A DNA stretch of 64,000 nt from Gemmatimonadales bacterium. GTDB lineage: Bacteria; Gemmatimonadota; Gemmatimonadetes; Gemmatimonadales; GWC2-71-9. The stretch spans positions 103,039 to 167,038 of the forward strand of contig JBFGJG010000002.1 of the NCBI GenBank assembly GCA_041577295.1, written 5' to 3'. A program made the translations under genes and the position numbers. Positions 1 through 64,000 of this stretch are shown here, piece by piece; position 1 is the first letter of the stretch, and the number at the start of each line of letters is the position of its first letter. Below the pieces are notes generated by a model, which was not told the DNA's origin, ran no database searches, and was given only the letters and a program-made list of their open reading frames with translations.

Positions 1-201
1 CGCATCCAGACCGTTGAGCTCCGGCATGGAAATATCCATCAGCACGACATCCGGCCGCCGCGAGCTCACGAACGACACAGCGTCCCGTCCGTTGGCAACC
101 TCCCCAATCACCTCGATATCCCCTAGATCTTCCAACAACGCACGAAACCCGGAGCGCACGAGCTCGTGGTCCTCGGCCAGGAGCACGCGGACCTTCCTCA
201 T
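1..201 (-). CDS. NarL/LuxR-family response regulator, N-terminal receiver domain only (runs off the window edge)
   Basis: Reverse translation of 201..1 reads MRKVRVLLAEDHELVRSGFRALLEDLGDIEVIGEVANGRDAVSFVSSRRPDVVLMDISMPELNGLDA, a typical receiver domain. Its ATG overlaps the stop of the upstream kinase (ATGA at 198-201). Confidence 0.8.
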   Translation of the reverse strand, partial: MRKVRVLLAEDHELVRSGFRALLEDLGDIEVIGEVANGRDAVSFVSSRRPDVVLMDISMPELNGLDA

Positions 202-1574
202 ACTGTTCGGTGCGTTTCGCGGCGTTCCAGACGGTTGGCAGCATGTAAGGGGAGGCGGGCCCGAACGGTGGTCCCCTTCGTTGGTTCCGACTCGACCGAA
301 AAGACACCACCCACATTTTGTGCGCGCTCCCGCATACCGAGTAATCCGAGTTGGCGCGCTCCTTCACGAGATTCGCCGGCGAATCCAGCACCGTCGTCTC
401 GGACCGTGAGATCCAGGATGTTATTCGACTCGTGAAGCTCGACCTCTACTATGGATGCCCACGCATGTCGCACTACGTTGGTGAGTGCCTCCTGCAGGAT
501 GCGGAAGCAGGCTGTCTCAACGTCTTTGCGGATGCGGTCGTCAAAGCGGTCGACGCTGAGTCGGAGTTCGAACCCTGCCTTCGCCGCTTGGCGCCTCGCA
601 TAGGACCCGACCGCGACGGCGAGACCCAAGTCGTCGAGCAATGCGGGGCGAAGCTCGAAGGAAAGCGTTCGAACCTGCTCGATGGCTTGGTCGATTGCAG
701 TGATGCTCTCATTGATTTCCGCCGCGTGTCCGCTGGCGGAGCCCATGTGTTGAATGGCCTCGAGATTGAGCTTAACCGCAGTCAGCGCCTGACCGATCTG
801 GTCGTGCAACTCTCTCGCAATTCGGCTTCGTTCCAACTCCTGAATCTCCAGCAGCCGCCGAGAAAGGGCTTGCTGCTGTCCACGGGTGACCCGAAGAGCA
901 TCCTCGGCATGCTTCCGCTCCACGATACGGCCGAGAAGCGTTCCAATGTGACGACCAATGTCGATGAGGTCATCGTCTGGCGGCTCCGGCTCATGACCGT
1001 AAAACTCGAGCACGGCCACGACCTCGTCTCGGACCATGATGGGAAATGCAAAGCCCGCTTGCAGTCCAATCGCTGCAGCTTGTGCCGCACGCAAGAATTC
1101 CGGGTCGGACGACAGATTAACCTTCCAGACTGGGAGCCTTCGCTCGAGCGCAAGGCCTGGGAGACCACGGCCCACCTCGAACGCCATTTCCTCCGTTGCT
1201 CTGCGAAACGATTCATACCGTGGGGGATCGGCGAGATACCACGGACCGATCGGAACCAACCGTCCCACAGAACTGCGCTCGACGACAAACACATGGCCTA
1301 CAGGCCACCCTGTGTGCCCACAGACGCCTTCCAAAGCGATCCGCAAGGCCGCGGGTACGGAGGGTGCCTCGTTGGCGGCGACTGCGACGGTCTCGAGGAG
1401 TTTTACGAAACCGTGCTGGCGTTCGAACGCCGCATGCTGGCGGATGCGGAGCGCACGCTCCTCATCAGCCTGAGCTTGGAGGCGTTGCGTGAGATCTTCG
1501 AGATCAGCGACGCGTCGTTTGAGCTGCTCGAGCTGTCCCGCTGTCTCGAGGTTCACTTTCGATCCACCGCTCAT
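198..1574 (-). CDS. Cytoplasmic sensor histidine kinase: coiled-coil, GAF, HisKA_3, HATPase_c
   Basis: 458-aa ORF. H-box ELHDQIGQALTAVKLNLE (HisKA_3 type). ATP-lid motifs RDDGAGF and GLLGMRERA. GAF-like region in the N-terminal half. No TM segment seen. Translationally coupled to the NarL-type regulator. Confidence 0.85.
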   Translation of the reverse strand: MSGGSKVNLETAGQLEQLKRRVADLEDLTQRLQAQADEERALRIRQHAAFERQHGFVKLLETVAVAANEAPSVPAALRIALEGVCGHTGWPVGHVFVVERSSVGRLVPIGPWYLADPPRYESFRRATEEMAFEVGRGLPGLALERRLPVWKVNLSSDPEFLRAAQAAAIGLQAGFAFPIMVRDEVVAVLEFYGHEPEPPDDDLIDIGRHIGTLLGRIVERKHAEDALRVTRGQQQALSRRLLEIQELERSRIARELHDQIGQALTAVKLNLEAIQHMGSASGHAAEINESITAIDQAIEQVRTLSFELRPALLDDLGLAVAVGSYARRQAAKAGFELRLSVDRFDDRIRKDVETACFRILQEALTNVVRHAWASIVEVELHESNNILDLTVRDDGAGFAGESREGARQLGLLGMRERAQNVGGVFSVESEPTKGTTVRARLPLHAANRLERRETHRTV

Positions 1575-1769
1575 GAAACGTCACCCGGCGGGGCAAAGGC
1601 ATGGTTGCCACGCAAGAACGGTCACATGCGACCGGTCATCTGCAGTAGATTAGCGACGACCCCGCGTGGCTCACAACTCTCCAACACGGAAAGCTGGGCG
1701 TGATTGCCTCGTCGACGCGGTCTACGCGCACTGATCAGGCTGGCCGGGCTCTCGCGCCTAACCCTGACC

Positions 1770-2894
1770 TCACTCCGTGACCAGGCGTTGCGCGATGGCT
1801 CCCGCATCGTCTCGAGAACCGTGGAGAGCACTGTTCACCATGATCAGCTCCCCGACGTTCTCCAAGGTCAGCAGGCCGACCAGCATCCCTTGTCTCACGA
1901 CGGGGAGCGCCGAGCACTTGCCCTGACGCATTCGCGCCAGCGCACGCTCGAGCGATTCGTCTTCCCGCAGTACTTCGCAGTTGGGCCGCATCACGCGATC
2001 GACCCCGGTCTCCCGGCCGTGGCTCTTCAGGGCGCCCACCAACTCGCTCCGCATGAGCATGCCGGTCACCCGCCCCCGGTCGACCACTGGAAAATCCTGT
2101 TGGGAGCCCGCTAGCAACTCGTCGATCGCCTCTGCGAGCGTGCTGGTGGGCGTGAGCGCGCGAAATCGCGTCATCATGGCGTCGCCAACGGTCACCCCGC
2201 TGACGGCCGAGCGAAGCTGAACCTGTTGCGACTCGGCTTGGGCACCCAAAAAGACGAAGATGGCAATGAGCAGAAGAATTGGGTTTCCACCGAGCAAGCC
2301 AAAAAGACCGAACGCAATCGCCATGAATTGGCCGATGCCTGCGGCAATCTGCGTCGACCGTACATAGTCCAACTTCATTGCCAGGAGGGCTCGGAGGATG
2401 CGCCCGCCGTCCATGGGGAATGCGGGGAGCAAGTTGAAGCCAACAATCAGGATATTGAGCCAGGCAAGTTGCACGAGGAGGTTACCGCCGACCCTGGCGA
2501 GCGAGGTGATCGGACCCATCGCATCGGCAAGGACCAGCACAACGATCAGAACCCCGGCAATCACCACATTGACCGCGGGGCCGGCCACGGCAACCAGGAA
2601 CTCCTCGCTCGGCTTGTCCGGCATGCGCTCGAGCCTTGCCACCCCTCCAATTGGCAGGAGTGTAATGTCCCTCGTGCCCACGCCGAAGCGCTGCGCCGTC
2701 AGTGCGTGCCCGAGCTCATGCAGCACAACGCAGGTGAAGAGCGTTAGTACGAGTGCAATACCCAAAAGGACTTGCCGGACGTCAGCGCCGCTTCGGACGT
2801 GCATGAAGACGACCCAGCCGATCAAGATCAAGAATGTCCAGTGTACCTGGATAAGGATTCCCGAGACCCTACCCAGCTTCCACGACCAGTTCAT
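1770..2894 (-). CDS. M50 (site-2 protease family) zinc metalloprotease with a C-terminal CBS pair
   Basis: HEXXH in a TM helix (VLHELGHALTA). Second M50 motif NLLPAFPMDGGR. Multiple TM segments. C-terminal roughly 130 aa looks like a CBS pair (VTVGDAMMTRF...PVVDRGRVTGML...ALPVV). Confidence 0.85.
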   Translation of the reverse strand: MNWSWKLGRVSGILIQVHWTFLILIGWVVFMHVRSGADVRQVLLGIALVLTLFTCVVLHELGHALTAQRFGVGTRDITLLPIGGVARLERMPDKPSEEFLVAVAGPAVNVVIAGVLIVVLVLADAMGPITSLARVGGNLLVQLAWLNILIVGFNLLPAFPMDGGRILRALLAMKLDYVRSTQIAAGIGQFMAIAFGLFGLLGGNPILLLIAIFVFLGAQAESQQVQLRSAVSGVTVGDAMMTRFRALTPTSTLAEAIDELLAGSQQDFPVVDRGRVTGMLMRSELVGALKSHGRETGVDRVMRPNCEVLREDESLERALARMRQGKCSALPVVRQGMLVGLLTLENVGELIMVNSALHGSRDDAGAIAQRLVTE

Positions 2895-2996
2895 GCACGT
2901 CTCCCGGCCAAACCTTCGACAGCGCCTCGATATCAGACAAGCGCCTCTACAACGCCTCTATAAAGGTAGCGACGCTACGGGAACGTGAGAACGAAA

Positions 2997-3024
2997 CAGC
3001 CTCCGGGTGGGAAACCGGAGGCTG
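2997..3024 (-). terminator. Rho-independent-type terminator downstream of hsp20
   Basis: CAGCCTCCGG-tgggaaa-CCGGAGGCTG, a 10-bp perfect stem. On the minus strand it is followed by TTTCGTTCT. It lies 28 nt after the hsp20 stop. Confidence 0.5.
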
Positions 3025-3051
3025 CGTCCGCGCGCTCGGTCTAGCAGCCGC

Positions 3052-3492
3052 TCAATTGATCGTGACGCGGCTCTTGACGGCGGGTTCGGCCTTGGGGAGC
3101 CGTAGGGTGAGGATACCATCCTGGTAGGTCGCCAGGATCTTATCCGGATCTACGACTTTGGGGAGCCGCAGCGACCGGACGAACTTACCCTCCTCCCGTT
3201 CGCGCCAGATGTACTCCTCCGTCTCATGCTCCTTGCGGAATTCTCGCTTTCCGGAAACGGTGAGTACGTTTTGCTCGAGGGTCACATCCAAGTTTTCCTT
3301 GTGAACACCTGGCGCTTCGAGACGAACCACGAACTCCTTATCTGTCTCGGAGCAAGCGAGTGCCGGTGCCCATTCGGTCTCCACCAATGGAACCTCGAAC
3401 CGGCTAAACGGGAACTCGAAGAACCGGTCCAGCAGCTTGTCGAACTCCTGCCGCATGCGCGGAATGGGCGGTGCCGCTTTGGTGAGTTTCAC
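3052..3492 (-). CDS. Hsp20/alpha-crystallin small heat-shock protein
   Basis: Alpha-crystallin domain (WAPALACSETDKEFVVRLEAPGVHKENLDVTLEQNVLTVSGKRE...GKFVRSLRLP...A.YQDGILTLRLPK). I moved the start to GTG 3492 because AGGAGG lies 6 nt upstream. The tracked ORF start at 3576 adds an implausible Trp-rich leader. Confidence 0.85.
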   Translation of the reverse strand: MKLTKAAPPIPRMRQEFDKLLDRFFEFPFSRFEVPLVETEWAPALACSETDKEFVVRLEAPGVHKENLDVTLEQNVLTVSGKREFRKEHETEEYIWREREEGKFVRSLRLPKVVDPDKILATYQDGILTLRLPKAEPAVKSRVTIN

Positions 3493-3682
3493 ACGCCACC
3501 TCCTGCTGACATTGACCCTTTTTAGTGTATACCTCGTCCAGTGAAGCCACACTGAAACCCAGTTGAACCATCCCAACCAGCGTTAAGACTTCATTAAGGC
3601 TCCCTTCACTTGCCGCTCACTCCTTTCCGAGTACCGTCCACCCGCGATTGTGAACCGCGTCCAAGTCGCGGGAGGTAGTTTG

Positions 3683-4609
3683 ATGTCCGGAACCGAATGG
3701 AAGCCGGTTGTTGTTGGAGTCGACGTGTCTCCCGAAAGTGCGGGGGCAGCGGCGCTGGGGTGCAAAATCGCGGCGGCCGCGGGGACGACGTGTCATTTGG
3801 TTCACGGAACGCGGGCGGTCACCGCCATTCCTGTATCTCCTCCGCCGCTACCGGTCGATCCCGTTGCACTGACCAAACAGTTGACAGAGGCGGCCGGGCG
3901 AAAGGTCAAACAAGCGCTCGGGGGACATGCGCCGGCAGCGGCTCTCGAGAGTCTAGAGGTGCGACTCGGCAACGGGGCTTGGGCCCTGCGGCATTCGATT
4001 GAGGATCACGACGCCGGGCTCGTGGTCCTGGGCGGCAAGCACCACGCACCCCCCGCACGATGGCTGGGTGGCAGTACCGCCCATCACGCGGTCCGGATGA
4101 TCGACATTCCGCTTTTGATTAGTTGGTCTCCCCGGCAGACCATACGGCGGGTATTGGTGGCGGTAGATCTTTCCTATGCCGCGGCGCCGACCTTGGAGAC
4201 GGCAGTGCGCTACGCAGCGCTGTTTGACGCTGAGTTGCGCGCGCTCCATGTCGTAGAGGATCTCCCGTTCAGCGACGAGCTGCGGTTACCATTAGACCAT
4301 GACGCGTACCATGAGTTGTCGGCTGAACACTTCGACCGTATCATGGACGCACAATCACCCTCGCAGCGTACAGAGCGGGTCGTACGACCGGGCGAACCCG
4401 CTCGAGTGATCGCCGAGGAGAGCGCTCTCTACGATGCCGACCTGGTCGTGGTTGGCTCACATGGGAAGGGGTGGGTAGACCGACTCATGATCGGCAGCAC
4501 GACCGAGCGGCTGCTCAATCACCTCCCGACGTCGCTGTTGGTGGTCCAGGTCCGGGCCACAGAAGGCGATACCACTGCGTTGACGCTCGAGGCCGCTGCA
4601 AGCGCTTGA
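3683..4609 (+). CDS. Tandem universal stress protein (two UspA domains)
   Basis: Two USP repeats. The second carries the ATP-binding motif GSHGKGWVDRLMIGSTTERLL. Start set at ATG 3683, preceded by GGGAGG. Confidence 0.8.
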   Translation: MSGTEWKPVVVGVDVSPESAGAAALGCKIAAAAGTTCHLVHGTRAVTAIPVSPPPLPVDPVALTKQLTEAAGRKVKQALGGHAPAAALESLEVRLGNGAWALRHSIEDHDAGLVVLGGKHHAPPARWLGGSTAHHAVRMIDIPLLISWSPRQTIRRVLVAVDLSYAAAPTLETAVRYAALFDAELRALHVVEDLPFSDELRLPLDHDAYHELSAEHFDRIMDAQSPSQRTERVVRPGEPARVIAEESALYDADLVVVGSHGKGWVDRLMIGSTTERLLNHLPTSLLVVQVRATEGDTTALTLEAAASA

Positions 4610-4642
4610 TTCCATCGGGCAACAACCCAAACCGAGGTCCGT

Positions 4643-5044
4643 ATGAAAGTCGCCGAATTGATGCAAACCGATCTCAAGACCGCCTCCGATGACACCCTGG
4701 TGGGCGAGGCGGTGATCACGCTGTCGGACGCGCATGTGTCCGCACTGCCGGTCATCGATCGACGACAACGCTTAGTCGGCGTCCTTTCTACGACCGATAT
4801 CCTGCAAGCCGAAGCGGAGTGTGCCACACCCGAGGAGCGCGAGCGTCTGTTCCAAGAGACGACGGTCCGGGACATAATGACGCCCAAGCCTCAGACGGTG
4901 GAACCGGACGACGACGTCAAAGAAGTCGCACAACGCATGTTGTATCTCGAGGTCCACCGCCTCTTCGTGGTGTACGATGACGAGCTGGTGGGTGTCATCT
5001 CGCAGAGTGACATCGTCCGGGCAGTTGCCACGGCGAAGATCTGA
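4643..5044 (+). CDS. Stand-alone CBS-pair domain protein
   Basis: 133 aa made of two CBS repeats (VAELMQTDLKT...ALPVIDRRQRLVGVLSTTDIL and VRDIMTPKPQTV...HRLFVVYDDELVGVISQSDIV). Confidence 0.8.
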   Translation: MKVAELMQTDLKTASDDTLVGEAVITLSDAHVSALPVIDRRQRLVGVLSTTDILQAEAECATPEERERLFQETTVRDIMTPKPQTVEPDDDVKEVAQRMLYLEVHRLFVVYDDELVGVISQSDIVRAVATAKI

Positions 5045-5085
5045 TTGTCTATTAGTCCGATCAGGTTCCGACAAACGGAACGCCC

Positions 5086-5226
5086 ATGACGGATCCACAA
5101 CGTGACACTGGGGGACACCCGAGAGGCACGCTGGCAATCATCGCGTTGTACGGCGCGATCTTCGTGCTCGGGTGGCTCGGCTTCTTCTTCTTCGTGTTCT
5201 TGCCGCGCGGCGCCGTGACGCCGTAG
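5086..5226 (+). CDS. cbaD: Single-TM mini-protein resembling ba3 oxidase subunit IIa (not in the ORF track, 46 aa)
   Basis: ATG 5086 to TAG 5226 reads MTDPQRDTGGHPRGTLAIIALYGAIFVLGWLGFFFFVFLPRGAVTP. It has one hydrophobic helix ending in an RG-type motif. It sits directly upstream of subunit II, as does the 34-aa subunit IIa of the Thermus ba3 oxidase. Confidence 0.5.
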   Translation: MTDPQRDTGGHPRGTLAIIALYGAIFVLGWLGFFFFVFLPRGAVTP

Positions 5227-5233
5227 ACAACGA

Positions 5234-5710
5234 ATGCACGTCGATCTCTACGAGAAGATTTGGATGTGGGCCGCTGGCGTCATCATCGCCGTTTTCCTCG
5301 GCGCCATCGTGTTTTCCACGGTCTCCCAAGGTCGGATCCCGCCCAGCCATGTCGAGACCATCGACCCACAGGCCGTGTGGACAGACGAGCGGTTTGTTGA
5401 CCGGTCCGTTCGCACGCTCGCAGACGGAAGCGTGGAGGTCCGGATCATTGCGCTGATGTTCGCGTTTCAGCCGAGCGAGATCCGAGTTCCGGCCGGTCGT
5501 AAGGTCACCTTCCGCATCACCTCCAGCGATGTCGTGCATGGTTTTCAGATTGTTGGCACGAACGGGAATACCATGGTCGTCCCTGGATACGTCAGCCAGT
5601 TCTCGACAACGTTCGATTCGCCTGGAGAGTATTTGATCGTTTGCAATGAGTACTGCGGGCTCGGCCACCACGGCATGTTTGGAAAGCTCATTGTCGAGGG
5701 GACGCCTTGA
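5234..5710 (+). CDS. cbaB: Cytochrome c oxidase subunit II, ba3/B-family type (single TM plus cupredoxin CuA domain)
   Basis: CuA ligand motif HGFQI...CNEYCGLGHHGM. Short (158 aa) with one N-terminal TM helix. Its stop overlaps the subunit I start. Confidence 0.85.
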   Translation: MHVDLYEKIWMWAAGVIIAVFLGAIVFSTVSQGRIPPSHVETIDPQAVWTDERFVDRSVRTLADGSVEVRIIALMFAFQPSEIRVPAGRKVTFRITSSDVVHGFQIVGTNGNTMVVPGYVSQFSTTFDSPGEYLIVCNEYCGLGHHGMFGKLIVEGTP

Positions 5711-7329
5711 TCTATAACCGCCCGCTCGCCACCGCGAATATCGGTGTGGGGATCGCTGCGTTTGGCGTTGCCACGTTCATGGCATTCATGCAGGCTTTGT
5801 CGCGCGCCAACCTGGATCTGCCCTGGCGTACCGCAAAGATGTACTACCTATCCGTCACCGGGCACGGCGTGCTGATGGCCCTGGTGTTCACCACGTTTTT
5901 TATCATGGGCTTGGGCGTGGCGTTCACCACGCGTGCGTTGGGGCGGCCGCTCCGGTTCCCCCGTGTGGGTTGGATTTCCTTTTGGGTTGCGTTGATCGGC
6001 TCGCTCGGCGCGTTATGGGCGGTTTTTGCGGGCAAGGCGACAGTTCTCTACACGTTTTACCCTCCGCTGCAGGCGCATCCCGCCTTCTACCTCGGACTGA
6101 CGCTGCTCGTCGTGGGCTCGTGGATTTGGAGCGTGGTCATCCTCGCGACGTATGGGGCGTGGCGACGAGACAATCCGGAAACCCCGGTCCCGTTGGCCGT
6201 GCATGGAATCCTCGCAACCATTGTCGTCTGGCTCATCGCCACCGTCGGTGTCGCCGCCGAGATGCTACTCCAGTTGATCCCGTGGTCGCTCGGTCTCACC
6301 GACACGGTGGACCCGATGCTGGCACGTACCCTTTTCTGGTACTTCGGCCACCCGCTCGTCTACTTCTGGCTGATTCCCGCCTACGTCGTGTGGTACACCA
6401 TTCTTCCGAAAGTCGCCGGCGGACGACTGTTCAGCGATCCGCTCGCTCGGATGGTCTTTGTGCTGTTTATCGTGCTCTCGACCCCGGTAGGGTTCCATCA
6501 CCAGTTCATGGATCCGGGAGTCACCTCCGGCTGGAAGATGCTGCACACGTTCAACACGTTTGGGATTCTCTTTCCGAGTTTTGTGACCGCGTTCACCGTC
6601 GTAGCGTCACTGGAAGTGGCGGGTCGGCTTCGCGGCGCAGACGGCTGGTTCAATTGGCTCGGGAAGCTGCCCTGGGGGGACCCGCTGGTCTCGAGCGTCT
6701 TGCTGAGCATGTTGCTGTTCGCGATCGGTGGACTCGGAGGCGCCATCAACGCGGCCTATGGAATGAATGCCGTTGTACACAACACGGCGTGGATTCAGGG
6801 TCACTTTCATTTGACCGTCGGAACGGCGACCGCGCTCACATTCATGGGTGTGGCGTATTGGCTCGTGCCGCAACTCGTAGGCCGAGATCTGGAGCTGGGT
6901 TTGCTGGCAAAGGTGCAACCCTACCTCTGGTTTTTCGGGATGTTCCTGTTCTCCCTTGCGAATCACGCAACCGGCCTCATGGGGATGCCACGACGTGTCT
7001 ACGACGCGAGCTACGGTGGGAGTCCCGTGGCCGCGGAGTGGTCTGGACTCACACTCGTGTCGGCGGTTGGCGGGATTCTCTTGTTTGTGAGCGCTGCGTT
7101 CTTCCTTCTGGTGATGTTGGGCACGGTGCTGGCTGGCAGGCGCAACCCGCAGCCTGAACTCGAGTTCGCACAACCTCTCCAAGGTCACCCATCAAAGCGT
7201 GGCATTTGGGATCGTTTTGGTCTGTGGATCGGGATCGCTATCGTGCTCGTGGTCATCGCCTACGCATATCCAATCATCCAACACCTCCAGCTCGAACGCT
7301 TCGGCTCTCCCGGCTATCGGCTGTTCTGA
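5707..7329 (+). CDS. cbaA: Cytochrome c oxidase subunit I, B-family (ba3-type) heme-copper oxidase
   Basis: 540 aa with about 13 TM segments. Heme/CuB ligand regions are FWYFGHPLVYFWLIP, VGFHHQFMD and HNTAWIQGHFHLTVG. TTG start overlaps the subunit II stop. Confidence 0.9.
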   Translation: MIYNRPLATANIGVGIAAFGVATFMAFMQALSRANLDLPWRTAKMYYLSVTGHGVLMALVFTTFFIMGLGVAFTTRALGRPLRFPRVGWISFWVALIGSLGALWAVFAGKATVLYTFYPPLQAHPAFYLGLTLLVVGSWIWSVVILATYGAWRRDNPETPVPLAVHGILATIVVWLIATVGVAAEMLLQLIPWSLGLTDTVDPMLARTLFWYFGHPLVYFWLIPAYVVWYTILPKVAGGRLFSDPLARMVFVLFIVLSTPVGFHHQFMDPGVTSGWKMLHTFNTFGILFPSFVTAFTVVASLEVAGRLRGADGWFNWLGKLPWGDPLVSSVLLSMLLFAIGGLGGAINAAYGMNAVVHNTAWIQGHFHLTVGTATALTFMGVAYWLVPQLVGRDLELGLLAKVQPYLWFFGMFLFSLANHATGLMGMPRRVYDASYGGSPVAAEWSGLTLVSAVGGILLFVSAAFFLLVMLGTVLAGRRNPQPELEFAQPLQGHPSKRGIWDRFGLWIGIAIVLVVIAYAYPIIQHLQLERFGSPGYRLF

Positions 7330-7351
7330 GCTCCCTCTATCCCCTCTATCA

Positions 7352-8083
7352 TCACAGATACCTCTGAAACAACACCATCCCCACCATTGAGAGGCTCACC
7401 AGCAACGCAACCGTCCGGCCACGTGCCCGCTGGAAGGCCTCTGGCAGCAGTTCGACGAGCACCATGAACACCATGGCACCCGCCGCGAAGCCAATGCCGT
7501 ACGGAAGCGCCTCGCTGAATGCCTCGACAAACAAGAACGCCGGTACAGCCATGACCGGTTGCGGCAACGACGAGACGACGCTCCACCACGCGCAACCCAC
7601 GACCGATGTGCCACGCGGTCTCAGCACCGCGCTGATCGCGAGCCCCTCAGGGATGTTGTGTACGGCAATCGCGGCTGTGATCAGCACGGCGAGCGTCACC
7701 CCGCCGCCAAAGGCCACACCGATCGCAACGCCTTCCGCAAACGAGTGAGCGGTCATGACCACGACCATCAGGGCCATCTGCCGGGCTCCAGCACCCCTCG
7801 CCCGACCGAATTGCACGTCGGCGTTTCGCAGCAGGTGCTGCGTGACCAGGATGAAGGAAACACCTGCCATGGCTCCAATGACCGTTTGCACGCCCCCGTA
7901 CGTCGTCCCCTGAGCGACGAGTCCATAGCTCGCGCCAAGCATGAGTCCGGAGGCGATTGCGTTGGACGATGCGACGATGCGGCCCGATACCACTCGCACC
8001 AACGCAAAGGGAAGCGCACCGAGTCCGGTGGCCAAGGCGGTCGCGAGTCCATAGAGGAACACCACCAAGACAGACGCGCTCAC
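7352..8083 (-). CDS. ZIP-family divalent metal (Zn/Fe) transporter, ZupT-like, downstream paralog
   Basis: Multi-TM with ZIP signature AIAVHNIPEGLAIS and HSFAEGVAIG. GTG start overlaps the stop of the upstream ZIP gene (GTGA at 8080-8083). Confidence 0.8.
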   Translation of the reverse strand: MSASVLVVFLYGLATALATGLGALPFALVRVVSGRIVASSNAIASGLMLGASYGLVAQGTTYGGVQTVIGAMAGVSFILVTQHLLRNADVQFGRARGAGARQMALMVVVMTAHSFAEGVAIGVAFGGGVTLAVLITAAIAVHNIPEGLAISAVLRPRGTSVVGCAWWSVVSSLPQPVMAVPAFLFVEAFSEALPYGIGFAAGAMVFMVLVELLPEAFQRARGRTVALLVSLSMVGMVLFQRYL

Positions 8084-8802
8084 CAGCGGAGCCCACCCAA
8101 GAGAACGATGATTCCCAGACTCACGACCGTCACGAGGCCGATCGTGGTAGGCCCCGCATGACGGTAGGACTCGGGGAGCAAATCTGCCATGACGAGGTAC
8201 ACGAGGGTTCCCACCGCGAACCCCACCGCAAATGGTAGGATGCTTGGCGCAGCCTGGACGACGACAAAAACAAACACTGACAGGAAGACCTGACTGAGAT
8301 CGGTAACGACTGCGATGCCAGCCGCCTCGGGTCGTGAGTGGCCTCGCCCCGTGAAAACCGCGCCGAGCACAGCTGCTTCGGGGATGTTGTGGACCCCGAT
8401 CGCAAGTGCCACAAAGATGCCAAAGGACAAGTCGAGTGCCATGGCGACGCCGATTGCCACGCCCTCCGCGGCCGAGTGCAACGTGTTTCTCAGGAAAACC
8501 TGGTATCCGTAGGCTGGGCTACTCTCGGCGCGGTCTCCCTCCGCTGCCTCCCAGACAAGCTGAGTGAGAAACACGAATCCCACTCCCAAGGCAGCACCCA
8601 CCGCACCGCTCAATGGTTCACGATCGGCGCCGACATCCATCAAGGCATAGCCGGCACCGAGCATGAGACCGGCAGCGAGTGCGTTGGCCCAACCCAACCA
8701 CCGGGGCTGGCTTCGCCCGGGACTGAGCAATGGGAGCGCGCCCAACCCACCCATTCCGGCGGCGATGGTGGAGTAGGCGAGTACCGTGAGCGCTGGGTCC
8801 AC
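8080..8802 (-). CDS. ZIP-family divalent metal transporter, upstream paralog
   Basis: ZIP signature AIGVHNIPEAAVLG and HSAAEGVAIG. 240 aa, multi-TM. Confidence 0.8.
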   Translation of the reverse strand: MDPALTVLAYSTIAAGMGGLGALPLLSPGRSQPRWLGWANALAAGLMLGAGYALMDVGADREPLSGAVGAALGVGFVFLTQLVWEAAEGDRAESSPAYGYQVFLRNTLHSAAEGVAIGVAMALDLSFGIFVALAIGVHNIPEAAVLGAVFTGRGHSRPEAAGIAVVTDLSQVFLSVFVFVVVQAAPSILPFAVGFAVGTLVYLVMADLLPESYRHAGPTTIGLVTVVSLGIIVLLGGLRW

Positions 8803-8974
8803 GGCGGGAGCTTAGCCTGCCCGCCCCGGGAAGTCACGTCACCGGCCGCGTCTGGCACTGCGAATCATCGGGAGGTAGCTTCATTAAAGAGCCGCCGCTA
8901 CGCGGCCCGGAGCGGATTTCGGTTGTTTCGAGCAACAGACTCGGCCCCGGTCCGAACGCCCTCGGAGTATCTGC

Positions 8975-10384
8975 ATGTCAGACATGCGTAAGACGAAGGC
9001 CGAGCTCCATGACGAGCTCGCCGCCCTCCGGAAGAGGATACGCGATCTCGAGTCGGACGCCGGGCACCAGGGTGGACGTTCATTGCAGACTTCTCGAGAC
9101 GAGGATGCAACGAATACCGCCCGCCTTCGCTTGCTCGAAGACGCAGCCCAGGTTGCGCAAACGGCTCGCGACACGCTATGGCGTCGAGTCGAAAGCTTGT
9201 GCAGTGCCGCAATTGGTATCACGGCGCAACACGACCTGGCACGGGTACTTCAGGAGGTCGCTGATTCCGCGCGCGAGGTGATTGGGGCACGCTACGCGGC
9301 TCTGGGGGTGCTCGATGCCGCGGGACTGGAGCTCGACCCGTTCATCGTCAGCGGTGTGACTGAAGAGGAATACCGGCAAATCGGTGACCCACCCAAGGGT
9401 AAAGGAATCCTCGGGGTCCTCATCGACGACCCGCGGCCGCTTCGCCTCAAGAACATCAGGCAACACGCCAAGTCCTACGGCTTTCCGTCCAACCATCCGT
9501 CGATGCACTCCTTCCTGGGTGTGCCGATCTTCGGTCGCACCAAGCCTATCGGCAATTTGTACCTCACCGAAAAGATCGGCGCGGAGGAATTCTCGCGCGA
9601 AGACGAGGCGTTAGCCGTCATGTTGGCCGCTCACGCAGCCGTCGCCGTGGAGAACGCCCGTCTCTACGAAGAGCGCGAGGCCCTACTCGAGGAGCTGCGC
9701 GGACTTCAAACGTCACGTGATCGTTTCTTTGCGATGATAAACCACGAGCTTCGCAACGCGATCACTGCGGTGCACGGGTGGACCGAGCTTTGGTTGCGGA
9801 AAGCGGGAAGCAATCCACCGCGGGCTGCCCGCGAGGTCAGCGAATCGGCCGAGCGCGCAGTGACGCTTCTCGAAGACATGCTCGATCTCAGCCGGCTCGA
9901 TGCGTCAAAGCTCGAGCCAAGAGTCGAAGAGGCGGACGCCGCCGAGGTCGTGCGGGAAGCAGTGGCTGCGCTCGAGCCCGTAGCCGAGCGGCGCCGGGTG
10001 GTCATCGAGACCGCTGGCATCAACGGTGTTTTGCCGTGCCGCACCGATCCGCTACGCATCCGACAGATTCTGATCAACCTCCTCAGCAACGCGGTGCGTC
10101 ACAGCCCCGAGGGCGAGCAAGTCACCCTGCGGGTGTTGGGTGACGACCGCTCGATGCGGTTCGAGGTGATCGACCGGGGAGACGGGATTCCCCAGGAGCA
10201 GCAAGGGCGAATCTTCGAGGCGTTCGAGCGCGCTGGCACAGATTCCGAACGCGGCACCGGCCTTGGGCTTACGCTGTCCAAGAAGCTCGCCCAGTTGCTG
10301 GGCGGTGATCTGTCGGTCACGAGCCAGCCGGGCGCGGGCGCTCGGTTCACGCTCGAAGTGCAACGCTACTTGACCCGATCATGA
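8975..10384 (+). CDS. Soluble sensor histidine kinase: coiled-coil, GAF, HisKA, HATPase_c (no cognate regulator directly coupled)
   Basis: GAF-like region (LQEVADSAREVIGARYAALGVLD...FLGVPI...IGNLYLTEK). H-box FFAMINHELRNAITAV. ATPase motifs NLLSNAVRHSP, DRGDGIP and GTGLGLTLS. Confidence 0.8.
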   Translation: MSDMRKTKAELHDELAALRKRIRDLESDAGHQGGRSLQTSRDEDATNTARLRLLEDAAQVAQTARDTLWRRVESLCSAAIGITAQHDLARVLQEVADSAREVIGARYAALGVLDAAGLELDPFIVSGVTEEEYRQIGDPPKGKGILGVLIDDPRPLRLKNIRQHAKSYGFPSNHPSMHSFLGVPIFGRTKPIGNLYLTEKIGAEEFSREDEALAVMLAAHAAVAVENARLYEEREALLEELRGLQTSRDRFFAMINHELRNAITAVHGWTELWLRKAGSNPPRAAREVSESAERAVTLLEDMLDLSRLDASKLEPRVEEADAAEVVREAVAALEPVAERRRVVIETAGINGVLPCRTDPLRIRQILINLLSNAVRHSPEGEQVTLRVLGDDRSMRFEVIDRGDGIPQEQQGRIFEAFERAGTDSERGTGLGLTLSKKLAQLLGGDLSVTSQPGAGARFTLEVQRYLTRS

Positions 10385-10442
10385 GGATTCGTTCACAGTC
10401 GCTTCAGCCACCCATAAACGGACCCCGAATAGTCTTCACACT

Positions 10443-11129
10443 ATGAGAATTCTAGTGGTGGAAGACGACCGTAAGGTCGCTGGTTTCATTGAGATGGGCC
10501 TCCGTGAGGAGGGGTACGCCGTCGATGTCGCAAAGGATGGGGAGGAGGCAGCAACCCTCGCCCATGTCAATGACTACGACGCAATCCTACTCGACCTGAT
10601 GCTCCCCAAGAAGAACGGGCTTCAAGTCGCCTCCGAACTGCGTCGGGAGGGCCGACGGACCCCGATCCTCATGCTGACGGCCAGGGATGCCACGGAAGAC
10701 GTGGTGCGGGGGTTGGATGCGGGCGCGGACGATTACTTGACCAAGCCGTTCAAGTTCGATGAGCTGCTGGCAAGAGTCCGTGCGCTGGTACGCCGTGGCG
10801 GGGCGGCTCGCCTCGAGCGCGTGAGCTATGGCCCGCTCGAGCTCGACCGTCTGAAGCACAAGGTCTTTGCCAATGGCCGCGGGCTTGAACTCACGCCGCG
10901 GGAGTTCCAGCTACTCGAACACTTCATGCTCCACCCGGAGATCGTCGTCCGGCGCACGGAGCTGCTCGAGAAGGTGTGGGACATGCACTTCGACCCCGAG
11001 AGCAACGTGGTTGACGTGCACATCGGCAACCTGCGACGTAAGCTGCGCGACGCCGGGCATGATAGGCTGATCCACACGGTGCGTGGAGTAGGTTTTCAAC
11101 TGAAGGTACAGGACACGAACGGAGGGTAA
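10443..11129 (+). CDS. OmpR/PhoB-family response regulator (receiver plus winged helix)
   Basis: MRILVVEDD...ILLDLMLP...ADDYLTKPF receiver domain. C-terminal winged helix LTPREFQLLEHF...VRGVGF. Confidence 0.9.
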   Translation: MRILVVEDDRKVAGFIEMGLREEGYAVDVAKDGEEAATLAHVNDYDAILLDLMLPKKNGLQVASELRREGRRTPILMLTARDATEDVVRGLDAGADDYLTKPFKFDELLARVRALVRRGGAARLERVSYGPLELDRLKHKVFANGRGLELTPREFQLLEHFMLHPEIVVRRTELLEKVWDMHFDPESNVVDVHIGNLRRKLRDAGHDRLIHTVRGVGFQLKVQDTNGG

Positions 11130-12511
11130 TGCGTTCCCTTCGCCGCACGCTTGCCGTGCGGTTCTGCATCACCGTTTTCTTTGCGCTCCTCCTCATCGCG
11201 CTGTGGGCCCATTTGGGTGCACGGCGTATTCTGTTGCGGGAGCTGGACCGGGGTCTTGCCGCTGCCTCGGAGCTCGAGGCAGACGTGCTGGCGGCCGGAC
11301 ACCAGATACCGCGACACGTAGAAAGCCCTGATTTGCCCGTGTTCGTTCGCACCGTGAACCGCTTCGTGGTGGTCCGGGCTCCGGACGGCACGATGCTGGC
11401 TTCCAACACCGCGCTCGCACACGATCTCCCGTTTGACGAGGAAGGTCTTCGCAGGGCACAACAAGGTGAGCGCGTCTGGGTTAGCCAAACCTGGAACGGA
11501 ATCAAGATCCGATCGATCTACGCCCCCAGGGGCCATGGTTCAGCGAGCGGCAGCATCATTCAGGTCTCGGCATCCCTAGCACCGATCCGCACCGCCAATC
11601 GCGAGATTCTCTTTCTCATGCTCGGCACCGTGTTGTTGGGTACCGTGGCGACGACCATTGGCGCCGCATGGCTCGCGGGGTCTGCGATGCTACCCGTATT
11701 CGAGATTGCTGAGCAAGCTGAGAACATCAAAGCGGGAACAGTGGGGCAGCGCATCACCGTCCACGGGGACGTCGCGGAGTTACAGGGGCTGACGACCGTG
11801 CTCAACAGCATGCTCGCGCGCCTCGATCAGGTGGTCGCGTCGCAACGTCGCATGATCTCCGACGCCGGTCACGACTTGCGCACGCCCATCACGGCCATGC
11901 GTGGAGAGATCGAGGTCGCCCTCCGCGGTGAGCGGACTCCGGCAACGTATAAGGAGATCCTCGCGAGTGTCATGGAGGAGGTGCAGCGCCTCGAATCGAT
12001 AAGCGAATCGTTGGTTCTCCTGGCGAGAATAGACTCCGGTGCGCTGGCGCCTAATCGGATCGCGACCCCGCTCCAGCCGTTGCTGGAGCAAGCGGTACAT
12101 CGGGCAGAGCCACGGGCAAACGGGCGGCGGATCTCACTGCGCGAGCAAGAGGGCGAGCCCACAGCAGATGTGGACGAGCACATGTTCGCCTTGGTCCTCG
12201 ACCACCTGTTGGACAACTCGCTGCGTCACACACCAGACGGGACCACGGTCAGCCTCGGGGCCTTCAAACGCAAGCACCACGTCGACATCACCATCGAAGA
12301 TGACGGGCCCGGAATTCCGGAGGATCGCCTCCCCCATCTCTTCGAACGGTTCTATAGAGATGATTCGGCTCGCACCCGCACCGCCGGTGCTGGCCTGGGG
12401 CTGTCGATCGCCTGGGCAATCGTACAGGCACATGACGGAACGATCGAGGCACGCTTGGGACAGCAGGGAGGTCTCCTGATCACCATATCCCTCCCACACC
12501 ACGAGTCGTAG
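11129..12511 (+). CDS. Membrane sensor histidine kinase (2 TM, periplasmic loop, HAMP, HisKA, HATPase_c), partner of the OmpR-type regulator
   Basis: ATG overlaps the regulator stop. H-box MISDAGHDLRTPITAMRGE. ATPase motifs DNSLRHTP, DDGPGIP and GAGLGLSIA. Confidence 0.85.
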   Translation: MRSLRRTLAVRFCITVFFALLLIALWAHLGARRILLRELDRGLAAASELEADVLAAGHQIPRHVESPDLPVFVRTVNRFVVVRAPDGTMLASNTALAHDLPFDEEGLRRAQQGERVWVSQTWNGIKIRSIYAPRGHGSASGSIIQVSASLAPIRTANREILFLMLGTVLLGTVATTIGAAWLAGSAMLPVFEIAEQAENIKAGTVGQRITVHGDVAELQGLTTVLNSMLARLDQVVASQRRMISDAGHDLRTPITAMRGEIEVALRGERTPATYKEILASVMEEVQRLESISESLVLLARIDSGALAPNRIATPLQPLLEQAVHRAEPRANGRRISLREQEGEPTADVDEHMFALVLDHLLDNSLRHTPDGTTVSLGAFKRKHHVDITIEDDGPGIPEDRLPHLFERFYRDDSARTRTAGAGLGLSIAWAIVQAHDGTIEARLGQQGGLLITISLPHHES

Positions 12512-12613
12512 CCGCAGTCATTCTTCACCTCGCATTCCAGAATTGTTCACACCCCGCGGTGATCTTGGTGAGACGCGACGATCGCCGAGGAAGTTTCGAA
12601 GCTAGGTGACGGA

Positions 12614-12820
12614 ATGCAGAAGAACGTCAGTCAGGTGGACGCCCTGATCCGCGGGATCAGTGGAGTGCTCCTCTTCGCTCTCGCGGCAGCTTTCAACGCC
12701 CGACCGCTTTTCTCTCTACTCCTGGCGTTGATCGCCTTGGTGCTGATCGGGACGGCCCTGACACACAACTGCCCCCTGTACAGTGTGCTCAGAACCGGGA
12801 CCAGATCGGGAAAGCACTAG
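12614..12820 (+). CDS. DUF2892-type small membrane protein (YgaP C-terminal-like)
   Basis: 68 aa with two hydrophobic helices and the characteristic ...D.LIRGI.G... and ...CPLYSVL... motifs. Confidence 0.6.
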   Translation: MQKNVSQVDALIRGISGVLLFALAAAFNARPLFSLLLALIALVLIGTALTHNCPLYSVLRTGTRSGKH

Positions 12821-12940
12821 CAGCCAGCAAGTCTGGCGCTGGATGGCCATTCGTATCTAACTTGCGTGCCGCGTACCAAGGAACACCGTGAGCCGGCGTT
12901 CACCGGGACCGGCTCTCACCGCTCAGACAGGAGAAGGACG

Positions 12941-13339
12941 GTGAGGTATTTCGTCATCACACTCAGCATGACGCTGGCTGCGAGCGTCGCGGCTTCCACA
13001 CCTGCTGGCGCGCAGGAGACCGCCGGCAAGCTCCCAGCTGGGGTCACCCAGGAGATGATCTCGCAAGGCGCGTCGGTGTTCACCGGGGCAGGAATCTGTG
13101 CAGCTTGTCACGGACCTGAAGCTAAGGGAATTCCTAATCTCGGCGCCGACCTCACGGACGATAAGTGGGTCCATAGCGACGGCAGTTACGAGGGGATCCT
13201 CGAGACTATCAAGAACGGTGTAGCACCTGCGAAGTCCACAACAGGTGCTGCCATGCCCCCCAAAGGCGGCAGCAACATCTCCGAGGAGCAAATGAAGTCC
13301 GTGGCAGCGTACGTTTGGCGTCTGTGGAATCGGAAATAG
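12941..13339 (+). CDS. Periplasmic monoheme class I c-type cytochrome
   Basis: Signal peptide VRYFVITLSMTLAASVAASTPAGAQE. Heme motif CAACHG. Distal Met region (GAAMPPKGG). Start set at GTG 12941, preceded by GGAGAAGGA. Confidence 0.75.
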   Translation: MRYFVITLSMTLAASVAASTPAGAQETAGKLPAGVTQEMISQGASVFTGAGICAACHGPEAKGIPNLGADLTDDKWVHSDGSYEGILETIKNGVAPAKSTTGAAMPPKGGSNISEEQMKSVAAYVWRLWNRK

Positions 13340-13539
13340 CGACTTGCGCGATCTGTTACGGTCGCGCGGCGTTGTCGTCACTCTGTTGTTACACTTCCCC
13401 CCTAGACTGAATTGCGTGCCGGATAACACTCGAGGAAGTCGGGAACCGCATCGACGCTAATCGTACCGGCGCCTAAGCAAGCACAAGCAACGAGGCCAGT
13501 CATTCGGGACTCGCCGAATGCTGGTTGAAGGGAGAGGTG

Positions 13540-14643
13540 ATGATCCCCCCCCAAACCGCGTTATGGAACATGGTTCGATTCGTCGTCGCGCTTTGTGCCC
13601 TGGGGAGCAGCCTTTACACGACCGCCGATGCGCAAGTCGAGGTTCGCTCGAATGCCGTCCAGATTACGATTACCGGACGCCTGCACGCGCAGTTCAATAC
13701 CACGTCGGTGACCGATGAACCGGAGGCCGAGTTCCTCATTCGTAGGGCCCGTCTAGCTGCGGAGCTCAGGATCAACGATTTCGTGAGCGGGAAGGTCGAA
13801 CCGGACTTCGGTGAAGGCAAGATCGCTCTCAAGGATGCCTGGGTGCGCCTGACCTTCGACCGGGCGTTTCGAGCCACCGTCGGACAGTTCAAACGACCAT
13901 TCGACCTGTTCGAGCTGACTAGCTCCACCCAAATCTTGGTCGTCGAACGGACCGGGGAGGTCCGCGGAGTGGATTCCTGTGCAGGTCCCGGCGGCACCTG
14001 CACCTTGAGCCGCCTCACCGAGAAACTCCAGCTCAGCGACCGCGACATTGGGGTAATGTTCGACGGCACGGATCCGGAGGGCAAGTTTCGTTACATGGTT
14101 GCCGTCACAAACGGCACGGGGTCGAATACGGAGGACGAAAACGGCTCTAAATCATTTTCGGGTCGCATCGCGGTGACTCCCGTCAAGGACGTGACCATCG
14201 CTGGCAACGTGGCAGCCCACGACTATTTGCTACCGGTCGCGCCAGATCTCGCGAACAACGAGTTTGCGGTGGCGTATGGCGGCGACATCGAGGTTGGAAA
14301 CTTCAACAGCGGACTGCACTTCCAGGGCGGCGTGGTCGCCGGGGACAACTGGTTGAACCTGATCGCGGACGAGCCCACGACCTTCGTGACCGCACAGGGA
14401 ATTCTCAGCTGGAAGGTACCCGTGAACGAGAACCGGTTCGTGTCGGCACTCGAGCCTCTAGCGCGCGTGAGTTGGGCCGATCCGAACACCGACCTCGCTG
14501 ATGACGAGGGTGTTCTGGCCACGGGAGGACTCATGGTCCATTTCACCGGTCGGAACAAGATTGCTGCCAACGTCGACGTGTGGTCTCCGGTTGTCGGAGA
14601 TTCCGAATACTCGATCAAAGTGCAGTCCTACCTCTACTTCTAG
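13540..14643 (+). CDS. Outer-membrane beta-barrel porin (OprO/OprP-like fold suspected)
   Basis: Signal peptide ending ADAQ. Alternating beta-strand pattern. Segments typical of phosphate-selective porin families (RRARLAAE...DFGEGKIALKDAWV...GQFKRPFDLFE). C-terminal ...SYLYF. Confidence 0.55.
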   Translation: MIPPQTALWNMVRFVVALCALGSSLYTTADAQVEVRSNAVQITITGRLHAQFNTTSVTDEPEAEFLIRRARLAAELRINDFVSGKVEPDFGEGKIALKDAWVRLTFDRAFRATVGQFKRPFDLFELTSSTQILVVERTGEVRGVDSCAGPGGTCTLSRLTEKLQLSDRDIGVMFDGTDPEGKFRYMVAVTNGTGSNTEDENGSKSFSGRIAVTPVKDVTIAGNVAAHDYLLPVAPDLANNEFAVAYGGDIEVGNFNSGLHFQGGVVAGDNWLNLIADEPTTFVTAQGILSWKVPVNENRFVSALEPLARVSWADPNTDLADDEGVLATGGLMVHFTGRNKIAANVDVWSPVVGDSEYSIKVQSYLYF

Positions 14644-14789
14644 GCCCGTTAAGCCGCCTTCATAAACCGGCCACACCGGCTTCATAAACGCCCCGCATAA
14701 TTCCACGAGGTTTGTGTGGGGTGGCTCGTATTGTCCCTTGTTGACGGCCTCCGCACCGCATTCGCCGCATCAACTGGAGTTGTCAAGCG

Positions 14790-15221
14790 ATGGACAGTCG
14801 ACTGTTTGCTTGTGTACTGCTCGCGACCATCACCGGTGCTGGTTGTACTGGCAATGCTGAGATGGGAAATGCGCAAGAGCGGAGCGGCGACGAGGGCGCA
14901 CGCTCTGCTGTTGCGGCGGAAGCACCGCCAAGCGGGCCCGTAAACCAGGAGATGGTGCAAAGAGGTGCACAGCTCTTTCAATCGAAGGGCTGCATTGGTT
15001 GCCACACTATTGGTAAGGGTCGCTTGACGGGACCAGATCTATCAGGTGTGACCGAGCGTCGAGATTACACCTGGATCATGGCCATGGTGATCAACCCCGA
15101 TTCCATGCTCAAAAACGACGCGACGGCACGAAAACTCCTTGCTGAGTACATGACCCCTATGATGAATGTTGGCGTGACGCGGGAAGAGGCACGCGCAATC
15201 TACGAGTACCTCCGTCAATAG
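14790..15221 (+). CDS. Lipoprotein-type monoheme c-type cytochrome, likely electron donor to NosZ
   Basis: Lipobox LLATITGAGC. Heme motif CIGCHT. 64 nt upstream of nosZ on the same strand. Confidence 0.75.
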   Translation: MDSRLFACVLLATITGAGCTGNAEMGNAQERSGDEGARSAVAAEAPPSGPVNQEMVQRGAQLFQSKGCIGCHTIGKGRLTGPDLSGVTERRDYTWIMAMVINPDSMLKNDATARKLLAEYMTPMMNVGVTREEARAIYEYLRQ

Positions 15222-15285
15222 TACGGAGGGGGTTCGGCTGCCTTGGCGTGGCGTGACGGCACCCCATCACAACGGAGTAATCTCA

Positions 15286-17247
15286 ATGCGATCGAATCGA
15301 ATCTTGGGAATCGTTACCGCGGCTGCTGTGGTCGCGCTCGTGACAGTCGCTGGGCTTCAGTCGTGTGCAGGACCTGGAGCGACCGCGGATGTCGGATCGA
15401 TTGCTCGGGCACGGGGCTTGAGCGACGCAGATGTCGTTGCAGCGGTCAAGACTTACCAACCGACCGGGCGCACCGACGAGTACATCCTGTTTGCATCAGG
15501 AGGTCACTCGGGTCAGGTGTTGGTAATCGGTGTGCCGTCGATGCGCCTGCTCAAGGTAATTGCGGCGTTCACGCCTGAGCCGTGGCAGGGCTTCGCCTAC
15601 GGCGCGGAAGAACACAAGGCGCTCATGGCCAATGCGCGCATGTCAGATCACGACATCACATGGGGTGACACCCATCACCCCGCGCTGTCCGAAACCGACG
15701 CGGATTATGACGGGCAGTTCCTGTTCATCAACGACAAGGCGAACCCCCGCATCGCCGTCATCGACCTGCGTGATTTTGAGACGAAGCAGATCGTGACGAA
15801 TCCCAATATGGGAACCAATCACGGCGGCGCGTTCGTCACCCCGAATACCGAGTATATCATCGAGGGTGCCCAGTACTCGGTGCCTTTGTGGGTGGACTAC
15901 GCCGACGTCGACCGGTACAAGGAGGACTATCGGGGTTTGGTCACAATGTGGAAGTTCGACCGCGAGCGTGGCCGTATCGATGAGGGCCGGTCCTTCTCGA
16001 TCGAATTGCCCCCGTACTGGCACGACCTCGCCGACGCGGGTAGGGGTCCGTCGGCCGGCTGGGCGTTCCTGAACTCCTTCAATACCGAGATGGCCACGGG
16101 TGGAATCGAGGCTGGCAATCCGCCGTTCGAAGCTGGTGCCTCACAGAACGACATGGATTACCTCCACGTCATCAACTGGCAACTGGCGGAGCAGGTCGCT
16201 GGCCAAGCGGGGAAGACGCGCATGGCCCGGGGGCAACGGGTGATCCCGCTGCAAACCGCAATTGACGAGGGAATCTTGTTCTTCATCCCCGAGCCCAAGA
16301 GCCCACACGGCGCCGACGTGACTCCAGATGGCCGATACCTCATCGTCTCCGGCAAGCTGGACCCGCACGTCACGGTGTACTCCTGGGAGAAGATTCAGCA
16401 GGCGATCGAGGACAAATCGTTCAGCGACACCGATGCGTACGGTGTGCCCATCATAGATTTCAATTCGGTCATTGATGGACAGCTCGAGGTTGGGCTCGGC
16501 CCGCTGCACACGCAGTTTGACGGTGAGGGCAACGCCTACACGAGCATCTTCTTGGACACCAAGGTCACGAAGTGGAGTCTGAATCCGCTTCAAGTGGTCG
16601 ACCAGATCGACGTACACTACAATGTTGGTCACCTGGCAGCGGCCGAGGGTGATACCCGCTCGCCAGATGGTAAGTACCTCATCGCGATGAACAAGTGGTC
16701 GATCGATCGATTCAACGATGTCGGACCACTGCTGCCCCAGAACTTTCAGCTGATCGACATTACTGGTGACGAGATGCAGCTGCTCTACGACATGCCGATC
16801 GGTATCGGTGAGCCGCACTACGCACAAATGATCAAATCCGACAAACTGCAACCGTTCCGCGTCTATCCGCAGATCGGATACGATCCCGGCATCATGGGTC
16901 CGGCGGAGCATGCTGTCCAGGCTGGCCAAGAGGGCATCGTGCGGCGTGGAAACGAAGTGACCGTTCGTATGACGGCCATCCGCAGCCACTTCACGCCCGA
17001 GTACATCCGCGTGCGGCAGGGCGATCGGGTCACGATACACATTACCAGCACTGAGCAGGCGCACGACGCCACGCACGGCTTCGGCATCACTAAGTACAAC
17101 ATCAACCTGAGCCTCGAGCCAGGTGAGTCGCAAACGGTCACGTTTGTCGCTGATCAGGCCGGGGTTTTCCCGTTCTACTGCACCGAGTTCTGCTCGGCGC
17201 TTCACCTCGAAATGACGGGATACTTGCTAGTCGAGCCGCGCGGCTAA
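15286..17247 (+). CDS. nosZ: Nitrous-oxide reductase NosZ, clade II (Sec-dependent) type
   Basis: C-terminal CuA motif HGFGI...CTEFCSALHLEM. Long His-bearing propeller region. N-terminus MRSNRILGIVTAAAVVALVTVAGLQSCAG has no twin-arginine motif. GGAG lies upstream of ATG 15286. Confidence 0.95.
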   Translation: MRSNRILGIVTAAAVVALVTVAGLQSCAGPGATADVGSIARARGLSDADVVAAVKTYQPTGRTDEYILFASGGHSGQVLVIGVPSMRLLKVIAAFTPEPWQGFAYGAEEHKALMANARMSDHDITWGDTHHPALSETDADYDGQFLFINDKANPRIAVIDLRDFETKQIVTNPNMGTNHGGAFVTPNTEYIIEGAQYSVPLWVDYADVDRYKEDYRGLVTMWKFDRERGRIDEGRSFSIELPPYWHDLADAGRGPSAGWAFLNSFNTEMATGGIEAGNPPFEAGASQNDMDYLHVINWQLAEQVAGQAGKTRMARGQRVIPLQTAIDEGILFFIPEPKSPHGADVTPDGRYLIVSGKLDPHVTVYSWEKIQQAIEDKSFSDTDAYGVPIIDFNSVIDGQLEVGLGPLHTQFDGEGNAYTSIFLDTKVTKWSLNPLQVVDQIDVHYNVGHLAAAEGDTRSPDGKYLIAMNKWSIDRFNDVGPLLPQNFQLIDITGDEMQLLYDMPIGIGEPHYAQMIKSDKLQPFRVYPQIGYDPGIMGPAEHAVQAGQEGIVRRGNEVTVRMTAIRSHFTPEYIRVRQGDRVTIHITSTEQAHDATHGFGITKYNINLSLEPGESQTVTFVADQAGVFPFYCTEFCSALHLEMTGYLLVEPRG

Positions 17248-17258
17248 CAGCGGCGGCT

Positions 17259-17324
17259 CCCATCACCCGTTACCGCCTTTTCACAGGCTCAAGAGCCTGT
17301 GGGAAGGCGGTGGCGGGTGATGGG
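17259..17324 (+). promoter_or_regulatory. Long imperfect stem-loop between nosZ and nosB (intra-operon attenuator or mRNA-stabilising element)
   Basis: CCCATCACCCG/TTACCGCCTT/TTCACAGGCTC-aa-GAGCCTGTG/GGAAGGCGGT/GGCGGGTGATGGG. About 28 paired positions in three helical segments. Starts 12 nt after the nosZ stop. No U-tract follows. Confidence 0.5.
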
Positions 17325-17347
17325 TCGCTAGCGAGATACTACACGAC

Positions 17348-17953
17348 ATGGACAAACTGACATCATTCTTTCAGGGACAGCTTTCGCCGCTCAGTCGGAT
17401 CCTGATGGTGGCGGCGACTTTAGCGCTGTTGCCCACTGTCCTGCTCCCTACGTGGAATATCACGCTCAAGGCTCCGCAATATCCTCAGGGGCTGGAGCTC
17501 ACGATTTATCCCAATACGGTTGCCGGCGATATCAGAGAAGTGAATCTCCTGAATCACTACATTGGAATGGATGAGATCGAGCCAAACGAATTTCCGGAGT
17601 TTCGGTTCATTCCGTTCTTCATCCTTCGCTTTTTTGGCTTCGCGTTGCTGGCAGCGCTGATTGGCCGCATGCCCATCGCGGCGTTGGGATGGATGGACTT
17701 CGTACTCTTTGGCGTTGTGATGCTCTACACAATGCAGCACTGGTTAGCAGAGTATGGCCAGAATCTCGCTCCCACCGCGCCTCTGAAAATCGAACCGTTT
17801 ACGCCCCAATTCATCGGCAACACGGCGATCGGACAGTTCAGCGTATCCAGCTGGCCGGGGTCGGGAGCCATCTTAATGGCGGTTGCAGGTCTGATCGGCC
17901 CCGCGATCGTGCTCTATGAATGGCGACGCATGCGGCAGGTGGCCGCCGCGTGA
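17348..17953 (+). CDS. nosB: Four-TM membrane protein in the nosB position of clade II nos clusters
   Basis: 201 aa with four predicted TM helices and a roughly 60-aa loop after TM1. It lies immediately downstream of nosZ, and its stop overlaps a GTG in the nosD frame (GTGA at 17950-17953). Confidence 0.55.
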   Translation: MDKLTSFFQGQLSPLSRILMVAATLALLPTVLLPTWNITLKAPQYPQGLELTIYPNTVAGDIREVNLLNHYIGMDEIEPNEFPEFRFIPFFILRFFGFALLAALIGRMPIAALGWMDFVLFGVVMLYTMQHWLAEYGQNLAPTAPLKIEPFTPQFIGNTAIGQFSVSSWPGSGAILMAVAGLIGPAIVLYEWRRMRQVAAA

Positions 17954-19302
17954 TCAGTTTAATATTCGCCGCACTCGTGCAGGCCCAAGCGGTGACGGTA
18001 CCCGTTGGCCCTGGCCACCTGTACACATCCATCACCGACGGTCTCGCCGCAGCGACGGTTGACGATACCGTGCTCGTGGCACCGGGCGTCTATCACGAGC
18101 ACATCCAAATCACCAAGCCCATCGTTCTCCGCGGTCGCCCTGGCGCTGTCATCGAGGGTGACGGGCGCGGGACCGTCATCACCGTCATGGCACCGTCGGT
18201 CATCTCCGGGTTCACGATCCGCGGCTCCGGCAGCGAGCAATATCGAGAGCACTCAGGAGTGCTGGCTCAAGCGGCGCACGGTCTCGTCGTCGAAGACAAC
18301 GAGATTGAGGATGTTCTCTTCGGGATCTACGTCAAGCAGAGCGACAGCGTGATCATCCGGCGGAACGTCATTGTTGGCAAACGGCTAGCCACTCCACTCA
18401 GGGGGGACGGGATTCGACTGTGGTATAGCAACGGAGCCCTGGTCACAGACAACGAGGTCGAGCGAACGCGCGACTTGGTTGTCTGGTTCTCGAACGACGC
18501 GACGATCCGCCAAAACGTTGTACGCGATGGGCGTTACGGGCTACACTACATGTACAGTCACCGTAATGTCTTCGAGGAGAACCGGTTCTTAGGTAATCAG
18601 GTGGGGGCTTTCATCATGTACTCGGCGGATATCGTATTCCGCCGAAACCTCTTTGCGGACGCGCGAGGTACGACAGGAAGAGGGTTGGGTTTCAAGGACG
18701 CCGACCGAATCACCGCGACCGAGAACACCCTCGTGAAGAATGCCATCGGAATCTCGATCGATAACTCTCCACAAAGCGCTGGTGCTCGCAACGTTTTTCG
18801 TAACAACCTGATTGCTTACAACGACATGGCGGTGTCCATGCTGCCGTCCGTTCATAGCAATGTGTTCGAAGACAACGCCTTCGTCGACAATGTGCAGACG
18901 ATCAGCGTTTCTGGAGGAGGAACAGCCCTCGCCAACAACTGGCGTGGAAACCACTGGAGTGACTACGCAGGCTTCGACGCAAACCACAACGGGTATGGCG
19001 ACACCCCCTTCAGCGTGGAACGGCTGTCGGACGACCTCCTCGACCAACACGAAGCGCTGAGAATACTGAACCTGAGCCCCGCACTCGCGTTGGTGAACAC
19101 GCTGAGCCGCGTGCTGCCGTTCCTGGCACCCGAGCCCCTCGTGATCGACTCGATCCCGCGACTACAGCGGTACACGCTCGGTGACGCCGCCAAGCCTGGC
19201 ACTCAGAACGCTCCAGGGGCAGCGGCCGGATTCGCGGTAACAGCGGTGCTCGCTGGGCTGTGCGCGTTTTGGCTGCGACGCCCGCTCCGAGAGACCCAAT
19301 GA
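17920..19302 (+). CDS. nosD: NosD, periplasmic right-handed beta-helix protein for CuZ assembly
   Basis: Repeated parallel beta-helix units (GIYVKQSDSVIIRRNVI, DGIRLWYSNGALVTDNEV, GLHYMYSHRNVFEENRF, GAFIMYSADIVFRRNLF, IGISIDNS...). C-terminal hydrophobic helix GFAVTAVLAGLCAFWL. Start could be 17920 or the coupled GTG at 17950. Confidence 0.85.
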   Translation: MATHAAGGRRVISLIFAALVQAQAVTVPVGPGHLYTSITDGLAAATVDDTVLVAPGVYHEHIQITKPIVLRGRPGAVIEGDGRGTVITVMAPSVISGFTIRGSGSEQYREHSGVLAQAAHGLVVEDNEIEDVLFGIYVKQSDSVIIRRNVIVGKRLATPLRGDGIRLWYSNGALVTDNEVERTRDLVVWFSNDATIRQNVVRDGRYGLHYMYSHRNVFEENRFLGNQVGAFIMYSADIVFRRNLFADARGTTGRGLGFKDADRITATENTLVKNAIGISIDNSPQSAGARNVFRNNLIAYNDMAVSMLPSVHSNVFEDNAFVDNVQTISVSGGGTALANNWRGNHWSDYAGFDANHNGYGDTPFSVERLSDDLLDQHEALRILNLSPALALVNTLSRVLPFLAPEPLVIDSIPRLQRYTLGDAAKPGTQNAPGAAAGFAVTAVLAGLCAFWLRRPLRETQ

Positions 19303-20204
19303 TCGTCGCACGCGGTCTCGCCAAGCAGTACGGCCGGCAGCGGGTGCTGGACGCCGTCGATCTGAACATCGACCAGGGCGAGCGGGTTGCCCTCGTCGGC
19401 CTCAACGGTGCGGGCAAGACCACGCTGATCCGGTGTCTCCTCGGGCTCGTGCCGTTCGAGGGAGACTTGCGCATCGCTGGTTACGACGTGCGCAAGGAAG
19501 GACGTGCCGTGCGTCGCTCCCTGGGCTACGTACCCCAACGGGCTCCCTACTTTGATGGCCGGCTCTCCGAGGTCATCGCGTTCTTCGCATCTCTTCGAGG
19601 TGTCGCCTTTGAGGCCGTCACGGCACGACTCACCTCACTCGGGCTGTCGCTCGTCGAACACGGTGACAAACAGATGCGAGAGCTATCCGGCGGCATGCTC
19701 CAGAAGGTGCTACTCGCTCTGGCATTGGACGGTGACACGCCCGTGCTACTTCTCGACGAGCCGACGGCCAACCTCGACCCCAGAGCGCGCGCAGAGTTCC
19801 TACGCAGCCTCGGACCAATCGACGACCAAAAAACGGTCGTCCTGGCATCGCACCGACTCACCGATGTCCAAGCGGTCGCGAAGCGCCTGATCGTGTTGCA
19901 TGGTGGATCAATTGTGTTTGACGGAAGCGTGGCGGCACTCTGGGAGCGAGTAGGAGCTACGCAGACGCTCTGGGTCCGGGTCCCGCCCGAGGCGCGAGAT
20001 CCGCTCGGTGAGCGTCTCCGAGCCCGCTTCCGGCAGGGGATGGTCGTTGCGAACGGATCGGCGCTTGGTATACCCGTCGCGGATGGCGCGGGCGTCGATG
20101 TGCTCGTTGAGTTGCGTGAGTCCGGCATCCACGTGGAAGACTTCTGGACCGAAAGCCCTTCCCTACAGAACGTCCTCGAGCACCTGCTCGGTGAGAACGT
20201 ATGA
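19299..20204 (+). CDS. nosF: NosF, ABC transporter ATP-binding protein
   Basis: Walker A GLNGAGKTT, signature LSGGMLQKV, Walker B LLLDEPTANLD. ATG overlaps the nosD stop (ATGA). Confidence 0.85.
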   Translation: MIVARGLAKQYGRQRVLDAVDLNIDQGERVALVGLNGAGKTTLIRCLLGLVPFEGDLRIAGYDVRKEGRAVRRSLGYVPQRAPYFDGRLSEVIAFFASLRGVAFEAVTARLTSLGLSLVEHGDKQMRELSGGMLQKVLLALALDGDTPVLLLDEPTANLDPRARAEFLRSLGPIDDQKTVVLASHRLTDVQAVAKRLIVLHGGSIVFDGSVAALWERVGATQTLWVRVPPEARDPLGERLRARFRQGMVVANGSALGIPVADGAGVDVLVELRESGIHVEDFWTESPSLQNVLEHLLGENV

Positions 20205-21019
20205 TGACCACCGCCACACTCTTCGTCCGACGAGAGGTCGCGACCGCGCTTCGGACCCGATGGTTCCTGATCTACTCGGCCATCTTCCTCGTAAGTGGAA
20301 TCCTGCTCGTCAGTCTCGGGAATCTCAACGTCGCGCTGTACGGGTACCGGGGATTTGCGAAAGCGTTTGCCGGTCTAGTGCATCTTGCGATGCTCTTCGT
20401 GCCGGTGATGGCGCTTCTCCCGGCGACCGCGACGATTGCCGAAGAACGAGAGAGTGGAGCGCTGGAGTATCTGCTCGCCCAACCGGTCAGCTTTGGTCAG
20501 GTCTTTTTTGGAAAGTGGGCGGGAGTGAGTGTGGCAGTGCTCCTTGCCTTGATCGTGGGGTTCGCCGCGGCCGGCGCAGTCGCCGTGCTTCGAGGCGTGC
20601 CACCGGCGCTGATCATCACCCTGTTCGGATTCGTGATCCTGCTGGCGCTCGCATTCGTGGCCCTGGGCCTATGCATTTCGGCCATCGCATCGGCACGGGC
20701 TCAGGCTGTTACGTGGGGGCTCATTGCATGGTTGGCGCTCGTCGTGCTGAGCGGCCTCGGCGTCCTCGTCGCTTTCGTCCGCTGGGGAATCTCCGAGCGT
20801 CTGCTCGTGCTGTGGACGTTCATCAATCCCACCGAAGCCTTCCGCATTGGGATTGTCACCGTTTTGGATCCCGATCTGAGCCTGCTCGGCCCTCTGGGGG
20901 CGAATATTGTCGAACGGCTCGGCGCCGGGGGAACGGTGGCACTCACAGGACTGACGCTCACCGCGTGGATCGTCCTCCCAGGTCTTGTCGGCTGGCTGGT
21001 GTTTCGACGGGCGCGGTAG
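20201..21019 (+). CDS. nosY: NosY, ABC-2 type permease
   Basis: 272 aa with six TM segments. ATG overlaps the nosF stop. Position is canonical for nosDFY. Confidence 0.8.
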   Translation: MMTTATLFVRREVATALRTRWFLIYSAIFLVSGILLVSLGNLNVALYGYRGFAKAFAGLVHLAMLFVPVMALLPATATIAEERESGALEYLLAQPVSFGQVFFGKWAGVSVAVLLALIVGFAAAGAVAVLRGVPPALIITLFGFVILLALAFVALGLCISAIASARAQAVTWGLIAWLALVVLSGLGVLVAFVRWGISERLLVLWTFINPTEAFRIGIVTVLDPDLSLLGPLGANIVERLGAGGTVALTGLTLTAWIVLPGLVGWLVFRRAR

Positions 21020-21094
21020 AGACCTACCGAAACCGATAGACCCATTACTTTTCTCGTCGACCCAACCAATCCCCATTCGGGACGAGCGCGACGA

Positions 21095-23383
21095 ATGCCA
21101 AACTTTCAGATCATGAGACCGGATGCCCCGGCGACCATGTTTGCCGCGGTCATCATGTGTGTATCGGTGGGTTGTGGATCGACCAGTCAACCGGTGAGTG
21201 AACCTGCGCCCCAACCGCCAGTCCCAACGCCGGTCGGCGCGCCGGCTGCGCAGGGCGACTCACTTTCGGTCACCACCGGGCGCCAACCGCCGGCAGCGCC
21301 CCTCGCCACGGATCTCGACACGGTCAAAGCTGGGCGCTTTGACAACGGAAAGATGTGGACCTTTGAGTACCCGCCGCTCGAGTATTTCGCTGAGACATAT
21401 GCGTTCAGTCCAGACTCCGCGTGGTTCGCCCGCGCGCGTCTTGGCGCGCTTAGGCTCCCTAATTGCTCTGCCTCGTTCGTTTCGCCCCACGGCCTCGTTC
21501 TCACAAATCATCACTGCGCCAGAGAGAGCGTCTCCGAGGTTTCGAACCCAGGGGAAGAGCTACTGGACAGAGGCTTCTATGCCCAGTCGGTCGATGCAGA
21601 GCGCCGGGCCGAGACGCACGCCGACCAACTCATCGCGATTCGTGACGTCTCGTCGGAAATTGAGTCCGCACTCATGGGGATCCTCGACGATTCCGCACGG
21701 GTCCGCGCCCGCGAGGAGGCGATGGAAGCCATCGAGGCTCGGATCCTGTCGGAGCACGGTGGAGAGGACAGTGGCCACGTTGTGGAGGTCATTTCATTGT
21801 GGGACGGAGCAAAGTATTCGGCCTACATCTTTCGACGATATCACGATGTTCGCCTCGTGCTCGCCCCCGAACTGCAAATCGGGTTCTTTGGCGGCGATCC
21901 GGACAATTTTACATTCCCCCGGTACAACCTCGATATGTCGTTCTACCGCGTGTACGGGGATGATGGTCAGCCGTTGAAAACGGACGTCTACTTCCCATGG
22001 AGCAGGGACGGCGTTCGCGGAGGCAACGCAGTCTTCGTCATCGGCAATCCCGGATCCACGAATAGACTCCAGACCGTGGCCCAGCTGGAGCTCCGGCGCG
22101 ATGTCCTCGACAAAGGCATTCTGGGCTTTGTGAGAAGTCGGGCGGACGCGCTCCAAGAGTTTGCCGATCGCCATCCGGCTGCAGCCGAGGAGCTCGACCT
22201 TCGGAACACGATTTTCAGCCTGCGGAACTCGCAAAAGGCCTACCAGGGAATGTGGGAAGGACTCCGCGACCCCATCATCATGGCAAAGCGTGTCGACAGT
22301 GAACGGCAGTTTCGCGCAGCGATCACCAACGACCCCGAGCTGCGTGCGAAGTACGGTGACCTGCTCGATCAGATGGCAGAAGTTCAGCGGCAAAAGCGAG
22401 AGCTGGCGTCAGATTTTCATGCCTTCCTAGCAATGGGAAACCCGTCATACACGTCCACGACGTTGCTGCGCGGATTCAATGCCTTTCAGTATCTGTCTGC
22501 CCAACAGGGTGGCGCACCACCGGAGGCGCTCACCGAGCTCGAGGGTGAACTGCTGGCAATCGAGGATCAGCCCCGCGAAATGCAGACGGCTCTGCTCGCC
22601 GCTCGGCTCGATGACATCGCACAGGCCTTCGGCAAAGATGATCCGATGGTAACCTCGCTCTTGCGTGGCCGGTCCCCATCAACTGCTGCCGAGCAAATCG
22701 TATCGCAATCGGTTCTCAGTGATTCAGCTAGAACAGCCGCGGCACTCGAGGGCGGAACGCTCACCATGAACGACCCGGCGCTTCGGATGATCATGGCGTT
22801 TCTCCAACGATTCGTGGCCTATCAAGGGCGATTTGGCTCGCTGCTCGAACGGGAAGGTGAGCTTGCCAACCGCCTAGGACGAGCTCGCTTCGATGTGTAC
22901 GGTACCAAGATCCCACCTGATGCCACCTTTTCCCTGCGCATCGCCGATGGCGTGGTCCGAGGATACGACTACAACGGGACGATGGCACCGACCCACACTA
23001 CGTTTTACGGACTGTACGATCGGTTCTACGGACATGACGGAAGCGAATGGGAACTGCCTAACAGATGGCTCAGTCCCCCGGCGACCTTCGACCTCTCGAC
23101 GCCACTGAACTTCGTGCTGACCGCCGATATCATCGGAGGAAACTCCGGTTCGCCGGTGATCGACCGTGACCTCCGTTTGGTCGGGCTGATTTTCGATGGG
23201 AATATCGAAAGCCTGCCGGGGGATTACATCTACGATCCGCGCGCGAACCGGGCCGTCGCGGTAGACGCCCGTGGGATCTTGGAGGCGCTCGACGACATCT
23301 ACGACGCAGACCGAATCGTCCTCGAGCTGACCACGGGGCGGTTAGCTCGAACCGAGGCAGAGGCGGACGCGGCGATGCGATGA
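21095..23383 (+). CDS. S46-family dipeptidyl-peptidase (DPP7/DPP11-like serine protease), lipoprotein
   Basis: Lipobox VSVGCGS. Catalytic His region SFVSPHGLVLTNHHCA. Catalytic Ser region IGGNSGSPVI. Size of 762 aa is typical of the family. Confidence 0.85.
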   Translation: MPNFQIMRPDAPATMFAAVIMCVSVGCGSTSQPVSEPAPQPPVPTPVGAPAAQGDSLSVTTGRQPPAAPLATDLDTVKAGRFDNGKMWTFEYPPLEYFAETYAFSPDSAWFARARLGALRLPNCSASFVSPHGLVLTNHHCARESVSEVSNPGEELLDRGFYAQSVDAERRAETHADQLIAIRDVSSEIESALMGILDDSARVRAREEAMEAIEARILSEHGGEDSGHVVEVISLWDGAKYSAYIFRRYHDVRLVLAPELQIGFFGGDPDNFTFPRYNLDMSFYRVYGDDGQPLKTDVYFPWSRDGVRGGNAVFVIGNPGSTNRLQTVAQLELRRDVLDKGILGFVRSRADALQEFADRHPAAAEELDLRNTIFSLRNSQKAYQGMWEGLRDPIIMAKRVDSERQFRAAITNDPELRAKYGDLLDQMAEVQRQKRELASDFHAFLAMGNPSYTSTTLLRGFNAFQYLSAQQGGAPPEALTELEGELLAIEDQPREMQTALLAARLDDIAQAFGKDDPMVTSLLRGRSPSTAAEQIVSQSVLSDSARTAAALEGGTLTMNDPALRMIMAFLQRFVAYQGRFGSLLEREGELANRLGRARFDVYGTKIPPDATFSLRIADGVVRGYDYNGTMAPTHTTFYGLYDRFYGHDGSEWELPNRWLSPPATFDLSTPLNFVLTADIIGGNSGSPVIDRDLRLVGLIFDGNIESLPGDYIYDPRANRAVAVDARGILEALDDIYDADRIVLELTTGRLARTEAEADAAMR

Positions 23384-23395
23384 AACTGCCTCAGA

Positions 23396-24214
23396 CTAGT
23401 TGACTCTCGGATTCGGATATGCCGGAATCTTGACCAGACCGGGAACGCCAAACACGCGGGACAGGCCGAATACGACCCCGATGTTCGCTGCGCCTCTTCC
23501 CCACTCGTCCAGGCGGGCAGTGACGCCGAGGTCTATCACCGAGACGTTGGTGATCTGAAGCCGGGTCCCAACCTCGAACCACACCCGCGCATCGCTACGA
23601 TCCGTGGGCACCTCGAGATATAGATCTCCCAGGATGGACTTGCTGAAGAGACCGATGGGAAAATCAAATCCCAAACCCGAGATCCAATACGCGCCGCCAT
23701 CGATGTCCGAGGCGATTGCGTAGCCGCCATTCAGGTGAAGGCGCAGGCGGCTCAGACTCTTCGTTTGAATGGCGAGTAGCTCCAGCCCAACATCTTCCCG
23801 CCTCACGTCACCTATCCCCGGTGCCAATAGGGTCGTACGAAAGGCGACCGCCGGTGCCGAACGACCCTCCTGATTCACGTTGAACAACAGGTGGGTGCTG
23901 AACTCTTCAACACCTCCCGACGCCGCCCCAGCCACACGCTCCCATGCAGGGTGAGCTTCGACGCCAAACTGGAGGTTCCGCGCGATGCCAACCTTGAGCT
24001 CCAGCACCCCGGTGGCACCTCGACGGCCCCCCTCTGCCACAAGGAACTCGCTTCCCAGTTCCCACTCCCATTCCAGGAATTTCAGCGGATACGCGTCCTC
24101 GACCCGAATGGGCCGCCCGGCATCGACCGAGCGGAAATCCTCCTGAGCCAGCACCGAAACCTGAAACCCCGTAAGCATGACACCCACCGCCGTCAGCCGT
24201 AAGAGCATCGTCAT
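23396..24214 (-). CDS. Putative outer-membrane beta-barrel protein (MetA/transporter-like), unknown substrate
   Basis: Signal peptide MTMLLRLTAVGVMLTGFQVSVLAQE. Alternating amphipathic strands throughout. Start set at ATG 24214, 1 nt after the upstream gene stop, with GAGGAAAGG upstream. Confidence 0.5.
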   Translation of the reverse strand: MTMLLRLTAVGVMLTGFQVSVLAQEDFRSVDAGRPIRVEDAYPLKFLEWEWELGSEFLVAEGGRRGATGVLELKVGIARNLQFGVEAHPAWERVAGAASGGVEEFSTHLLFNVNQEGRSAPAVAFRTTLLAPGIGDVRREDVGLELLAIQTKSLSRLRLHLNGGYAIASDIDGGAYWISGLGFDFPIGLFSKSILGDLYLEVPTDRSDARVWFEVGTRLQITNVSVIDLGVTARLDEWGRGAANIGVVFGLSRVFGVPGLVKIPAYPNPRVN

Positions 24215-24215
24215 C

Positions 24216-25274
24216 TCAGCGCCTTTCCTCATGCGGACGTTGGTGATCTCCATGCTCCATCGCAGGCATGGACGCGTCCGGGTGACCCTGAGGCAGCCAG
24301 CGGCCATCGGCTAACTGCGTCGGAACCGTCATTGCAGCCATCGGCATGTGTGCGTGCGCGGACGCCGGAAGCGGCGGCGCGATCACCCATTCCTGATTCG
24401 CATACACCATTTGCCGCAGCATCCGGTCGATTTCACTTCCTTTGGCAGATCGTGAAATGCGCTCGTCCGCCATGATGTCGTTCACCACGTCATGCATCAT
24501 GTGGAGGTTGTCGAAGATGTGAGCGGCAGCCGGAAACAACGCACCAAAGCGGGGGGCAACCTCGGCGGTGAGCGGCATGTACGTGGGAGGATCCGCGAGG
24601 ACCGAATCCGTGAACACGCGGATCACTCGGTCGAGTTGGCGTCTGCGTAGAGTCGAGTCTGGCTCCAACAATGCTTCGTAGACAGCCGCGTGGTGCCAGT
24701 GATACGCCCACAGGATGCCGTTGATCTCTGGGTACTTCCGCGCGAACCGTTCCGCCCATGTGCCTCCGGCGAGCATGAACGCGTGCCCGTATCCGCGCGT
24801 GGAAAAGGCGGAGTGGGCGTTGGAGAGATAGTAGGCGATAGCTCGCTCACCAGCGGTCTTCTTGTCCAACACTCGGTCATCGGACAGAATGTCGTACAAC
24901 TGCGAATGCAGCATGTGTGTCCAGTCCATCGCCGCACCCGTTCGGTACGCTACCTTGGCCCAGTTCGGCGCGATGATCTCTGCAGGCGGCTCGAACTTCG
25001 GCGGGTTGGCAACGTATTCGCGAATTTGCCTCGCAAGCGCCCTCATGGCGGCCGAGTCGTTGGGACCTCGCTGTAGTAAGACCTCGTAGACCCCGAAATG
25101 CGCAAAGTGCGCGGCGTAGAAACTCCTGGCCGCGTTCGGGTACTCTTGGTAGAACACAAAATTGTAGGAGGCCGGCAGCCGGTACTGACCGTTACGTTGA
25201 ACGATCTGGGCTTGGGCCGACACTGCAGCGCAGCACATTACACCCACCACGGTGCCCAGGGAAAATCTCCACAT
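24216..25274 (-). CDS. Secreted helical protein of unknown function with His-rich helices and a Met/His-rich C-terminal tail
   Basis: Signal peptide MWRFSLGTVVGVMCCAAVSAQAQ. His-bearing motifs HFAHF, YHWHH and HIFDNLHMMHD. Tail is ASAHAHMPMAAM...HPDASMPAMEHGDHQRPHEERR. No family recognised. Confidence 0.6.
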   Translation of the reverse strand: MWRFSLGTVVGVMCCAAVSAQAQIVQRNGQYRLPASYNFVFYQEYPNAARSFYAAHFAHFGVYEVLLQRGPNDSAAMRALARQIREYVANPPKFEPPAEIIAPNWAKVAYRTGAAMDWTHMLHSQLYDILSDDRVLDKKTAGERAIAYYLSNAHSAFSTRGYGHAFMLAGGTWAERFARKYPEINGILWAYHWHHAAVYEALLEPDSTLRRRQLDRVIRVFTDSVLADPPTYMPLTAEVAPRFGALFPAAAHIFDNLHMMHDVVNDIMADERISRSAKGSEIDRMLRQMVYANQEWVIAPPLPASAHAHMPMAAMTVPTQLADGRWLPQGHPDASMPAMEHGDHQRPHEERR

Positions 25275-25332
25275 TGTCGCAACGACTCCTTAACGAGACT
25301 AAGAGTTCAAATGCCTGTTGCGGAAACTCGTG

Positions 25333-25719
25333 TTAGGCGATGTCTCGGGGAGGTGGATTTGGAGGTGTGATCACCCTCGAGGTGGGACTCACCGTGAGAG
25401 ATTGCGGTCGGGTGAGATGATCGGATGGTGTACCGCGCGATACGCTGATGCTAAGCAGTTGCCCCACGCCGCTACAGGACGGCGCGACCATGCAGTTGTC
25501 CAACCCACAGTGTGCACAGCCGCGCTCCTGCCCAGGAACCAAGCCGGCTGCGGCGGAGGCGGAATGGGTGTGTGCCAGCTGACGTTCCAGGTGGCACTCG
25601 CTCTCGGGCGCGGCCCGTCGATCGATCGACGCGGTGGCACCTTGAGAGGGGAACAGTAGCACACCCGCGAACAGAGCGGTGACCCGCTGGAGGCGCCGAA
25701 TACGGCGTGAGGAACGCAT
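25333..25719 (-). CDS. Possible small secreted Cys/His-rich protein (DUF2946-like pattern?)
   Basis: N-terminus RRIRRLQRVTALFAGVLLFPSQGATA looks like a signal peptide. Core is ECHLERQLAHTHS...CAHCGLDNCMVAPSC. C-terminus is proline-rich (PPNPPPR). By my hand count GC3 is only moderate, and no clear SD is present. Two other overlapping frames also stay open. Confidence 0.35.
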   Translation of the reverse strand: MRSSRRIRRLQRVTALFAGVLLFPSQGATASIDRRAAPESECHLERQLAHTHSASAAAGLVPGQERGCAHCGLDNCMVAPSCSGVGQLLSISVSRGTPSDHLTRPQSLTVSPTSRVITPPNPPPRDIA

Positions 25720-25779
25720 GACAAGCAGAAGATTACGCCGATCGAGGTGGCCGCGGTAGGTCCCCTCCTATCCCTCTAT

Positions 25780-25814
25780 CCCTTCTATCCCCTCTTGGAG
25801 AGGGGATAGAAGGG
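25780..25814 (-). terminator. Strong hairpin just downstream of the glnA-1 stop (terminator-like, no U-tract)
   Basis: CCCTTCTATCCCCTCT-tgg-AGAGGGGATAGAAGGG, 16 consecutive base pairs. Lies 12 nt after the glnA stop at 25826. Confidence 0.45.
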
Positions 25815-25825
25815 GCGGGGCTGAA

Positions 25826-27304
25826 TCACACGTCGTAGTACAGGAAAAACTCGTAGGGATGAGGACGGAGCGCCATCGGACCACACTCCTTGTGGCGCTT
25901 GTACTGCAGCCAGGTCTCAATGACATCTCTGGTAAACACGCCCCCTTCCATCAGAAAGTCGTGATCGCTCCCAAGGGCATCGAGTGCTTCGTTCAACGAT
26001 CCCGGGGTATTCTTGACCAGCATGCGGTCCGCCGGATCGAGCTCGTAAAGGTCTTTGTCGATAGGGGCCGGCGGCTCGATGCGATTGCGGATCCCATCGA
26101 GTCCGGCCATCAACAAGGCTGCAAAGGCCAGATAGGGATTGCAGGATGGGTCCGGTGCGCGAAACTCGATCCGCTTCGACTTTGCCGAGTCGCTGTAAAC
26201 GGGGATGCGGCAGATGGCACTGCGGTTCCGTTTTGAGTACACGAGATTGATAGGGGCTTCGTACCCAGGAACCAGCCGACGATATGAGTTCGTCGTGGGC
26301 GCTACCAGCGCCAGCAGCGCAGGCGCGTGCCGCAACAGCCCCCCGATGTAGAACCTCGCGGTCTCCGAGATCAATCCGTAGCCGTCTGCTGCATAAAAGA
26401 GGTTCTGCTCGTCCTTCCACAAGCTCTGGTGCACATGCATCCCCGATCCGTTATCTCCAAACAGCGGCTTTGGCATGAACGTGGCCGTGTAGCCATGCGC
26501 GTTGCAGACGTTCTTGACGATGTACTTGTACATCATCACCTGGTCCGCCATTCGCACCAACGTGTTAAATCGCATGTCGATCTCGGCCTGACCCGCCGTA
26601 CCAACCTCGTGGTGCTGCACTTCCACCTCGACGCCAGAGTCCTCGAGTGCCAGCATGATCCGTGACCGCAGATCTTGCATCTTGTCCAACGGGGGAACCG
26701 GGAAGTACCCCTCCTTGTGTCGCGGACGGTGAGCGAGGTTCGGCTGCCCGCCGTCGCGACCGGAATTCCAGATGCCTTCCTCCGCATCGATGTGGTAGTA
26801 GCCTTCGTGGGCGTTTTGGTCGAACCTGACCGAGTTGAACGCGTAGAACTCCGCCTCCGGACCCCAGTAAGACGTCGTTGCGATCCCGGACTTCACGAGA
26901 TAATCCTCGGCCTTGCGCGCGATGAACCGTGGATCACGACTGTACTGCCTTCCCGTGGTGGGGTCGACGATGTCGCACACCAGAACGAGCGTCGGGACTT
27001 CCAAGCAGGGATCCACAAATGCGGAGGAGGGATCCGGCATGAGCAGCATGTCGCTTTCGTGGATCGCCTGAAACCCGCGAACGCTCGAGCCGTCGAAGCC
27101 GAGGCCCTCCGCAAACAGATCTTCTGTGAGTGCCCGCGCCGGGATGGAGAAGTGCTGCCACTGACCGGGAAGGTCGCAAAAACGCACATCAACCACTTTG
27201 ACGCCGCTCTCCCTCGCCTTACTGACCACGTCGGCGGCGGAAGACGACGGGGTCGGGTCCAGTTTGAGGCCATCCGATGCTTTCGGCGGCATTGTCGCGG
27301 TCAT
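25826..27304 (-). CDS. glnA: Glutamine synthetase type I (beta-subtype-like), copy 1
   Basis: [61 protein letters not shown], and a Tyr-containing loop KDLYELDP at the adenylylation-loop position. Start set at ATG 27304, preceded by AAGGAG. The tracked start at 27388 adds 28 unsupported residues. Confidence 0.9.
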   Translation of the reverse strand: MTATMPPKASDGLKLDPTPSSSAADVVSKARESGVKVVDVRFCDLPGQWQHFSIPARALTEDLFAEGLGFDGSSVRGFQAIHESDMLLMPDPSSAFVDPCLEVPTLVLVCDIVDPTTGRQYSRDPRFIARKAEDYLVKSGIATTSYWGPEAEFYAFNSVRFDQNAHEGYYHIDAEEGIWNSGRDGGQPNLAHRPRHKEGYFPVPPLDKMQDLRSRIMLALEDSGVEVEVQHHEVGTAGQAEIDMRFNTLVRMADQVMMYKYIVKNVCNAHGYTATFMPKPLFGDNGSGMHVHQSLWKDEQNLFYAADGYGLISETARFYIGGLLRHAPALLALVAPTTNSYRRLVPGYEAPINLVYSKRNRSAICRIPVYSDSAKSKRIEFRAPDPSCNPYLAFAALLMAGLDGIRNRIEPPAPIDKDLYELDPADRMLVKNTPGSLNEALDALGSDHDFLMEGGVFTRDVIETWLQYKRHKECGPMALRPHPYEFFLYYDV

Positions 27305-27426
27305 GAGCGGTCTCCTTGCTCTGTAAAGACGCCGGGCCGACCCAGCAGAGTGGGGCGACCCGGCGGTCGGTCCATAGGTGTCCAGCAACGCACGGCTGAA
27401 GCTATTGGTCGCCTGTCATGGTGTCA

Positions 27427-27442
27427 AGCATATTCTGCGCCA
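27427..27442 (-). promoter_or_regulatory. Sigma-54 (-24/-12)-like promoter upstream of glnA-1
   Basis: The minus strand reads TGGCGCagaatATGCT. The GG and GC dinucleotides have exactly the spacing of the TGGCAC-N5-TTGCW consensus. It lies about 120 nt upstream of the ATG and is flanked upstream by an AT-rich tract with TGCGATT direct repeats (27477-27493). Confidence 0.3.
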
Positions 27443-27545
27443 GATGCGTATTATGAGATACACTAGGACATAATTGTGCGATTTGATGCGATTGTGTAGG
27501 ATAGTTTGTGGATATTATGCAGTATTTTGGAAACAGTTGACGTAC

Positions 27546-27567
27546 GACAGCCACGGGGGTGGCTGTC
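27546..27567 (-). terminator. Hairpin downstream of xthA (possible terminator)
   Basis: GACAGCCAC-gggg-GTGGCTGTC, a 9-bp perfect stem. No adjacent U-tract. Confidence 0.3.
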
Positions 27568-27757
27568 CACGGCTGCTCATCTCTGTCAGCTAATTGGGCT
27601 TGCGGGGTCGAGACGCGCGGCTTACGGTGGCCGGCGAGCTCCGCTCAGTCCGAGACGGAGCCCGCGTCGTCATGGGCCGGGGGGTCTTGGAAGTGCGCGG
27701 AGACGCACCCGAGGAGGACAGCTTTGGCCATGTCTCGAGGGAACCGGCGTCCGCTGA

Positions 27758-28528
27758 TTAGCGAAACTCCACGACCACCGGGGCATGATCCGAGGGCTTT
27801 TTTCCCTTGCGCTCATTGCGATCCACGAACGCCTGTGCGCACCGGTCGGCCAAGCGCTTGGTAGCGAGTACGTGGTCCAGGCGGAGGCCGTTCCCCTTGG
27901 GAAACGCCAGCATACGATAGTCCCACCATGAATAAGGTCCTGGCCCCTCGTGGTGGAGTCGCATAGTGTCGACGAGCCCCCACGCCAGAAGGTTTCGCAT
28001 GGCCTCCCTACCCTCTTCGTGGCACAACACGGTATCTCGCCACTCGTCGGGTCTGGCTACATCACGATCTTCCGGCGCGACGTTGAGGTCGCCGCAGACT
28101 AGTAGCGGTGTATCGGGGTCGTAGCGCCGATCGAGGTAGCTGATGAGGCGGCGAAACCACTCCAACTTGTAGATCCACTTGTCGGTGCCCACTGCTGTAC
28201 CGAGGGGGACGTAGGCTGAGACAATGCGCGTCGTATCCACGGTAGCCGCAATGCAGCGTGCCTCGTCGTCGTCCAGCCCATCGTCAAAGCCGCATTCGAT
28301 ATCTCCCGGCTCAGTCGTCCGACTCAGAATCGCCACGCCGTTGTACGTCTTCTGCCCGTAGATCGCGGCACGGTAGCCGGCCGACTCGATCCGATCGATC
28401 GGAAACTGATCATCGGCGACTTTCGTCTCCTGCAAGCACACCACGTCCGGCGTGGTGCGCTCCAACCAGGACACGAGCCTGTCGAGGCGGGCCCGGATCG
28501 AATTGATGTTCCACGTGGCCACTCTCAT
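27758..28528 (-). CDS. xthA: Exodeoxyribonuclease III / AP endonuclease
   Basis: MRVATWNINSIRARL..., VVCLQETK, and C-terminal SDHAPVVVEF. Start set at the ATG giving MRVATWN. Confidence 0.9.
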   Translation of the reverse strand: MRVATWNINSIRARLDRLVSWLERTTPDVVCLQETKVADDQFPIDRIESAGYRAAIYGQKTYNGVAILSRTTEPGDIECGFDDGLDDDEARCIAATVDTTRIVSAYVPLGTAVGTDKWIYKLEWFRRLISYLDRRYDPDTPLLVCGDLNVAPEDRDVARPDEWRDTVLCHEEGREAMRNLLAWGLVDTMRLHHEGPGPYSWWDYRMLAFPKGNGLRLDHVLATKRLADRCAQAFVDRNERKGKKPSDHAPVVVEFR

Positions 28529-28573
28529 CGTGAGACCGCATTCCAGCGAGGCAACGCCCTCATCTGCTCGCAC

Positions 28574-28704
28574 TCACCGCAGCCGCAACACCGACCTCTG
28601 TGTTATCTGCTAACAGCTTGTTGTACAATTGGTTAGTATCGACCATGTGAAACGTTGTTTTACCTAATAAATAAATTAGCGAAAGCGAAAACCGCCCCCG
28701 TTGA
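28574..28704. promoter_or_regulatory. AT-rich divergent promoter region between xthA and the SDR gene
   Basis: Visibly AT-rich in a GC-rich genome. Contains the palindrome TTGTACAA and the stretch CTAATAAATAAATTAG. Confidence 0.3.
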
Positions 28705-29613
28705 TTGCCGGGAGATGCGCCCTCGATCCATGGCAAAGCCGCCGGCGGCTCGTCAGGACGCCGGCCACCGCATAAGATACGCGTCACCCATGTCGTTTCG
28801 GAGGGATCCATCGAGTCACAGCAGCCGTTGACCGGAAGGCGAGCCATCGTGTGTGGGAGCACCCGTGGAATCGGTCGCGCTTGTGCGTTCGAGCTGGCCA
28901 GGCTGGGTGCACACGTCACGCTGCTTGCGCGGGATGCCCAGGCACTACTGCGAACCCGGGACGATCTGTCCAAGGCTTCGTGGCCCACACCCGAGCACGA
29001 TTGCCTCGTTGCCGACTTCACGGATCCGCATCAGGTGAGTCGCCTAGTGCGGGAGTACCTCGAACGATCGGGTACCGCGGCGCACATTTTGGTCAACAAC
29101 ACCGGTGGCCCGCCCTCCGGCACCATCCTCGACGCCCATCACGACCAATTCGTTGCAGCGTTTGCCAGCCACCTGCTGTGCAACCATCTGCTGGCGCAGG
29201 CGGTGATCCCTGGCATGAAACGGGCTGGGTACGGGCGCATCATCAACATCGTGTCGACGTCAGTGAAGCAGCCCATTGCCGGCCTCGGGGTCTCGAACAC
29301 GGTTCGCGGCGCCGTTGCGAGCTGGGCCAAGACGCTTGCGAGCGAGGTGGCGCGAAGCGGCATAACGGTGAACAACGTGTTGCCCGGTGCCACACGAACA
29401 GACCGGCTGCTCTCGATCATCGAGCACCGCGCCAAGTCCCTTGGCGTGACTGCGCAGGAGGTCGAGCACACCATGAAAAGCGAGATCCCCGCGCGGCGCT
29501 TTGCCGAGCCGGAGGAGATTGCTGCGGCGGTTGGCTTCCTCGCTTCGCCAGCAGCCTCGTACATTACTGGCGTGAGTCTGGCGGTCGACGGCGGACGCAC
29601 CAACTGTCTCTAG
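28705..29613 (+). CDS. Short-chain dehydrogenase/reductase with an atypical active-site region (true start uncertain, probably 60-100 nt downstream)
   Basis: Rossmann motif CGSTRGIGRA and NNTG. Where classical SDRs carry YxxxK, the sequence reads GVSNTVRGAVASWAK. First gene of the + strand SDR/ALDH/RidA group. Confidence 0.8.
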   Translation: MPGDAPSIHGKAAGGSSGRRPPHKIRVTHVVSEGSIESQQPLTGRRAIVCGSTRGIGRACAFELARLGAHVTLLARDAQALLRTRDDLSKASWPTPEHDCLVADFTDPHQVSRLVREYLERSGTAAHILVNNTGGPPSGTILDAHHDQFVAAFASHLLCNHLLAQAVIPGMKRAGYGRIINIVSTSVKQPIAGLGVSNTVRGAVASWAKTLASEVARSGITVNNVLPGATRTDRLLSIIEHRAKSLGVTAQEVEHTMKSEIPARRFAEPEEIAAAVGFLASPAASYITGVSLAVDGGRTNCL

Positions 29614-29689
29614 GATTGTCGTCGTCGCTGCCACCACGCGTAGCCGCACCGGTCACCGATGGTCCGATGGAGATCAGGAGATAGCCGTC

Positions 29690-31159
29690 ATGCTGGACAT
29701 CCAGAACTACATCGGTGGCGAGTTAATCCCGCCTCAATCAAAGGCGTATCTCGACAACGTGGAGCCGGCGACGGGGCAGATCTACTCCCGTATCCCCGCG
29801 AGCGATGCCAGAGATGTCGAGCGTGCCGTGCAGGCAGCGGAAGACGCGTTTGCCGGCTGGTCGCGCGCGCCGGTGGAGGAGCGATCACGCATCCTGTTGC
29901 GCCTCGCGGACCAAATCGAGTGCCGGCTCGACGAGTTCGCCCACGCCGAGTCGGTCGACACGGGGAAACCGCTGTCCCTCGCTCGGTCAGTCGACATCCC
30001 CAGAGCGGTGAAGAACTTTCGGTTCTTCGCGACCGCCATCATGCACTTTCGGTCCGAGGCGCACGCCACCGACTACGCCGCGCTCAACTATACACTGCGA
30101 CGTCCGCGCGGCGTCGCGGGGCTCATCTCGCCGTGGAACCTCCCTCTCTACCTCCTGTCGTGGAAGGTCGCGCCGGCAATCGCCGTCGGAAATACGGCCG
30201 TGGCAAAACCGTCGGAACTCACCCCGATGACGGCTTTTAAGTTGAGCGAGTTGGCCATCGACGCAGGCTTACCACCCGGTGTCCTGAACATTGTTCATGG
30301 CACGGGACCCGATGTCGGGGAACCCATCGTACTCCACGAGCACGTGGCGACGATCTCGTTCACTGGAGGGACCGCCACTGGCTCGCGCATTGCATCGAAG
30401 GCGGCGCCAATGTTCAAGAAGCTGGCACTGGAGCTCGGTGGGAAGAACCCCAACATCGTGTTTGCCGACGCTGACCTGGATGAAGCGTTGGAGGGAAGCC
30501 TCCGGGCCGCGTTCGCGAATCAGGGTCAGGTCTGTCTCTGTGGATCTCGCGTGTTTGTGGAGCGCCCGGTCTTCGAGACATTCCTCGAGCGATTTGTCGC
30601 CGGAGCACGTGCGTTGAAGATCGGCGATCCGCTCGATGAACACACGCAGCAGGGCGCGGTCGTGTCACGCGCGCACTTCGAAAAAGTGATGCACTACGTC
30701 GAACTCGCGCGCGAAGAAGGTGGTGAGATCCAGTGTGGCGGCGGCGCGCCGACAGATCTCCCCGAGCGATGCAAAGACGGTTTCTTCGTTGAGCCAACCG
30801 TGGTGACGAACCTTGGCGTCAACTGCCGTACCAACCAGGAGGAAGTATTTGGCCCATTCGTCACCGTGATGCCGTTCGAGTCCGAGACACAAGTAGTGGA
30901 ATACGCCAACGCGACTCCCTACGGTCTCTCGGCATCTCTCTGGACGCAAAACCTTTCACGGGCTCATCGCGTGGCTGAAGGTCTACAAAGCGGCACGGTC
31001 TGGGTGAACTGCTGGCTCCTGCGGGATCTGCGTGTGCCCTTCGGTGGCATGAAGCAGAGTGGGGTGGGCCGCGAGGGAGGCGAGGAGGCGCTCCGGTTCT
31101 TCACCGAGCCAAAAAACGTCTGTGTGCAGGTCCCAGGGTTGGGTGGGCCGTCGCGGTGA
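29690..31159 (+). CDS. Aldehyde dehydrogenase, likely 2-aminomuconate-6-semialdehyde dehydrogenase
   Basis: ALDH motifs ELGGKNP and catalytic-Cys region GQVCLCGSR, plus FTGGTATG. Function inferred from coupling to RidA and the adjacent kynurenine/ACMSD genes. Confidence 0.75.
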   Translation: MLDIQNYIGGELIPPQSKAYLDNVEPATGQIYSRIPASDARDVERAVQAAEDAFAGWSRAPVEERSRILLRLADQIECRLDEFAHAESVDTGKPLSLARSVDIPRAVKNFRFFATAIMHFRSEAHATDYAALNYTLRRPRGVAGLISPWNLPLYLLSWKVAPAIAVGNTAVAKPSELTPMTAFKLSELAIDAGLPPGVLNIVHGTGPDVGEPIVLHEHVATISFTGGTATGSRIASKAAPMFKKLALELGGKNPNIVFADADLDEALEGSLRAAFANQGQVCLCGSRVFVERPVFETFLERFVAGARALKIGDPLDEHTQQGAVVSRAHFEKVMHYVELAREEGGEIQCGGGAPTDLPERCKDGFFVEPTVVTNLGVNCRTNQEEVFGPFVTVMPFESETQVVEYANATPYGLSASLWTQNLSRAHRVAEGLQSGTVWVNCWLLRDLRVPFGGMKQSGVGREGGEEALRFFTEPKNVCVQVPGLGGPSR

Positions 31160-31578
31160 ACCGGCCACCGGCTGACACGACGAGTACACGCGCTCCGGAA
31201 CCCGTGGGAGCGTTTCCCCATGCTCGGCGGGTCGGCAACTTCCTTTTCCTGTCGGGGATGGGCCCACGAAAGCGTGGTCACACGGATATTCCGGGTGTGA
31301 CGTTGAGCGCCGCGGGAGAGGTGGTGTCCTACGACATCGAAATACAATGCCACGCGGTATTCGAGAACATCCGAATGGTGCTCGAGGATGCCGGTTCAAG
31401 CTGGGAGCGGATTGTTGACGTGACGGTGTTCCTCACCGACATGCAAAGAGACTTTGCGACGTTCAATCGGCTCTACGCTGAGTACTTTGTCACCAACCGT
31501 CCCACACGCACCACGGTGGAAGTAGGCCGGCTTCCCACACCGATCGCCATCGAGCTGAAAGTGATTGCGACGGTCTGA
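31156..31578 (+). CDS. RidA/YjgF-family deaminase, likely 2-aminomuconate deaminase
   Basis: 140-aa YjgF fold (FLFLSGMG...VTVFLTDM...RPTRTTVEVGRLP). GTG start overlaps the ALDH stop (GTGA). Confidence 0.7.
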   Translation: MNRPPADTTSTRAPEPVGAFPHARRVGNFLFLSGMGPRKRGHTDIPGVTLSAAGEVVSYDIEIQCHAVFENIRMVLEDAGSSWERIVDVTVFLTDMQRDFATFNRLYAEYFVTNRPTRTTVEVGRLPTPIAIELKVIATV

Positions 31579-31582
31579 GAAA

Positions 31583-32200
31583 TCAGAGCGTGCGCAGCAC
31601 CGCCCTCACGGGACTGGCATCGAATCCCACCAGTCGAAGCGGCAGCGCGATGAGCTCATAGAGACCCTCAGGAACGTTGTGCAGCACGAGACCCTCGAGA
31701 ATCGTGATGTCGTATTTCACGCACGCCTTGTGTGCTCGTAGATCCTTGGACGTGCTCGGATCCACGCTCGGCGTGTCGATCCCGACTAGGGTGACCTCTA
31801 GCCGGTTGAGATGCGCAATGGCGTCTGGCGTGAAAGCGGCGAAATCGTCGTTCCAGTCAGTTGGATCGGGAAAGGTGCCGGTGGCAATCAACACGCGAGG
31901 CGCTCGCACCCGTTCGCCAATCAACTCAGGTGTGATCAACTTCCCGCGCGGGACGCTCACCCGGATCACCTGGCACGGTCCCAGGTAACGCTGCAGATCG
32001 ACCTCGTCCACCGATGGTGCCGCTGCACTGATGTGGCTCGGCGCATCCGTGTGTGCTCCAATGTGGACGGTCGAGTGCACGCTCGAAAGCGTCAGGTGAT
32101 CACCTGCCGCCAACTCCAGCAGCACTTCTCGAGACAACGGGGTATCGCCTGGAAAGACGCTGCTATTCGCCGAAACGGGTGGAGAGATATCGTACAACAT
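31583..32200 (-). CDS. kynB: Kynurenine formamidase (cyclase family)
   Basis: Metal-binding motif HIGAHTDAPSH, N-terminal DISPP...FPGD, 205 aa. Last gene of the minus-strand operon. Confidence 0.8.
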   Translation of the reverse strand: MLYDISPPVSANSSVFPGDTPLSREVLLELAAGDHLTLSSVHSTVHIGAHTDAPSHISAAAPSVDEVDLQRYLGPCQVIRVSVPRGKLITPELIGERVRAPRVLIATGTFPDPTDWNDDFAAFTPDAIAHLNRLEVTLVGIDTPSVDPSTSKDLRAHKACVKYDITILEGLVLHNVPEGLYELIALPLRLVGFDASPVRAVLRTL

Positions 32201-32203
32201 GGG

Positions 32204-33025
32204 CTAGAGCTTTTCTCGAACCGCCCACAGATCGTGAAATACCGGACGAAAGAGCGATTGCTTGAGGAAATCGACTCCCACCGATCCACCAGTCCCCCGC
32301 TTGTGGCCGATGGCGCGCTCGGCAAGCTTCACGTGCCGGTAGCGCCACTCTTGCATACCCTCATCTAGATCCGTCATGAGCTCGAACAGAATCGCCACGT
32401 CTGGCCGCTCCCGATAGAGCCGCAGGACCCCGTCCTGGACCTGCACATTGGGCTCTGCTGAGAGCGTGGGGTCCTTTTGCTTGAGCTGCTCAGGAATCAC
32501 CACACCCTGATGTTCCAGAAAGTCGTAGAAGTGATCAACGATCGAGCGGTCTCGCAACCGCTTTTCGAGCTTCTTGCGTTCCGATGTACCTGGAGCAAAC
32601 GTCTCGATCATCTTGCTACGCTTGAACCCCATTACAAACTCCAACTCCCTGAACTGACATGACTGGAATCCGGACGCGGTCTCTAGCCGGTCGCGAAACG
32701 CGGTGAACGACATGGGTGTCATCGTCTCGAGAATATCGAGCTGACCTACCAGGGTTTTCATGACCGTGCGGATGCGTTTGAAGGTCGCGATCGCACCGAA
32801 GAGATCGTTACTACTGAGGTCCCGTTTCACCTTGTCGATCTCGTGCAGGACCAGTTTGAACCAGAGCTCATACACTTGATGAATCACAATGAACAACAAC
32901 TCATCGTGTTCGGGGGGATCCGAACGAACGTCCTGTAGATCGAGCAGCTTGTGCAGCTTGAGGTATTCCGTGTACGTCAGATCCATCCTATTGATCTCCG
33001 AGTTTCGCGTCGCCTCAACACCCAT
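32204..33025 (-). CDS. kynA: Tryptophan 2,3-dioxygenase
   Basis: LTYTEYLKLHKLLDLQ, DELLFIVIHQVYELWFK, SGFQSCQFRELEF, GHKRGTGGS. Confidence 0.9.
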   Translation of the reverse strand: MGVEATRNSEINRMDLTYTEYLKLHKLLDLQDVRSDPPEHDELLFIVIHQVYELWFKLVLHEIDKVKRDLSSNDLFGAIATFKRIRTVMKTLVGQLDILETMTPMSFTAFRDRLETASGFQSCQFRELEFVMGFKRSKMIETFAPGTSERKKLEKRLRDRSIVDHFYDFLEHQGVVIPEQLKQKDPTLSAEPNVQVQDGVLRLYRERPDVAILFELMTDLDEGMQEWRYRHVKLAERAIGHKRGTGGSVGVDFLKQSLFRPVFHDLWAVREKL

Positions 33026-33026
33026 T

Positions 33027-34358
33027 TCAGCCGACCAACCACCACATCCCCACTCCGGCGAGCGCCAAAAGGACGATCGTGATCCCTACGACGGTGCGCC
33101 ACTGAAGCCGGTTGCGCCGAACGGCATCGGCATAAGGTGTCAGCGTGAACGTTACCATCGAATACAGCGGTACGAACCATCGCGGGAACGCCCGATGCAA
33201 CACTTTCTCCAGCTTCTTCTTGGCGAGAAACGTACGGGAGGCCACTCTGTCTCGCATCTCGAGGAAGTTTTCCACGGCCAGATCCGCCAGGGCGTCTGCA
33301 TGCAACTTTCTGAGATCCTGATAGGCAGCGAACGCCTGCCCCCAGTCCGGGGCGTGCACCCTCAAGCAACGATCGAGGATCACGCAATCCTCGAAGGCGG
33401 CATTGGCACCCTGCCCGTAGAACGGAACGACCGCGTGGCAAGCATCTCCAACGAGCACGAGCCGATCCCGATAATGCCACGGAGCGCAACGGATGGTCAC
33501 GAGAGAGCTCGTGGGATTGCCAAAGTAATCCTCAACGAGCGTTGGCATGAGGGGGACGGCGTCGGCGAACACCTTTTCGAAGAATCGTTCCACGCGTTGT
33601 GCTGAATCGAGTGCGGCAAAGCTGTTCGGACCCTCGAACGGCCAGAACAACGTGCAGGTGAAGGAACCATCGTGGTTGGGGAGCGCGATCATCATGAAGC
33701 CCCCACGAGGCCAGATATGCAGCGCGTTGGGCTCGAGCGCGAACACTCCTTTTTCGAGCGGAGGGATCTCGAGCTCTTTATAGCCGTGCTCGAGGTACGC
33801 CTGTTCGTAATTGAACCGGTCGAGCCGTAACATCTGACGACGGGTCATCGAATACGCTCCGTCGGCACCGACAATCACGCCACCGTCCGTCGTAAACCCC
33901 TGGCCGGTTTCTGTATTCTCGAGAGTGATCGTTCCCGAATCGAGGTCGAGGTCGACACACTTCGTAGAAAAGCACATCTCCACATTTGGGTGCGATGCTG
34001 CCGCTTCGATGAGGAGGAGATTGAGGCCGTTGCGAGACACGGAGTGGATCACCTCCGCTTCGTCCACGCCGTACGGCTGGAAGGTGAGCTGCCCGTGCTC
34101 GTCGTGCATCATGCGACCACGCATCGCGACGGCCATTTCCAACACGCGGTCGGCCAGATCGACCTGCGAAAGTGCGTGAAGACCGCGAGTCGAGATGGCG
34201 AGGTTGATCGATCGCCCTCCTGCCAGTGGATCGATGCGAGGATCGGGACGTCTATCGAATACCGTAACCCGATGTCCCTGGCGTCCGAGGTAGACAGCCA
34301 TGAGTGCTCCGGCCAACCCGGCTCCCAGGACAGTGAAACGACCCGTCGGTGCGCTCAT
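33027..34358 (-). CDS. kmo: Kynurenine 3-monooxygenase (FAD-dependent) with a C-terminal hydrophobic anchor
   Basis: FAD fingerprint VLGAGLAGALMAVYLGRQGHRVTVFDRR. Second FAD motif LVGDACHAVVPFYGQGANAAFEDC. C-terminal RTVVGITIVLLALAGVGMWWLVG. Confidence 0.85.
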   Translation of the reverse strand: MSAPTGRFTVLGAGLAGALMAVYLGRQGHRVTVFDRRPDPRIDPLAGGRSINLAISTRGLHALSQVDLADRVLEMAVAMRGRMMHDEHGQLTFQPYGVDEAEVIHSVSRNGLNLLLIEAAASHPNVEMCFSTKCVDLDLDSGTITLENTETGQGFTTDGGVIVGADGAYSMTRRQMLRLDRFNYEQAYLEHGYKELEIPPLEKGVFALEPNALHIWPRGGFMMIALPNHDGSFTCTLFWPFEGPNSFAALDSAQRVERFFEKVFADAVPLMPTLVEDYFGNPTSSLVTIRCAPWHYRDRLVLVGDACHAVVPFYGQGANAAFEDCVILDRCLRVHAPDWGQAFAAYQDLRKLHADALADLAVENFLEMRDRVASRTFLAKKKLEKVLHRAFPRWFVPLYSMVTFTLTPYADAVRRNRLQWRTVVGITIVLLALAGVGMWWLVG

Positions 34359-35677
34359 CGAGATTTTCCATGCATGACACGGGTCACGATGTCATTCAGG
34401 ATCCCGCCGACCTGCCACACTTCGTGAAAGGTGTTGTACAGCGGAACCGGTGCAAGACGGATGACATCGGGGTCGCGAAAATCGCCAACAACGCCATGCG
34501 CACTCAACTCGTCGAACATTGCGCGGCCATGTTGCGGCACGCGAATCGACAGCTGACACCCTCGTGCGTTCTGATCGCGCGGCGTGATGATCTCGAGATG
34601 GCGCGTACCGTTGTGGTCAATGAGGTACTCGAGGTATCCGGTCAGGCGAACGGATTTGCGGCGAAGGGCCGGGATCCCGGCTTCGGTGAAGATGTCGAGC
34701 GACGGACGGAGCCCCGCCATCGAGAGGATGGGAGGGTTGCTGATCTGCCAGCCGTCAGCGCCGACCTGCGGGACGAAGTCGACGTTGGACTGCATGCGAA
34801 ACCGCGTCTCGGGATCGTTCCCCCACCAACCCGCAAACCTCGGCAGGGACGCGGTCCCGTAGCGCTCGTGAACGAAGGCGCCAGCCACCGAGCCGGGGCC
34901 GCCGTTGAGATACTTGTACGAGCACCAAACCGCGAAGTCCACATCCCACGCATGCAGGGCAAGCGGGACGTTGCCAACCGCATGGGCGAGGTCGTACCCA
35001 ACCACGCACCCCGCCCGACGGGCCGCCCGCGTGATGCGATCCAGGTCAAAGAACTGACCGGTGTAGTAGTTGACGCCGCCGAGCATCACGAGCGCGATCT
35101 CACGTCCTCGCTTTGTGAGCAGCGACTCGAGGTCTTCCGTGCGGAGACAGTCCTCACCGTCTCGGGGGTGCACCTCCAGCAGCCCCTCGTTTGCGTCGTA
35201 GCCGTGCCACTGGAGTTGTGACTGGACCGCGTAGCGATCGGACGGGAAGGGACTGGCTTCAATGAGGATTTTGTGCCGCTCCGCTGAGGGGCGGTAGAAA
35301 GACACCATCATGAGATGCAGATTGACCGTGAGCCCGTTCATTGCGACGACCTCGTGCGGCTCCGCGCCGACGAGCTGAGCGAGCGGCTCGCGCAGGACTT
35401 CGTGGTACGAGTACCAAGGTGTGCCGGCGTCGAAGTGTCCTTTGACCCCGAGCGTTTCCCAGTCCTGGATCTCACGGTTTACCACGTCCCGTACTGTCTT
35501 CGGCATCAACCCGAGCGAGTTGCCACACAAGTAAACCAATGGCTCACCACGGGCGTTTCTCGGCAGGGCAAATCGATCCCGGTAGCTGCGCAGTGGATCG
35601 GTCGCGTCGAGCTCGCGCGCGAACGCCTCCTCAGTTCGAAACGCGATGTCAGCCGACGACTTGCTCGCATACCTCAC
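34355..35677 (-). CDS. kynU: Kynureninase (PLP-dependent)
   Basis: FALPRN...VYLCGNSLGLMPK, PLP-Lys region DFAVWCSYKYLNGGPG, and C-terminal IRLAPVPLYNTFHEVW. Confidence 0.9.
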   Translation of the reverse strand: MRYASKSSADIAFRTEEAFARELDATDPLRSYRDRFALPRNARGEPLVYLCGNSLGLMPKTVRDVVNREIQDWETLGVKGHFDAGTPWYSYHEVLREPLAQLVGAEPHEVVAMNGLTVNLHLMMVSFYRPSAERHKILIEASPFPSDRYAVQSQLQWHGYDANEGLLEVHPRDGEDCLRTEDLESLLTKRGREIALVMLGGVNYYTGQFFDLDRITRAARRAGCVVGYDLAHAVGNVPLALHAWDVDFAVWCSYKYLNGGPGSVAGAFVHERYGTASLPRFAGWWGNDPETRFRMQSNVDFVPQVGADGWQISNPPILSMAGLRPSLDIFTEAGIPALRRKSVRLTGYLEYLIDHNGTRHLEIITPRDQNARGCQLSIRVPQHGRAMFDELSAHGVVGDFRDPDVIRLAPVPLYNTFHEVWQVGGILNDIVTRVMHGKSR

Positions 35678-36702
35678 GAGCCGAAGCCACCACGGTCAGG
35701 GAGGCCAAGAAACTCGAGCGCCGTGCCTCCCAACAGCCGTTCCTTCACATCCGGTGAGAAGTCGGGCATCGAGTCGATCAAGCGTCCTGGTACGTGCTCT
35801 CCCAGTGGAAACGGATAGTCCGACCCGAGGGCGACTCGCTCGGGTCCAAGCAGGTTGACGAGGTAACGCAGTGCATCGGCATCGTGCACCAGTGAATCGG
35901 TGTAAAACGAGCCGAGGAAGGACCGCGGATTCACCTCACAGTCCACCGCACAAAGGTCGGGGCGGACCTGAAACCCGTGCTCGATGCGTCCGATGGTACC
36001 GGGAAAGGATCCGCCACCGTGGGCAAAGGCGACTCGCAGGTTTGGCAAACGGCGCAGCACACCGCCAAAGATCATGGAACAAATCGCGAGCGCGGTCTCC
36101 GCTGGCATCCCCACGAGCCACGGGAGCCAGTACTTGGGCATCCGATCCTTCCCCATCATGTCCCACGGGTGCACGAACACCGCCGCTCCAAGATCTGCCG
36201 CGCTCTCGAAGACCGGAAACAGCTCCGGCGCATTCAAGTTCCAATCGTTCACGTGACTTCCGATCTCGACACCCGCCAGACCCAAATCATTGACGCATCG
36301 TTCCAGTTCGCGGATCGCGAGCGTCGGCTCCTGCAGCGGCAGCGTTCCGAGACCGACGAAGCGTTTGGGGTGTCGCTGCACGACGTCAGCGATATGGTCG
36401 TTCAGCAGCCTCGAGAGATCGTTGGCGTCGTGGGGTTTCGCCCAGTAGCTGAACATGACCGGCACCGTTGAGAGCACCTGGACGTCGACGCCATGCCTGT
36501 CACATTCCTCTAAGCGGCGCTCAGGTGACCAACAGTTGTCTTTAACTTCGCGAAAGCAGCGATCATCGATCATCACGCGGGCGCGGCCCGGCTGATGATG
36601 GTCCAGACGCACAAACCCCCCATAGCCGTACCGTTCCCGCAGGTCAGGCCAGCGTTCCGGGAGGATGTGCGTATGAAGGTCGATCTTGAGCGGCGTGGAC
36701 AC
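35674..36702 (-). CDS. nbaD: 2-amino-3-carboxymuconate-6-semialdehyde decarboxylase (amidohydrolase_2)
   Basis: Colinear with animal ACMSD as I recall it: KIDLHTHILPERWPDL, STVPVMFSYWAKP, YWLPWLVGMPAETALAICSMIFGGV, FAHGGGSFPGTIGRIEHGF, GSDYPFPLGE. Confidence 0.85.
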   Translation of the reverse strand: MSTPLKIDLHTHILPERWPDLRERYGYGGFVRLDHHQPGRARVMIDDRCFREVKDNCWSPERRLEECDRHGVDVQVLSTVPVMFSYWAKPHDANDLSRLLNDHIADVVQRHPKRFVGLGTLPLQEPTLAIRELERCVNDLGLAGVEIGSHVNDWNLNAPELFPVFESAADLGAAVFVHPWDMMGKDRMPKYWLPWLVGMPAETALAICSMIFGGVLRRLPNLRVAFAHGGGSFPGTIGRIEHGFQVRPDLCAVDCEVNPRSFLGSFYTDSLVHDADALRYLVNLLGPERVALGSDYPFPLGEHVPGRLIDSMPDFSPDVKERLLGGTALEFLGLPDRGGFGS

Positions 36703-36712
36703 CCGCGAGCGC

Positions 36713-37243
36713 TCAGCTCGCCTTTGCAGGGACCGGCACTTGCATGACCGTACCGCAGTGCTTGCAGGTTCTCAGCTTCTCGTCGCTGTAAAAATTCTCG
36801 ATGACCGGCTTGAGTTGCGTACCGAGATCGACCAACTCAAACGACGCGTCATAGAGCAGCTTGTCGCACTTCTCACAATACCACTGGAGATGATCTCGCT
36901 CGCCTGATCGACGCCGACGCTCCACCACTAAGCCGACCGTGTTGGCCGGGCGCTGAGGCGAATGCGGTATTCCGGCCGGCAACAAGAAGATGTCGCCCTC
37001 TTTGATCTTGATGTCGCGCTTCTTTCCATCCTCGATCACGCGAACGGTAATCTCACCCTCGAGCTGATAGAAGAGCTCCTCTCCGTCTTCCACGTGAAAG
37101 TCTTTTCGTTGGTTCGGGCCGCCGACCACCATGACCAAAAAGTCGCTGTCTTGCCAAACCATCTTGTTGCCCACCGGTGGCTTGAGAAACTCCCGGTGGT
37201 CTTCGACCCACTGCCGCAGATTCAGAGCCGTGCGCTGTGTCAT
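36713..37243 (-). CDS. nbaC: 3-hydroxyanthranilate 3,4-dioxygenase (cupin)
   Basis: Cupin motifs FHVEDGEELFYQLEG and IFLLPAGIPHSPQR. C-terminal rubredoxin-like CEKC...CKHC site. Confidence 0.9.
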   Translation of the reverse strand: MTQRTALNLRQWVEDHREFLKPPVGNKMVWQDSDFLVMVVGGPNQRKDFHVEDGEELFYQLEGEITVRVIEDGKKRDIKIKEGDIFLLPAGIPHSPQRPANTVGLVVERRRRSGERDHLQWYCEKCDKLLYDASFELVDLGTQLKPVIENFYSDEKLRTCKHCGTVMQVPVPAKAS

Positions 37244-37266
37244 TGCAACCCCCGCCGTAGTTTTCG

Positions 37267-37282
37267 CGATTCTTTAGAATCG
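37267..37282. promoter_or_regulatory. Perfect palindrome 24-39 nt upstream of the nbaC start codon (candidate operator of the kynurenine operon)
   Basis: CGATTCT-TT-AGAATCG, 7-bp perfect inverted arms. Confidence 0.3.
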
Positions 37283-37485
37283 ATCGACTCGTTGTTTACT
37301 ATCGTTCGGGTGAAGCAGCAAAGCAAGCCAAGAGGGCTGGGGAGCGCTGGTGGGATCGTGGCGAGTGTGGGCCGTGAGGATTTACGTGCGGCAGAGGTGT
37401 TGGGCGGGGGCTATGGACGCACCACACCGTCAGCCCTCAGGAGGGAGTGTGCTAAGGCGCGCTAAGGGCTGACGGACTGGTACGG

Positions 37486-37704
37486 TTATGCGGTGGCCCT
37501 GCCAGTTCCCCGGCAGTAGACGCAGCTGCTGGCGGCCGTCGAGTCAAAGCCAAAAGGCCCGCCAGACCCCCGCCCGCCGCAGAACGGACAGGGTTCGCTG
37601 CGATGGGCCCGCAGCTCTGCTAGCTCTCGCCCCAGATCCACCCGCTTGCGATCCTCGAGACAAGGACCGTCATGATCTGAGTAGCAGCGATCACACCACG
37701 CCAT
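37486..37704 (-). CDS. 72-aa Cys-rich mini-protein with DnaJ-type zinc-finger motifs
   Basis: MAWCDRC..., CPFCGGRG and CVYCRGTG (CxxCxGxG twice, plus an N-terminal CxxC). AGGAGG lies 5 nt upstream of ATG 37704. Confidence 0.45.
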   Translation of the reverse strand: MAWCDRCYSDHDGPCLEDRKRVDLGRELAELRAHRSEPCPFCGGRGSGGPFGFDSTAASSCVYCRGTGRATA

Positions 37705-38077
37705 ACGGACCTCCTGTGCGGAGCGAAACCACCCTCCTTGCATCCGCGACTACCACGTCTGCAGTCGGATACGGGCAATTTCCGGGCCTGATTACCGAAG
37801 GTCGAACGAGTGGGGCGACGGCTTTGCGCCGCGTGTCTCCTGGATCCTTTCACGTTGCTCCCCGGCGACATATGGAGACCGGTTACCACGCCGACGCTTG
37901 GGAGTTGATCGCGGGGGCGGTAGCTTTTCCACCAATTGTTGCGTCGGAGATTGGAGATGCGCTGCGCCTCACCGTGCTCGTGCGAGCCACCGTGACGCTG
38001 ACCGTGGCAGCTGCCCCGCACTCATCGGTCACGATTCGCGAGTGGGCCGTTTCGGGGGAAGACTCGCGCTCGATACC

Positions 38078-38665
38078 ATGACTCACGAGGGCATCCGATC
38101 CGGCATCCTCTGCTGCGCGCTGCTCATTTCGTGGGCGGCAGCAAAGGGCACCGCGCCCGGATATCGAGACGGTCCTCCCCTCGCCCACACCGGCGGGTTT
38201 GGCGAGCCCACCTGCCTCGAGTGTCACTTCGACCTCCCGGTGAACGATCCCGCAACCCGCCTCCTCGTCACCGGCGTTCCCGACGCCTACGAATCGGGAC
38301 AACGCTATCCGATCAGGCTCACGCTGCACCGGGCGATGCTTGGCCGCGGCGGATTTCAGCTCGCCGTCCGCTACAGCGAGCCCGCCGGGCTGGCCGGAAA
38401 GCAAGCCGGCACGCTCCGTTCCTCGAACGCGGACGTTCAGGTGCTACCGGATTCTGGCACTGGCGTGTCATACGCGCAGCACACGGAGATTGGCACGCGA
38501 CCAACCAATGACACGGTCTCCTGGGCCGTGGAGTGGGTGGCGCCAACGGGACCATCACGAGGCAGGGTCGTGTTTCATTTGACGGCCAACGCCGCCAACG
38601 ACGACGCCTCGGAGTTTGGCGATTACATCCTAGTCCGGCGTCTGTTCTCAGCTCGCCGGGACTGA
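38078..38665 (+). CDS. Secreted protein of unknown function with an N-terminal HTGGFGEPTCLECH (CxxCH) motif and an all-beta (Reeler/DOMON-like?) body
   Basis: Signal peptide ILCCALLISWAAA. One CxxCH motif. Then beta-rich segments GQRYPIRLTL, GGFQLAVRY, SWAVEWVAP, VVFHLTANAAN. The tracked upstream extension (37898) was rejected in favour of ATG 38078. Confidence 0.5.
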   Translation: MTHEGIRSGILCCALLISWAAAKGTAPGYRDGPPLAHTGGFGEPTCLECHFDLPVNDPATRLLVTGVPDAYESGQRYPIRLTLHRAMLGRGGFQLAVRYSEPAGLAGKQAGTLRSSNADVQVLPDSGTGVSYAQHTEIGTRPTNDTVSWAVEWVAPTGPSRGRVVFHLTANAANDDASEFGDYILVRRLFSARRD

Positions 38666-38686
38666 CCGCGGCGCATCCTCGACCTG

Positions 38687-38899
38687 TTACCGATGTCCTT
38701 CCACCGTGAATGAGATCTTGGCATTCACGCGATACTGCTCGATCTTGTCCCCGTTGACCGTGCACGAAAAGTTGTCGATCCAAACGGACTTGATGCCTTT
38801 GACGGTCTTGGCTGCCTCTTTGACCGCATTCTGCGTTGCGTCGTCAAAGCTCTTATTGGACTGAGCGATGACCTCGATGACCTTCACAATGCTGCCCAT
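38687..38899 (-). CDS. Dodecin-family flavin-binding protein
   Basis: 70 aa: SIVKVIEVIAQSNKSFDDATQNAVKEAAKTVKGIKSVWIDNFSCTVNGDKIEQYRVNAKISFTVE. This is the beta-alpha-beta-beta dodecin pattern. Confidence 0.7.
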   Translation of the reverse strand: MGSIVKVIEVIAQSNKSFDDATQNAVKEAAKTVKGIKSVWIDNFSCTVNGDKIEQYRVNAKISFTVEGHR

Positions 38900-38989
38900 G
38901 CCCTGGACCTCCCGGAGTAGCGGTGTGTGTGAACCGTGAATCTCGGGACTCCCGCGTGAAGCCCGGCTGATCCACGGTTATGATTGCCT

Positions 38990-41497
38990 TCAGGAAGTTT
39001 CACGTGGGTCTGGTGTGCGCAACCTCCCCCAAATCATCCCACTGAACAGTTCTGCGAATCCCCACGTGACCACGATGCTGACACCGACCCAGAGCCAGGA
39101 CGTCATTGTGAGCGGTACCGCGTCGAACGCCTGCATCAGCCAGGGCACGGCGAGCACGAGCACCTGTACCGCGAAGCCTGCAGCGACAGCGAGATGCACG
39201 AGCATATTGGGTGACGGACGAAGGTCCGTGTGCCGGGCCGGATACGCAAAGAGCAACTGTCCGGCGGCCAGAAACAGAAAGGTTGCGGTACGGGTCGCAT
39301 CGAGCGATTCCCGGAGAAGGATGGGGAACAATCCCAGGATCGCGAACGCCGTCAGCGCTTTGACGACGCCCGACAGCAATATGAATCGCAACGAGGGAAG
39401 GTCGAGTAGTGGGGATTCCGGGTCCCGTGGGCGGCGTTGCATCACTCCGGGGTTACGATCGATGCCCAGGGCGAGCGCGGGGGCGCCATCGGTTACGAGG
39501 TTGATCCACAGCAGCTGTGCGGCGGTGAGCGGGAGTAGCAGATTACCGCTCGGGTCTCGCAAATCCAACAGAAACGACGCAAAGGCGCCGATCGTCACCA
39601 CCAGGACCTCGGACAGATTGGTCGAGAAGAGGAATCTGATGAACTTCTGAATGTTCTCGTAGATGCTGCGACCCTCCTCGATCGCCGATACGATCGTGGC
39701 GAAGTTGTCATCCAACAGCACGAGGTCAGCGACTTCCCGGGTCACATCGCTGCCACGTAGGCCCATTGCCACGCCGACATCGGACCGCTTGAGTGCGGGA
39801 GCGTCGTTGACGCCATCACCGGTCATCGCCACGATGGCGCCGTTCGATTTCAGCGCTTCGACAATTCGGAGTTTGTGATCGGGACCAACCCGCGCGAACA
39901 CTTGCGCGGTATGAATGGCCCGATCGAACTCTGCGGCCGTCATGCTTTCCATTTCGGCCCCGGTGATAACGGACGCGCTCTCGAGGCCAACCGTGCGTGC
40001 GACCGTCCGCGCCGTCTGCGGGTGATCACCCGTCACCATGAGCACACGGATCCCGGCCTCCTGGGCGCGACGCACGGCATCCGGCACCTCTGCCCTCGGT
40101 GGGTCCCACAAGAGGACCACGCCCAACCAGCGGAGGCCGGCTTCCGTCTCACCATCTCCCCACGCCAAGGCGAGCAGACGGTATCCCTCTGCCGCCGAGG
40201 TCTCGATGGTCTTGGTCCAGGTGGCACGTTCCTCAGCCGAAAGCTCGCATCGCGCGAGGATAATCTCGGGGGCACCCTTCAGATAGCTCACCGTCTGGCC
40301 ACGCTCGATGCCCGTGACGCGCATGAACTTCCATGACGAATCGAACGGGCGCGCAGAAACCCGCGTGAAGCTCGCCCGTACCGCCCGCGGATCACCATGA
40401 TGAGTTTGCGCGTGCCGGAGCAGTGCCACATCCAGAGGATCCCCAGCACCCGTGTCCAGCTCTGCTTCGTTTGCCAGAGCGAGAGCGCGCCGCATCCGAT
40501 CGGGATCGGGTGAATCCACGCGGCGGACGTCGAGTCGATTCTCGGTCAGGGTCCCGGTCTTGTCCGTCGCGATGACGGTCACGGAGCCTAGCGCCTCCAC
40601 GGCGGCTAAGCGGCGAACCACCGCCTTGCGACGCGCCATTCGTTCGACTCCGAGGGCCAGGGTTACCGTGAGCACAGCCGGAAGTCCCTCGGGAACTGCA
40701 GCAACGGCGAGCGCGACCGCAAAGAGGAGGACGTGGCCAGCTCTCGACACGCCCTCAACGAAGACTCCGCCCACTGCGATCAAAAGCGCGAGCGCGACGA
40801 TCCACCGTGCAACCCGGTGCCCGAACGATTCCAAACGTCGCTCCAAGGGCGTGCGTTCGGTGGGCACTTCGCCCAACATCGTCGCGAGTCGTCCCATCGC
40901 ACTCTGCGTACCGGTGCGGGAAACCTCCAGGTACGCCTTCCCTCGTACGACGAGCGTCCCCGAAAAGACCTCGTCGCCCACGATCTTTTCCAACGGGAGG
41001 GACTCACCGGTGAGGATTGATTCATCGACTGAGAGATTATCGGCTGTCTGCGCCGCCGCGTCTGCCGGCACGCGATCGCCCGCCTCGACCCGGATCACGT
41101 CCCCCGGCGCGAGCTCAATGCTCGGCAAGCGCACCAGCCGCCCGTCTCGGATCGTCCAGACTTGCGGTGCGGCGAGTTGCTTGAGTTTCTCCAGAGCACT
41201 TTCGGCTTTGCGTTCCTGCCAAACGCCGAGGGCGGCGTTGAGAAGCAGGATCATTCCAATCGCTGCGGCTTCCAGGGGGGTGCCCGGGCGCCCTGCCGTG
41301 AACCAGACGGCAAGGTCCACGATGAGCGCGAATAACAGGATGTAGATGAGCGGACTCTTGAACTGGTGGGCAAACCGTCGCCACAGAGGATCCGGCGCCG
41401 ATTCGGGGAGGGCGTTCGGGCCGAACTCTTGCAACCGTCGGGAAGCTTCGGCGGAGGACAGGCCCCTCTGTGGCCCCACCACGCCCGGAACGGTCAT
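38990..41497 (-). CDS. P-type ATPase, type II (Ca2+/cation-transporting, CtpF/SERCA-like)
   Basis: Phosphorylation site DKTGTLTENR, MVTGDHPQTA, hinge TGDGVNDAPALK, and about 10 TM segments. Confidence 0.9.
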   Translation of the reverse strand: MTVPGVVGPQRGLSSAEASRRLQEFGPNALPESAPDPLWRRFAHQFKSPLIYILLFALIVDLAVWFTAGRPGTPLEAAAIGMILLLNAALGVWQERKAESALEKLKQLAAPQVWTIRDGRLVRLPSIELAPGDVIRVEAGDRVPADAAAQTADNLSVDESILTGESLPLEKIVGDEVFSGTLVVRGKAYLEVSRTGTQSAMGRLATMLGEVPTERTPLERRLESFGHRVARWIVALALLIAVGGVFVEGVSRAGHVLLFAVALAVAAVPEGLPAVLTVTLALGVERMARRKAVVRRLAAVEALGSVTVIATDKTGTLTENRLDVRRVDSPDPDRMRRALALANEAELDTGAGDPLDVALLRHAQTHHGDPRAVRASFTRVSARPFDSSWKFMRVTGIERGQTVSYLKGAPEIILARCELSAEERATWTKTIETSAAEGYRLLALAWGDGETEAGLRWLGVVLLWDPPRAEVPDAVRRAQEAGIRVLMVTGDHPQTARTVARTVGLESASVITGAEMESMTAAEFDRAIHTAQVFARVGPDHKLRIVEALKSNGAIVAMTGDGVNDAPALKRSDVGVAMGLRGSDVTREVADLVLLDDNFATIVSAIEEGRSIYENIQKFIRFLFSTNLSEVLVVTIGAFASFLLDLRDPSGNLLLPLTAAQLLWINLVTDGAPALALGIDRNPGVMQRRPRDPESPLLDLPSLRFILLSGVVKALTAFAILGLFPILLRESLDATRTATFLFLAAGQLLFAYPARHTDLRPSPNMLVHLAVAAGFAVQVLVLAVPWLMQAFDAVPLTMTSWLWVGVSIVVTWGFAELFSGMIWGRLRTPDPRETS

Positions 41498-41507
41498 GCT
41501 CGCGGCT

Positions 41508-42503
41508 TCAGAGACTGGTGACGCGGTACACGCCGTACAGCCCCGCGAGGTACGCGAGAATCATAAAGACGGGTCCCGGTTCGACGATCCAAAGACGACG
41601 CTCCGACTTGTTCATCACGTCGAGCATAGCAAGCGTCATGAGCACCACGCCCACCAATCCGCCAACGGCCAGACCGGGATCGATCGTTGCCAACATCGAT
41701 CCCGGACCCTGCACGAGATCGAGTGGTACCAACGCCGCCATGTTGAAGCAGTTGCTCCCTAAGAGATTCCCCACCGCCAAGTTGTAGGCTCCGGCGCGAA
41801 CGCTGCCGTACGAGACCGCCGCCTCCGGTAGCGAGGTCGTGAGAGCCAGCAGGAGCATCCCCGCGATTCCCTGAGACATGTTCAGTTGGTCCGCGAGGGC
41901 GGCGGCAGATGCAGCCAGTGAGGGTGCGGCGACGAGCACGACGATCGTCGCAAAGCCAAACCCGATGAAGGCTTGTTGAATCGATCTCATGGGTCGACGG
42001 GCCGCCGCAACTTCGGCGGGCGTTCTGAACGGTGGCTCTGTACGATTCCTGTGGATGAGACGCATGCCGGTGACATACCCGAATCCGATCACCAGCGTGG
42101 ACCACCCGAGGGGGAATGCGCCGAGACGGCGACCCGCGAGCACCCCGAGGACTGCAACCACCGTGAGAAGCACCGCGAGTATTCCCACAAGGACTTGATT
42201 CACCGCCACGCGCAGAAGCAACCGCGGCTGTCGGGTAAGTAGATCCGCGATGGCGAGGATCAGCATGTTCGCCATACTGGATCCAAACAGATCGCCGACA
42301 GCTAGCGCGGTGTTACCCTGAAGAACGGCATTGAAATCGGTGGCGAGTTCGGGGAGTGACGTCGCCGCCGCGATGAGAATGGCTCCGACCCATACTCCGC
42401 CCAGCCCAGTGTGTTTCGCGATGGCGTCTCCATCCCTGGCCAAGCGAACACCCGCGAGCGCGACGGCTGCCGCACTGACGACAAACGTTAGCCACGCTGG
42501 CAT
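41508..42503 (-). CDS. CaCA-family cation/Ca2+ exchanger (YrbG-like)
   Basis: Two alpha-repeats, AATSLPELATD and LTTSLPEAAVS, and about 10 TM segments. Confidence 0.8.
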   Translation of the reverse strand: MPAWLTFVVSAAAVALAGVRLARDGDAIAKHTGLGGVWVGAILIAAATSLPELATDFNAVLQGNTALAVGDLFGSSMANMLILAIADLLTRQPRLLLRVAVNQVLVGILAVLLTVVAVLGVLAGRRLGAFPLGWSTLVIGFGYVTGMRLIHRNRTEPPFRTPAEVAAARRPMRSIQQAFIGFGFATIVVLVAAPSLAASAAALADQLNMSQGIAGMLLLALTTSLPEAAVSYGSVRAGAYNLAVGNLLGSNCFNMAALVPLDLVQGPGSMLATIDPGLAVGGLVGVVLMTLAMLDVMNKSERRLWIVEPGPVFMILAYLAGLYGVYRVTSL

Positions 42504-42566
42504 GCGCCGCTGCCTGGGCGAGGCCGCTCGGAGGGGTTGTAACCAATACTGTGGATCAAGCGGTGC

Positions 42567-43103
42567 TCATTTCAGCGGGATCACCGTCGATGCCTGTGGT
42601 CCTTTCTCTCCCTCTTCGGGCACGTAACGAACAGCCGCTCCCACCGCGAGCCTCCCGAACCCTCCGTCGAGGACACTCCGAGCGTCGAAGTAAACGGAAT
42701 CGCCCTCCGGCGTCTCGAGAAATCCGTACTCACCCAATGGGTAGAGCTCGCGGACTCGCGCGACGGGCTGTGGTGATTCGTGCTCCTTCACCTCTCGCCG
42801 TCGTCGTGCGGCATGCTTTCGCAGCTGGCGTTCTGCGGCATTGAAGGCTTGTTGAATGGCGGAGAGCAGCGTTTCACCACGCTTCCGGCCAACGAACAAC
42901 TCACCTCCCGGGACGGTCATATCGATCCGAACGGAATACGCAAGCCCACTTCTTCGATGGCGGTGTGGAAGTTCAACCGCAACACGGCAGCTCACGAGCC
43001 GATCGTACAACTCCACGAGCTTCGCAACCCGATCACGGATGGCGGCCTCGTCCGAGTCGGCGAGTTGAACATTCCGTGCGGCGATTTCCAGTGGGACGTT
43101 CAT
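42567..43103 (-). CDS. HPF/RaiA-like ribosome-associated domain fused to a C-terminal cold-shock (CSD/OB) domain
   Basis: N-terminal half MNVPLEIAARNVQL...AIRDRVAKL...VRIDMTVPGGELFV...LLSAIQQAFNAAERQLRK. C-terminal half EYGFLETPEGDSVYFDARSVLDGGFGRLAVGAAVRYVPEEGEKGPQAS. Start set at the ATG giving MNVPLEI. Confidence 0.7.
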   Translation of the reverse strand: MNVPLEIAARNVQLADSDEAAIRDRVAKLVELYDRLVSCRVAVELPHRHRRSGLAYSVRIDMTVPGGELFVGRKRGETLLSAIQQAFNAAERQLRKHAARRRREVKEHESPQPVARVRELYPLGEYGFLETPEGDSVYFDARSVLDGGFGRLAVGAAVRYVPEEGEKGPQASTVIPLK

Positions 43104-43180
43104 TCGCGTCACCTTTCGTTCGCGGGTAGTGGCATCATCGAGAATCACAGACTGGAGTAGAGGATGCGAGACGCCAGCGC

Positions 43181-43846
43181 CTAACGGCTACTTATCGTCT
43201 GCTTCGTTTGGCCGCGTTGCAGGAGACGGCACACTTCTTCGTCCGTCGTCTGCGTGAAGTCGTCGTAAAAGGTTCCCACGGCCGGGAAGGCTTCTGGGGT
43301 CGCCAGGCATACGAAGGCATCCGCTGTGCGCTCGAGGTTCTCGCGCGCTTGCATGGCCGCCACCGGCGTAGCCACCACCACCTCGCGTGCCCCCCTTTGC
43401 CGCACCGCTTTCACCGCCGCGAGCATCGTGCTTCCGGTGGCGATGCCATCATCGATCAGAATGACCCGCCGTCCGAGCACCTCGACTGGCGGTCGATCAC
43501 CGCGGAACAGCGCGGCGCGACGCGTCACTTCCATGCGCTCTCTACGAATCGCGTCGTCGATGTATAGCCGAGATACGCGCAGCAGGTCGATCACTTCACG
43601 GTTGAGAATCACGACATCGCTCGTGACCGCACCGACAGCCAGCTCCGGTTGCTGCGGCGCGCCGAGCTTCCGTACGACGAGGACGTCGAGGGGGGTGTCG
43701 AGAGCGTGAGCAACTTCATACGCCACCGGCACTCCGCCGCGCGCGAGACCGAGCACGACCGTGTCGGAGCCCTGGTACTGCATGAGTGCCCGAGACAGGT
43801 GACGCCCCGCCTCGCATCGGTCCGCAAACGTTACACTCGTTCGCAT
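43181..43846 (-). CDS. Phosphoribosyltransferase-domain protein
   Basis: PRPP-binding motif RRVILIDDGIATGSTM. 221 aa. Confidence 0.75.
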   Translation of the reverse strand: MRTSVTFADRCEAGRHLSRALMQYQGSDTVVLGLARGGVPVAYEVAHALDTPLDVLVVRKLGAPQQPELAVGAVTSDVVILNREVIDLLRVSRLYIDDAIRRERMEVTRRAALFRGDRPPVEVLGRRVILIDDGIATGSTMLAAVKAVRQRGAREVVVATPVAAMQARENLERTADAFVCLATPEAFPAVGTFYDDFTQTTDEEVCRLLQRGQTKQTISSR

Positions 43847-44054
43847 GGCACACCTCCCAGGCTCCTGCTGGTGCCATCAAATAATGAGTAAGGGCTCGTG
43901 AAGGCGCCGTGAAGGGGCTCGCAACACCCACTCAAACCGCTTACTGAACCTTTTTTCACACACCTTTTGCCTTGTTCACCAGGTTGCCCAGCTACACATA
44001 ATTTGGGCCGCGCCCTGAGCGCGCGCACCCTGCTTCTTCCAGAGAGAGCTGTCG

Positions 44055-44957
44055 ATGCACAAGGCAATCATGGTACCACTCGATGGGTCGAGGTTCGGTG
44101 AGGAGGCGCTTCCGATCGCGGTGCGCCTGGCCAAGGACCTGGACCGGTCTATTGAGCTCGTTTCGGTGTTCGAGGACGAACCGCCGGTTGCTACCTGGGT
44201 GCTGACCGCTGCCGAGATGCGGTCGCTCCTCGATGAGTACTTAGAGACACTAGGCAACCAGATCAGGGAATCCGCCTGCGTTGAGGTGACTCGATCGGTG
44301 CTCAGTGGTCCGGTGACAATGAGTCTCGAGGCGCATGCCAAAGAAAAGGATCCGGAACTGATCGTCATGTCTACGCACGGACGGGGTGCGGTCAGTCGTG
44401 CATGGCTCGGCAGCGTGGCGGATCACGTCACCCGACACGTGTCGATGCCGGTGTTACTGGTCCGCCCCGACGAGGATCCGGGTGAAGTCCAGTTCGAGGG
44501 TAGTCCGCCCTTCGAGCACGTGCTCGTGCCGCTGGATGGGTCGGACCGAGCAGAAGCAAGCCTTGCATGGTCAACGCGAATCGCACTGGCCCACAAGAGC
44601 AAGCTCACCGTGCTCAGCGTTGTGCCGCCCCCACCGGTGCTCACGTCGCCGTACTTGCCCGATGTGATAGCCGAATCCAAGGAAGGATTGGAGAGGGGGC
44701 AACGTGAAGCTGAGCAGTACTTGAATGACATCGCCGTCCGACTCGAAAAGGAGGGAGTCTCGATCGGCACGGTGGTACGTGTCGGTATCGCACCGGCGTC
44801 TGGGATCAATCGATACGCCCTAGATCACGGGGTGGACCTCATCGTGATCAGCACCCACGGGCGGGGAGGGCTTCCCCGCTTGTTGCTCGGCAGCGTAGCG
44901 GACAAGGTGGTGCGCGGAGCTACTGCACCGGTTCTGGTCACTCGACCGAGGGGCTAA
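44055..44957 (+). CDS. Tandem universal stress protein (two UspA domains)
   Basis: Two repeats, each with an ATP motif: STHGRGAVSRAWLGSVADHV and STHGRGGLPRLLLGSVADKV. Confidence 0.85.
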   Translation: MHKAIMVPLDGSRFGEEALPIAVRLAKDLDRSIELVSVFEDEPPVATWVLTAAEMRSLLDEYLETLGNQIRESACVEVTRSVLSGPVTMSLEAHAKEKDPELIVMSTHGRGAVSRAWLGSVADHVTRHVSMPVLLVRPDEDPGEVQFEGSPPFEHVLVPLDGSDRAEASLAWSTRIALAHKSKLTVLSVVPPPPVLTSPYLPDVIAESKEGLERGQREAEQYLNDIAVRLEKEGVSIGTVVRVGIAPASGINRYALDHGVDLIVISTHGRGGLPRLLLGSVADKVVRGATAPVLVTRPRG

Positions 44958-45085
44958 CTCCATTGAGCCAAGAGGGCTCGCACGACATTGGTGTCGATGT
45001 CGTCTGCGCAGACCCATGCGTTGCGTTGTGAGCAACGGGTCTTCACCTTCCAAGCGTTAGTCTTTCCGACTCCTGGAGCGCAGTC

Positions 45086-45481
45086 ATGCGGATGCTGATC
45101 GGCCTGGTGGTCTTCGTTGTTGCGTGCGGCAGTGGGCGAGTGTATGGGAGAGTCGACCTCGGGGATGTGATCGTCGAAGGGGAGGTTGACGGTAATTTCT
45201 TCGCACGTCAGCTGGACCAACTCGATCCCTGGTTTGAGGCCTGTTACGCGCGAGCACTCCGTCTGGATCGGTCGACGGAGGGCATCATCCGGTTGAGGTT
45301 GCGGGTGCGGGAAGGTGGTTTGACACCTGAGATCATCGAGGATGGGCCAGCGAGCCCGCAACTCACGGACTGTGTCATGAGCGCTGTGTCGAACCTGACC
45401 TTGGTCGAGCCAGACACAGCTGCGCCATGGGACTTTACGGCTCAGTGGCCCATCACTTTCAGTGTCATACGACGGGAATGA
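45086..45481 (+). CDS. Small lipoprotein of unknown function (AgmX/PglI C-terminal-like pattern)
   Basis: Lipobox VVFVVACGS. C-terminal part reads ...CY.RAL....EGIIRLRLRV.EGG...........L.DCV.... Confidence 0.45.
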   Translation: MRMLIGLVVFVVACGSGRVYGRVDLGDVIVEGEVDGNFFARQLDQLDPWFEACYARALRLDRSTEGIIRLRLRVREGGLTPEIIEDGPASPQLTDCVMSAVSNLTLVEPDTAAPWDFTAQWPITFSVIRRE

Positions 45482-45614
45482 GAGAAGGCGCTCACTCAAT
45501 CTCTCGAACCCCTTCCACCAGCCCTCCTCAGATCATTCACCAAAGGTTCACCGTCGATTCATCGCGAGGTCGTGAAACTTCATAATACCAAAGAGACTGA
45601 GCCGTGCATGACCA

Positions 45615-46109
45615 ATGGCCAAGCAAGACTTGAAGCAGCTTTTTCTCGAGGACCATCGCCGTCTCGCCCGTGGTCTCACACGTCTCATCAAACATCTCGA
45701 GCGTAATGAGTTGCGTGAGGCTGTGGATGCCGCCCACGCATTGGATGTTGTTGCGGGTCCGCACATGGCGTTCGAGGAGGACGTTTTCTACCCGGCGCTG
45801 AAGCACGACTACGGGCGTGAGTTCGTCGACCGGCTCGAGGACGAGCATCAGATGGGACGGGACGCAGTGAAGGAGCTCATCGCCGTAAACGACTCCGCGC
45901 ACATCGCCCCAGCCGACCGGCAACGGTTGTTGCACCAATTGGAGAGCGCACTGGACCACGTGCTCTCCTGCGGCACCTTGGTCTCCCACCTCGAGCGACT
46001 CCCGGACGCGCGTCAAAAAGAAATGCTCGGCCGGCTCGAGGCGTTGCGCGAGAGTGGCATGCGGTGGACGGATCGCGCCACCCGCAAAACCCGGGTCGAG
46101 CGAAATTAG
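45615..46109 (+). CDS. Hemerythrin-like (HHE cation-binding) domain protein
   Basis: EDH...H....GPHMAFEEDVFYPAL...LEDEHQ pattern of His/Glu ligands on a helical bundle. Confidence 0.6.
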   Translation: MAKQDLKQLFLEDHRRLARGLTRLIKHLERNELREAVDAAHALDVVAGPHMAFEEDVFYPALKHDYGREFVDRLEDEHQMGRDAVKELIAVNDSAHIAPADRQRLLHQLESALDHVLSCGTLVSHLERLPDARQKEMLGRLEALRESGMRWTDRATRKTRVERN

Positions 46110-46113
46110 TTGC

Positions 46114-46971
46114 GTGTGCCGTCTATACGGATTCCGCGCCAACGAGCCAACCAAGGTCGAGTGCACCCTCGTCCACGCTCAGAATGCCTTGATGAGCCAG
46201 AGCCGCGCGGATCTTCGGGGCGTGGCCCACTCAGATGGATGGGGCATCGCTTGTTATCAGAATCACCTGCCAGACCTCGAACGACGTAGCCTGGCGGCCT
46301 TCCAAGATCTCCACTTCAGCGTGACTGCCGAGCGAATCTTTGCCGAAACGGTCGTCGGCCATGTACGCCTGGCCACGGTGGGGGACCCTTCGATCCAAAA
46401 CACCCATCCGTTCACCTACGGGCAATGGACCTTCGCGCACAATGGGACTGTGCAGCCCTTCGCTGATCTCGAACCCTGGCTCGCTGCGAACTCGGACCCA
46501 GACCTTTGGCGCCGGCGTCAGGGCACCACCGACAGTGAGGCGGTCTTTTACTGGTTGTTGAGTGTGATGCGGGAGTCCGGTCTAATACTCGACGAACCAA
46601 CCAGTGAGGTCGAGACCGTTGCCCACATCATTCACCGGGCAGTGCGTCTGCTCGAGACACGCAGTGTTCGCGCTCGCGCCCCCAAACCGGCGAAGTTGAA
46701 CTTCCTGCTCACCAATGGCCGCATCCTCGTCGCCTCACGGTGGCGCAATGGTCTGCACTACGTCCAACGATACGGGGTTCACGACTGCGAAATCTGCGGC
46801 ATCCCCCACATTCACCACGCGAGTGGCACCGCCTACAAGGCGGTGGTTGTCGCGTCCGAGCCCATTTCCCACGAACCCTGGCGCGAAGTACCGGAAGGAA
46901 GTGTGCTCACCGTCGATCCAGACTTGCGAGTCGAGCTGTTCGACACCGCGCCTATCGAAGTGCCGCCGTGA
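46114..46971 (+). CDS. Class II (Ntn-type, YafJ-like) glutamine amidotransferase
   Basis: The GTG start is followed directly by the nucleophile Cys (M-CRLYGF). Further motifs: HSDGWGIA, GHVRLATVG, NTHPF, FAHNG. Starts 5 nt after the hemerythrin gene stop. Confidence 0.8.
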   Translation: MCRLYGFRANEPTKVECTLVHAQNALMSQSRADLRGVAHSDGWGIACYQNHLPDLERRSLAAFQDLHFSVTAERIFAETVVGHVRLATVGDPSIQNTHPFTYGQWTFAHNGTVQPFADLEPWLAANSDPDLWRRRQGTTDSEAVFYWLLSVMRESGLILDEPTSEVETVAHIIHRAVRLLETRSVRARAPKPAKLNFLLTNGRILVASRWRNGLHYVQRYGVHDCEICGIPHIHHASGTAYKAVVVASEPISHEPWREVPEGSVLTVDPDLRVELFDTAPIEVPP

Positions 46972-48466
46972 TGGACTGCGGCACCGGTCTGATGAGCCGC
47001 ATGATTTGCTGCGGAATATCCTGAAAAGCTCGTTTCCGCGCGACTTCCCAGCTTTCCCCCATCACCAAAAGATCGATGCCGGGCCGCGCTTGCAGAGCCC
47101 CCGGGTTGTAGAATATCAGATCACCACGACCGGTTCGCACGTCGAAGACACGATCGTCAAAGCCAGCAAGCAAGTTCGCGAACGTGAAGCGTTCCATACC
47201 CCGCTGCTCTACGACGCGCGTGGCATAGGGACGCGATGCGAAATCCCCGAATAACCGATTCATCAGGGTCATGGGTGCCGACGTAGCGCCCCAGCGTCCA
47301 TTGCATTCGACGAATCGGATGCGGCACGATCCCATATCCCGCCCGACGAGAATGAGGTCGAAGGAACAGCGGCCAACATAACCGAGCCGTTGCAACAGCC
47401 GTCCAACCAGCACACAACGCAGCGCAATCTCTGTAGCGGTGACATCCGGAAGGTTGGCGGGTGCGGCACCAACGAAGTACCCCCCCTTCCCCTGGATCAC
47501 CTGCTCGAAGAGACCCTCAACCACTGGTGGCTGAGCGGTCGCAAACGGTGGAATCCACAGTTGCGCTGACGGCGCGCGCAGGACTTCGGACTCCCAGGCC
47601 CCAACGAGCAACGGATGCTCACCATGCCAGGCGAAGTCTCGAAGTCTCTTCTTCAGCCGAGCACGCACGGCTCCCAGCCTGCGACCACGGTATGTCTTGG
47701 CGCGTAACACCAGATTTCCCGTACCGCCAGCGGCTTCAGGGATCTTGATGACGATGCGAGGCGAGCGGTTGGCGAACATCTTGACGAGCCGCGCCAACCC
47801 CGACCATCCCGAGGCACTCGCGGTCGGAGGGATCAACTGATCGTCGAAGAGCCGGGTGATGACCCTGGCAAACCACAGCTTGTTGTTGACAGCGCGTGCC
47901 AGGACGGGGGGTGGGCCGATCACTCCGATCGATCCCCCGGTGGTGGCGCGCAACAAATGTGCAAGAGCCCACACGTGAAACCCGGCGAGGTGGGGGTGCA
48001 GGTAGCGGAGCCGTCCGGTTCGCACGGCCCTTTGTAACGCGGCCCGTACGCGGTGGTCACGCCAGCAAGCCCTTGCGAGGCGGAGTGGACGGTCAGACGG
48101 CTGGGGACGTAGCCAAGTTACGGCTCCAAGACCCAGCTCTTCTTCACAGTACCGCTCGAACGCAGGATCGGCTGTCGCACAGCTCGCTACGACGTCCTGC
48201 TCACCCGCACGCAAGCGCGCCCGATCCTGCAAGAACCGCGCGTCGTAGAATCGATCGAGCAGGGGTATCTCATCGAGGTCGTCCAAATGCAAGACACCGC
48301 CATCTCCAATCCGCGACACACTCAACTGACGGATCCATGGTTGTGGCACCAGGGATGGCTGCTCGTGCTCGAGTGCCGCTGCGAGTTGCGCAACCCGCCG
48401 GAATTGCGCCGCGCTCGGCTCTACCTCGTGATGAGAAACAATCGGAAGACGTCCGGCCTGGACCAT
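46952..48466 (-). CDS. ATP-grasp-fold enzyme with an unrecognised roughly 190-aa N-terminal domain
   Basis: NNKLWFARV..., PRIVIKIPEAAGGTGNLVL (Lys plus Gly-rich loop), and CSFDLILVG......IRFVECNGRWGATS (E-x-N Mg site). Its 3' end overlaps the amidotransferase gene by 20 nt on the opposite strand. Confidence 0.55.
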   Translation of the reverse strand: MVQAGRLPIVSHHEVEPSAAQFRRVAQLAAALEHEQPSLVPQPWIRQLSVSRIGDGGVLHLDDLDEIPLLDRFYDARFLQDRARLRAGEQDVVASCATADPAFERYCEEELGLGAVTWLRPQPSDRPLRLARACWRDHRVRAALQRAVRTGRLRYLHPHLAGFHVWALAHLLRATTGGSIGVIGPPPVLARAVNNKLWFARVITRLFDDQLIPPTASASGWSGLARLVKMFANRSPRIVIKIPEAAGGTGNLVLRAKTYRGRRLGAVRARLKKRLRDFAWHGEHPLLVGAWESEVLRAPSAQLWIPPFATAQPPVVEGLFEQVIQGKGGYFVGAAPANLPDVTATEIALRCVLVGRLLQRLGYVGRCSFDLILVGRDMGSCRIRFVECNGRWGATSAPMTLMNRLFGDFASRPYATRVVEQRGMERFTFANLLAGFDDRVFDVRTGRGDLIFYNPGALQARPGIDLLVMGESWEVARKRAFQDIPQQIMRLIRPVPQSITAALR

Positions 48467-48523
48467 TCGAGATCCCTCACTTCACGAAGGACTCGATGGA
48501 ATCTGGAGGGTGTGAAACAAGCG

Positions 48524-48709
48524 TTAAGACCTCTTTCGAGTCCTTTGTCCCTCCCCTTTTTCACTTTCCGGCGTCGCGCCCGCGACCGCCTTGCGCTCCG
48601 CGCCCGGCAATTTGGGCGTGGGGCCGCGGTCCGTTGCACGCGTGTCGCCGCGCCGCCTGACGGCAAGGAGGTAGGGGCCACGCAACAGCTCCAACAGACG
48701 TTTGTTCAT
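48524..48709 (-). CDS. Possible 61-aa basic mini-protein immediately upstream of the ATP-grasp gene
   Basis: MNKRLLELLRGPYLLAVRRRGDTRATDRGPTPKLPGAERKAVAGATPESEKGEGQRTRKRS. GGAGGG lies 6 nt upstream of the ATG. Third codon positions are mostly G/C over roughly the first 47 codons. A 57-nt gap separates it from the ATP-grasp start. Confidence 0.3.
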   Translation of the reverse strand: MNKRLLELLRGPYLLAVRRRGDTRATDRGPTPKLPGAERKAVAGATPESEKGEGQRTRKRS

Positions 48710-49124
48710 CGCATCCCTCCAGGTCGAACTGATTGATTCAGGATGCATCAAATCCGCAACAGATGCCTCACAACCACCAAGCACGGCTGTCCCAGAAGTG
48801 GGGTGGGTCTGGTACAGACTTGTTACGGATTACCAGTGTTACCACGCCCAGGCTTTGGTTATGATGAAATCTGTTCGAAGGATGGTTATGGCCAAAAACG
48901 CCGCTCATGAGGCTACCGATATATGCTCCCGCGGGGGACGCTCGTGATAACAGATTATGGTTTGGTGGGACACGTTAAACGCTGTCTCGGCTTCGAGGTG
49001 ATCGAAATCGCAGTGGGTTGCCCCGGGGGGCGACTGGCGTTGATCGCCTCACGTGACCTGCGGTTCGTTCGGGGCATCGGAACCAGAGATTCGCACGTCG
49101 TCGACCCCTGAGACGTGAGATGGC

Positions 49125-50765
49125 CTACCGGGATCGCAACGCGCGTCCCGGACGCGCGCCAGTGACCTCGCTCTCGAGAAGGACCGCCTGTCCGTTCACA
49201 AACACGTGGCGGACGCCTAGGGCGTACTTGTGGGGTTGGGCGAAGGTCGCCGGGTCGGCGACCGCCTGAGCGTCAAGCACCGATACATCAGCATAAGCCC
49301 CCACCCGAAGAATGCCGCGGTCCTCGAGGCCGATCCGGCTCGCCGGCAAGCTGGTCATCTTTCGGATGGCTTCTGCGAGTGGCAGCACGGATTCGTCTCT
49401 CACGTAATGCCCGAGGACCCTGGCAAACGCGCCGTAGTTCCTTGGGTGAGGAAAGCCCAAACCGAACTCCGGAATTCCCCCGTCTGATGCGATCATCGTC
49501 ATCGGGTGTTGCATGATGCGCACAACGTCTTCGTCGGACATCGCAAAGAAGATTCCTTGAAATCCGCCACGCTCCTGTAACTCGACGGCGAGTACGGCAG
49601 CTTGCTCCAGAGAAGCGGGGCGCTGTTGCTCTCGCAGGATCTGAGCGAGGCTCTTTCCATTGAGCGTCGAATCCCATTCACAATACGCCACGACTACGTT
49701 TGCAGGATCGCCTGCACCACGGTCGTGCTCGAGATTGAATACGATCGCTTCAAGGATTCGGCGTCTCGTTTCCGCGTTACGTAGCCGGTGGTGGAGATCC
49801 TGCGGCGTTCCCTCCAATGCCCAGGCAGGAAACAGCACGCTGAGACCAGTGCTGGACGCGGCGTACGGATACTGATCGATTGAGACGTCCACACCTCGCA
49901 CCCGGGCCCGATCGACGGCCGCGAGTGTCTTCCGACTTGCTCCCCACATGTCCTTGCCAACGACCTTGTGATGCGTGATCTGCGTGGGGACCCCAGCCTC
50001 CTCACCGATTCGGATGGTCTCCTCAACGCTCGCCATGATTTCGAGTCCTTCATCACGCATGTGGCTGATGTGGATCCCCCCATAACGAGAGACCACCTTA
50101 GCCAGTTCGACGACCTCTTCCGTTTTGGCAAAAGCTCCCGGCACGTACTTGAGTCCAGTGGAGAGGCCAAAGGCTCCCTGTTGCATGGCCGAATCCACCA
50201 AACTCCTCATGCGATCGAGCTCGAGAGCAGTCGGTGCCCTCGCCGCGGTGCCGAGCACGAGCCGTCGGACCGTCCCGTGACCGACGAACGTGCCAAAGTT
50301 GATTGACGAAGGGATCAGGTCGAATCGAGCAAGCAGTTCACCAATAGGATACGCTGAGCCACCATCCGGCCCGCCGATGGCGGTCGTCACGCCCTGCTGG
50401 ATGTAGTTCTCGGCCAGTGGCCACCGGAAAAGCCCACTACGATCTGCATTGTCTCGCACGGCATGGCTGTGGATGTCGACAAACCCGGGTGCAACGACGA
50501 GGCCGGTCACATTCAACCGAACGGCTGCCCGACGTCCGACGAGATCACCGATCGCAGCAATGCGGTCACCCAGGATTCCGACATCGGCTACAAAGGGCTC
50601 GACACCCGAGCCGTCGTATACCGATCCACCAACGAGAATGACACTGAAGACTGTGTCGGCACCTGTCGGCGTCTGCCCCGACGCGACCGTGGCGTGCACT
50701 TGGAAAAGGCCCACACCGAGCAACATCGCGCGCGCGGCTAACCGAAGAGGCATGCTATGCGTCAT
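49125..50765 (-). CDS. Secreted N-acyl-D-amino-acid deacylase (D-aminoacylase, amidohydrolase superfamily)
   Basis: Signal peptide. GFVDIHSHA metal motif. GGIHISHMRDEG. Overall length and order are typical of D-aminoacylases. Confidence 0.8.
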   Translation of the reverse strand: MTHSMPLRLAARAMLLGVGLFQVHATVASGQTPTGADTVFSVILVGGSVYDGSGVEPFVADVGILGDRIAAIGDLVGRRAAVRLNVTGLVVAPGFVDIHSHAVRDNADRSGLFRWPLAENYIQQGVTTAIGGPDGGSAYPIGELLARFDLIPSSINFGTFVGHGTVRRLVLGTAARAPTALELDRMRSLVDSAMQQGAFGLSTGLKYVPGAFAKTEEVVELAKVVSRYGGIHISHMRDEGLEIMASVEETIRIGEEAGVPTQITHHKVVGKDMWGASRKTLAAVDRARVRGVDVSIDQYPYAASSTGLSVLFPAWALEGTPQDLHHRLRNAETRRRILEAIVFNLEHDRGAGDPANVVVAYCEWDSTLNGKSLAQILREQQRPASLEQAAVLAVELQERGGFQGIFFAMSDEDVVRIMQHPMTMIASDGGIPEFGLGFPHPRNYGAFARVLGHYVRDESVLPLAEAIRKMTSLPASRIGLEDRGILRVGAYADVSVLDAQAVADPATFAQPHKYALGVRHVFVNGQAVLLESEVTGARPGRALRSR

Positions 50766-50838
50766 TGTGAGCTCAACCAGTGATTTGAGGTGTGTGTCGT
50801 CACCTACCGGTCAACTTCCCCGGTGGGACTGAAGGTAG

Positions 50839-51573
50839 TCAGCTGCCAGTGACGGTACCGGTGAACTCTCTGGTTCCTGCCCGGGTTGTCGCTCCTCCGC
50901 TTGGCGCTCGAATGTTCCATTTGTAGCCGATCCAGATCAGCGCGATTCCGATGAGCTCCATGACATAGAGCACCTCGGTGTGCCCCATCCTCGTCGCGGC
51001 GCCGCCGATTCCGGGCAAGAGCGCCCCAACGGCAATAAAGGTGTTCCCGATGAATCGGTGATAGGTGTCCCGGCTCTTGCTGTAGCGATAGGCGGAGAGC
51101 GCCGCGCCTCCCACCAGGAACACGAGCGCGTACGTGTTCACAAATGGGCTGAAGAGACGGACCCACCACCACCGCATCACGCTGCCTGTCAAACGATGCG
51201 TTTCGACGAGTGTGTAGTCGATTGGTGTGAGGATCACGAACATCGCCGCGACGAATACGAACGGGACCAAGAGCAGCGTCAGCCGATGCGCCGTTCGGCG
51301 CGCCAGCAGGAGATACACCGTTCCCTGTGCCAGCGGAGCTCCTCCGAGCAACGCGCCGGAGATATACCAGCTGCGGAACAGCCCTTCGCTCCACCCAAAC
51401 AACGTGACCAAAGACTCCGTGAGCGTGCCGATTCCGTAGATGAATACGCCAGCGGCCCACCACATCAGATGCGGCCCGGTACGTCGCACTCGATAGCGCT
51501 TGAGAATCACCCACGCGAATGCGAAGGCGATGACCGTCGTGGCGATGGGGATGAAGTGAATGGGCGTTCGCAT
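50839..51573 (-). CDS. Integral membrane protein of unknown function (about 7 TM)
   Basis: Hydrophobic helices throughout. No recognisable motif. Lies between the TonB receptor and the D-aminoacylase on the same strand. Confidence 0.55.
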   Translation of the reverse strand: MRTPIHFIPIATTVIAFAFAWVILKRYRVRRTGPHLMWWAAGVFIYGIGTLTESLVTLFGWSEGLFRSWYISGALLGGAPLAQGTVYLLLARRTAHRLTLLLVPFVFVAAMFVILTPIDYTLVETHRLTGSVMRWWWVRLFSPFVNTYALVFLVGGAALSAYRYSKSRDTYHRFIGNTFIAVGALLPGIGGAATRMGHTEVLYVMELIGIALIWIGYKWNIRAPSGGATTRAGTREFTGTVTGS

Positions 51574-51733
51574 CTTCAGTCGGACCAAATGGGGAACGAC
51601 GCGGCCCTCCCCCTCCGCTACGGAAGGAGAAAGTTTGCTGCGCGCAGAGCGAATGCGTAAGAGGCCGCGAGGTTCGTCGTTACGCCATGCGGATTGCCGG
51701 CGGATCGACGGTCACCTCGCGGCCCCCGGTACT

Positions 51734-53950
51734 CTAGAAGCTCATATCCCACGTCAGCGTGACGCTTCTGCCGGGCTGCGGGCGGAAGAAGCTTGCGTTG
51801 GCAAACTCCGCATAGAGCTCATTGGTGAGATTGTCGATCACGACCAGCAGGCGATGCACGTGCGGGCCGCGCCGGAAAACCGTGACGCCGCCCCGGATCG
51901 CATGAACCGTGAACGCCGGCAGAATCGGGCCCACGGGATTGTCGATTACTAGGTCAACGTCCTTACGATCTCCGTTGTGACGGAACGCATACTCGACCCA
52001 GAACCGGTCCGTGGGGAAGGTGTACCGGGCACGACCCGTGAGCTTCTCATCGAAGGAGTCGCCCACCGGGTTGTTTTCATCGAGGACGTTCTTCGAGTCC
52101 TGATGGGTATAACTACCGCCGAGGGATACGCCCGCCGGCAGGTTTACGTCGCCCCGCAACTCGACTCCCCAGAACCGGAGCTTGTCGACGTTCACGTTCT
52201 GGAACATCGGTTGTCCTTGGGTCGTCGTATCACCGGTCGGGGAGATGCGGATCCCGTTGTGGATCTCATTGCGAAAGACGAAACCTTCGAGATCGAGCAC
52301 CTGGTTTCGGTAGCGTAGTCCAAAGTCGAGATTGAAGCTCGTCTCGGGTTCGAGTGCCGGATTCGCCACCTGAAAGGCCTGGCCCTCAGGCGTCGGGCCG
52401 TTGAAGAAGCGCTCAACCAAATTGGGCGCGCGAAACGCACGGCCGACCGAGGCGACCGCTGCCAAATAGTCGGTGAGCTGGTAGAGGCCATTGGCGGAGG
52501 CGACCAGAGTACGGTCCGTATCAGACAATCCAGGGTCACCCAGCCCAGCCGTTTGATCGGTCTCGGCATGAACGTCCTGATAGCGAGCACCCAGCACCAG
52601 CGTGGCACGATCGGTCAACTGCATGTCTCCCTGCACGAAGACCCCGACGCTGCGGAGGCTGGCATTGGGAACTGGTGGCGTTGTGACCGGTGGAATCGGA
52701 GGCCCGGGCACACCGGGAATCCGAACTTCGACGATGCTGGAATCGGAATTGTTGGAGTCGTCGTGGAAGAAATCGGCGCCGTACGTCACCATCACACGGC
52801 CACCGACCAACTTGCTGGCCTCGATTCTCGAGCCAACGGTGGTCACGTCGGTGAAGTTGCTGGAGAACTGCCGGATATCGCCCACGACGTTGGGGCCAAA
52901 GGGAATCCCGGATACCAGCACGTCGAGATTGAACCGTCGATCGTTGTCCTGGAAGTACCCCACGACGTCCAGCTTGTCGGCTACGGCCGACTGCAAGTTG
53001 GATGCGTGATATCCAAGGGACACTTTGTCGAACCGCTGGAAGGGATAGTCGATGCTAATCGATGGCAGATCGGGTGCATACACTTCCGGATCGACGAAAC
53101 CAAATCCGGTGGTGTCCGCCCGATACCCTTCGTATTTCGCGAAGATCTCGTGGCCAGCACCGATTTCGTAACCGACGCGTGCGCCAAAGCTCTCATCTTG
53201 GACGCCGGTGCCGAATACGGGCGTCTTGGCATCCAGCGTAACGTTGCCAAACGAACCAGCCGGCGCGTCGTACGGACCTGCGTCACGATACGTGCCGGTG
53301 CCCCGGAACGACAGCTTGCCGTACCGGCCGGAGATACTCGCTGTGACCTTGTTCTGCGAATCGTGGGAGCTGAACCGATAGCTGGCGGTGCCGTGCAGTC
53401 CCTCTTGCTGTGGCGTCCGGGTGATGATGTTCACCACCCCACCGATGGCGTCGCTACCGTACAGCACCGACGCCGGCCCGCGAACCACTTCCACCCGTTC
53501 AACACTCGTTACGTCCACGAGGGCGGGAATTTCACCGAAGTCTTGTTGGCGGCGTGAATTGTTGAGACGCATGCCGTCCTCGAGAACGAGGATGCGCTGA
53601 CCGCGCTGACCACGAATGATCGGCCGAACCTGCGTGACGCCAACCCCTGCGACGTCGAGACCGGGGAGGTCTCGGAACAGATCGCTCACGTTGTTTGGCA
53701 TCCGCTCGGCAATGCGGAGTTGATCGAGGACGCTTACTGGATTCGGTGTGATGAAAACATCCTTTGCGGTACGTGTCGCGGTGATGGTCAGGGGACCAAG
53801 CGTCACGGTGTCGCGAGGTTGCTGATCGCCAGTTGCCTGCGCGCGAAGAGCCGTGGGAAGAAGTACGTTCGCCGTCGAGGCGAACAGCAGAACAGCAAAA
53901 GCGAGCCAGACCATGCTCGCGGGCTTGGATACTGATTGTGCGGTAAGCAT
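51734..53950 (-). CDS. TonB-dependent outer-membrane receptor
   Basis: Signal peptide. TonB-box-like DTVTLGPLTITATR. Plug motif VEVVRGPASVLYGSDAIGGVVNIIT. C-terminal beta-barrel ending TLTWDMSF. Confidence 0.9.
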   Translation of the reverse strand: MLTAQSVSKPASMVWLAFAVLLFASTANVLLPTALRAQATGDQQPRDTVTLGPLTITATRTAKDVFITPNPVSVLDQLRIAERMPNNVSDLFRDLPGLDVAGVGVTQVRPIIRGQRGQRILVLEDGMRLNNSRRQQDFGEIPALVDVTSVERVEVVRGPASVLYGSDAIGGVVNIITRTPQQEGLHGTASYRFSSHDSQNKVTASISGRYGKLSFRGTGTYRDAGPYDAPAGSFGNVTLDAKTPVFGTGVQDESFGARVGYEIGAGHEIFAKYEGYRADTTGFGFVDPEVYAPDLPSISIDYPFQRFDKVSLGYHASNLQSAVADKLDVVGYFQDNDRRFNLDVLVSGIPFGPNVVGDIRQFSSNFTDVTTVGSRIEASKLVGGRVMVTYGADFFHDDSNNSDSSIVEVRIPGVPGPPIPPVTTPPVPNASLRSVGVFVQGDMQLTDRATLVLGARYQDVHAETDQTAGLGDPGLSDTDRTLVASANGLYQLTDYLAAVASVGRAFRAPNLVERFFNGPTPEGQAFQVANPALEPETSFNLDFGLRYRNQVLDLEGFVFRNEIHNGIRISPTGDTTTQGQPMFQNVNVDKLRFWGVELRGDVNLPAGVSLGGSYTHQDSKNVLDENNPVGDSFDEKLTGRARYTFPTDRFWVEYAFRHNGDRKDVDLVIDNPVGPILPAFTVHAIRGGVTVFRRGPHVHRLLVVIDNLTNELYAEFANASFFRPQPGRSVTLTWDMSF

Positions 53951-54112
53951 TGAAGGCGCTCCGGTCGAGGAAATACGAACCGGGGGGGGACGCAGAATTC
54001 GTGGCGGGGTGCCACCCAGCTAGCGGTTCGTCGAGCCGTCGAACGGTCTTAGGTTACTTCAGTTCAGCCACTTGTGGTATTCGGTCTGCTACGGATCGAC
54101 GGCACCGAATTA

Positions 54113-54793
54113 CTACGGTGGTGGGGGAAACGGACTGTCGAGCACCCCCATTTCCATCGCGAATCGTGTGAGACCCGCAATCGTGCGGATCCCCAGCTTG
54201 CGCATCAGATTCTCGCGATACGACTCGACCGTTCGATGACTGATCCCCAACTCGCTCGCGATCTCCTTGTTGGTGCGACCCTCGGCGACCCGGCGGAGCA
54301 CCTCCCGTTCTCGCGGCGTCAACTCCGCCAACCGCCCTTGCTGTTCCTCGCGGGTGGCTTCCTGTCTCAGCCCTTCGCCGAGTTGCTTGGCGACGGCTGG
54401 ACTGAAGAACGAGTCCCCGCGGTATACTGCCCGTACCGCCTCGCGCACCTCGGCAGGGCGGGCGTCTTTCAGTACATAGCCATCCGCGCCTGCCCGCACA
54501 GCCTCAGTCACGTACTGTGGATGGTCGTGCATGCTGAGGATGAGGACGCGAATCTCGGGATGCTGCGTCCTGAGCATCGGAAGTAGCTCCAGACCCGAGG
54601 CGCCCGGCATCGTGATATCCAATACGATCACATGAGGACGATGCTCACCCGTGAGCCGCAGAACGTCCGAGCCATCCGTCACTTCGGCGACCACTTCAAA
54701 ACCGGCAGCGCCTGACAACACGTGCCGGATGCCCTCGCGGACGACCGCATGGTCGTCCGCGACGAGAACTCGGATCGGCTCGCCAGTACTCAT
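54113..54793 (-). CDS. NarL/LuxR-family response regulator
   Basis: Receiver domain (IRVLVADDH...VIVLDITMPG). HTH region LTPREREVLRRVAEGRTNKEIASELGISHRTVESYR. Confidence 0.9.
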   Translation of the reverse strand: MSTGEPIRVLVADDHAVVREGIRHVLSGAAGFEVVAEVTDGSDVLRLTGEHRPHVIVLDITMPGASGLELLPMLRTQHPEIRVLILSMHDHPQYVTEAVRAGADGYVLKDARPAEVREAVRAVYRGDSFFSPAVAKQLGEGLRQEATREEQQGRLAELTPREREVLRRVAEGRTNKEIASELGISHRTVESYRENLMRKLGIRTIAGLTRFAMEMGVLDSPFPPPP

Positions 54794-56604
54794 TCCGAAG
54801 ACGAAGAAGTTATGGGTGTGGTCACCACGAGCCTCGCACCGCCACCAGGGGCTGACGTAAGGGAGACCGTTCCACCTAACACCGTGATACGCTCACGCAT
54901 CCATGGTAGACCCATGTGTCCCTTACGCTCCAACGTGAGCAGCTCGGCATCCGGCGGTGGGCCACGTCCATCGTCATCGATGGTCACTGTGAGCCTATCT
55001 TCTGTCGCCGTGACCCGTACCTCAACCAGCTGCGCTTCTGCGTGGCGTGCCACGTTCGCCAGCCCTTCTTGGAGCGCGCGAAACAATGCCAACTCGGCAT
55101 CATCGGTGAGCCCGGGCAGGGTGCTCGGCGCTTCGAATTGCACTTTCACACCGCTTCGGGCACGAAAATCGTGCACGAGCGCGCGCATGGCCGGAAGGAG
55201 TCCCAAGTCGTCGAGCAGCGATGGACGCAGATCGTTGAGAACGTTGCGAATCCCTTGAATCCCTGTGTCCATCAACCCCATGGCGTGATCGAGACGATTT
55301 GCAAGCTCGCGATCAGCGGTCTCGCGCATGACGCCCAGCTGTAGTTGAACGGCCGAGAGAACCTGCGCGGTTTCATCGTGTAGCTCGCGAGACAGGCGTT
55401 GGCGTTCACCCTCGTGTTGTCGCACCATCCGCGTTGCAAGGCGCTCGAGCTCCTCACGCCGAGCCTCGAGTCGCCGATAGAGATCCGCACCCTCGAGGGC
55501 AGCCCCTACCTGCTGCCCCAACGTGACGAGGAACCGCGTGTCCAACGCCGCAAAGGGATCGCGCGCATCCCCAACGATCAACAGCGCGCCGCTCACCTTC
55601 GCCTCGCGGAAGATTGGCAGCGCCGCGGCGTACGCGAATGCAATATCTCGATCCCGTTCACTCGTGCGACCGTCTCGGACAATCTCAGGCGCGCCAGAAC
55701 CTATGGCACGCGTGATGGCGGAAAGTGCCGAGCCATGGGGCACCTGCCCTGCCCACCCACTGCACACACCTGCTGCGGCCACGAACACCCCGCCGTCTCG
55801 CTCCACCACGTACATCGCACTGCCGCGCACACCGGGCAAGCCCAGCGGCCGTTCGACCAAGCGACGAAGCACGTCGGGGCGCTGTTCCCGCCCGCCGTGC
55901 TGAAGATCTCCCGAGAGCGCGGAAAGCGTGCTGAGCGCGCGATGCTGGTCCTCCAGTACTAGCAGCAGAATTCCGGCGCCCATCGCGAGGACGAAAATCA
56001 GATCCAAATAGTATCCCCAAGGGACCCAGGCCCCCCGCGCCCGGAGAAACGGGTAGTCGAGGTGGTGCAGTCCCCACAGCAGGAGGGCGACACCGAGCAA
56101 GGCGGCCGCTGGAGAGCCAACCTGCCGGTGATAGCGGTAGAACACCCAAGCGGTCCAGATCGTCGCCGCGCTGAGGAAGAGCACCGCGGGTCCCGCCGCA
56201 AGGAGAAAGTTGTCGAGCCGGTAAATCGCGACGTAGGACCACACCACCGGGAACAGCACTGCAACGAGGTATTCCCACTTGAACCGTATCTGCTGAGAGA
56301 AAACCAGCGCGGCCCATAACACCCCTAGGGCGGTCCAACCGGTTGCCACCTGATGCCAATAGAGCCAAACCCGATTGGCGGATTCGAGAAAGCTGATGAT
56401 CGCACCGAGACGGAGGGCGTACAGCGTCCACGCGACGCTCCACCACGCGAAGTACGGCTTGCCATAACGCCGAAAGAGAAACACGCACAGCAGCGCCAGG
56501 GCCAGCGTGACCCCACCCTGAAGGAAGGCCGCCGCCAGCTCGGAGGCATCGGCGACACGGGCGCCTAACTCCATATCTTGGAGCTTGTTAGAGACCGCAA
56601 ACAT
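54790..56604 (-). CDS. Membrane sensor histidine kinase: N-terminal multi-TM sensor, GAF, HisKA_3, HATPase_c
   Basis: Six to seven TM helices in the first roughly 220 aa. GAF-like region. H-box ELHDETAQVLSAVQLQLG. ATPase motifs DDDGRG and GHMGLPWMRER. Stop overlaps the regulator start. Confidence 0.85.
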   Translation of the reverse strand: MFAVSNKLQDMELGARVADASELAAAFLQGGVTLALALLCVFLFRRYGKPYFAWWSVAWTLYALRLGAIISFLESANRVWLYWHQVATGWTALGVLWAALVFSQQIRFKWEYLVAVLFPVVWSYVAIYRLDNFLLAAGPAVLFLSAATIWTAWVFYRYHRQVGSPAAALLGVALLLWGLHHLDYPFLRARGAWVPWGYYLDLIFVLAMGAGILLLVLEDQHRALSTLSALSGDLQHGGREQRPDVLRRLVERPLGLPGVRGSAMYVVERDGGVFVAAAGVCSGWAGQVPHGSALSAITRAIGSGAPEIVRDGRTSERDRDIAFAYAAALPIFREAKVSGALLIVGDARDPFAALDTRFLVTLGQQVGAALEGADLYRRLEARREELERLATRMVRQHEGERQRLSRELHDETAQVLSAVQLQLGVMRETADRELANRLDHAMGLMDTGIQGIRNVLNDLRPSLLDDLGLLPAMRALVHDFRARSGVKVQFEAPSTLPGLTDDAELALFRALQEGLANVARHAEAQLVEVRVTATEDRLTVTIDDDGRGPPPDAELLTLERKGHMGLPWMRERITVLGGTVSLTSAPGGGARLVVTTPITSSSSE

Positions 56605-56717
56605 GTAAGCTGCTTAAAGGAAGCGACGGATCAGGCGTGACGCAATGGAAGATGGCGGTGCTCGCCACCTAACCCTAGGCCGTTGGTCACGCCCCGTCCG
56701 CGCACTTTCGCCAGCGA

Positions 56718-58130
56718 TCAGCTGTCGTAATACAGGAAGAACTCGTGCGGATGCGGCCGCAGTAGAATAGGATCGACTTCGTTCTCCATCTTGTAGTCGA
56801 TCCACGTCTCGATCAGGTCGTCGGTGAACACGTCTCCCTTGGTGAGAAACGCGTGATCTTCCCGGAGCGCAGCGAGCGCCTCTGGTAACGATCCCGGTGT
56901 GTGGCGATAGGCTGCCAGCTCGTCGGGTGTCATCTCGTAAATATCACGGTCGAGCGGCTCGCCCGGGTCGATGTTGTTCTCGATGCCATCGAGCACCGCC
57001 ATCAGCATCGCGGAGAACATGAGGTAGCCATTGCAGGTCGGATCCGGACAGCGGAACTCGAGCCGCTTCGCCTTGGGGTTAGCGGAGTACATCGGGATGC
57101 GCACCGCAGCGGAACGGTTTCTCGCCGACATCACCAGGTTGATGGGTGCCTCGAAACCAGGCACCAAGCGCCGATAGGAGTTGGTTGTAGGCGCCGCAAA
57201 CGCCAAGACCGCCGGCGCGTGTTTCAGCAACCCACCAATGCCGTGGAGTGCGAGCTCGCTCAAATCTGCGTAGCCTTTGCCCCCAAAGAGCGGCTTGCCT
57301 CCCTTCCAGAGGGAAAGATGGGTATGCATGCCGCTGCCGTTGTCTTGAAACACCGGTTTCGGCATGAACGTCACCGTCTTCCCATGTCGCTTAGCCACGT
57401 TCTTTATGACGTACTTGTACCACATGAATTGATCGGCTTGCTCGAGCAGGGGGGCGAAACGCATGTCGATCTCGCTCTGGCCAGCGGTGCCCACCTCGTG
57501 ATGATGAGCTTCAACCACTACGCCGATCTTCCGTAACGCGTACACCATTTCGCCCCGGAGATCGTGATACGTATCAGTGGGGCTGACGGGGAAGTAACCG
57601 CCTTTGTAGCTCGGCTTATACCCGAGGTTCGGCTCCTCGAACCGGGCGGTGTTCCACGCGCCCTCTACCGAATCGATCTCGTAGAAGCCGCGGTGCTCGT
57701 TCTGCTCGTAACGGACCTCGTCGAAGATGAAGAACTCGGGTTCGGGACCGATGTAGCAAACGTCGCCGACTCCGGTCTCTTTGAGGTACTCGGTCGCCTT
57801 CCGGGCGACGTGCCGCGGATCTCGAGTGTAATCCTCTTTGGTCACCGGGTCGACGATGTCTGCGATCACACTGACCGTTGGCTCCTTGAAGAACGGATCG
57901 ATCACCATTGAGTCAGGGTCGGGAATGGCGAGCATGTCCGAGACGTGGATGCCTTGCCAGCCACGAATGGACGAACCATCGAATCCCACGCCGTCTTCGA
58001 ACGTGCTCTCGTCCCACGTGTCGACCGGAAAAGAGCAGTGCTGCCAGGTACCCAGGAGATCGGTGAACTTCAGATCGACCATCTCGGCATGGTGTTTCTT
58101 GGCAAAGGCGAAGAAATCGCTAGGCGGCAT
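56718..58130 (-). CDS. glnA: Glutamine synthetase type I (beta-subtype-like), copy 2
   Basis: [61 protein letters not shown], and Tyr loop RDIYEMTP. Confidence 0.9.
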
Positions 58131-58249
58131 GTTGATCGGCTCCGTGCTGCGAGGTCAGTAGTGGGGATCGCTCCGGGTTTCCGCTGTGGAGCAACCGGCG
58201 CCACGTTAGGCTACCGAGGGCGGGTACGCAAGGAAGAGAACTCGAAGGC

Positions 58250-58563
58250 ACAGGTCTGGTGACTTCGGCCGGGGGCGGGCCTTGCAAGGTCTGAGACGTG
58301 AGCCCTGAGGCCCAAGTCGCGACGACTTGGATCCAAGTCGAGGCGACTCTGGCCCAAGTCGAGGCAACTTGGCTTTGCGGAGGGTGCCCCGAGGCCTCAG
58401 TCGCGACAACTTGGACCCGATTCACAACGACTAAGGTCTCGAGAGGGGTGTCTGAGGCCTGAGATGCGACGACTTGGGTCCAAGTTGGGCCAACTTGGAT
58501 CCAATTCGCGGCGACTCAGGCCCAAGTTGACACGACTTGGGTCAAAGTCGGAGCATCTGAGAC
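58250..58563. repeat. Array of about 14-15 tandem 21-bp units, each an imperfect palindrome CCAAGTCG-N3-CGACTTGG
   Basis: Clear units at 58312-58330 (CCAAGTCGCGACGACTTGG), 58333-58352, 58354-58372, 58394-58413, 58415-58435, 58458-58477, 58480-58498, 58501-58520, 58522-58540 and 58543-58561. Degenerate units fill the two gaps and the 5' flank. Start-to-start spacing is 21-22 nt. Confidence 0.85.
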
Positions 58564-58746
58564 GATGGTCTAGACGCGTAACAGCTGTGTTGGTAATGGA
58601 TTACAGCATCTGGTACTCATGGACGGCCCGCGGCCACGAAGACCTGGCTCCAACAGCTGCGATCAGGCCGATCGAGGTACCCAAGCCGAGCCGGGTCGCG
58701 CCGCCTCCGTGGTGTGGAGCCTTTCGCGCGGCGTAATACCTCGCGA

Positions 58747-58775
58747 AAAGCCCCGGCTGCTCACCGGGGCTTTTT
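58747..58775 (-). terminator. Rho-independent terminator downstream of tRNA-Cys (bidirectional shape)
   Basis: AAAAGCCCCGG-ctgctca-CCGGGGCTTTTT, a 7-bp GC stem flanked by A/T runs on both sides. Confidence 0.6.
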
Positions 58776-58780
58776 GTCAG

Positions 58781-58852
<72 letters not shown>

Positions 58853-58936
58853 TGGGCTGTGGAAGTTGCCCCCGGCCCGGGCGATTCTCAAGGGGAAAAC
58901 GCTCGGAACCGGGGTGCGAGGAGATTGACTTTTTGC

Positions 58937-59461
58937 TTAGTCGTCGGCGAGGGATGTCCGGAGCATCCACGCCATCTTCTCGTGCCGCTCCAACAACCCC
59001 ACCATGAAATCGTTGGTTCCCACGTCGTGGAAGTGCTCGGTGCACTTCTCCTGGTCTTCGCGCAAGTGCCGGATTACTGCCTCGTGGTCGGCAAGGAGGT
59101 TCCCGAGCATGTCACGTGCGCGCGGGTACTCTCCCGGGGTCTCGCTGAGGCGTGATTCCCGCTCGAACTCCTGCACCGTGCCAATCGCGAATCCGCCAAG
59201 CGCACGCGCACGCTCAGCCACATCGTCAATGATGCCCTCGAGCTCTCGGTACTGTTCCTCGAACAGCTCGTGAAGCTGCTGGAAGTGCATGCCGCGCACA
59301 TTCCAATGGTAGTTACGCGACTTGACGTACAGGAGCATCTCGTCGGCAAGCAATTTGTTGAGCAAGCCGACAACACCCTGGCGATCTTCAGCGGACAACC
59401 CGGTGTGGACCCGCGTCGTCTCGTCCATCATGCGGGGCGAAGGCGAGGTCATGACAGCCAT
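58937..59461 (-). CDS. dps: Dps (DNA protection during starvation, ferritin-like)
   Basis: LNKLLADEMLLYVKSRNYHWNVRGMHFQQLHELFEEQY...DDVAERARALGG carries the Dps ferroxidase-site residues. 174 aa. Confidence 0.85.
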   Translation of the reverse strand: MAVMTSPSPRMMDETTRVHTGLSAEDRQGVVGLLNKLLADEMLLYVKSRNYHWNVRGMHFQQLHELFEEQYRELEGIIDDVAERARALGGFAIGTVQEFERESRLSETPGEYPRARDMLGNLLADHEAVIRHLREDQEKCTEHFHDVGTNDFMVGLLERHEKMAWMLRTSLADD

Positions 59462-59530
59462 ATTCGATCTCCGTTAGTGATTCGTTTATTCTATGTTTGT
59501 TAAAGTTAATAGTTAGACAGTAATTGCGCA
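59462..59530 (-). promoter_or_regulatory. AT-rich dps promoter region
   Basis: Visibly AT-rich stretch (…GTTTATTCTATGTTTGTTAAAGTTAATAGTTAGACAGTAATTG…) directly upstream of the dps start. Confidence 0.3.
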
Positions 59531-59608
59531 ACAAGTGCCCAGGCTACCCGCTCGGCCAGCGGCTCAACTTGTACGGACGGCCGCGCGGGGGTAGACTTTT
59601 CCCACCGA

Positions 59609-59682
59609 GCGCCCGTAGCTCAACTGGACAGAGCATCGGACTTCGGATCCGAGGGCTGGGGGTTCGAGTCCTCCCGGGCGCA
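59609..59682 (+). tRNA. tRNA-Arg (anticodon TCG)
   Basis: GCGCCCGTAGCTCAACTGGACAGAGCATCGGACTTCGGATCCGAGGGCTGGGGGTTCGAGTCCTCCCGGGCGCA. Acceptor stem GCGCCCG/CGGGCGC. D-arm GCTC/GAGC. Anticodon stem TCGGA/TCCGA with loop CTTCGGA. T-loop TTCGAGT. CCA is not encoded. Confidence 0.9.
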
Positions 59683-59699
59683 TCACGGCTCGCCGTCTT

Positions 59700-60272
59700 T
59701 CACCCGTTGTAGATCAGACCACCGCGGTCCCGGTACAGCTGCAATACCGACCGAGCGTCGTCCCGGAGCACGCCCCGCACCACTTCCACCCCCCGATCTC
59801 GCAGGTACTGGTACGACTCCGGAAAGACCGGACCCTCATCGAAGTTGAGGCGAGAGGCGTCCTCGCGATGCGCTCCGGTTACCAAACGTTTGACACCGCT
59901 CCACAACACACCGCCAAGACACATAGCGCACGGATCGCAGGAGGAGACGAGCTCGTATGCTGCGTCGGGGTCCGCGCCCAGCGTGTGCACCTGGAGCCGT
60001 TGCTGCGCCATCATCGTGGCGACCATTTCCGCGTGCAGCGAGGAGTTGCGGAGGGGAACCACCTGGTTCATGCCAGCGGCGATGAGCTGCCCCGTGCGCG
60101 ACGCAAAAATCGCGGCCCCAAACGGGCCTCCGGTGTTCTGCATGACGTTCTCTCGCGCGAGGGCGATTGCCAGGCGCATTCGGTCCTCCGTAGCGGTGTA
60201 CTCCCGATCCCAATCGACGACCTGCTCCACCCAGGGAGGATAGGTGATTCGTATTTCGGGAAGAGTTGTCAC
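59700..60272 (-). CDS. CDA-fold nucleoside/nucleotide deaminase (guanine/cytosine deaminase or TadA-like)
   Basis: Zinc motifs HAEMVA and PCAMCLGGV. Start moved to GTG 60272 (GGAGAAAG upstream), because the longer tracked ORF overlaps the divergent gene at 60392. Confidence 0.7.
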   Translation of the reverse strand: MTTLPEIRITYPPWVEQVVDWDREYTATEDRMRLAIALARENVMQNTGGPFGAAIFASRTGQLIAAGMNQVVPLRNSSLHAEMVATMMAQQRLQVHTLGADPDAAYELVSSCDPCAMCLGGVLWSGVKRLVTGAHREDASRLNFDEGPVFPESYQYLRDRGVEVVRGVLRDDARSVLQLYRDRGGLIYNG

Positions 60273-60391
60273 GCCTGTCTGTCTTTCTCCGGCCGATACG
60301 TTCGTCGGGTTGGTGGCACGGCTTTCGGGAGTCCGATCACACCGTATCTTCCTACGAAGTCGTGATGCGATCCGCCCGGCTTTGAGGTCCC

Positions 60392-60856
60392 ATGACCGAC
60401 ATACAGACCTACGCGACATCTTTGCCATTCGGTGCGTCAGTGCTGGACGGCGTGCTGACGGCCGGCCAACCTGAGGAAGCCCATTTTGTCGCGCTCGGCG
60501 CGCTTGGATGCCGCACGGTCGTTGACCTGCGCGGGCCTCACGAGCCTCGTCCCTGTGACGAGCCTACCTGTGTGCAAGCTAACGGAATGGAGTACGTGAG
60601 CATCCCAATCACCCCCCAAACCCTGGGTGACGAGACGTTCGCCGATTTCCGCTCCATGATGCGTGACGCCAGCAAGCGGCCGTTGCTCGTCCACTGTGCC
60701 ACTTCGGATCGAGTGGGTGCACTGCTGCTCCCGTATCTCATTCTCGACCAAGGACACGATCTGGACCGAGCTCTCGAACTCGCGACGAAGGCAGGCCTTC
60801 GCAGCATGCAACTCGCTCAGATTGCGCTGGACTACGCGGAACGCGCTGCAACGTGA
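60392..60856 (+). CDS. Cys-based phosphatase-fold protein (DUF442/PTP-like, HCX5R)
   Basis: P-loop [10 protein letters not shown] (HCxxxxxR). 154 aa. Confidence 0.6.
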
Positions 60857-60885
60857 TGCCCCCTCGAGGCCCCAACGGTGTTGCC

Positions 60886-61215
60886 ATGATTATCTCTACG
60901 ACGCCATCGATCAACGGTCATGAAATCACCCAGTACTACGGAATCGTCACCGGAGAGGCGATTCTGGGAGCCAACATCTTCAAGGATTTCTTTGCCGGCA
61001 TTCGCGACATCGTTGGCGGTCGCTCGGCGGCTTACGAAGAAGAGCTGCGCAAGGCCCGCGATATCGCAATCGACGAAATGGCGCTCGAAGGAGAAGCCCT
61101 GGGCGCCAATGCGGTGGTCGGGGTCGACATCGACTACGAGACAATTCAGGTAGGGAGCGGTGGGAGCATGCTCATGGTGAGTGCGTCAGGAACGGCGGTA
61201 AAAGTGAGGATGTGA
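60886..61215 (+). CDS. ybjQ: YbjQ/UPF0145-family protein
   Basis: [58 protein letters not shown]...[13 protein letters not shown]...[14 protein letters not shown]. Nearly colinear with E. coli YbjQ as I recall it. Confidence 0.85.
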
Positions 61216-61274
61216 GGACTGGGTGAGTAGTGGGCAGTGAAGCAGACGAGCCAATCCTGCCTATTACGGCATAC

Positions 61275-62930
61275 CTAGAAAAAGAACCCGCGCCCAAAGA
61301 CCACGACCCACCGGCTTTGGCCGGAAAGTCCGTCGCCGAACCGGTAGGCGATGTCGAGCCGGCCCACGTTTGGTCCGGCCGACCTGGTTGCGCCGAAGCG
61401 GATGCCGGCACCAACGTCGCCTCCAAAGCGCGCGGGTTGGTCGGGAAACCAAGCACCGCCGTAATCCACAAACGCCGCAAAACCCAGCCCCATGACATTC
61501 AGCAATTCGTCAATGACGAACGCGCGATGCTCGAGAGAACCCCAAATGCCCCGGGTCCCCGTGAACGCGTGCGGTTCGAACGCCCGTGGCCCGATGCCGT
61601 GTCCGAGGTCGATCTCGTGACCGGGAGGCGTGCCTTTGCGAACCATTGCCTCCAAATGAAAGACGGTGGCGCTCTTCCGAAGGGCTTGTGAGACCGCTGT
61701 AAAACCCGCCCAGACCTGACCTGAGTCGAGGCCAGCCGACGTAAACAGTCCGTTCGCGCGCGCGGCGAACCTGACCCACTGCGAGCCAAGGATTGCCCCC
61801 GTCTGGAAGAAACCCCTCGGCCCAATACCAGAGCGTTGGTAGCCGAAATCCGCGGGGGCCATCCACACCCCCACGTTGAGCCGTGTGCTCAAATCGATGT
61901 CGACATCGCGTTCGAACCCGATGTAATGTGTTGTAACCTTGAAGCGCGCTTTGGCGATGTCGGTGAAGACGCCGACGGCACCGGTGACCGTGTCCGGAAC
62001 CGTCAGGGGGACGGGTTGGGCGGGCTTTAGAAAGTACTCCTCACGCTTGACCTGTGCCGCGAGCCCAACCCGCACATACAAGGCAGAGCTCGCGACCGGC
62101 GCATAGGCAAAAGTTGCGCGCTGAAAGAACAGCCGCCGGCGAAAGGTTTGAAACAGTTCGCCACTGCGAAACTGCAGCATGTCCCGCTCTGCGGCGGCCC
62201 CATGGAATTCCAGGCCAAATCGCTCCGAGAACGCGCGAAAGGGACGCTCGAACGCCCACTCGCCGACGCTGCCGTCGCTCAAATTGTCGTACAGTCCCGA
62301 GACGAGCAGTCGGGACCCGAGGGGCCGATCCCATCGGCCGAGCAGGGTGACGGCGGTGCGGTCCGGCTCGTCGCGATACGTAATTCCCGCCTGCGCACCC
62401 GTACCAAGCAGGTTGCGCTCGAGAAGACCTGCCGCCCAGGAGAACGTGCCGCCCGTCGAGCGTCCGGTGAGATTGAGGTCGGTCGACCACCCGTCACCGG
62501 TGCGTAGATACACCGTGACGGAATCGCCGTGACGAACCGTGTCCGCTTCGACGTCGCGAAAGATCCCGAGGGTCCGTAGGTTGCGCAGCGATTCCTCGAC
62601 GCGAGCGGAGTCGTAACGCTCGCCCACGTCGAAGAGGAGTTCGCGGCGAATGACGTAGGGGCGAGTGGTGAAGTGCAGCGCGTTGGCAACGCGGAACAGC
62701 ACGCTGGAGCGCGCCTCCGCGGGGTCGAAGACATCGTGATTGACAATGACGATGCTATCGATGTACGGCTCCGCGGTGCTCACACCGTCCTGCGCCACGG
62801 CACGGGAAAACGGCGCGAGGAACAGGGCCAGGAGAAAAGCGCGTCTCACACCGCTACACACCCCCCGCCCGAAACCTCTGCACCGAATCGAGCGCGCGCT
62901 CGGGTCGGACATCACCAGATTTGGGAACAT
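61275..62930 (-). CDS. Omp85/BamA-TamA-family outer-membrane protein (POTRA plus surface-antigen barrel). Start uncertain.
   Basis: POTRA-like N-terminal segment (IDSIVIVNHDVF...). Long beta-barrel. C-terminal ...GRLDIAYRFGDG...WVVVFGRGFFF with terminal Phe. Confidence 0.6.
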   Translation of the reverse strand: MFPNLVMSDPSARSIRCRGFGRGVCSGVRRAFLLALFLAPFSRAVAQDGVSTAEPYIDSIVIVNHDVFDPAEARSSVLFRVANALHFTTRPYVIRRELLFDVGERYDSARVEESLRNLRTLGIFRDVEADTVRHGDSVTVYLRTGDGWSTDLNLTGRSTGGTFSWAAGLLERNLLGTGAQAGITYRDEPDRTAVTLLGRWDRPLGSRLLVSGLYDNLSDGSVGEWAFERPFRAFSERFGLEFHGAAAERDMLQFRSGELFQTFRRRLFFQRATFAYAPVASSALYVRVGLAAQVKREEYFLKPAQPVPLTVPDTVTGAVGVFTDIAKARFKVTTHYIGFERDVDIDLSTRLNVGVWMAPADFGYQRSGIGPRGFFQTGAILGSQWVRFAARANGLFTSAGLDSGQVWAGFTAVSQALRKSATVFHLEAMVRKGTPPGHEIDLGHGIGPRAFEPHAFTGTRGIWGSLEHRAFVIDELLNVMGLGFAAFVDYGGAWFPDQPARFGGDVGAGIRFGATRSAGPNVGRLDIAYRFGDGLSGQSRWVVVFGRGFFF

Positions 62931-63052
62931 CGGATCGGACTCTGACCGACTCGGATCACCCAGCCTTGGGGAGCGGGGATTGGGACCGCGGAACTTGCAA
63001 CACTCTTACCTAACATAGCGGGTCCCTCGGCTCCCAGCTTGGACGTCGCGAA

Positions 63053-64000
63053 TCAGTATTTGCCGAGGTACTTCTCCGCTTCCCACGGGCTCACCATGGC
63101 GGAATACTCGAGCCACTCCTGGCGCTTCGCTTCCACAAACCGCCGGTAGATGTGATCGCCGAGCGCATCGCGAATGATCCGGTCCTTTTCCAAATAGTCG
63201 AGGGCCTCGTGGAGATCTCGTGGCAACTCGTCGATGCGATAACGTCGCCGTTCCCGAAAGCTCATCGAGAAGATGTTTTTGTTGACGGGATCGGGCGGTG
63301 TCAGGCCTTCCTCGATTCCGTTGAGACCGGCCGCGAGCTGTACGGTGAGCGCGAGGTACGGATTGGCCGACGGGTCCGGCATCCGCAGCTCGCACCGGGT
63401 GCCCTGTCCGCGGCGATCGGGGATGCGGATGAGCGGGGACCGATTGCGCATGCTCCAAGCGACGTTGGTCGGAGCCTCGTACCCCGGCACGAGACGTTTG
63501 TAGCTGTTTACCAATGGATTGGTTACAGCACAGAATCCACGCGCGTGCTTCAACAGGCCGGCGATATAGCCGAGCCCCACTTCCGAGATTTGCCACTTCG
63601 CCTTGGGATCGAAGAACGCGTTCTTGCCGTTCTTGAACAGCGACTGATGCGTGTGCATCCCCGAGCCGTTCTGGCCCTGGATGGGCTTGGGCATAAACGT
63701 CGCGAGAAACCCGTGCCGGTACGCGATGGTCCTCACCACGAACCGGAACGTTGCGATGTGATCGGCCGTGGTGAGCGCGTCGGCATACCGGAAATCCACC
63801 TCGTGCTGACCCGAGGCGACCTCGTGATGCCCCGCTTCGACTTCAAAACCCATGTGAACGAGGTCGTGGATGATCAGTCGTCTTATGGGTTCCGCACGAT
63901 CCACTGGTGCCAGGTCGAAGTAGCCACCCTGGTCGTGAGTCTCGAGCGAGGGATCCCCTCGTTCGTCCAAGTGGAAGATGAAAAACTCGGCCTCACACCC
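63053..64000 (-). CDS. glnA: Glutamine synthetase type I, alpha-subtype (Bacillus GlnA-like), copy 3. The 5' part lies beyond the window.
   Basis: [92 protein letters not shown]-terminal WEAEKYLGKY. No Tyr at the adenylylation-loop position (KNIFSMS). Confidence 0.9.
   Translation of the reverse strand, partial: GCEAEFFIFHLDERGDPSLETHDQGGYFDLAPVDRAEPIRRLIIHDLVHMGFEVEAGHHEVASGQHEVDFRYADALTTADHIATFRFVVRTIAYRHGFLATFMPKPIQGQNGSGMHTHQSLFKNGKNAFFDPKAKWQISEVGLGYIAGLLKHARGFCAVTNPLVNSYKRLVPGYEAPTNVAWSMRNRSPLIRIPDRRGQGTRCELRMPDPSANPYLALTVQLAAGLNGIEEGLTPPDPVNKNIFSMSFRERRRYRIDELPRDLHEALDYLEKDRIIRDALGDHIYRRFVEAKRQEWLEYSAMVSPWEAEKYLGKY

Follow-up and report, generated by a model that had tools for sequence, protein, structure and literature searches.

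A phased array of degenerate 21-bp palindromic units upstream of glnA in a Gemmatimonadales bacterium, tentatively read as an old minisatellite

NarL-family regulators and ArgR are known to use tandem 20-bp dyads spaced by 21-22 bp. The ARG boxes of the latter measure 18 bp plus 3 bp, and tandem operator dyads are 18-20 bp long with centres 21-22 bp apart. Known operators of this type comprise two to four sites, which orthologous promoters retain and which reappear throughout a regulon. Plasmid iterons (P1, F, R6K) and centromeres (parC of R1 and pSK41, sopC of F) form long arrays, degenerate yet phased, with 5-12 or more repeats on which one protein binds cooperatively; the sopC units each hold an inverted repeat. 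Bacterial minisatellites or VNTR, such as mycobacterial MIRU, are head-to-tail, intergenic repeats of tens of base pairs, found in a single lineage and bearing signs of growth by multi-unit duplication. CRISPR repeats are short, palindromic and regularly spaced. REP and BIME elements, which are RAYT-associated, are imperfect intergenic palindromes of 20-40 bp (PMC3733652; PMC2817692). REP families are often species-specific, REPs have been reported as tandemly reiterated and forming arrays by genes, and a GTAG or CGTC tetranucleotide marks one end (PMC3733652). REPs number more than 100 copies dispersed over the genome, and the neighbouring palindromes of a BIME alternate in orientation (PMC2817692).

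The array described here lies in a Gemmatimonadales bacterium, within a stretch of 64,000 nt (64 kb) that was analysed as a whole and is called the window below. An earlier note, made from the sequence alone, held that no element of this form had been described; this is too strong, as tandem REPs, phased iteron or centromere arrays and operators at 21-22-bp spacing all have been. The parts of the array, none of them assigned to a strand, are as follows.

58249-58290: two very degenerate promoter-proximal units, in register (unit table; direct-repeat family D1 reaches 58266)
58291-58563: core array, each unit made of an 8-nt arm, a 3-nt spacer, an 8-nt arm and a 2-nt linker (register layout, autocorrelation, unit table, ungapped alignment, family D1)
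58291-58311: diverged X-type unit, the X consensus being approximately CTGnGAGGGGTGCCCTGAGGC (unit table, identity matrix)
58312-58372: three consecutive well-kept palindromic units, at 58312, 58333 and 58354, with 8, 6 and 7 of 8 arm positions complementary
58375-58395: diverged X-type unit (unit table, identity matrix)
58396-58414: palindromic unit CTCAGTCGCGACAACTTGG, with 5 of 8 positions complementary
58438-58458: diverged X-type unit (unit table, identity matrix)
58480-58540: three consecutive palindromic units, at 58480, 58501 and 58522, with 8, 5 and 7 of 8 positions complementary

The array is real and stands where the note had placed it. Its 13 clear units, exactly 21 nt each, run head to tail from 58291 to 58563 with the constant period of a minisatellite, and a layout in lines of 21 nt keeps them in a single register without net insertion or deletion. 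The autocorrelation of the array peaks at lags of 21, 42, 63 and 84 (0.49-0.53, against a background of about 0.25); in a sliding scan over lags 4-79, no second periodic region appears anywhere in the 64 kb. When up to three mismatches are allowed, the dyad CCAAGTCG-N3-CGACTTGG matches seven times in the window, always within the array, where 0.59 matches are expected; the maximum among 100 shuffles was three, and none reached seven. All five example units quoted in the note are exact. Its figure of about 15 units is attained only with two very weak ones, at 58249 and 58270, which agree with the consensus arms at 9/16 and 6/16 positions. Tandem Repeats Finder, which it proposed as a check, does find the array, but counts just 3.2 copies (58309-58373), owing to the strong divergence of the units. 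CRISPR is ruled out, as the note had also argued, because there are no unique spacers between the units: despite the short palindromic repeats and their regular spacing, the repeats abut with a 2-nt linker, they are degenerate, and no cas genes are seen.

Each unit core had been taken for an imperfect palindrome. Only seven units are recognisably so, with at least 5 of 8 Watson-Crick arm positions (a background chance of 0.035); these retain the dyad CCAAGTYG-N3-CRACTTGG, and the other 6 of the 13 units have at most four complementary positions. The diverged units, of which two had been listed, are actually three, the X-type units at 58291, 58375 and 58438, each standing at the head of a block of palindromic units. 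Pairwise, units are identical at 5-18 of 21 positions, and 85 of the 273 cells of the unit table (13 units by 21 positions) depart from the consensus. All units have the same orientation, since column 10 is G on the plus strand in 10/13 of them.

The positions kept are C1, A4, G5 and G8 in the left arm and C12, C15, T16 and G19 in the right arm, and the profile of conservation in one arm mirrors that in the other (r = 0.86; exact permutation P = 0.007, or 0.011 without the X-type units). Positions 2, 3 and 7 and their mirrors 17, 18 and 13 vary freely, independently in each arm. At the pair L7/R2, the combinations C-G, C-A, T-G and T-A occur in about equal numbers, and the arms therefore drift independently. 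The best-kept AG/CT steps are spaced by 10-11 bp, on the same face of the helix.

The neighbourhood of the array is composed of the following features.

51734-53950, minus strand: TonB-dependent receptor, downstream of glnA
54113-54793, minus strand: NarL/LuxR-type response regulator, two genes downstream of glnA
54790-56604, minus strand: GAF/HisKA_3 histidine kinase, downstream of glnA (ORF list)
56718-58130, minus strand: glnA, type I glutamine synthetase of 470 aa (ORF list; homologues carry Gln-synt_N and Gln-synt_C)
58140-58143, minus strand: Shine-Dalgarno GGAG, 9 nt ahead of the glnA ATG, aligning with CGGAGGA of relatives
58203-58231, minus strand: putative glnA core promoter, with -35 TTGCGT (58231-58226), a 17-nt spacer and -10 TAACGT (58208-58203)
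58746-58774, no strand assigned: hairpin AAAAGCCCCGG-N7-CCGGGGCTTTT, just past the 3' end of tRNA-Cys (inverted repeat I14, folds)
58780-58852, minus strand: tRNA-Cys (GCA), the upstream neighbour

The array thus lies, as the note had it, between tRNA-Cys and glnA, both on the minus strand. The hairpin at 58746-58774 looks like a two-way terminator that parts tRNA-Cys from the array; a consensus terminator scan does not call it. From this terminator to glnA the spacer measures 650 bp, and the array that occupies it starts 217 bp from the tRNA-Cys 3' end. Its base composition is the same as that of its surroundings.

The best matches of GlnA are 80-90% identical, and several of them are labelled Gemmatimonadales or Gemmatimonadota. 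When the last 100-120 nt before the glnA ATG are aligned, two blocks, CTTGCG and CTAAnCT, 17-18 nt apart, are common to the window and four relatives. The site that they mark in the window is the sole minus-strand match to TTGNNN-N15-19-TANNNT between 58100 and 58800. We infer the promoter from this comparison with relatives, since a stricter consensus promoter scan found none. If the assignment holds, transcription of glnA would start near 58196; since the promoter separates the array from the ATG, the former, at about -60 to -370, would then be upstream DNA outside the glnA leader. The array is what is meant by the positions from here on. The near end of the array falls some 15-60 nt upstream of the putative -35 element, so that dyads repeated at an integral number of helical turns (21 bp) would adjoin a promoter, as tandem operators do. 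No sigma-54-type promoter occurs in the spacer or near glnA, and a sigma-54/NtrC-type enhancer was rejected on that ground.

On the present data, the array is restricted to one species. Two NCBI assemblies, GCA_041566175.1 and GCA_041609635.1, encode a GlnA identical to that of the window. The 806-bp spacer between the Dps gene and glnA is identical in the window and at loci L038 and L039 (three assemblies, one species), and gene callers placed no gene in it at either locus. Copy number is hence the same in all three; L038 differs from the window at only 12 positions in 10 kb (99.9% identity), too close for much change to be expected. In the closest relatives, with GlnA 87-90% identical, the region upstream of glnA has no array, no 21-nt periodicity and no match to the unit. 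These relatives include four groups of loci that keep the order glnA, kinase, regulator, TonB receptor. The upstream neighbours differ in the relatives, and BLASTN with a word size of 7 finds only noise between the spacer and their glnA upstream regions. The spacer is therefore a synteny breakpoint. The next-best Dps homologue outside the species is 65% identical, so there is no intermediate relative on record.

Public collections were scanned for a good unit followed by CCAAGT within 2-32 nt. This pattern occurs at 12 loci in 185,579 species genomes, where chance alone would give what we roughly take to be about 8, and none is a Gemmatimonadota array; the 19 loci in JGI metagenomes likewise include no Gemmatimonadota with an array, and IMG/VR has zero loci. 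The present locus itself did not come up in either the genome or the metagenome collection. BLASTN against plasmids and phages returned no match. Elsewhere in the 64 kb, half-sites number 5 against 4.5 expected, and a position-weight matrix derived from ten units scores 11.4 bits at best, while shuffled sequence reaches a mean maximum of 12.6.

Altogether, we favour, at a probability of about 0.45, the reading of the array as a species-specific, old and decaying minisatellite of a palindromic 21-mer, without a dedicated function. A 21-bp dyad-symmetric unit (the dyad above with its 2-bp linker) would have been amplified head to tail, through slippage during replication or through unequal recombination, within the long stretch between genes that formed where tRNA-Cys came to lie beside glnA in this lineage. 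At least once, a block of four units (84 bp) would have been duplicated, and the copies would since have drifted to about 50-85% identity. The array would then stand upstream of the glnA core promoter and outside the glnA transcript. It would have no dedicated conserved function, and if it affected glnA at all it would do so incidentally, for instance by acting as spacer DNA or by being easier to bend in one direction.

Of the options raised by the note, a minisatellite agrees best with the evidence, given the restriction to a single species, the degeneracy of the units and the remaining trace of a block duplication. Taken as four-unit blocks, 58287-58372 and 58455-58540 are 77% identical, compared with 60-67% at other offsets; unit 58459, together with 58480, 58501 and 58522, is a diverged copy of the four units at 58287-58372. 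This identity indicates that an 84-bp block was duplicated at least once, as happens in satellite DNA. Units side by side resemble each other no more than units far apart (autocorrelation of 0.49 at lag 21, 0.52-0.53 at lags 42-84), which makes the array old and no longer subject to homogenisation. Its decay, with nearly half of the units at four or fewer complementary positions, counts for the same reading. So does the lack of upkeep of the palindrome: under the hairpin model 74% of cells are paired, and shuffling the partners within columns gives 69.9 ± 2.5%, with 36/500 shuffles as high.

Several observations count against a minisatellite. The register is unbroken through 13-15 units despite the many non-consensus cells. 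If bacterial non-coding DNA gains about one indel per 10-20 substitutions, pure drift should have broken the phase several times. Nor does plain drift predict the mirror-symmetric conservation, to which a symmetric sequence context and the shared ancestry of the units could contribute. Ongoing slippage would make neighbours more alike, and there is no such local homogenisation. The lack of any copy-number difference among the three assemblies also counts against it, if only slightly, given how closely related they are. With respect to described minisatellites, the array shares the head-to-tail, intergenic arrangement, the single lineage and the signs of multi-unit growth, and it departs from them in that each unit is a dyad and its units are only about 50-85% identical, with neighbours no closer.

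The unbroken phase and the mirror symmetry keep alive a possible, on the whole unlikely, alternative: a phased platform on which a dimeric protein would bind the dyad CnnAGnnG-N3-CnnCTnnG, cooperatively on one face of the DNA and at sites every 21 bp. Its role would be to activate the neighbouring glnA promoter, to silence it or to insulate it, or else to titrate the regulator. The binder may be the NarL/LuxR-type response regulator two genes downstream of glnA; the order of glnA, the GAF/HisKA_3 kinase and the NarL-type regulator is conserved. A phase of exactly two helical turns without indel would suit this platform, as would symmetric conservation with P of about 0.007-0.011, best-kept steps one turn apart, and half-sites that change independently of each other, which protein half-sites should do and base-paired stems should not. 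The array also abuts the putative promoter, with unit centres at about -62, -83, -104 and so on from the predicted start. In lying on one helix face beside a promoter, with a NarL-type regulator nearby, it is like the ArgR ARG boxes and the boxes of the NarL-family regulators BvgA and DevR/DosR. It is unlike them in having 13 units, in being neither conserved in orthologues nor recurrent, and in a sequence that resembles none of theirs. Upstream of glnA, no such site exists in the relatives that share the kinase-regulator pair, and the 64 kb hold no other site, though two further glutamine synthetase genes are present there. Degeneracy is greatest in the two units closest to the promoter, half of all units would serve poorly as sites, and the sole non-coding motif common to the gene cluster, CCGTAnnnnACCGAATACC, is unlike the unit. 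Three of these points, namely no site in relatives, no second site in 64 kb and decayed promoter-proximal units, are not outweighed by the signals of phase and symmetry; the multi-operator platform put forward by the note is possible but unsupported, and the evidence does not favour it. In its boldest form, which we consider improbable, a nucleoprotein platform of at least 13 sites would let a dimeric regulator, perhaps NarL-type, coat a face of about 300 bp and set nitrogen-assimilation expression by cooperative spreading or titration.

A REP/BIME-like cluster is less credible still. Here the unit would belong to a genome-wide family of extragenic palindromes, tandem at this locus and perhaps spread by a REP-associated tyrosine transposase. 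The 19-nt dyad with 8-nt arms in seven units is extragenic and of the 20-40-bp palindrome class, the 19-21-nt imperfect palindromes sit in an intergenic spacer next to a terminator, and both the species restriction and the tandem reiteration match reported REP behaviour (PMC3733652). On the other side, the consensus unit, CCAAGTCGnGnCGACTTGGnn, has neither a GTAG nor a CGTC tag at its ends, its spacing is strictly constant at 21 bp, and all units point one way, whereas BIMEs alternate. There is no dispersal in the 64 kb, neither as further copies nor as an excess of half-sites, though a family of some 50 loci would often miss such a window. No transposase is present among the neighbours checked, which are Dps, tRNAs, deaminase, glnA, kinase and regulator. 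The same neighbours speak against a relic of a mobile replicon, that is, an iteron- or partition-centromere-type array (parC/sopC-like) left by an element that had integrated at the tRNA-Cys 3' end. We find this scarcely credible, even though its long, degenerate run of tandem units phased at about two helical turns resembles such arrays and lies 217 bp from a tRNA end, a common integration site. The context is chromosomal and housekeeping (Dps, deaminase, glnA), with no rep, par or integrase genes nearby and no similarity to any plasmid, phage or viral contig. An integrated element at tRNA-Cys was rejected, because there is neither a duplicated tRNA 3' end to mark its boundary nor a shift in composition. 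Very improbable, too, is a structured RNA, in which the array would be transcribed on either strand, within the glnA leader or separately, as a string of hairpins that might serve as a protein sponge or stability element. The fold check proposed by the note gives much better folding than shuffles on both strands (z = -6.3 on minus, -5.9 on plus), and on the plus strand five T come directly after the hairpin at 58746-58774, which could thus end a transcript of that strand. Equal folding of both strands is nevertheless what any palindromic DNA gives. There is neither strand asymmetry nor covariation: in the ungapped alignment of 13 units the covariation score is not significant (65/500 shuffles), and the loop sequences are not conserved. 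Instead of the roughly 10 hairpins proposed, only 4-5 units form a stable isolated one, without strand preference (58312, 58354, 58480 and 58522; 58333 more weakly), and the minimum-energy folds are long composite hairpins rather than a row of unit hairpins. The sole minus-strand promoter-like site is downstream of the array, the sole one on the plus strand is inside it and has a 15-nt spacer, and the tRNA-Cys terminator stands upstream. No Rfam model reaches its gathering score on the array (in the window only the two tRNAs do), and at E up to 1 there is only noise, from eukaryotic miRNA models far below threshold. A cis-regulatory RNA of glnA, such as a glnA or glutamine riboswitch, finds no covariance-model match and no covariation here, and the array would lie outside the leader. 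The 5' leader or sponge RNA of the note is thus disfavoured, and we conclude that the feature works, if at all, as DNA.

If the array is a decaying minisatellite, it matters little, except as a useful strain marker and as an example of a palindromic seed that expands where synteny breaks; annotation as a gene, a CRISPR or a riboswitch should be avoided. Should phase and symmetry stem from protein binding, the chromosome would carry an operator array of unusual length. To our knowledge, none on the scale of a plasmid centromere has been described for a housekeeping promoter. We also know of no described glnA regulator in Gemmatimonadota, where a true platform would offer a first handle on nitrogen regulation.

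Some further candidates were set aside. The period of 21 nt equals seven codons, and a protein-coding heptad repeat was rejected, as stops occur within the array in every frame of both strands. A small RNA in 58563-58780 was dropped as well, with folding z of only -1.7 and -2.1 and no Rfam match. An excess of 9-10-mers shared between the spacer and the relative L041, AGTCGCGACAA among them, comes from a crude mononucleotide-shuffle test, has no BLAST support and is unproven. The single site with two mismatches in L041-L046 is probably due to chance: it likely falls in the coding start of the TonB receptor, and it is absent from L001. The genome matches to the scanned pattern are singletons at chance level, apart from 34-nt repeats in L007 and L018. 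Those from metagenomes are in part unrelated repeats, of 23 nt in L027 and in runs of the approximately 11-nt CCCAAGTTGG in L026, L032 and L036.

In the window (51734-58130), glnA is followed by genes for a GAF/HisKA_3 kinase, a NarL-type response regulator and a TonB-dependent receptor, an order that is kept in several Gemmatimonadota relatives (loci L001, L002, L041 and L044-L046). Such conservation of gene order suggests a putative two-component unit linked to nitrogen. In two relatives (L004 and L005, 3413-3841), a MerR-family gene lies immediately 5' of glnA, in an order that resembles the glnR-glnA arrangement of Bacillus. The 64-kb window itself holds three glutamine synthetase paralogues, each matching Gln-synt_C:

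25826-27388, minus strand: paralogue 1, 520 aa, extended at its N-terminus
56718-58130, minus strand: paralogue 2, the glnA beside the array of palindromic units
63053-63970, minus strand: paralogue 3

As listed, the ORF of paralogue 3 starts at an internal TTG and covers the catalytic domain alone.

The last 100-120 nt before the glnA ATG, compared between the window and four relatives (alignment A2), share a putative promoter pattern, CTTGCG-N17/18-CTAAnCT, and a ribosome-binding site, CGGAGGA. Together, they may serve as a template for promoters of this clade.

58203-58231, minus strand: glnA promoter pattern in the window, aligned with L001, L006, L040 and L041

Further along the cluster, just 3' of the regulator gene and 5' of the TonB receptor gene, lies a short conserved motif in non-coding DNA, CCGTAnnnnACCGAATACC (all coordinates approximate):

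54075-54096, minus strand: motif in the window
8956-8977: motif in L041
8036-8057: motif in L001

Common to L041 and L001 is also a G+C-rich leader of about 120 nt that precedes the receptor start codon; it has no match in Rfam. In L039, a contig of the same species as the window, the contig end (equivalent to window 55806 to about 55900) looks chimeric or mis-assembled, since about 50-100 nt there are unrelated to the window.

Pattern scans of genomes and metagenomes for the array unit also hit other repeats. The metagenome contigs L026, L032 (100-1000) and L036 (260-720), with a G+C content of 49-57%, are packed with degenerate repeats, each about 11 nt long and following the form (G)CCCAAGTTGG; these match the search pattern, yet bear no relation to the array. 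Two freshwater actinobacterial contigs, L018 (197-300) and L007 (about 350-420), carry 34-nt repeats, three to four in tandem. Every repeat in L018 contains CCAAGTCGACACGACTTGG, a perfect palindrome with TTTG directly after it, and the series stops about 50 nt 5' of an ORF start. This palindrome is that of the window array, but period and context differ.

On the tRNA-Cys side of the array, a hairpin 3' of the tRNA gene (58746-58779) lies between a run of A and a stretch of five T, and could therefore terminate transcription from either direction; the consensus terminator scan did not call it. Between the array and this candidate terminator lies a patch richer in A+T (58580-58660), which also holds a longer-range inverted repeat, CAGCTGT..TGG / CCA..ACAGCTG, and a small palindrome:

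58594-58605: palindrome GTAATGGATTAC, inside the A+T-richer patch
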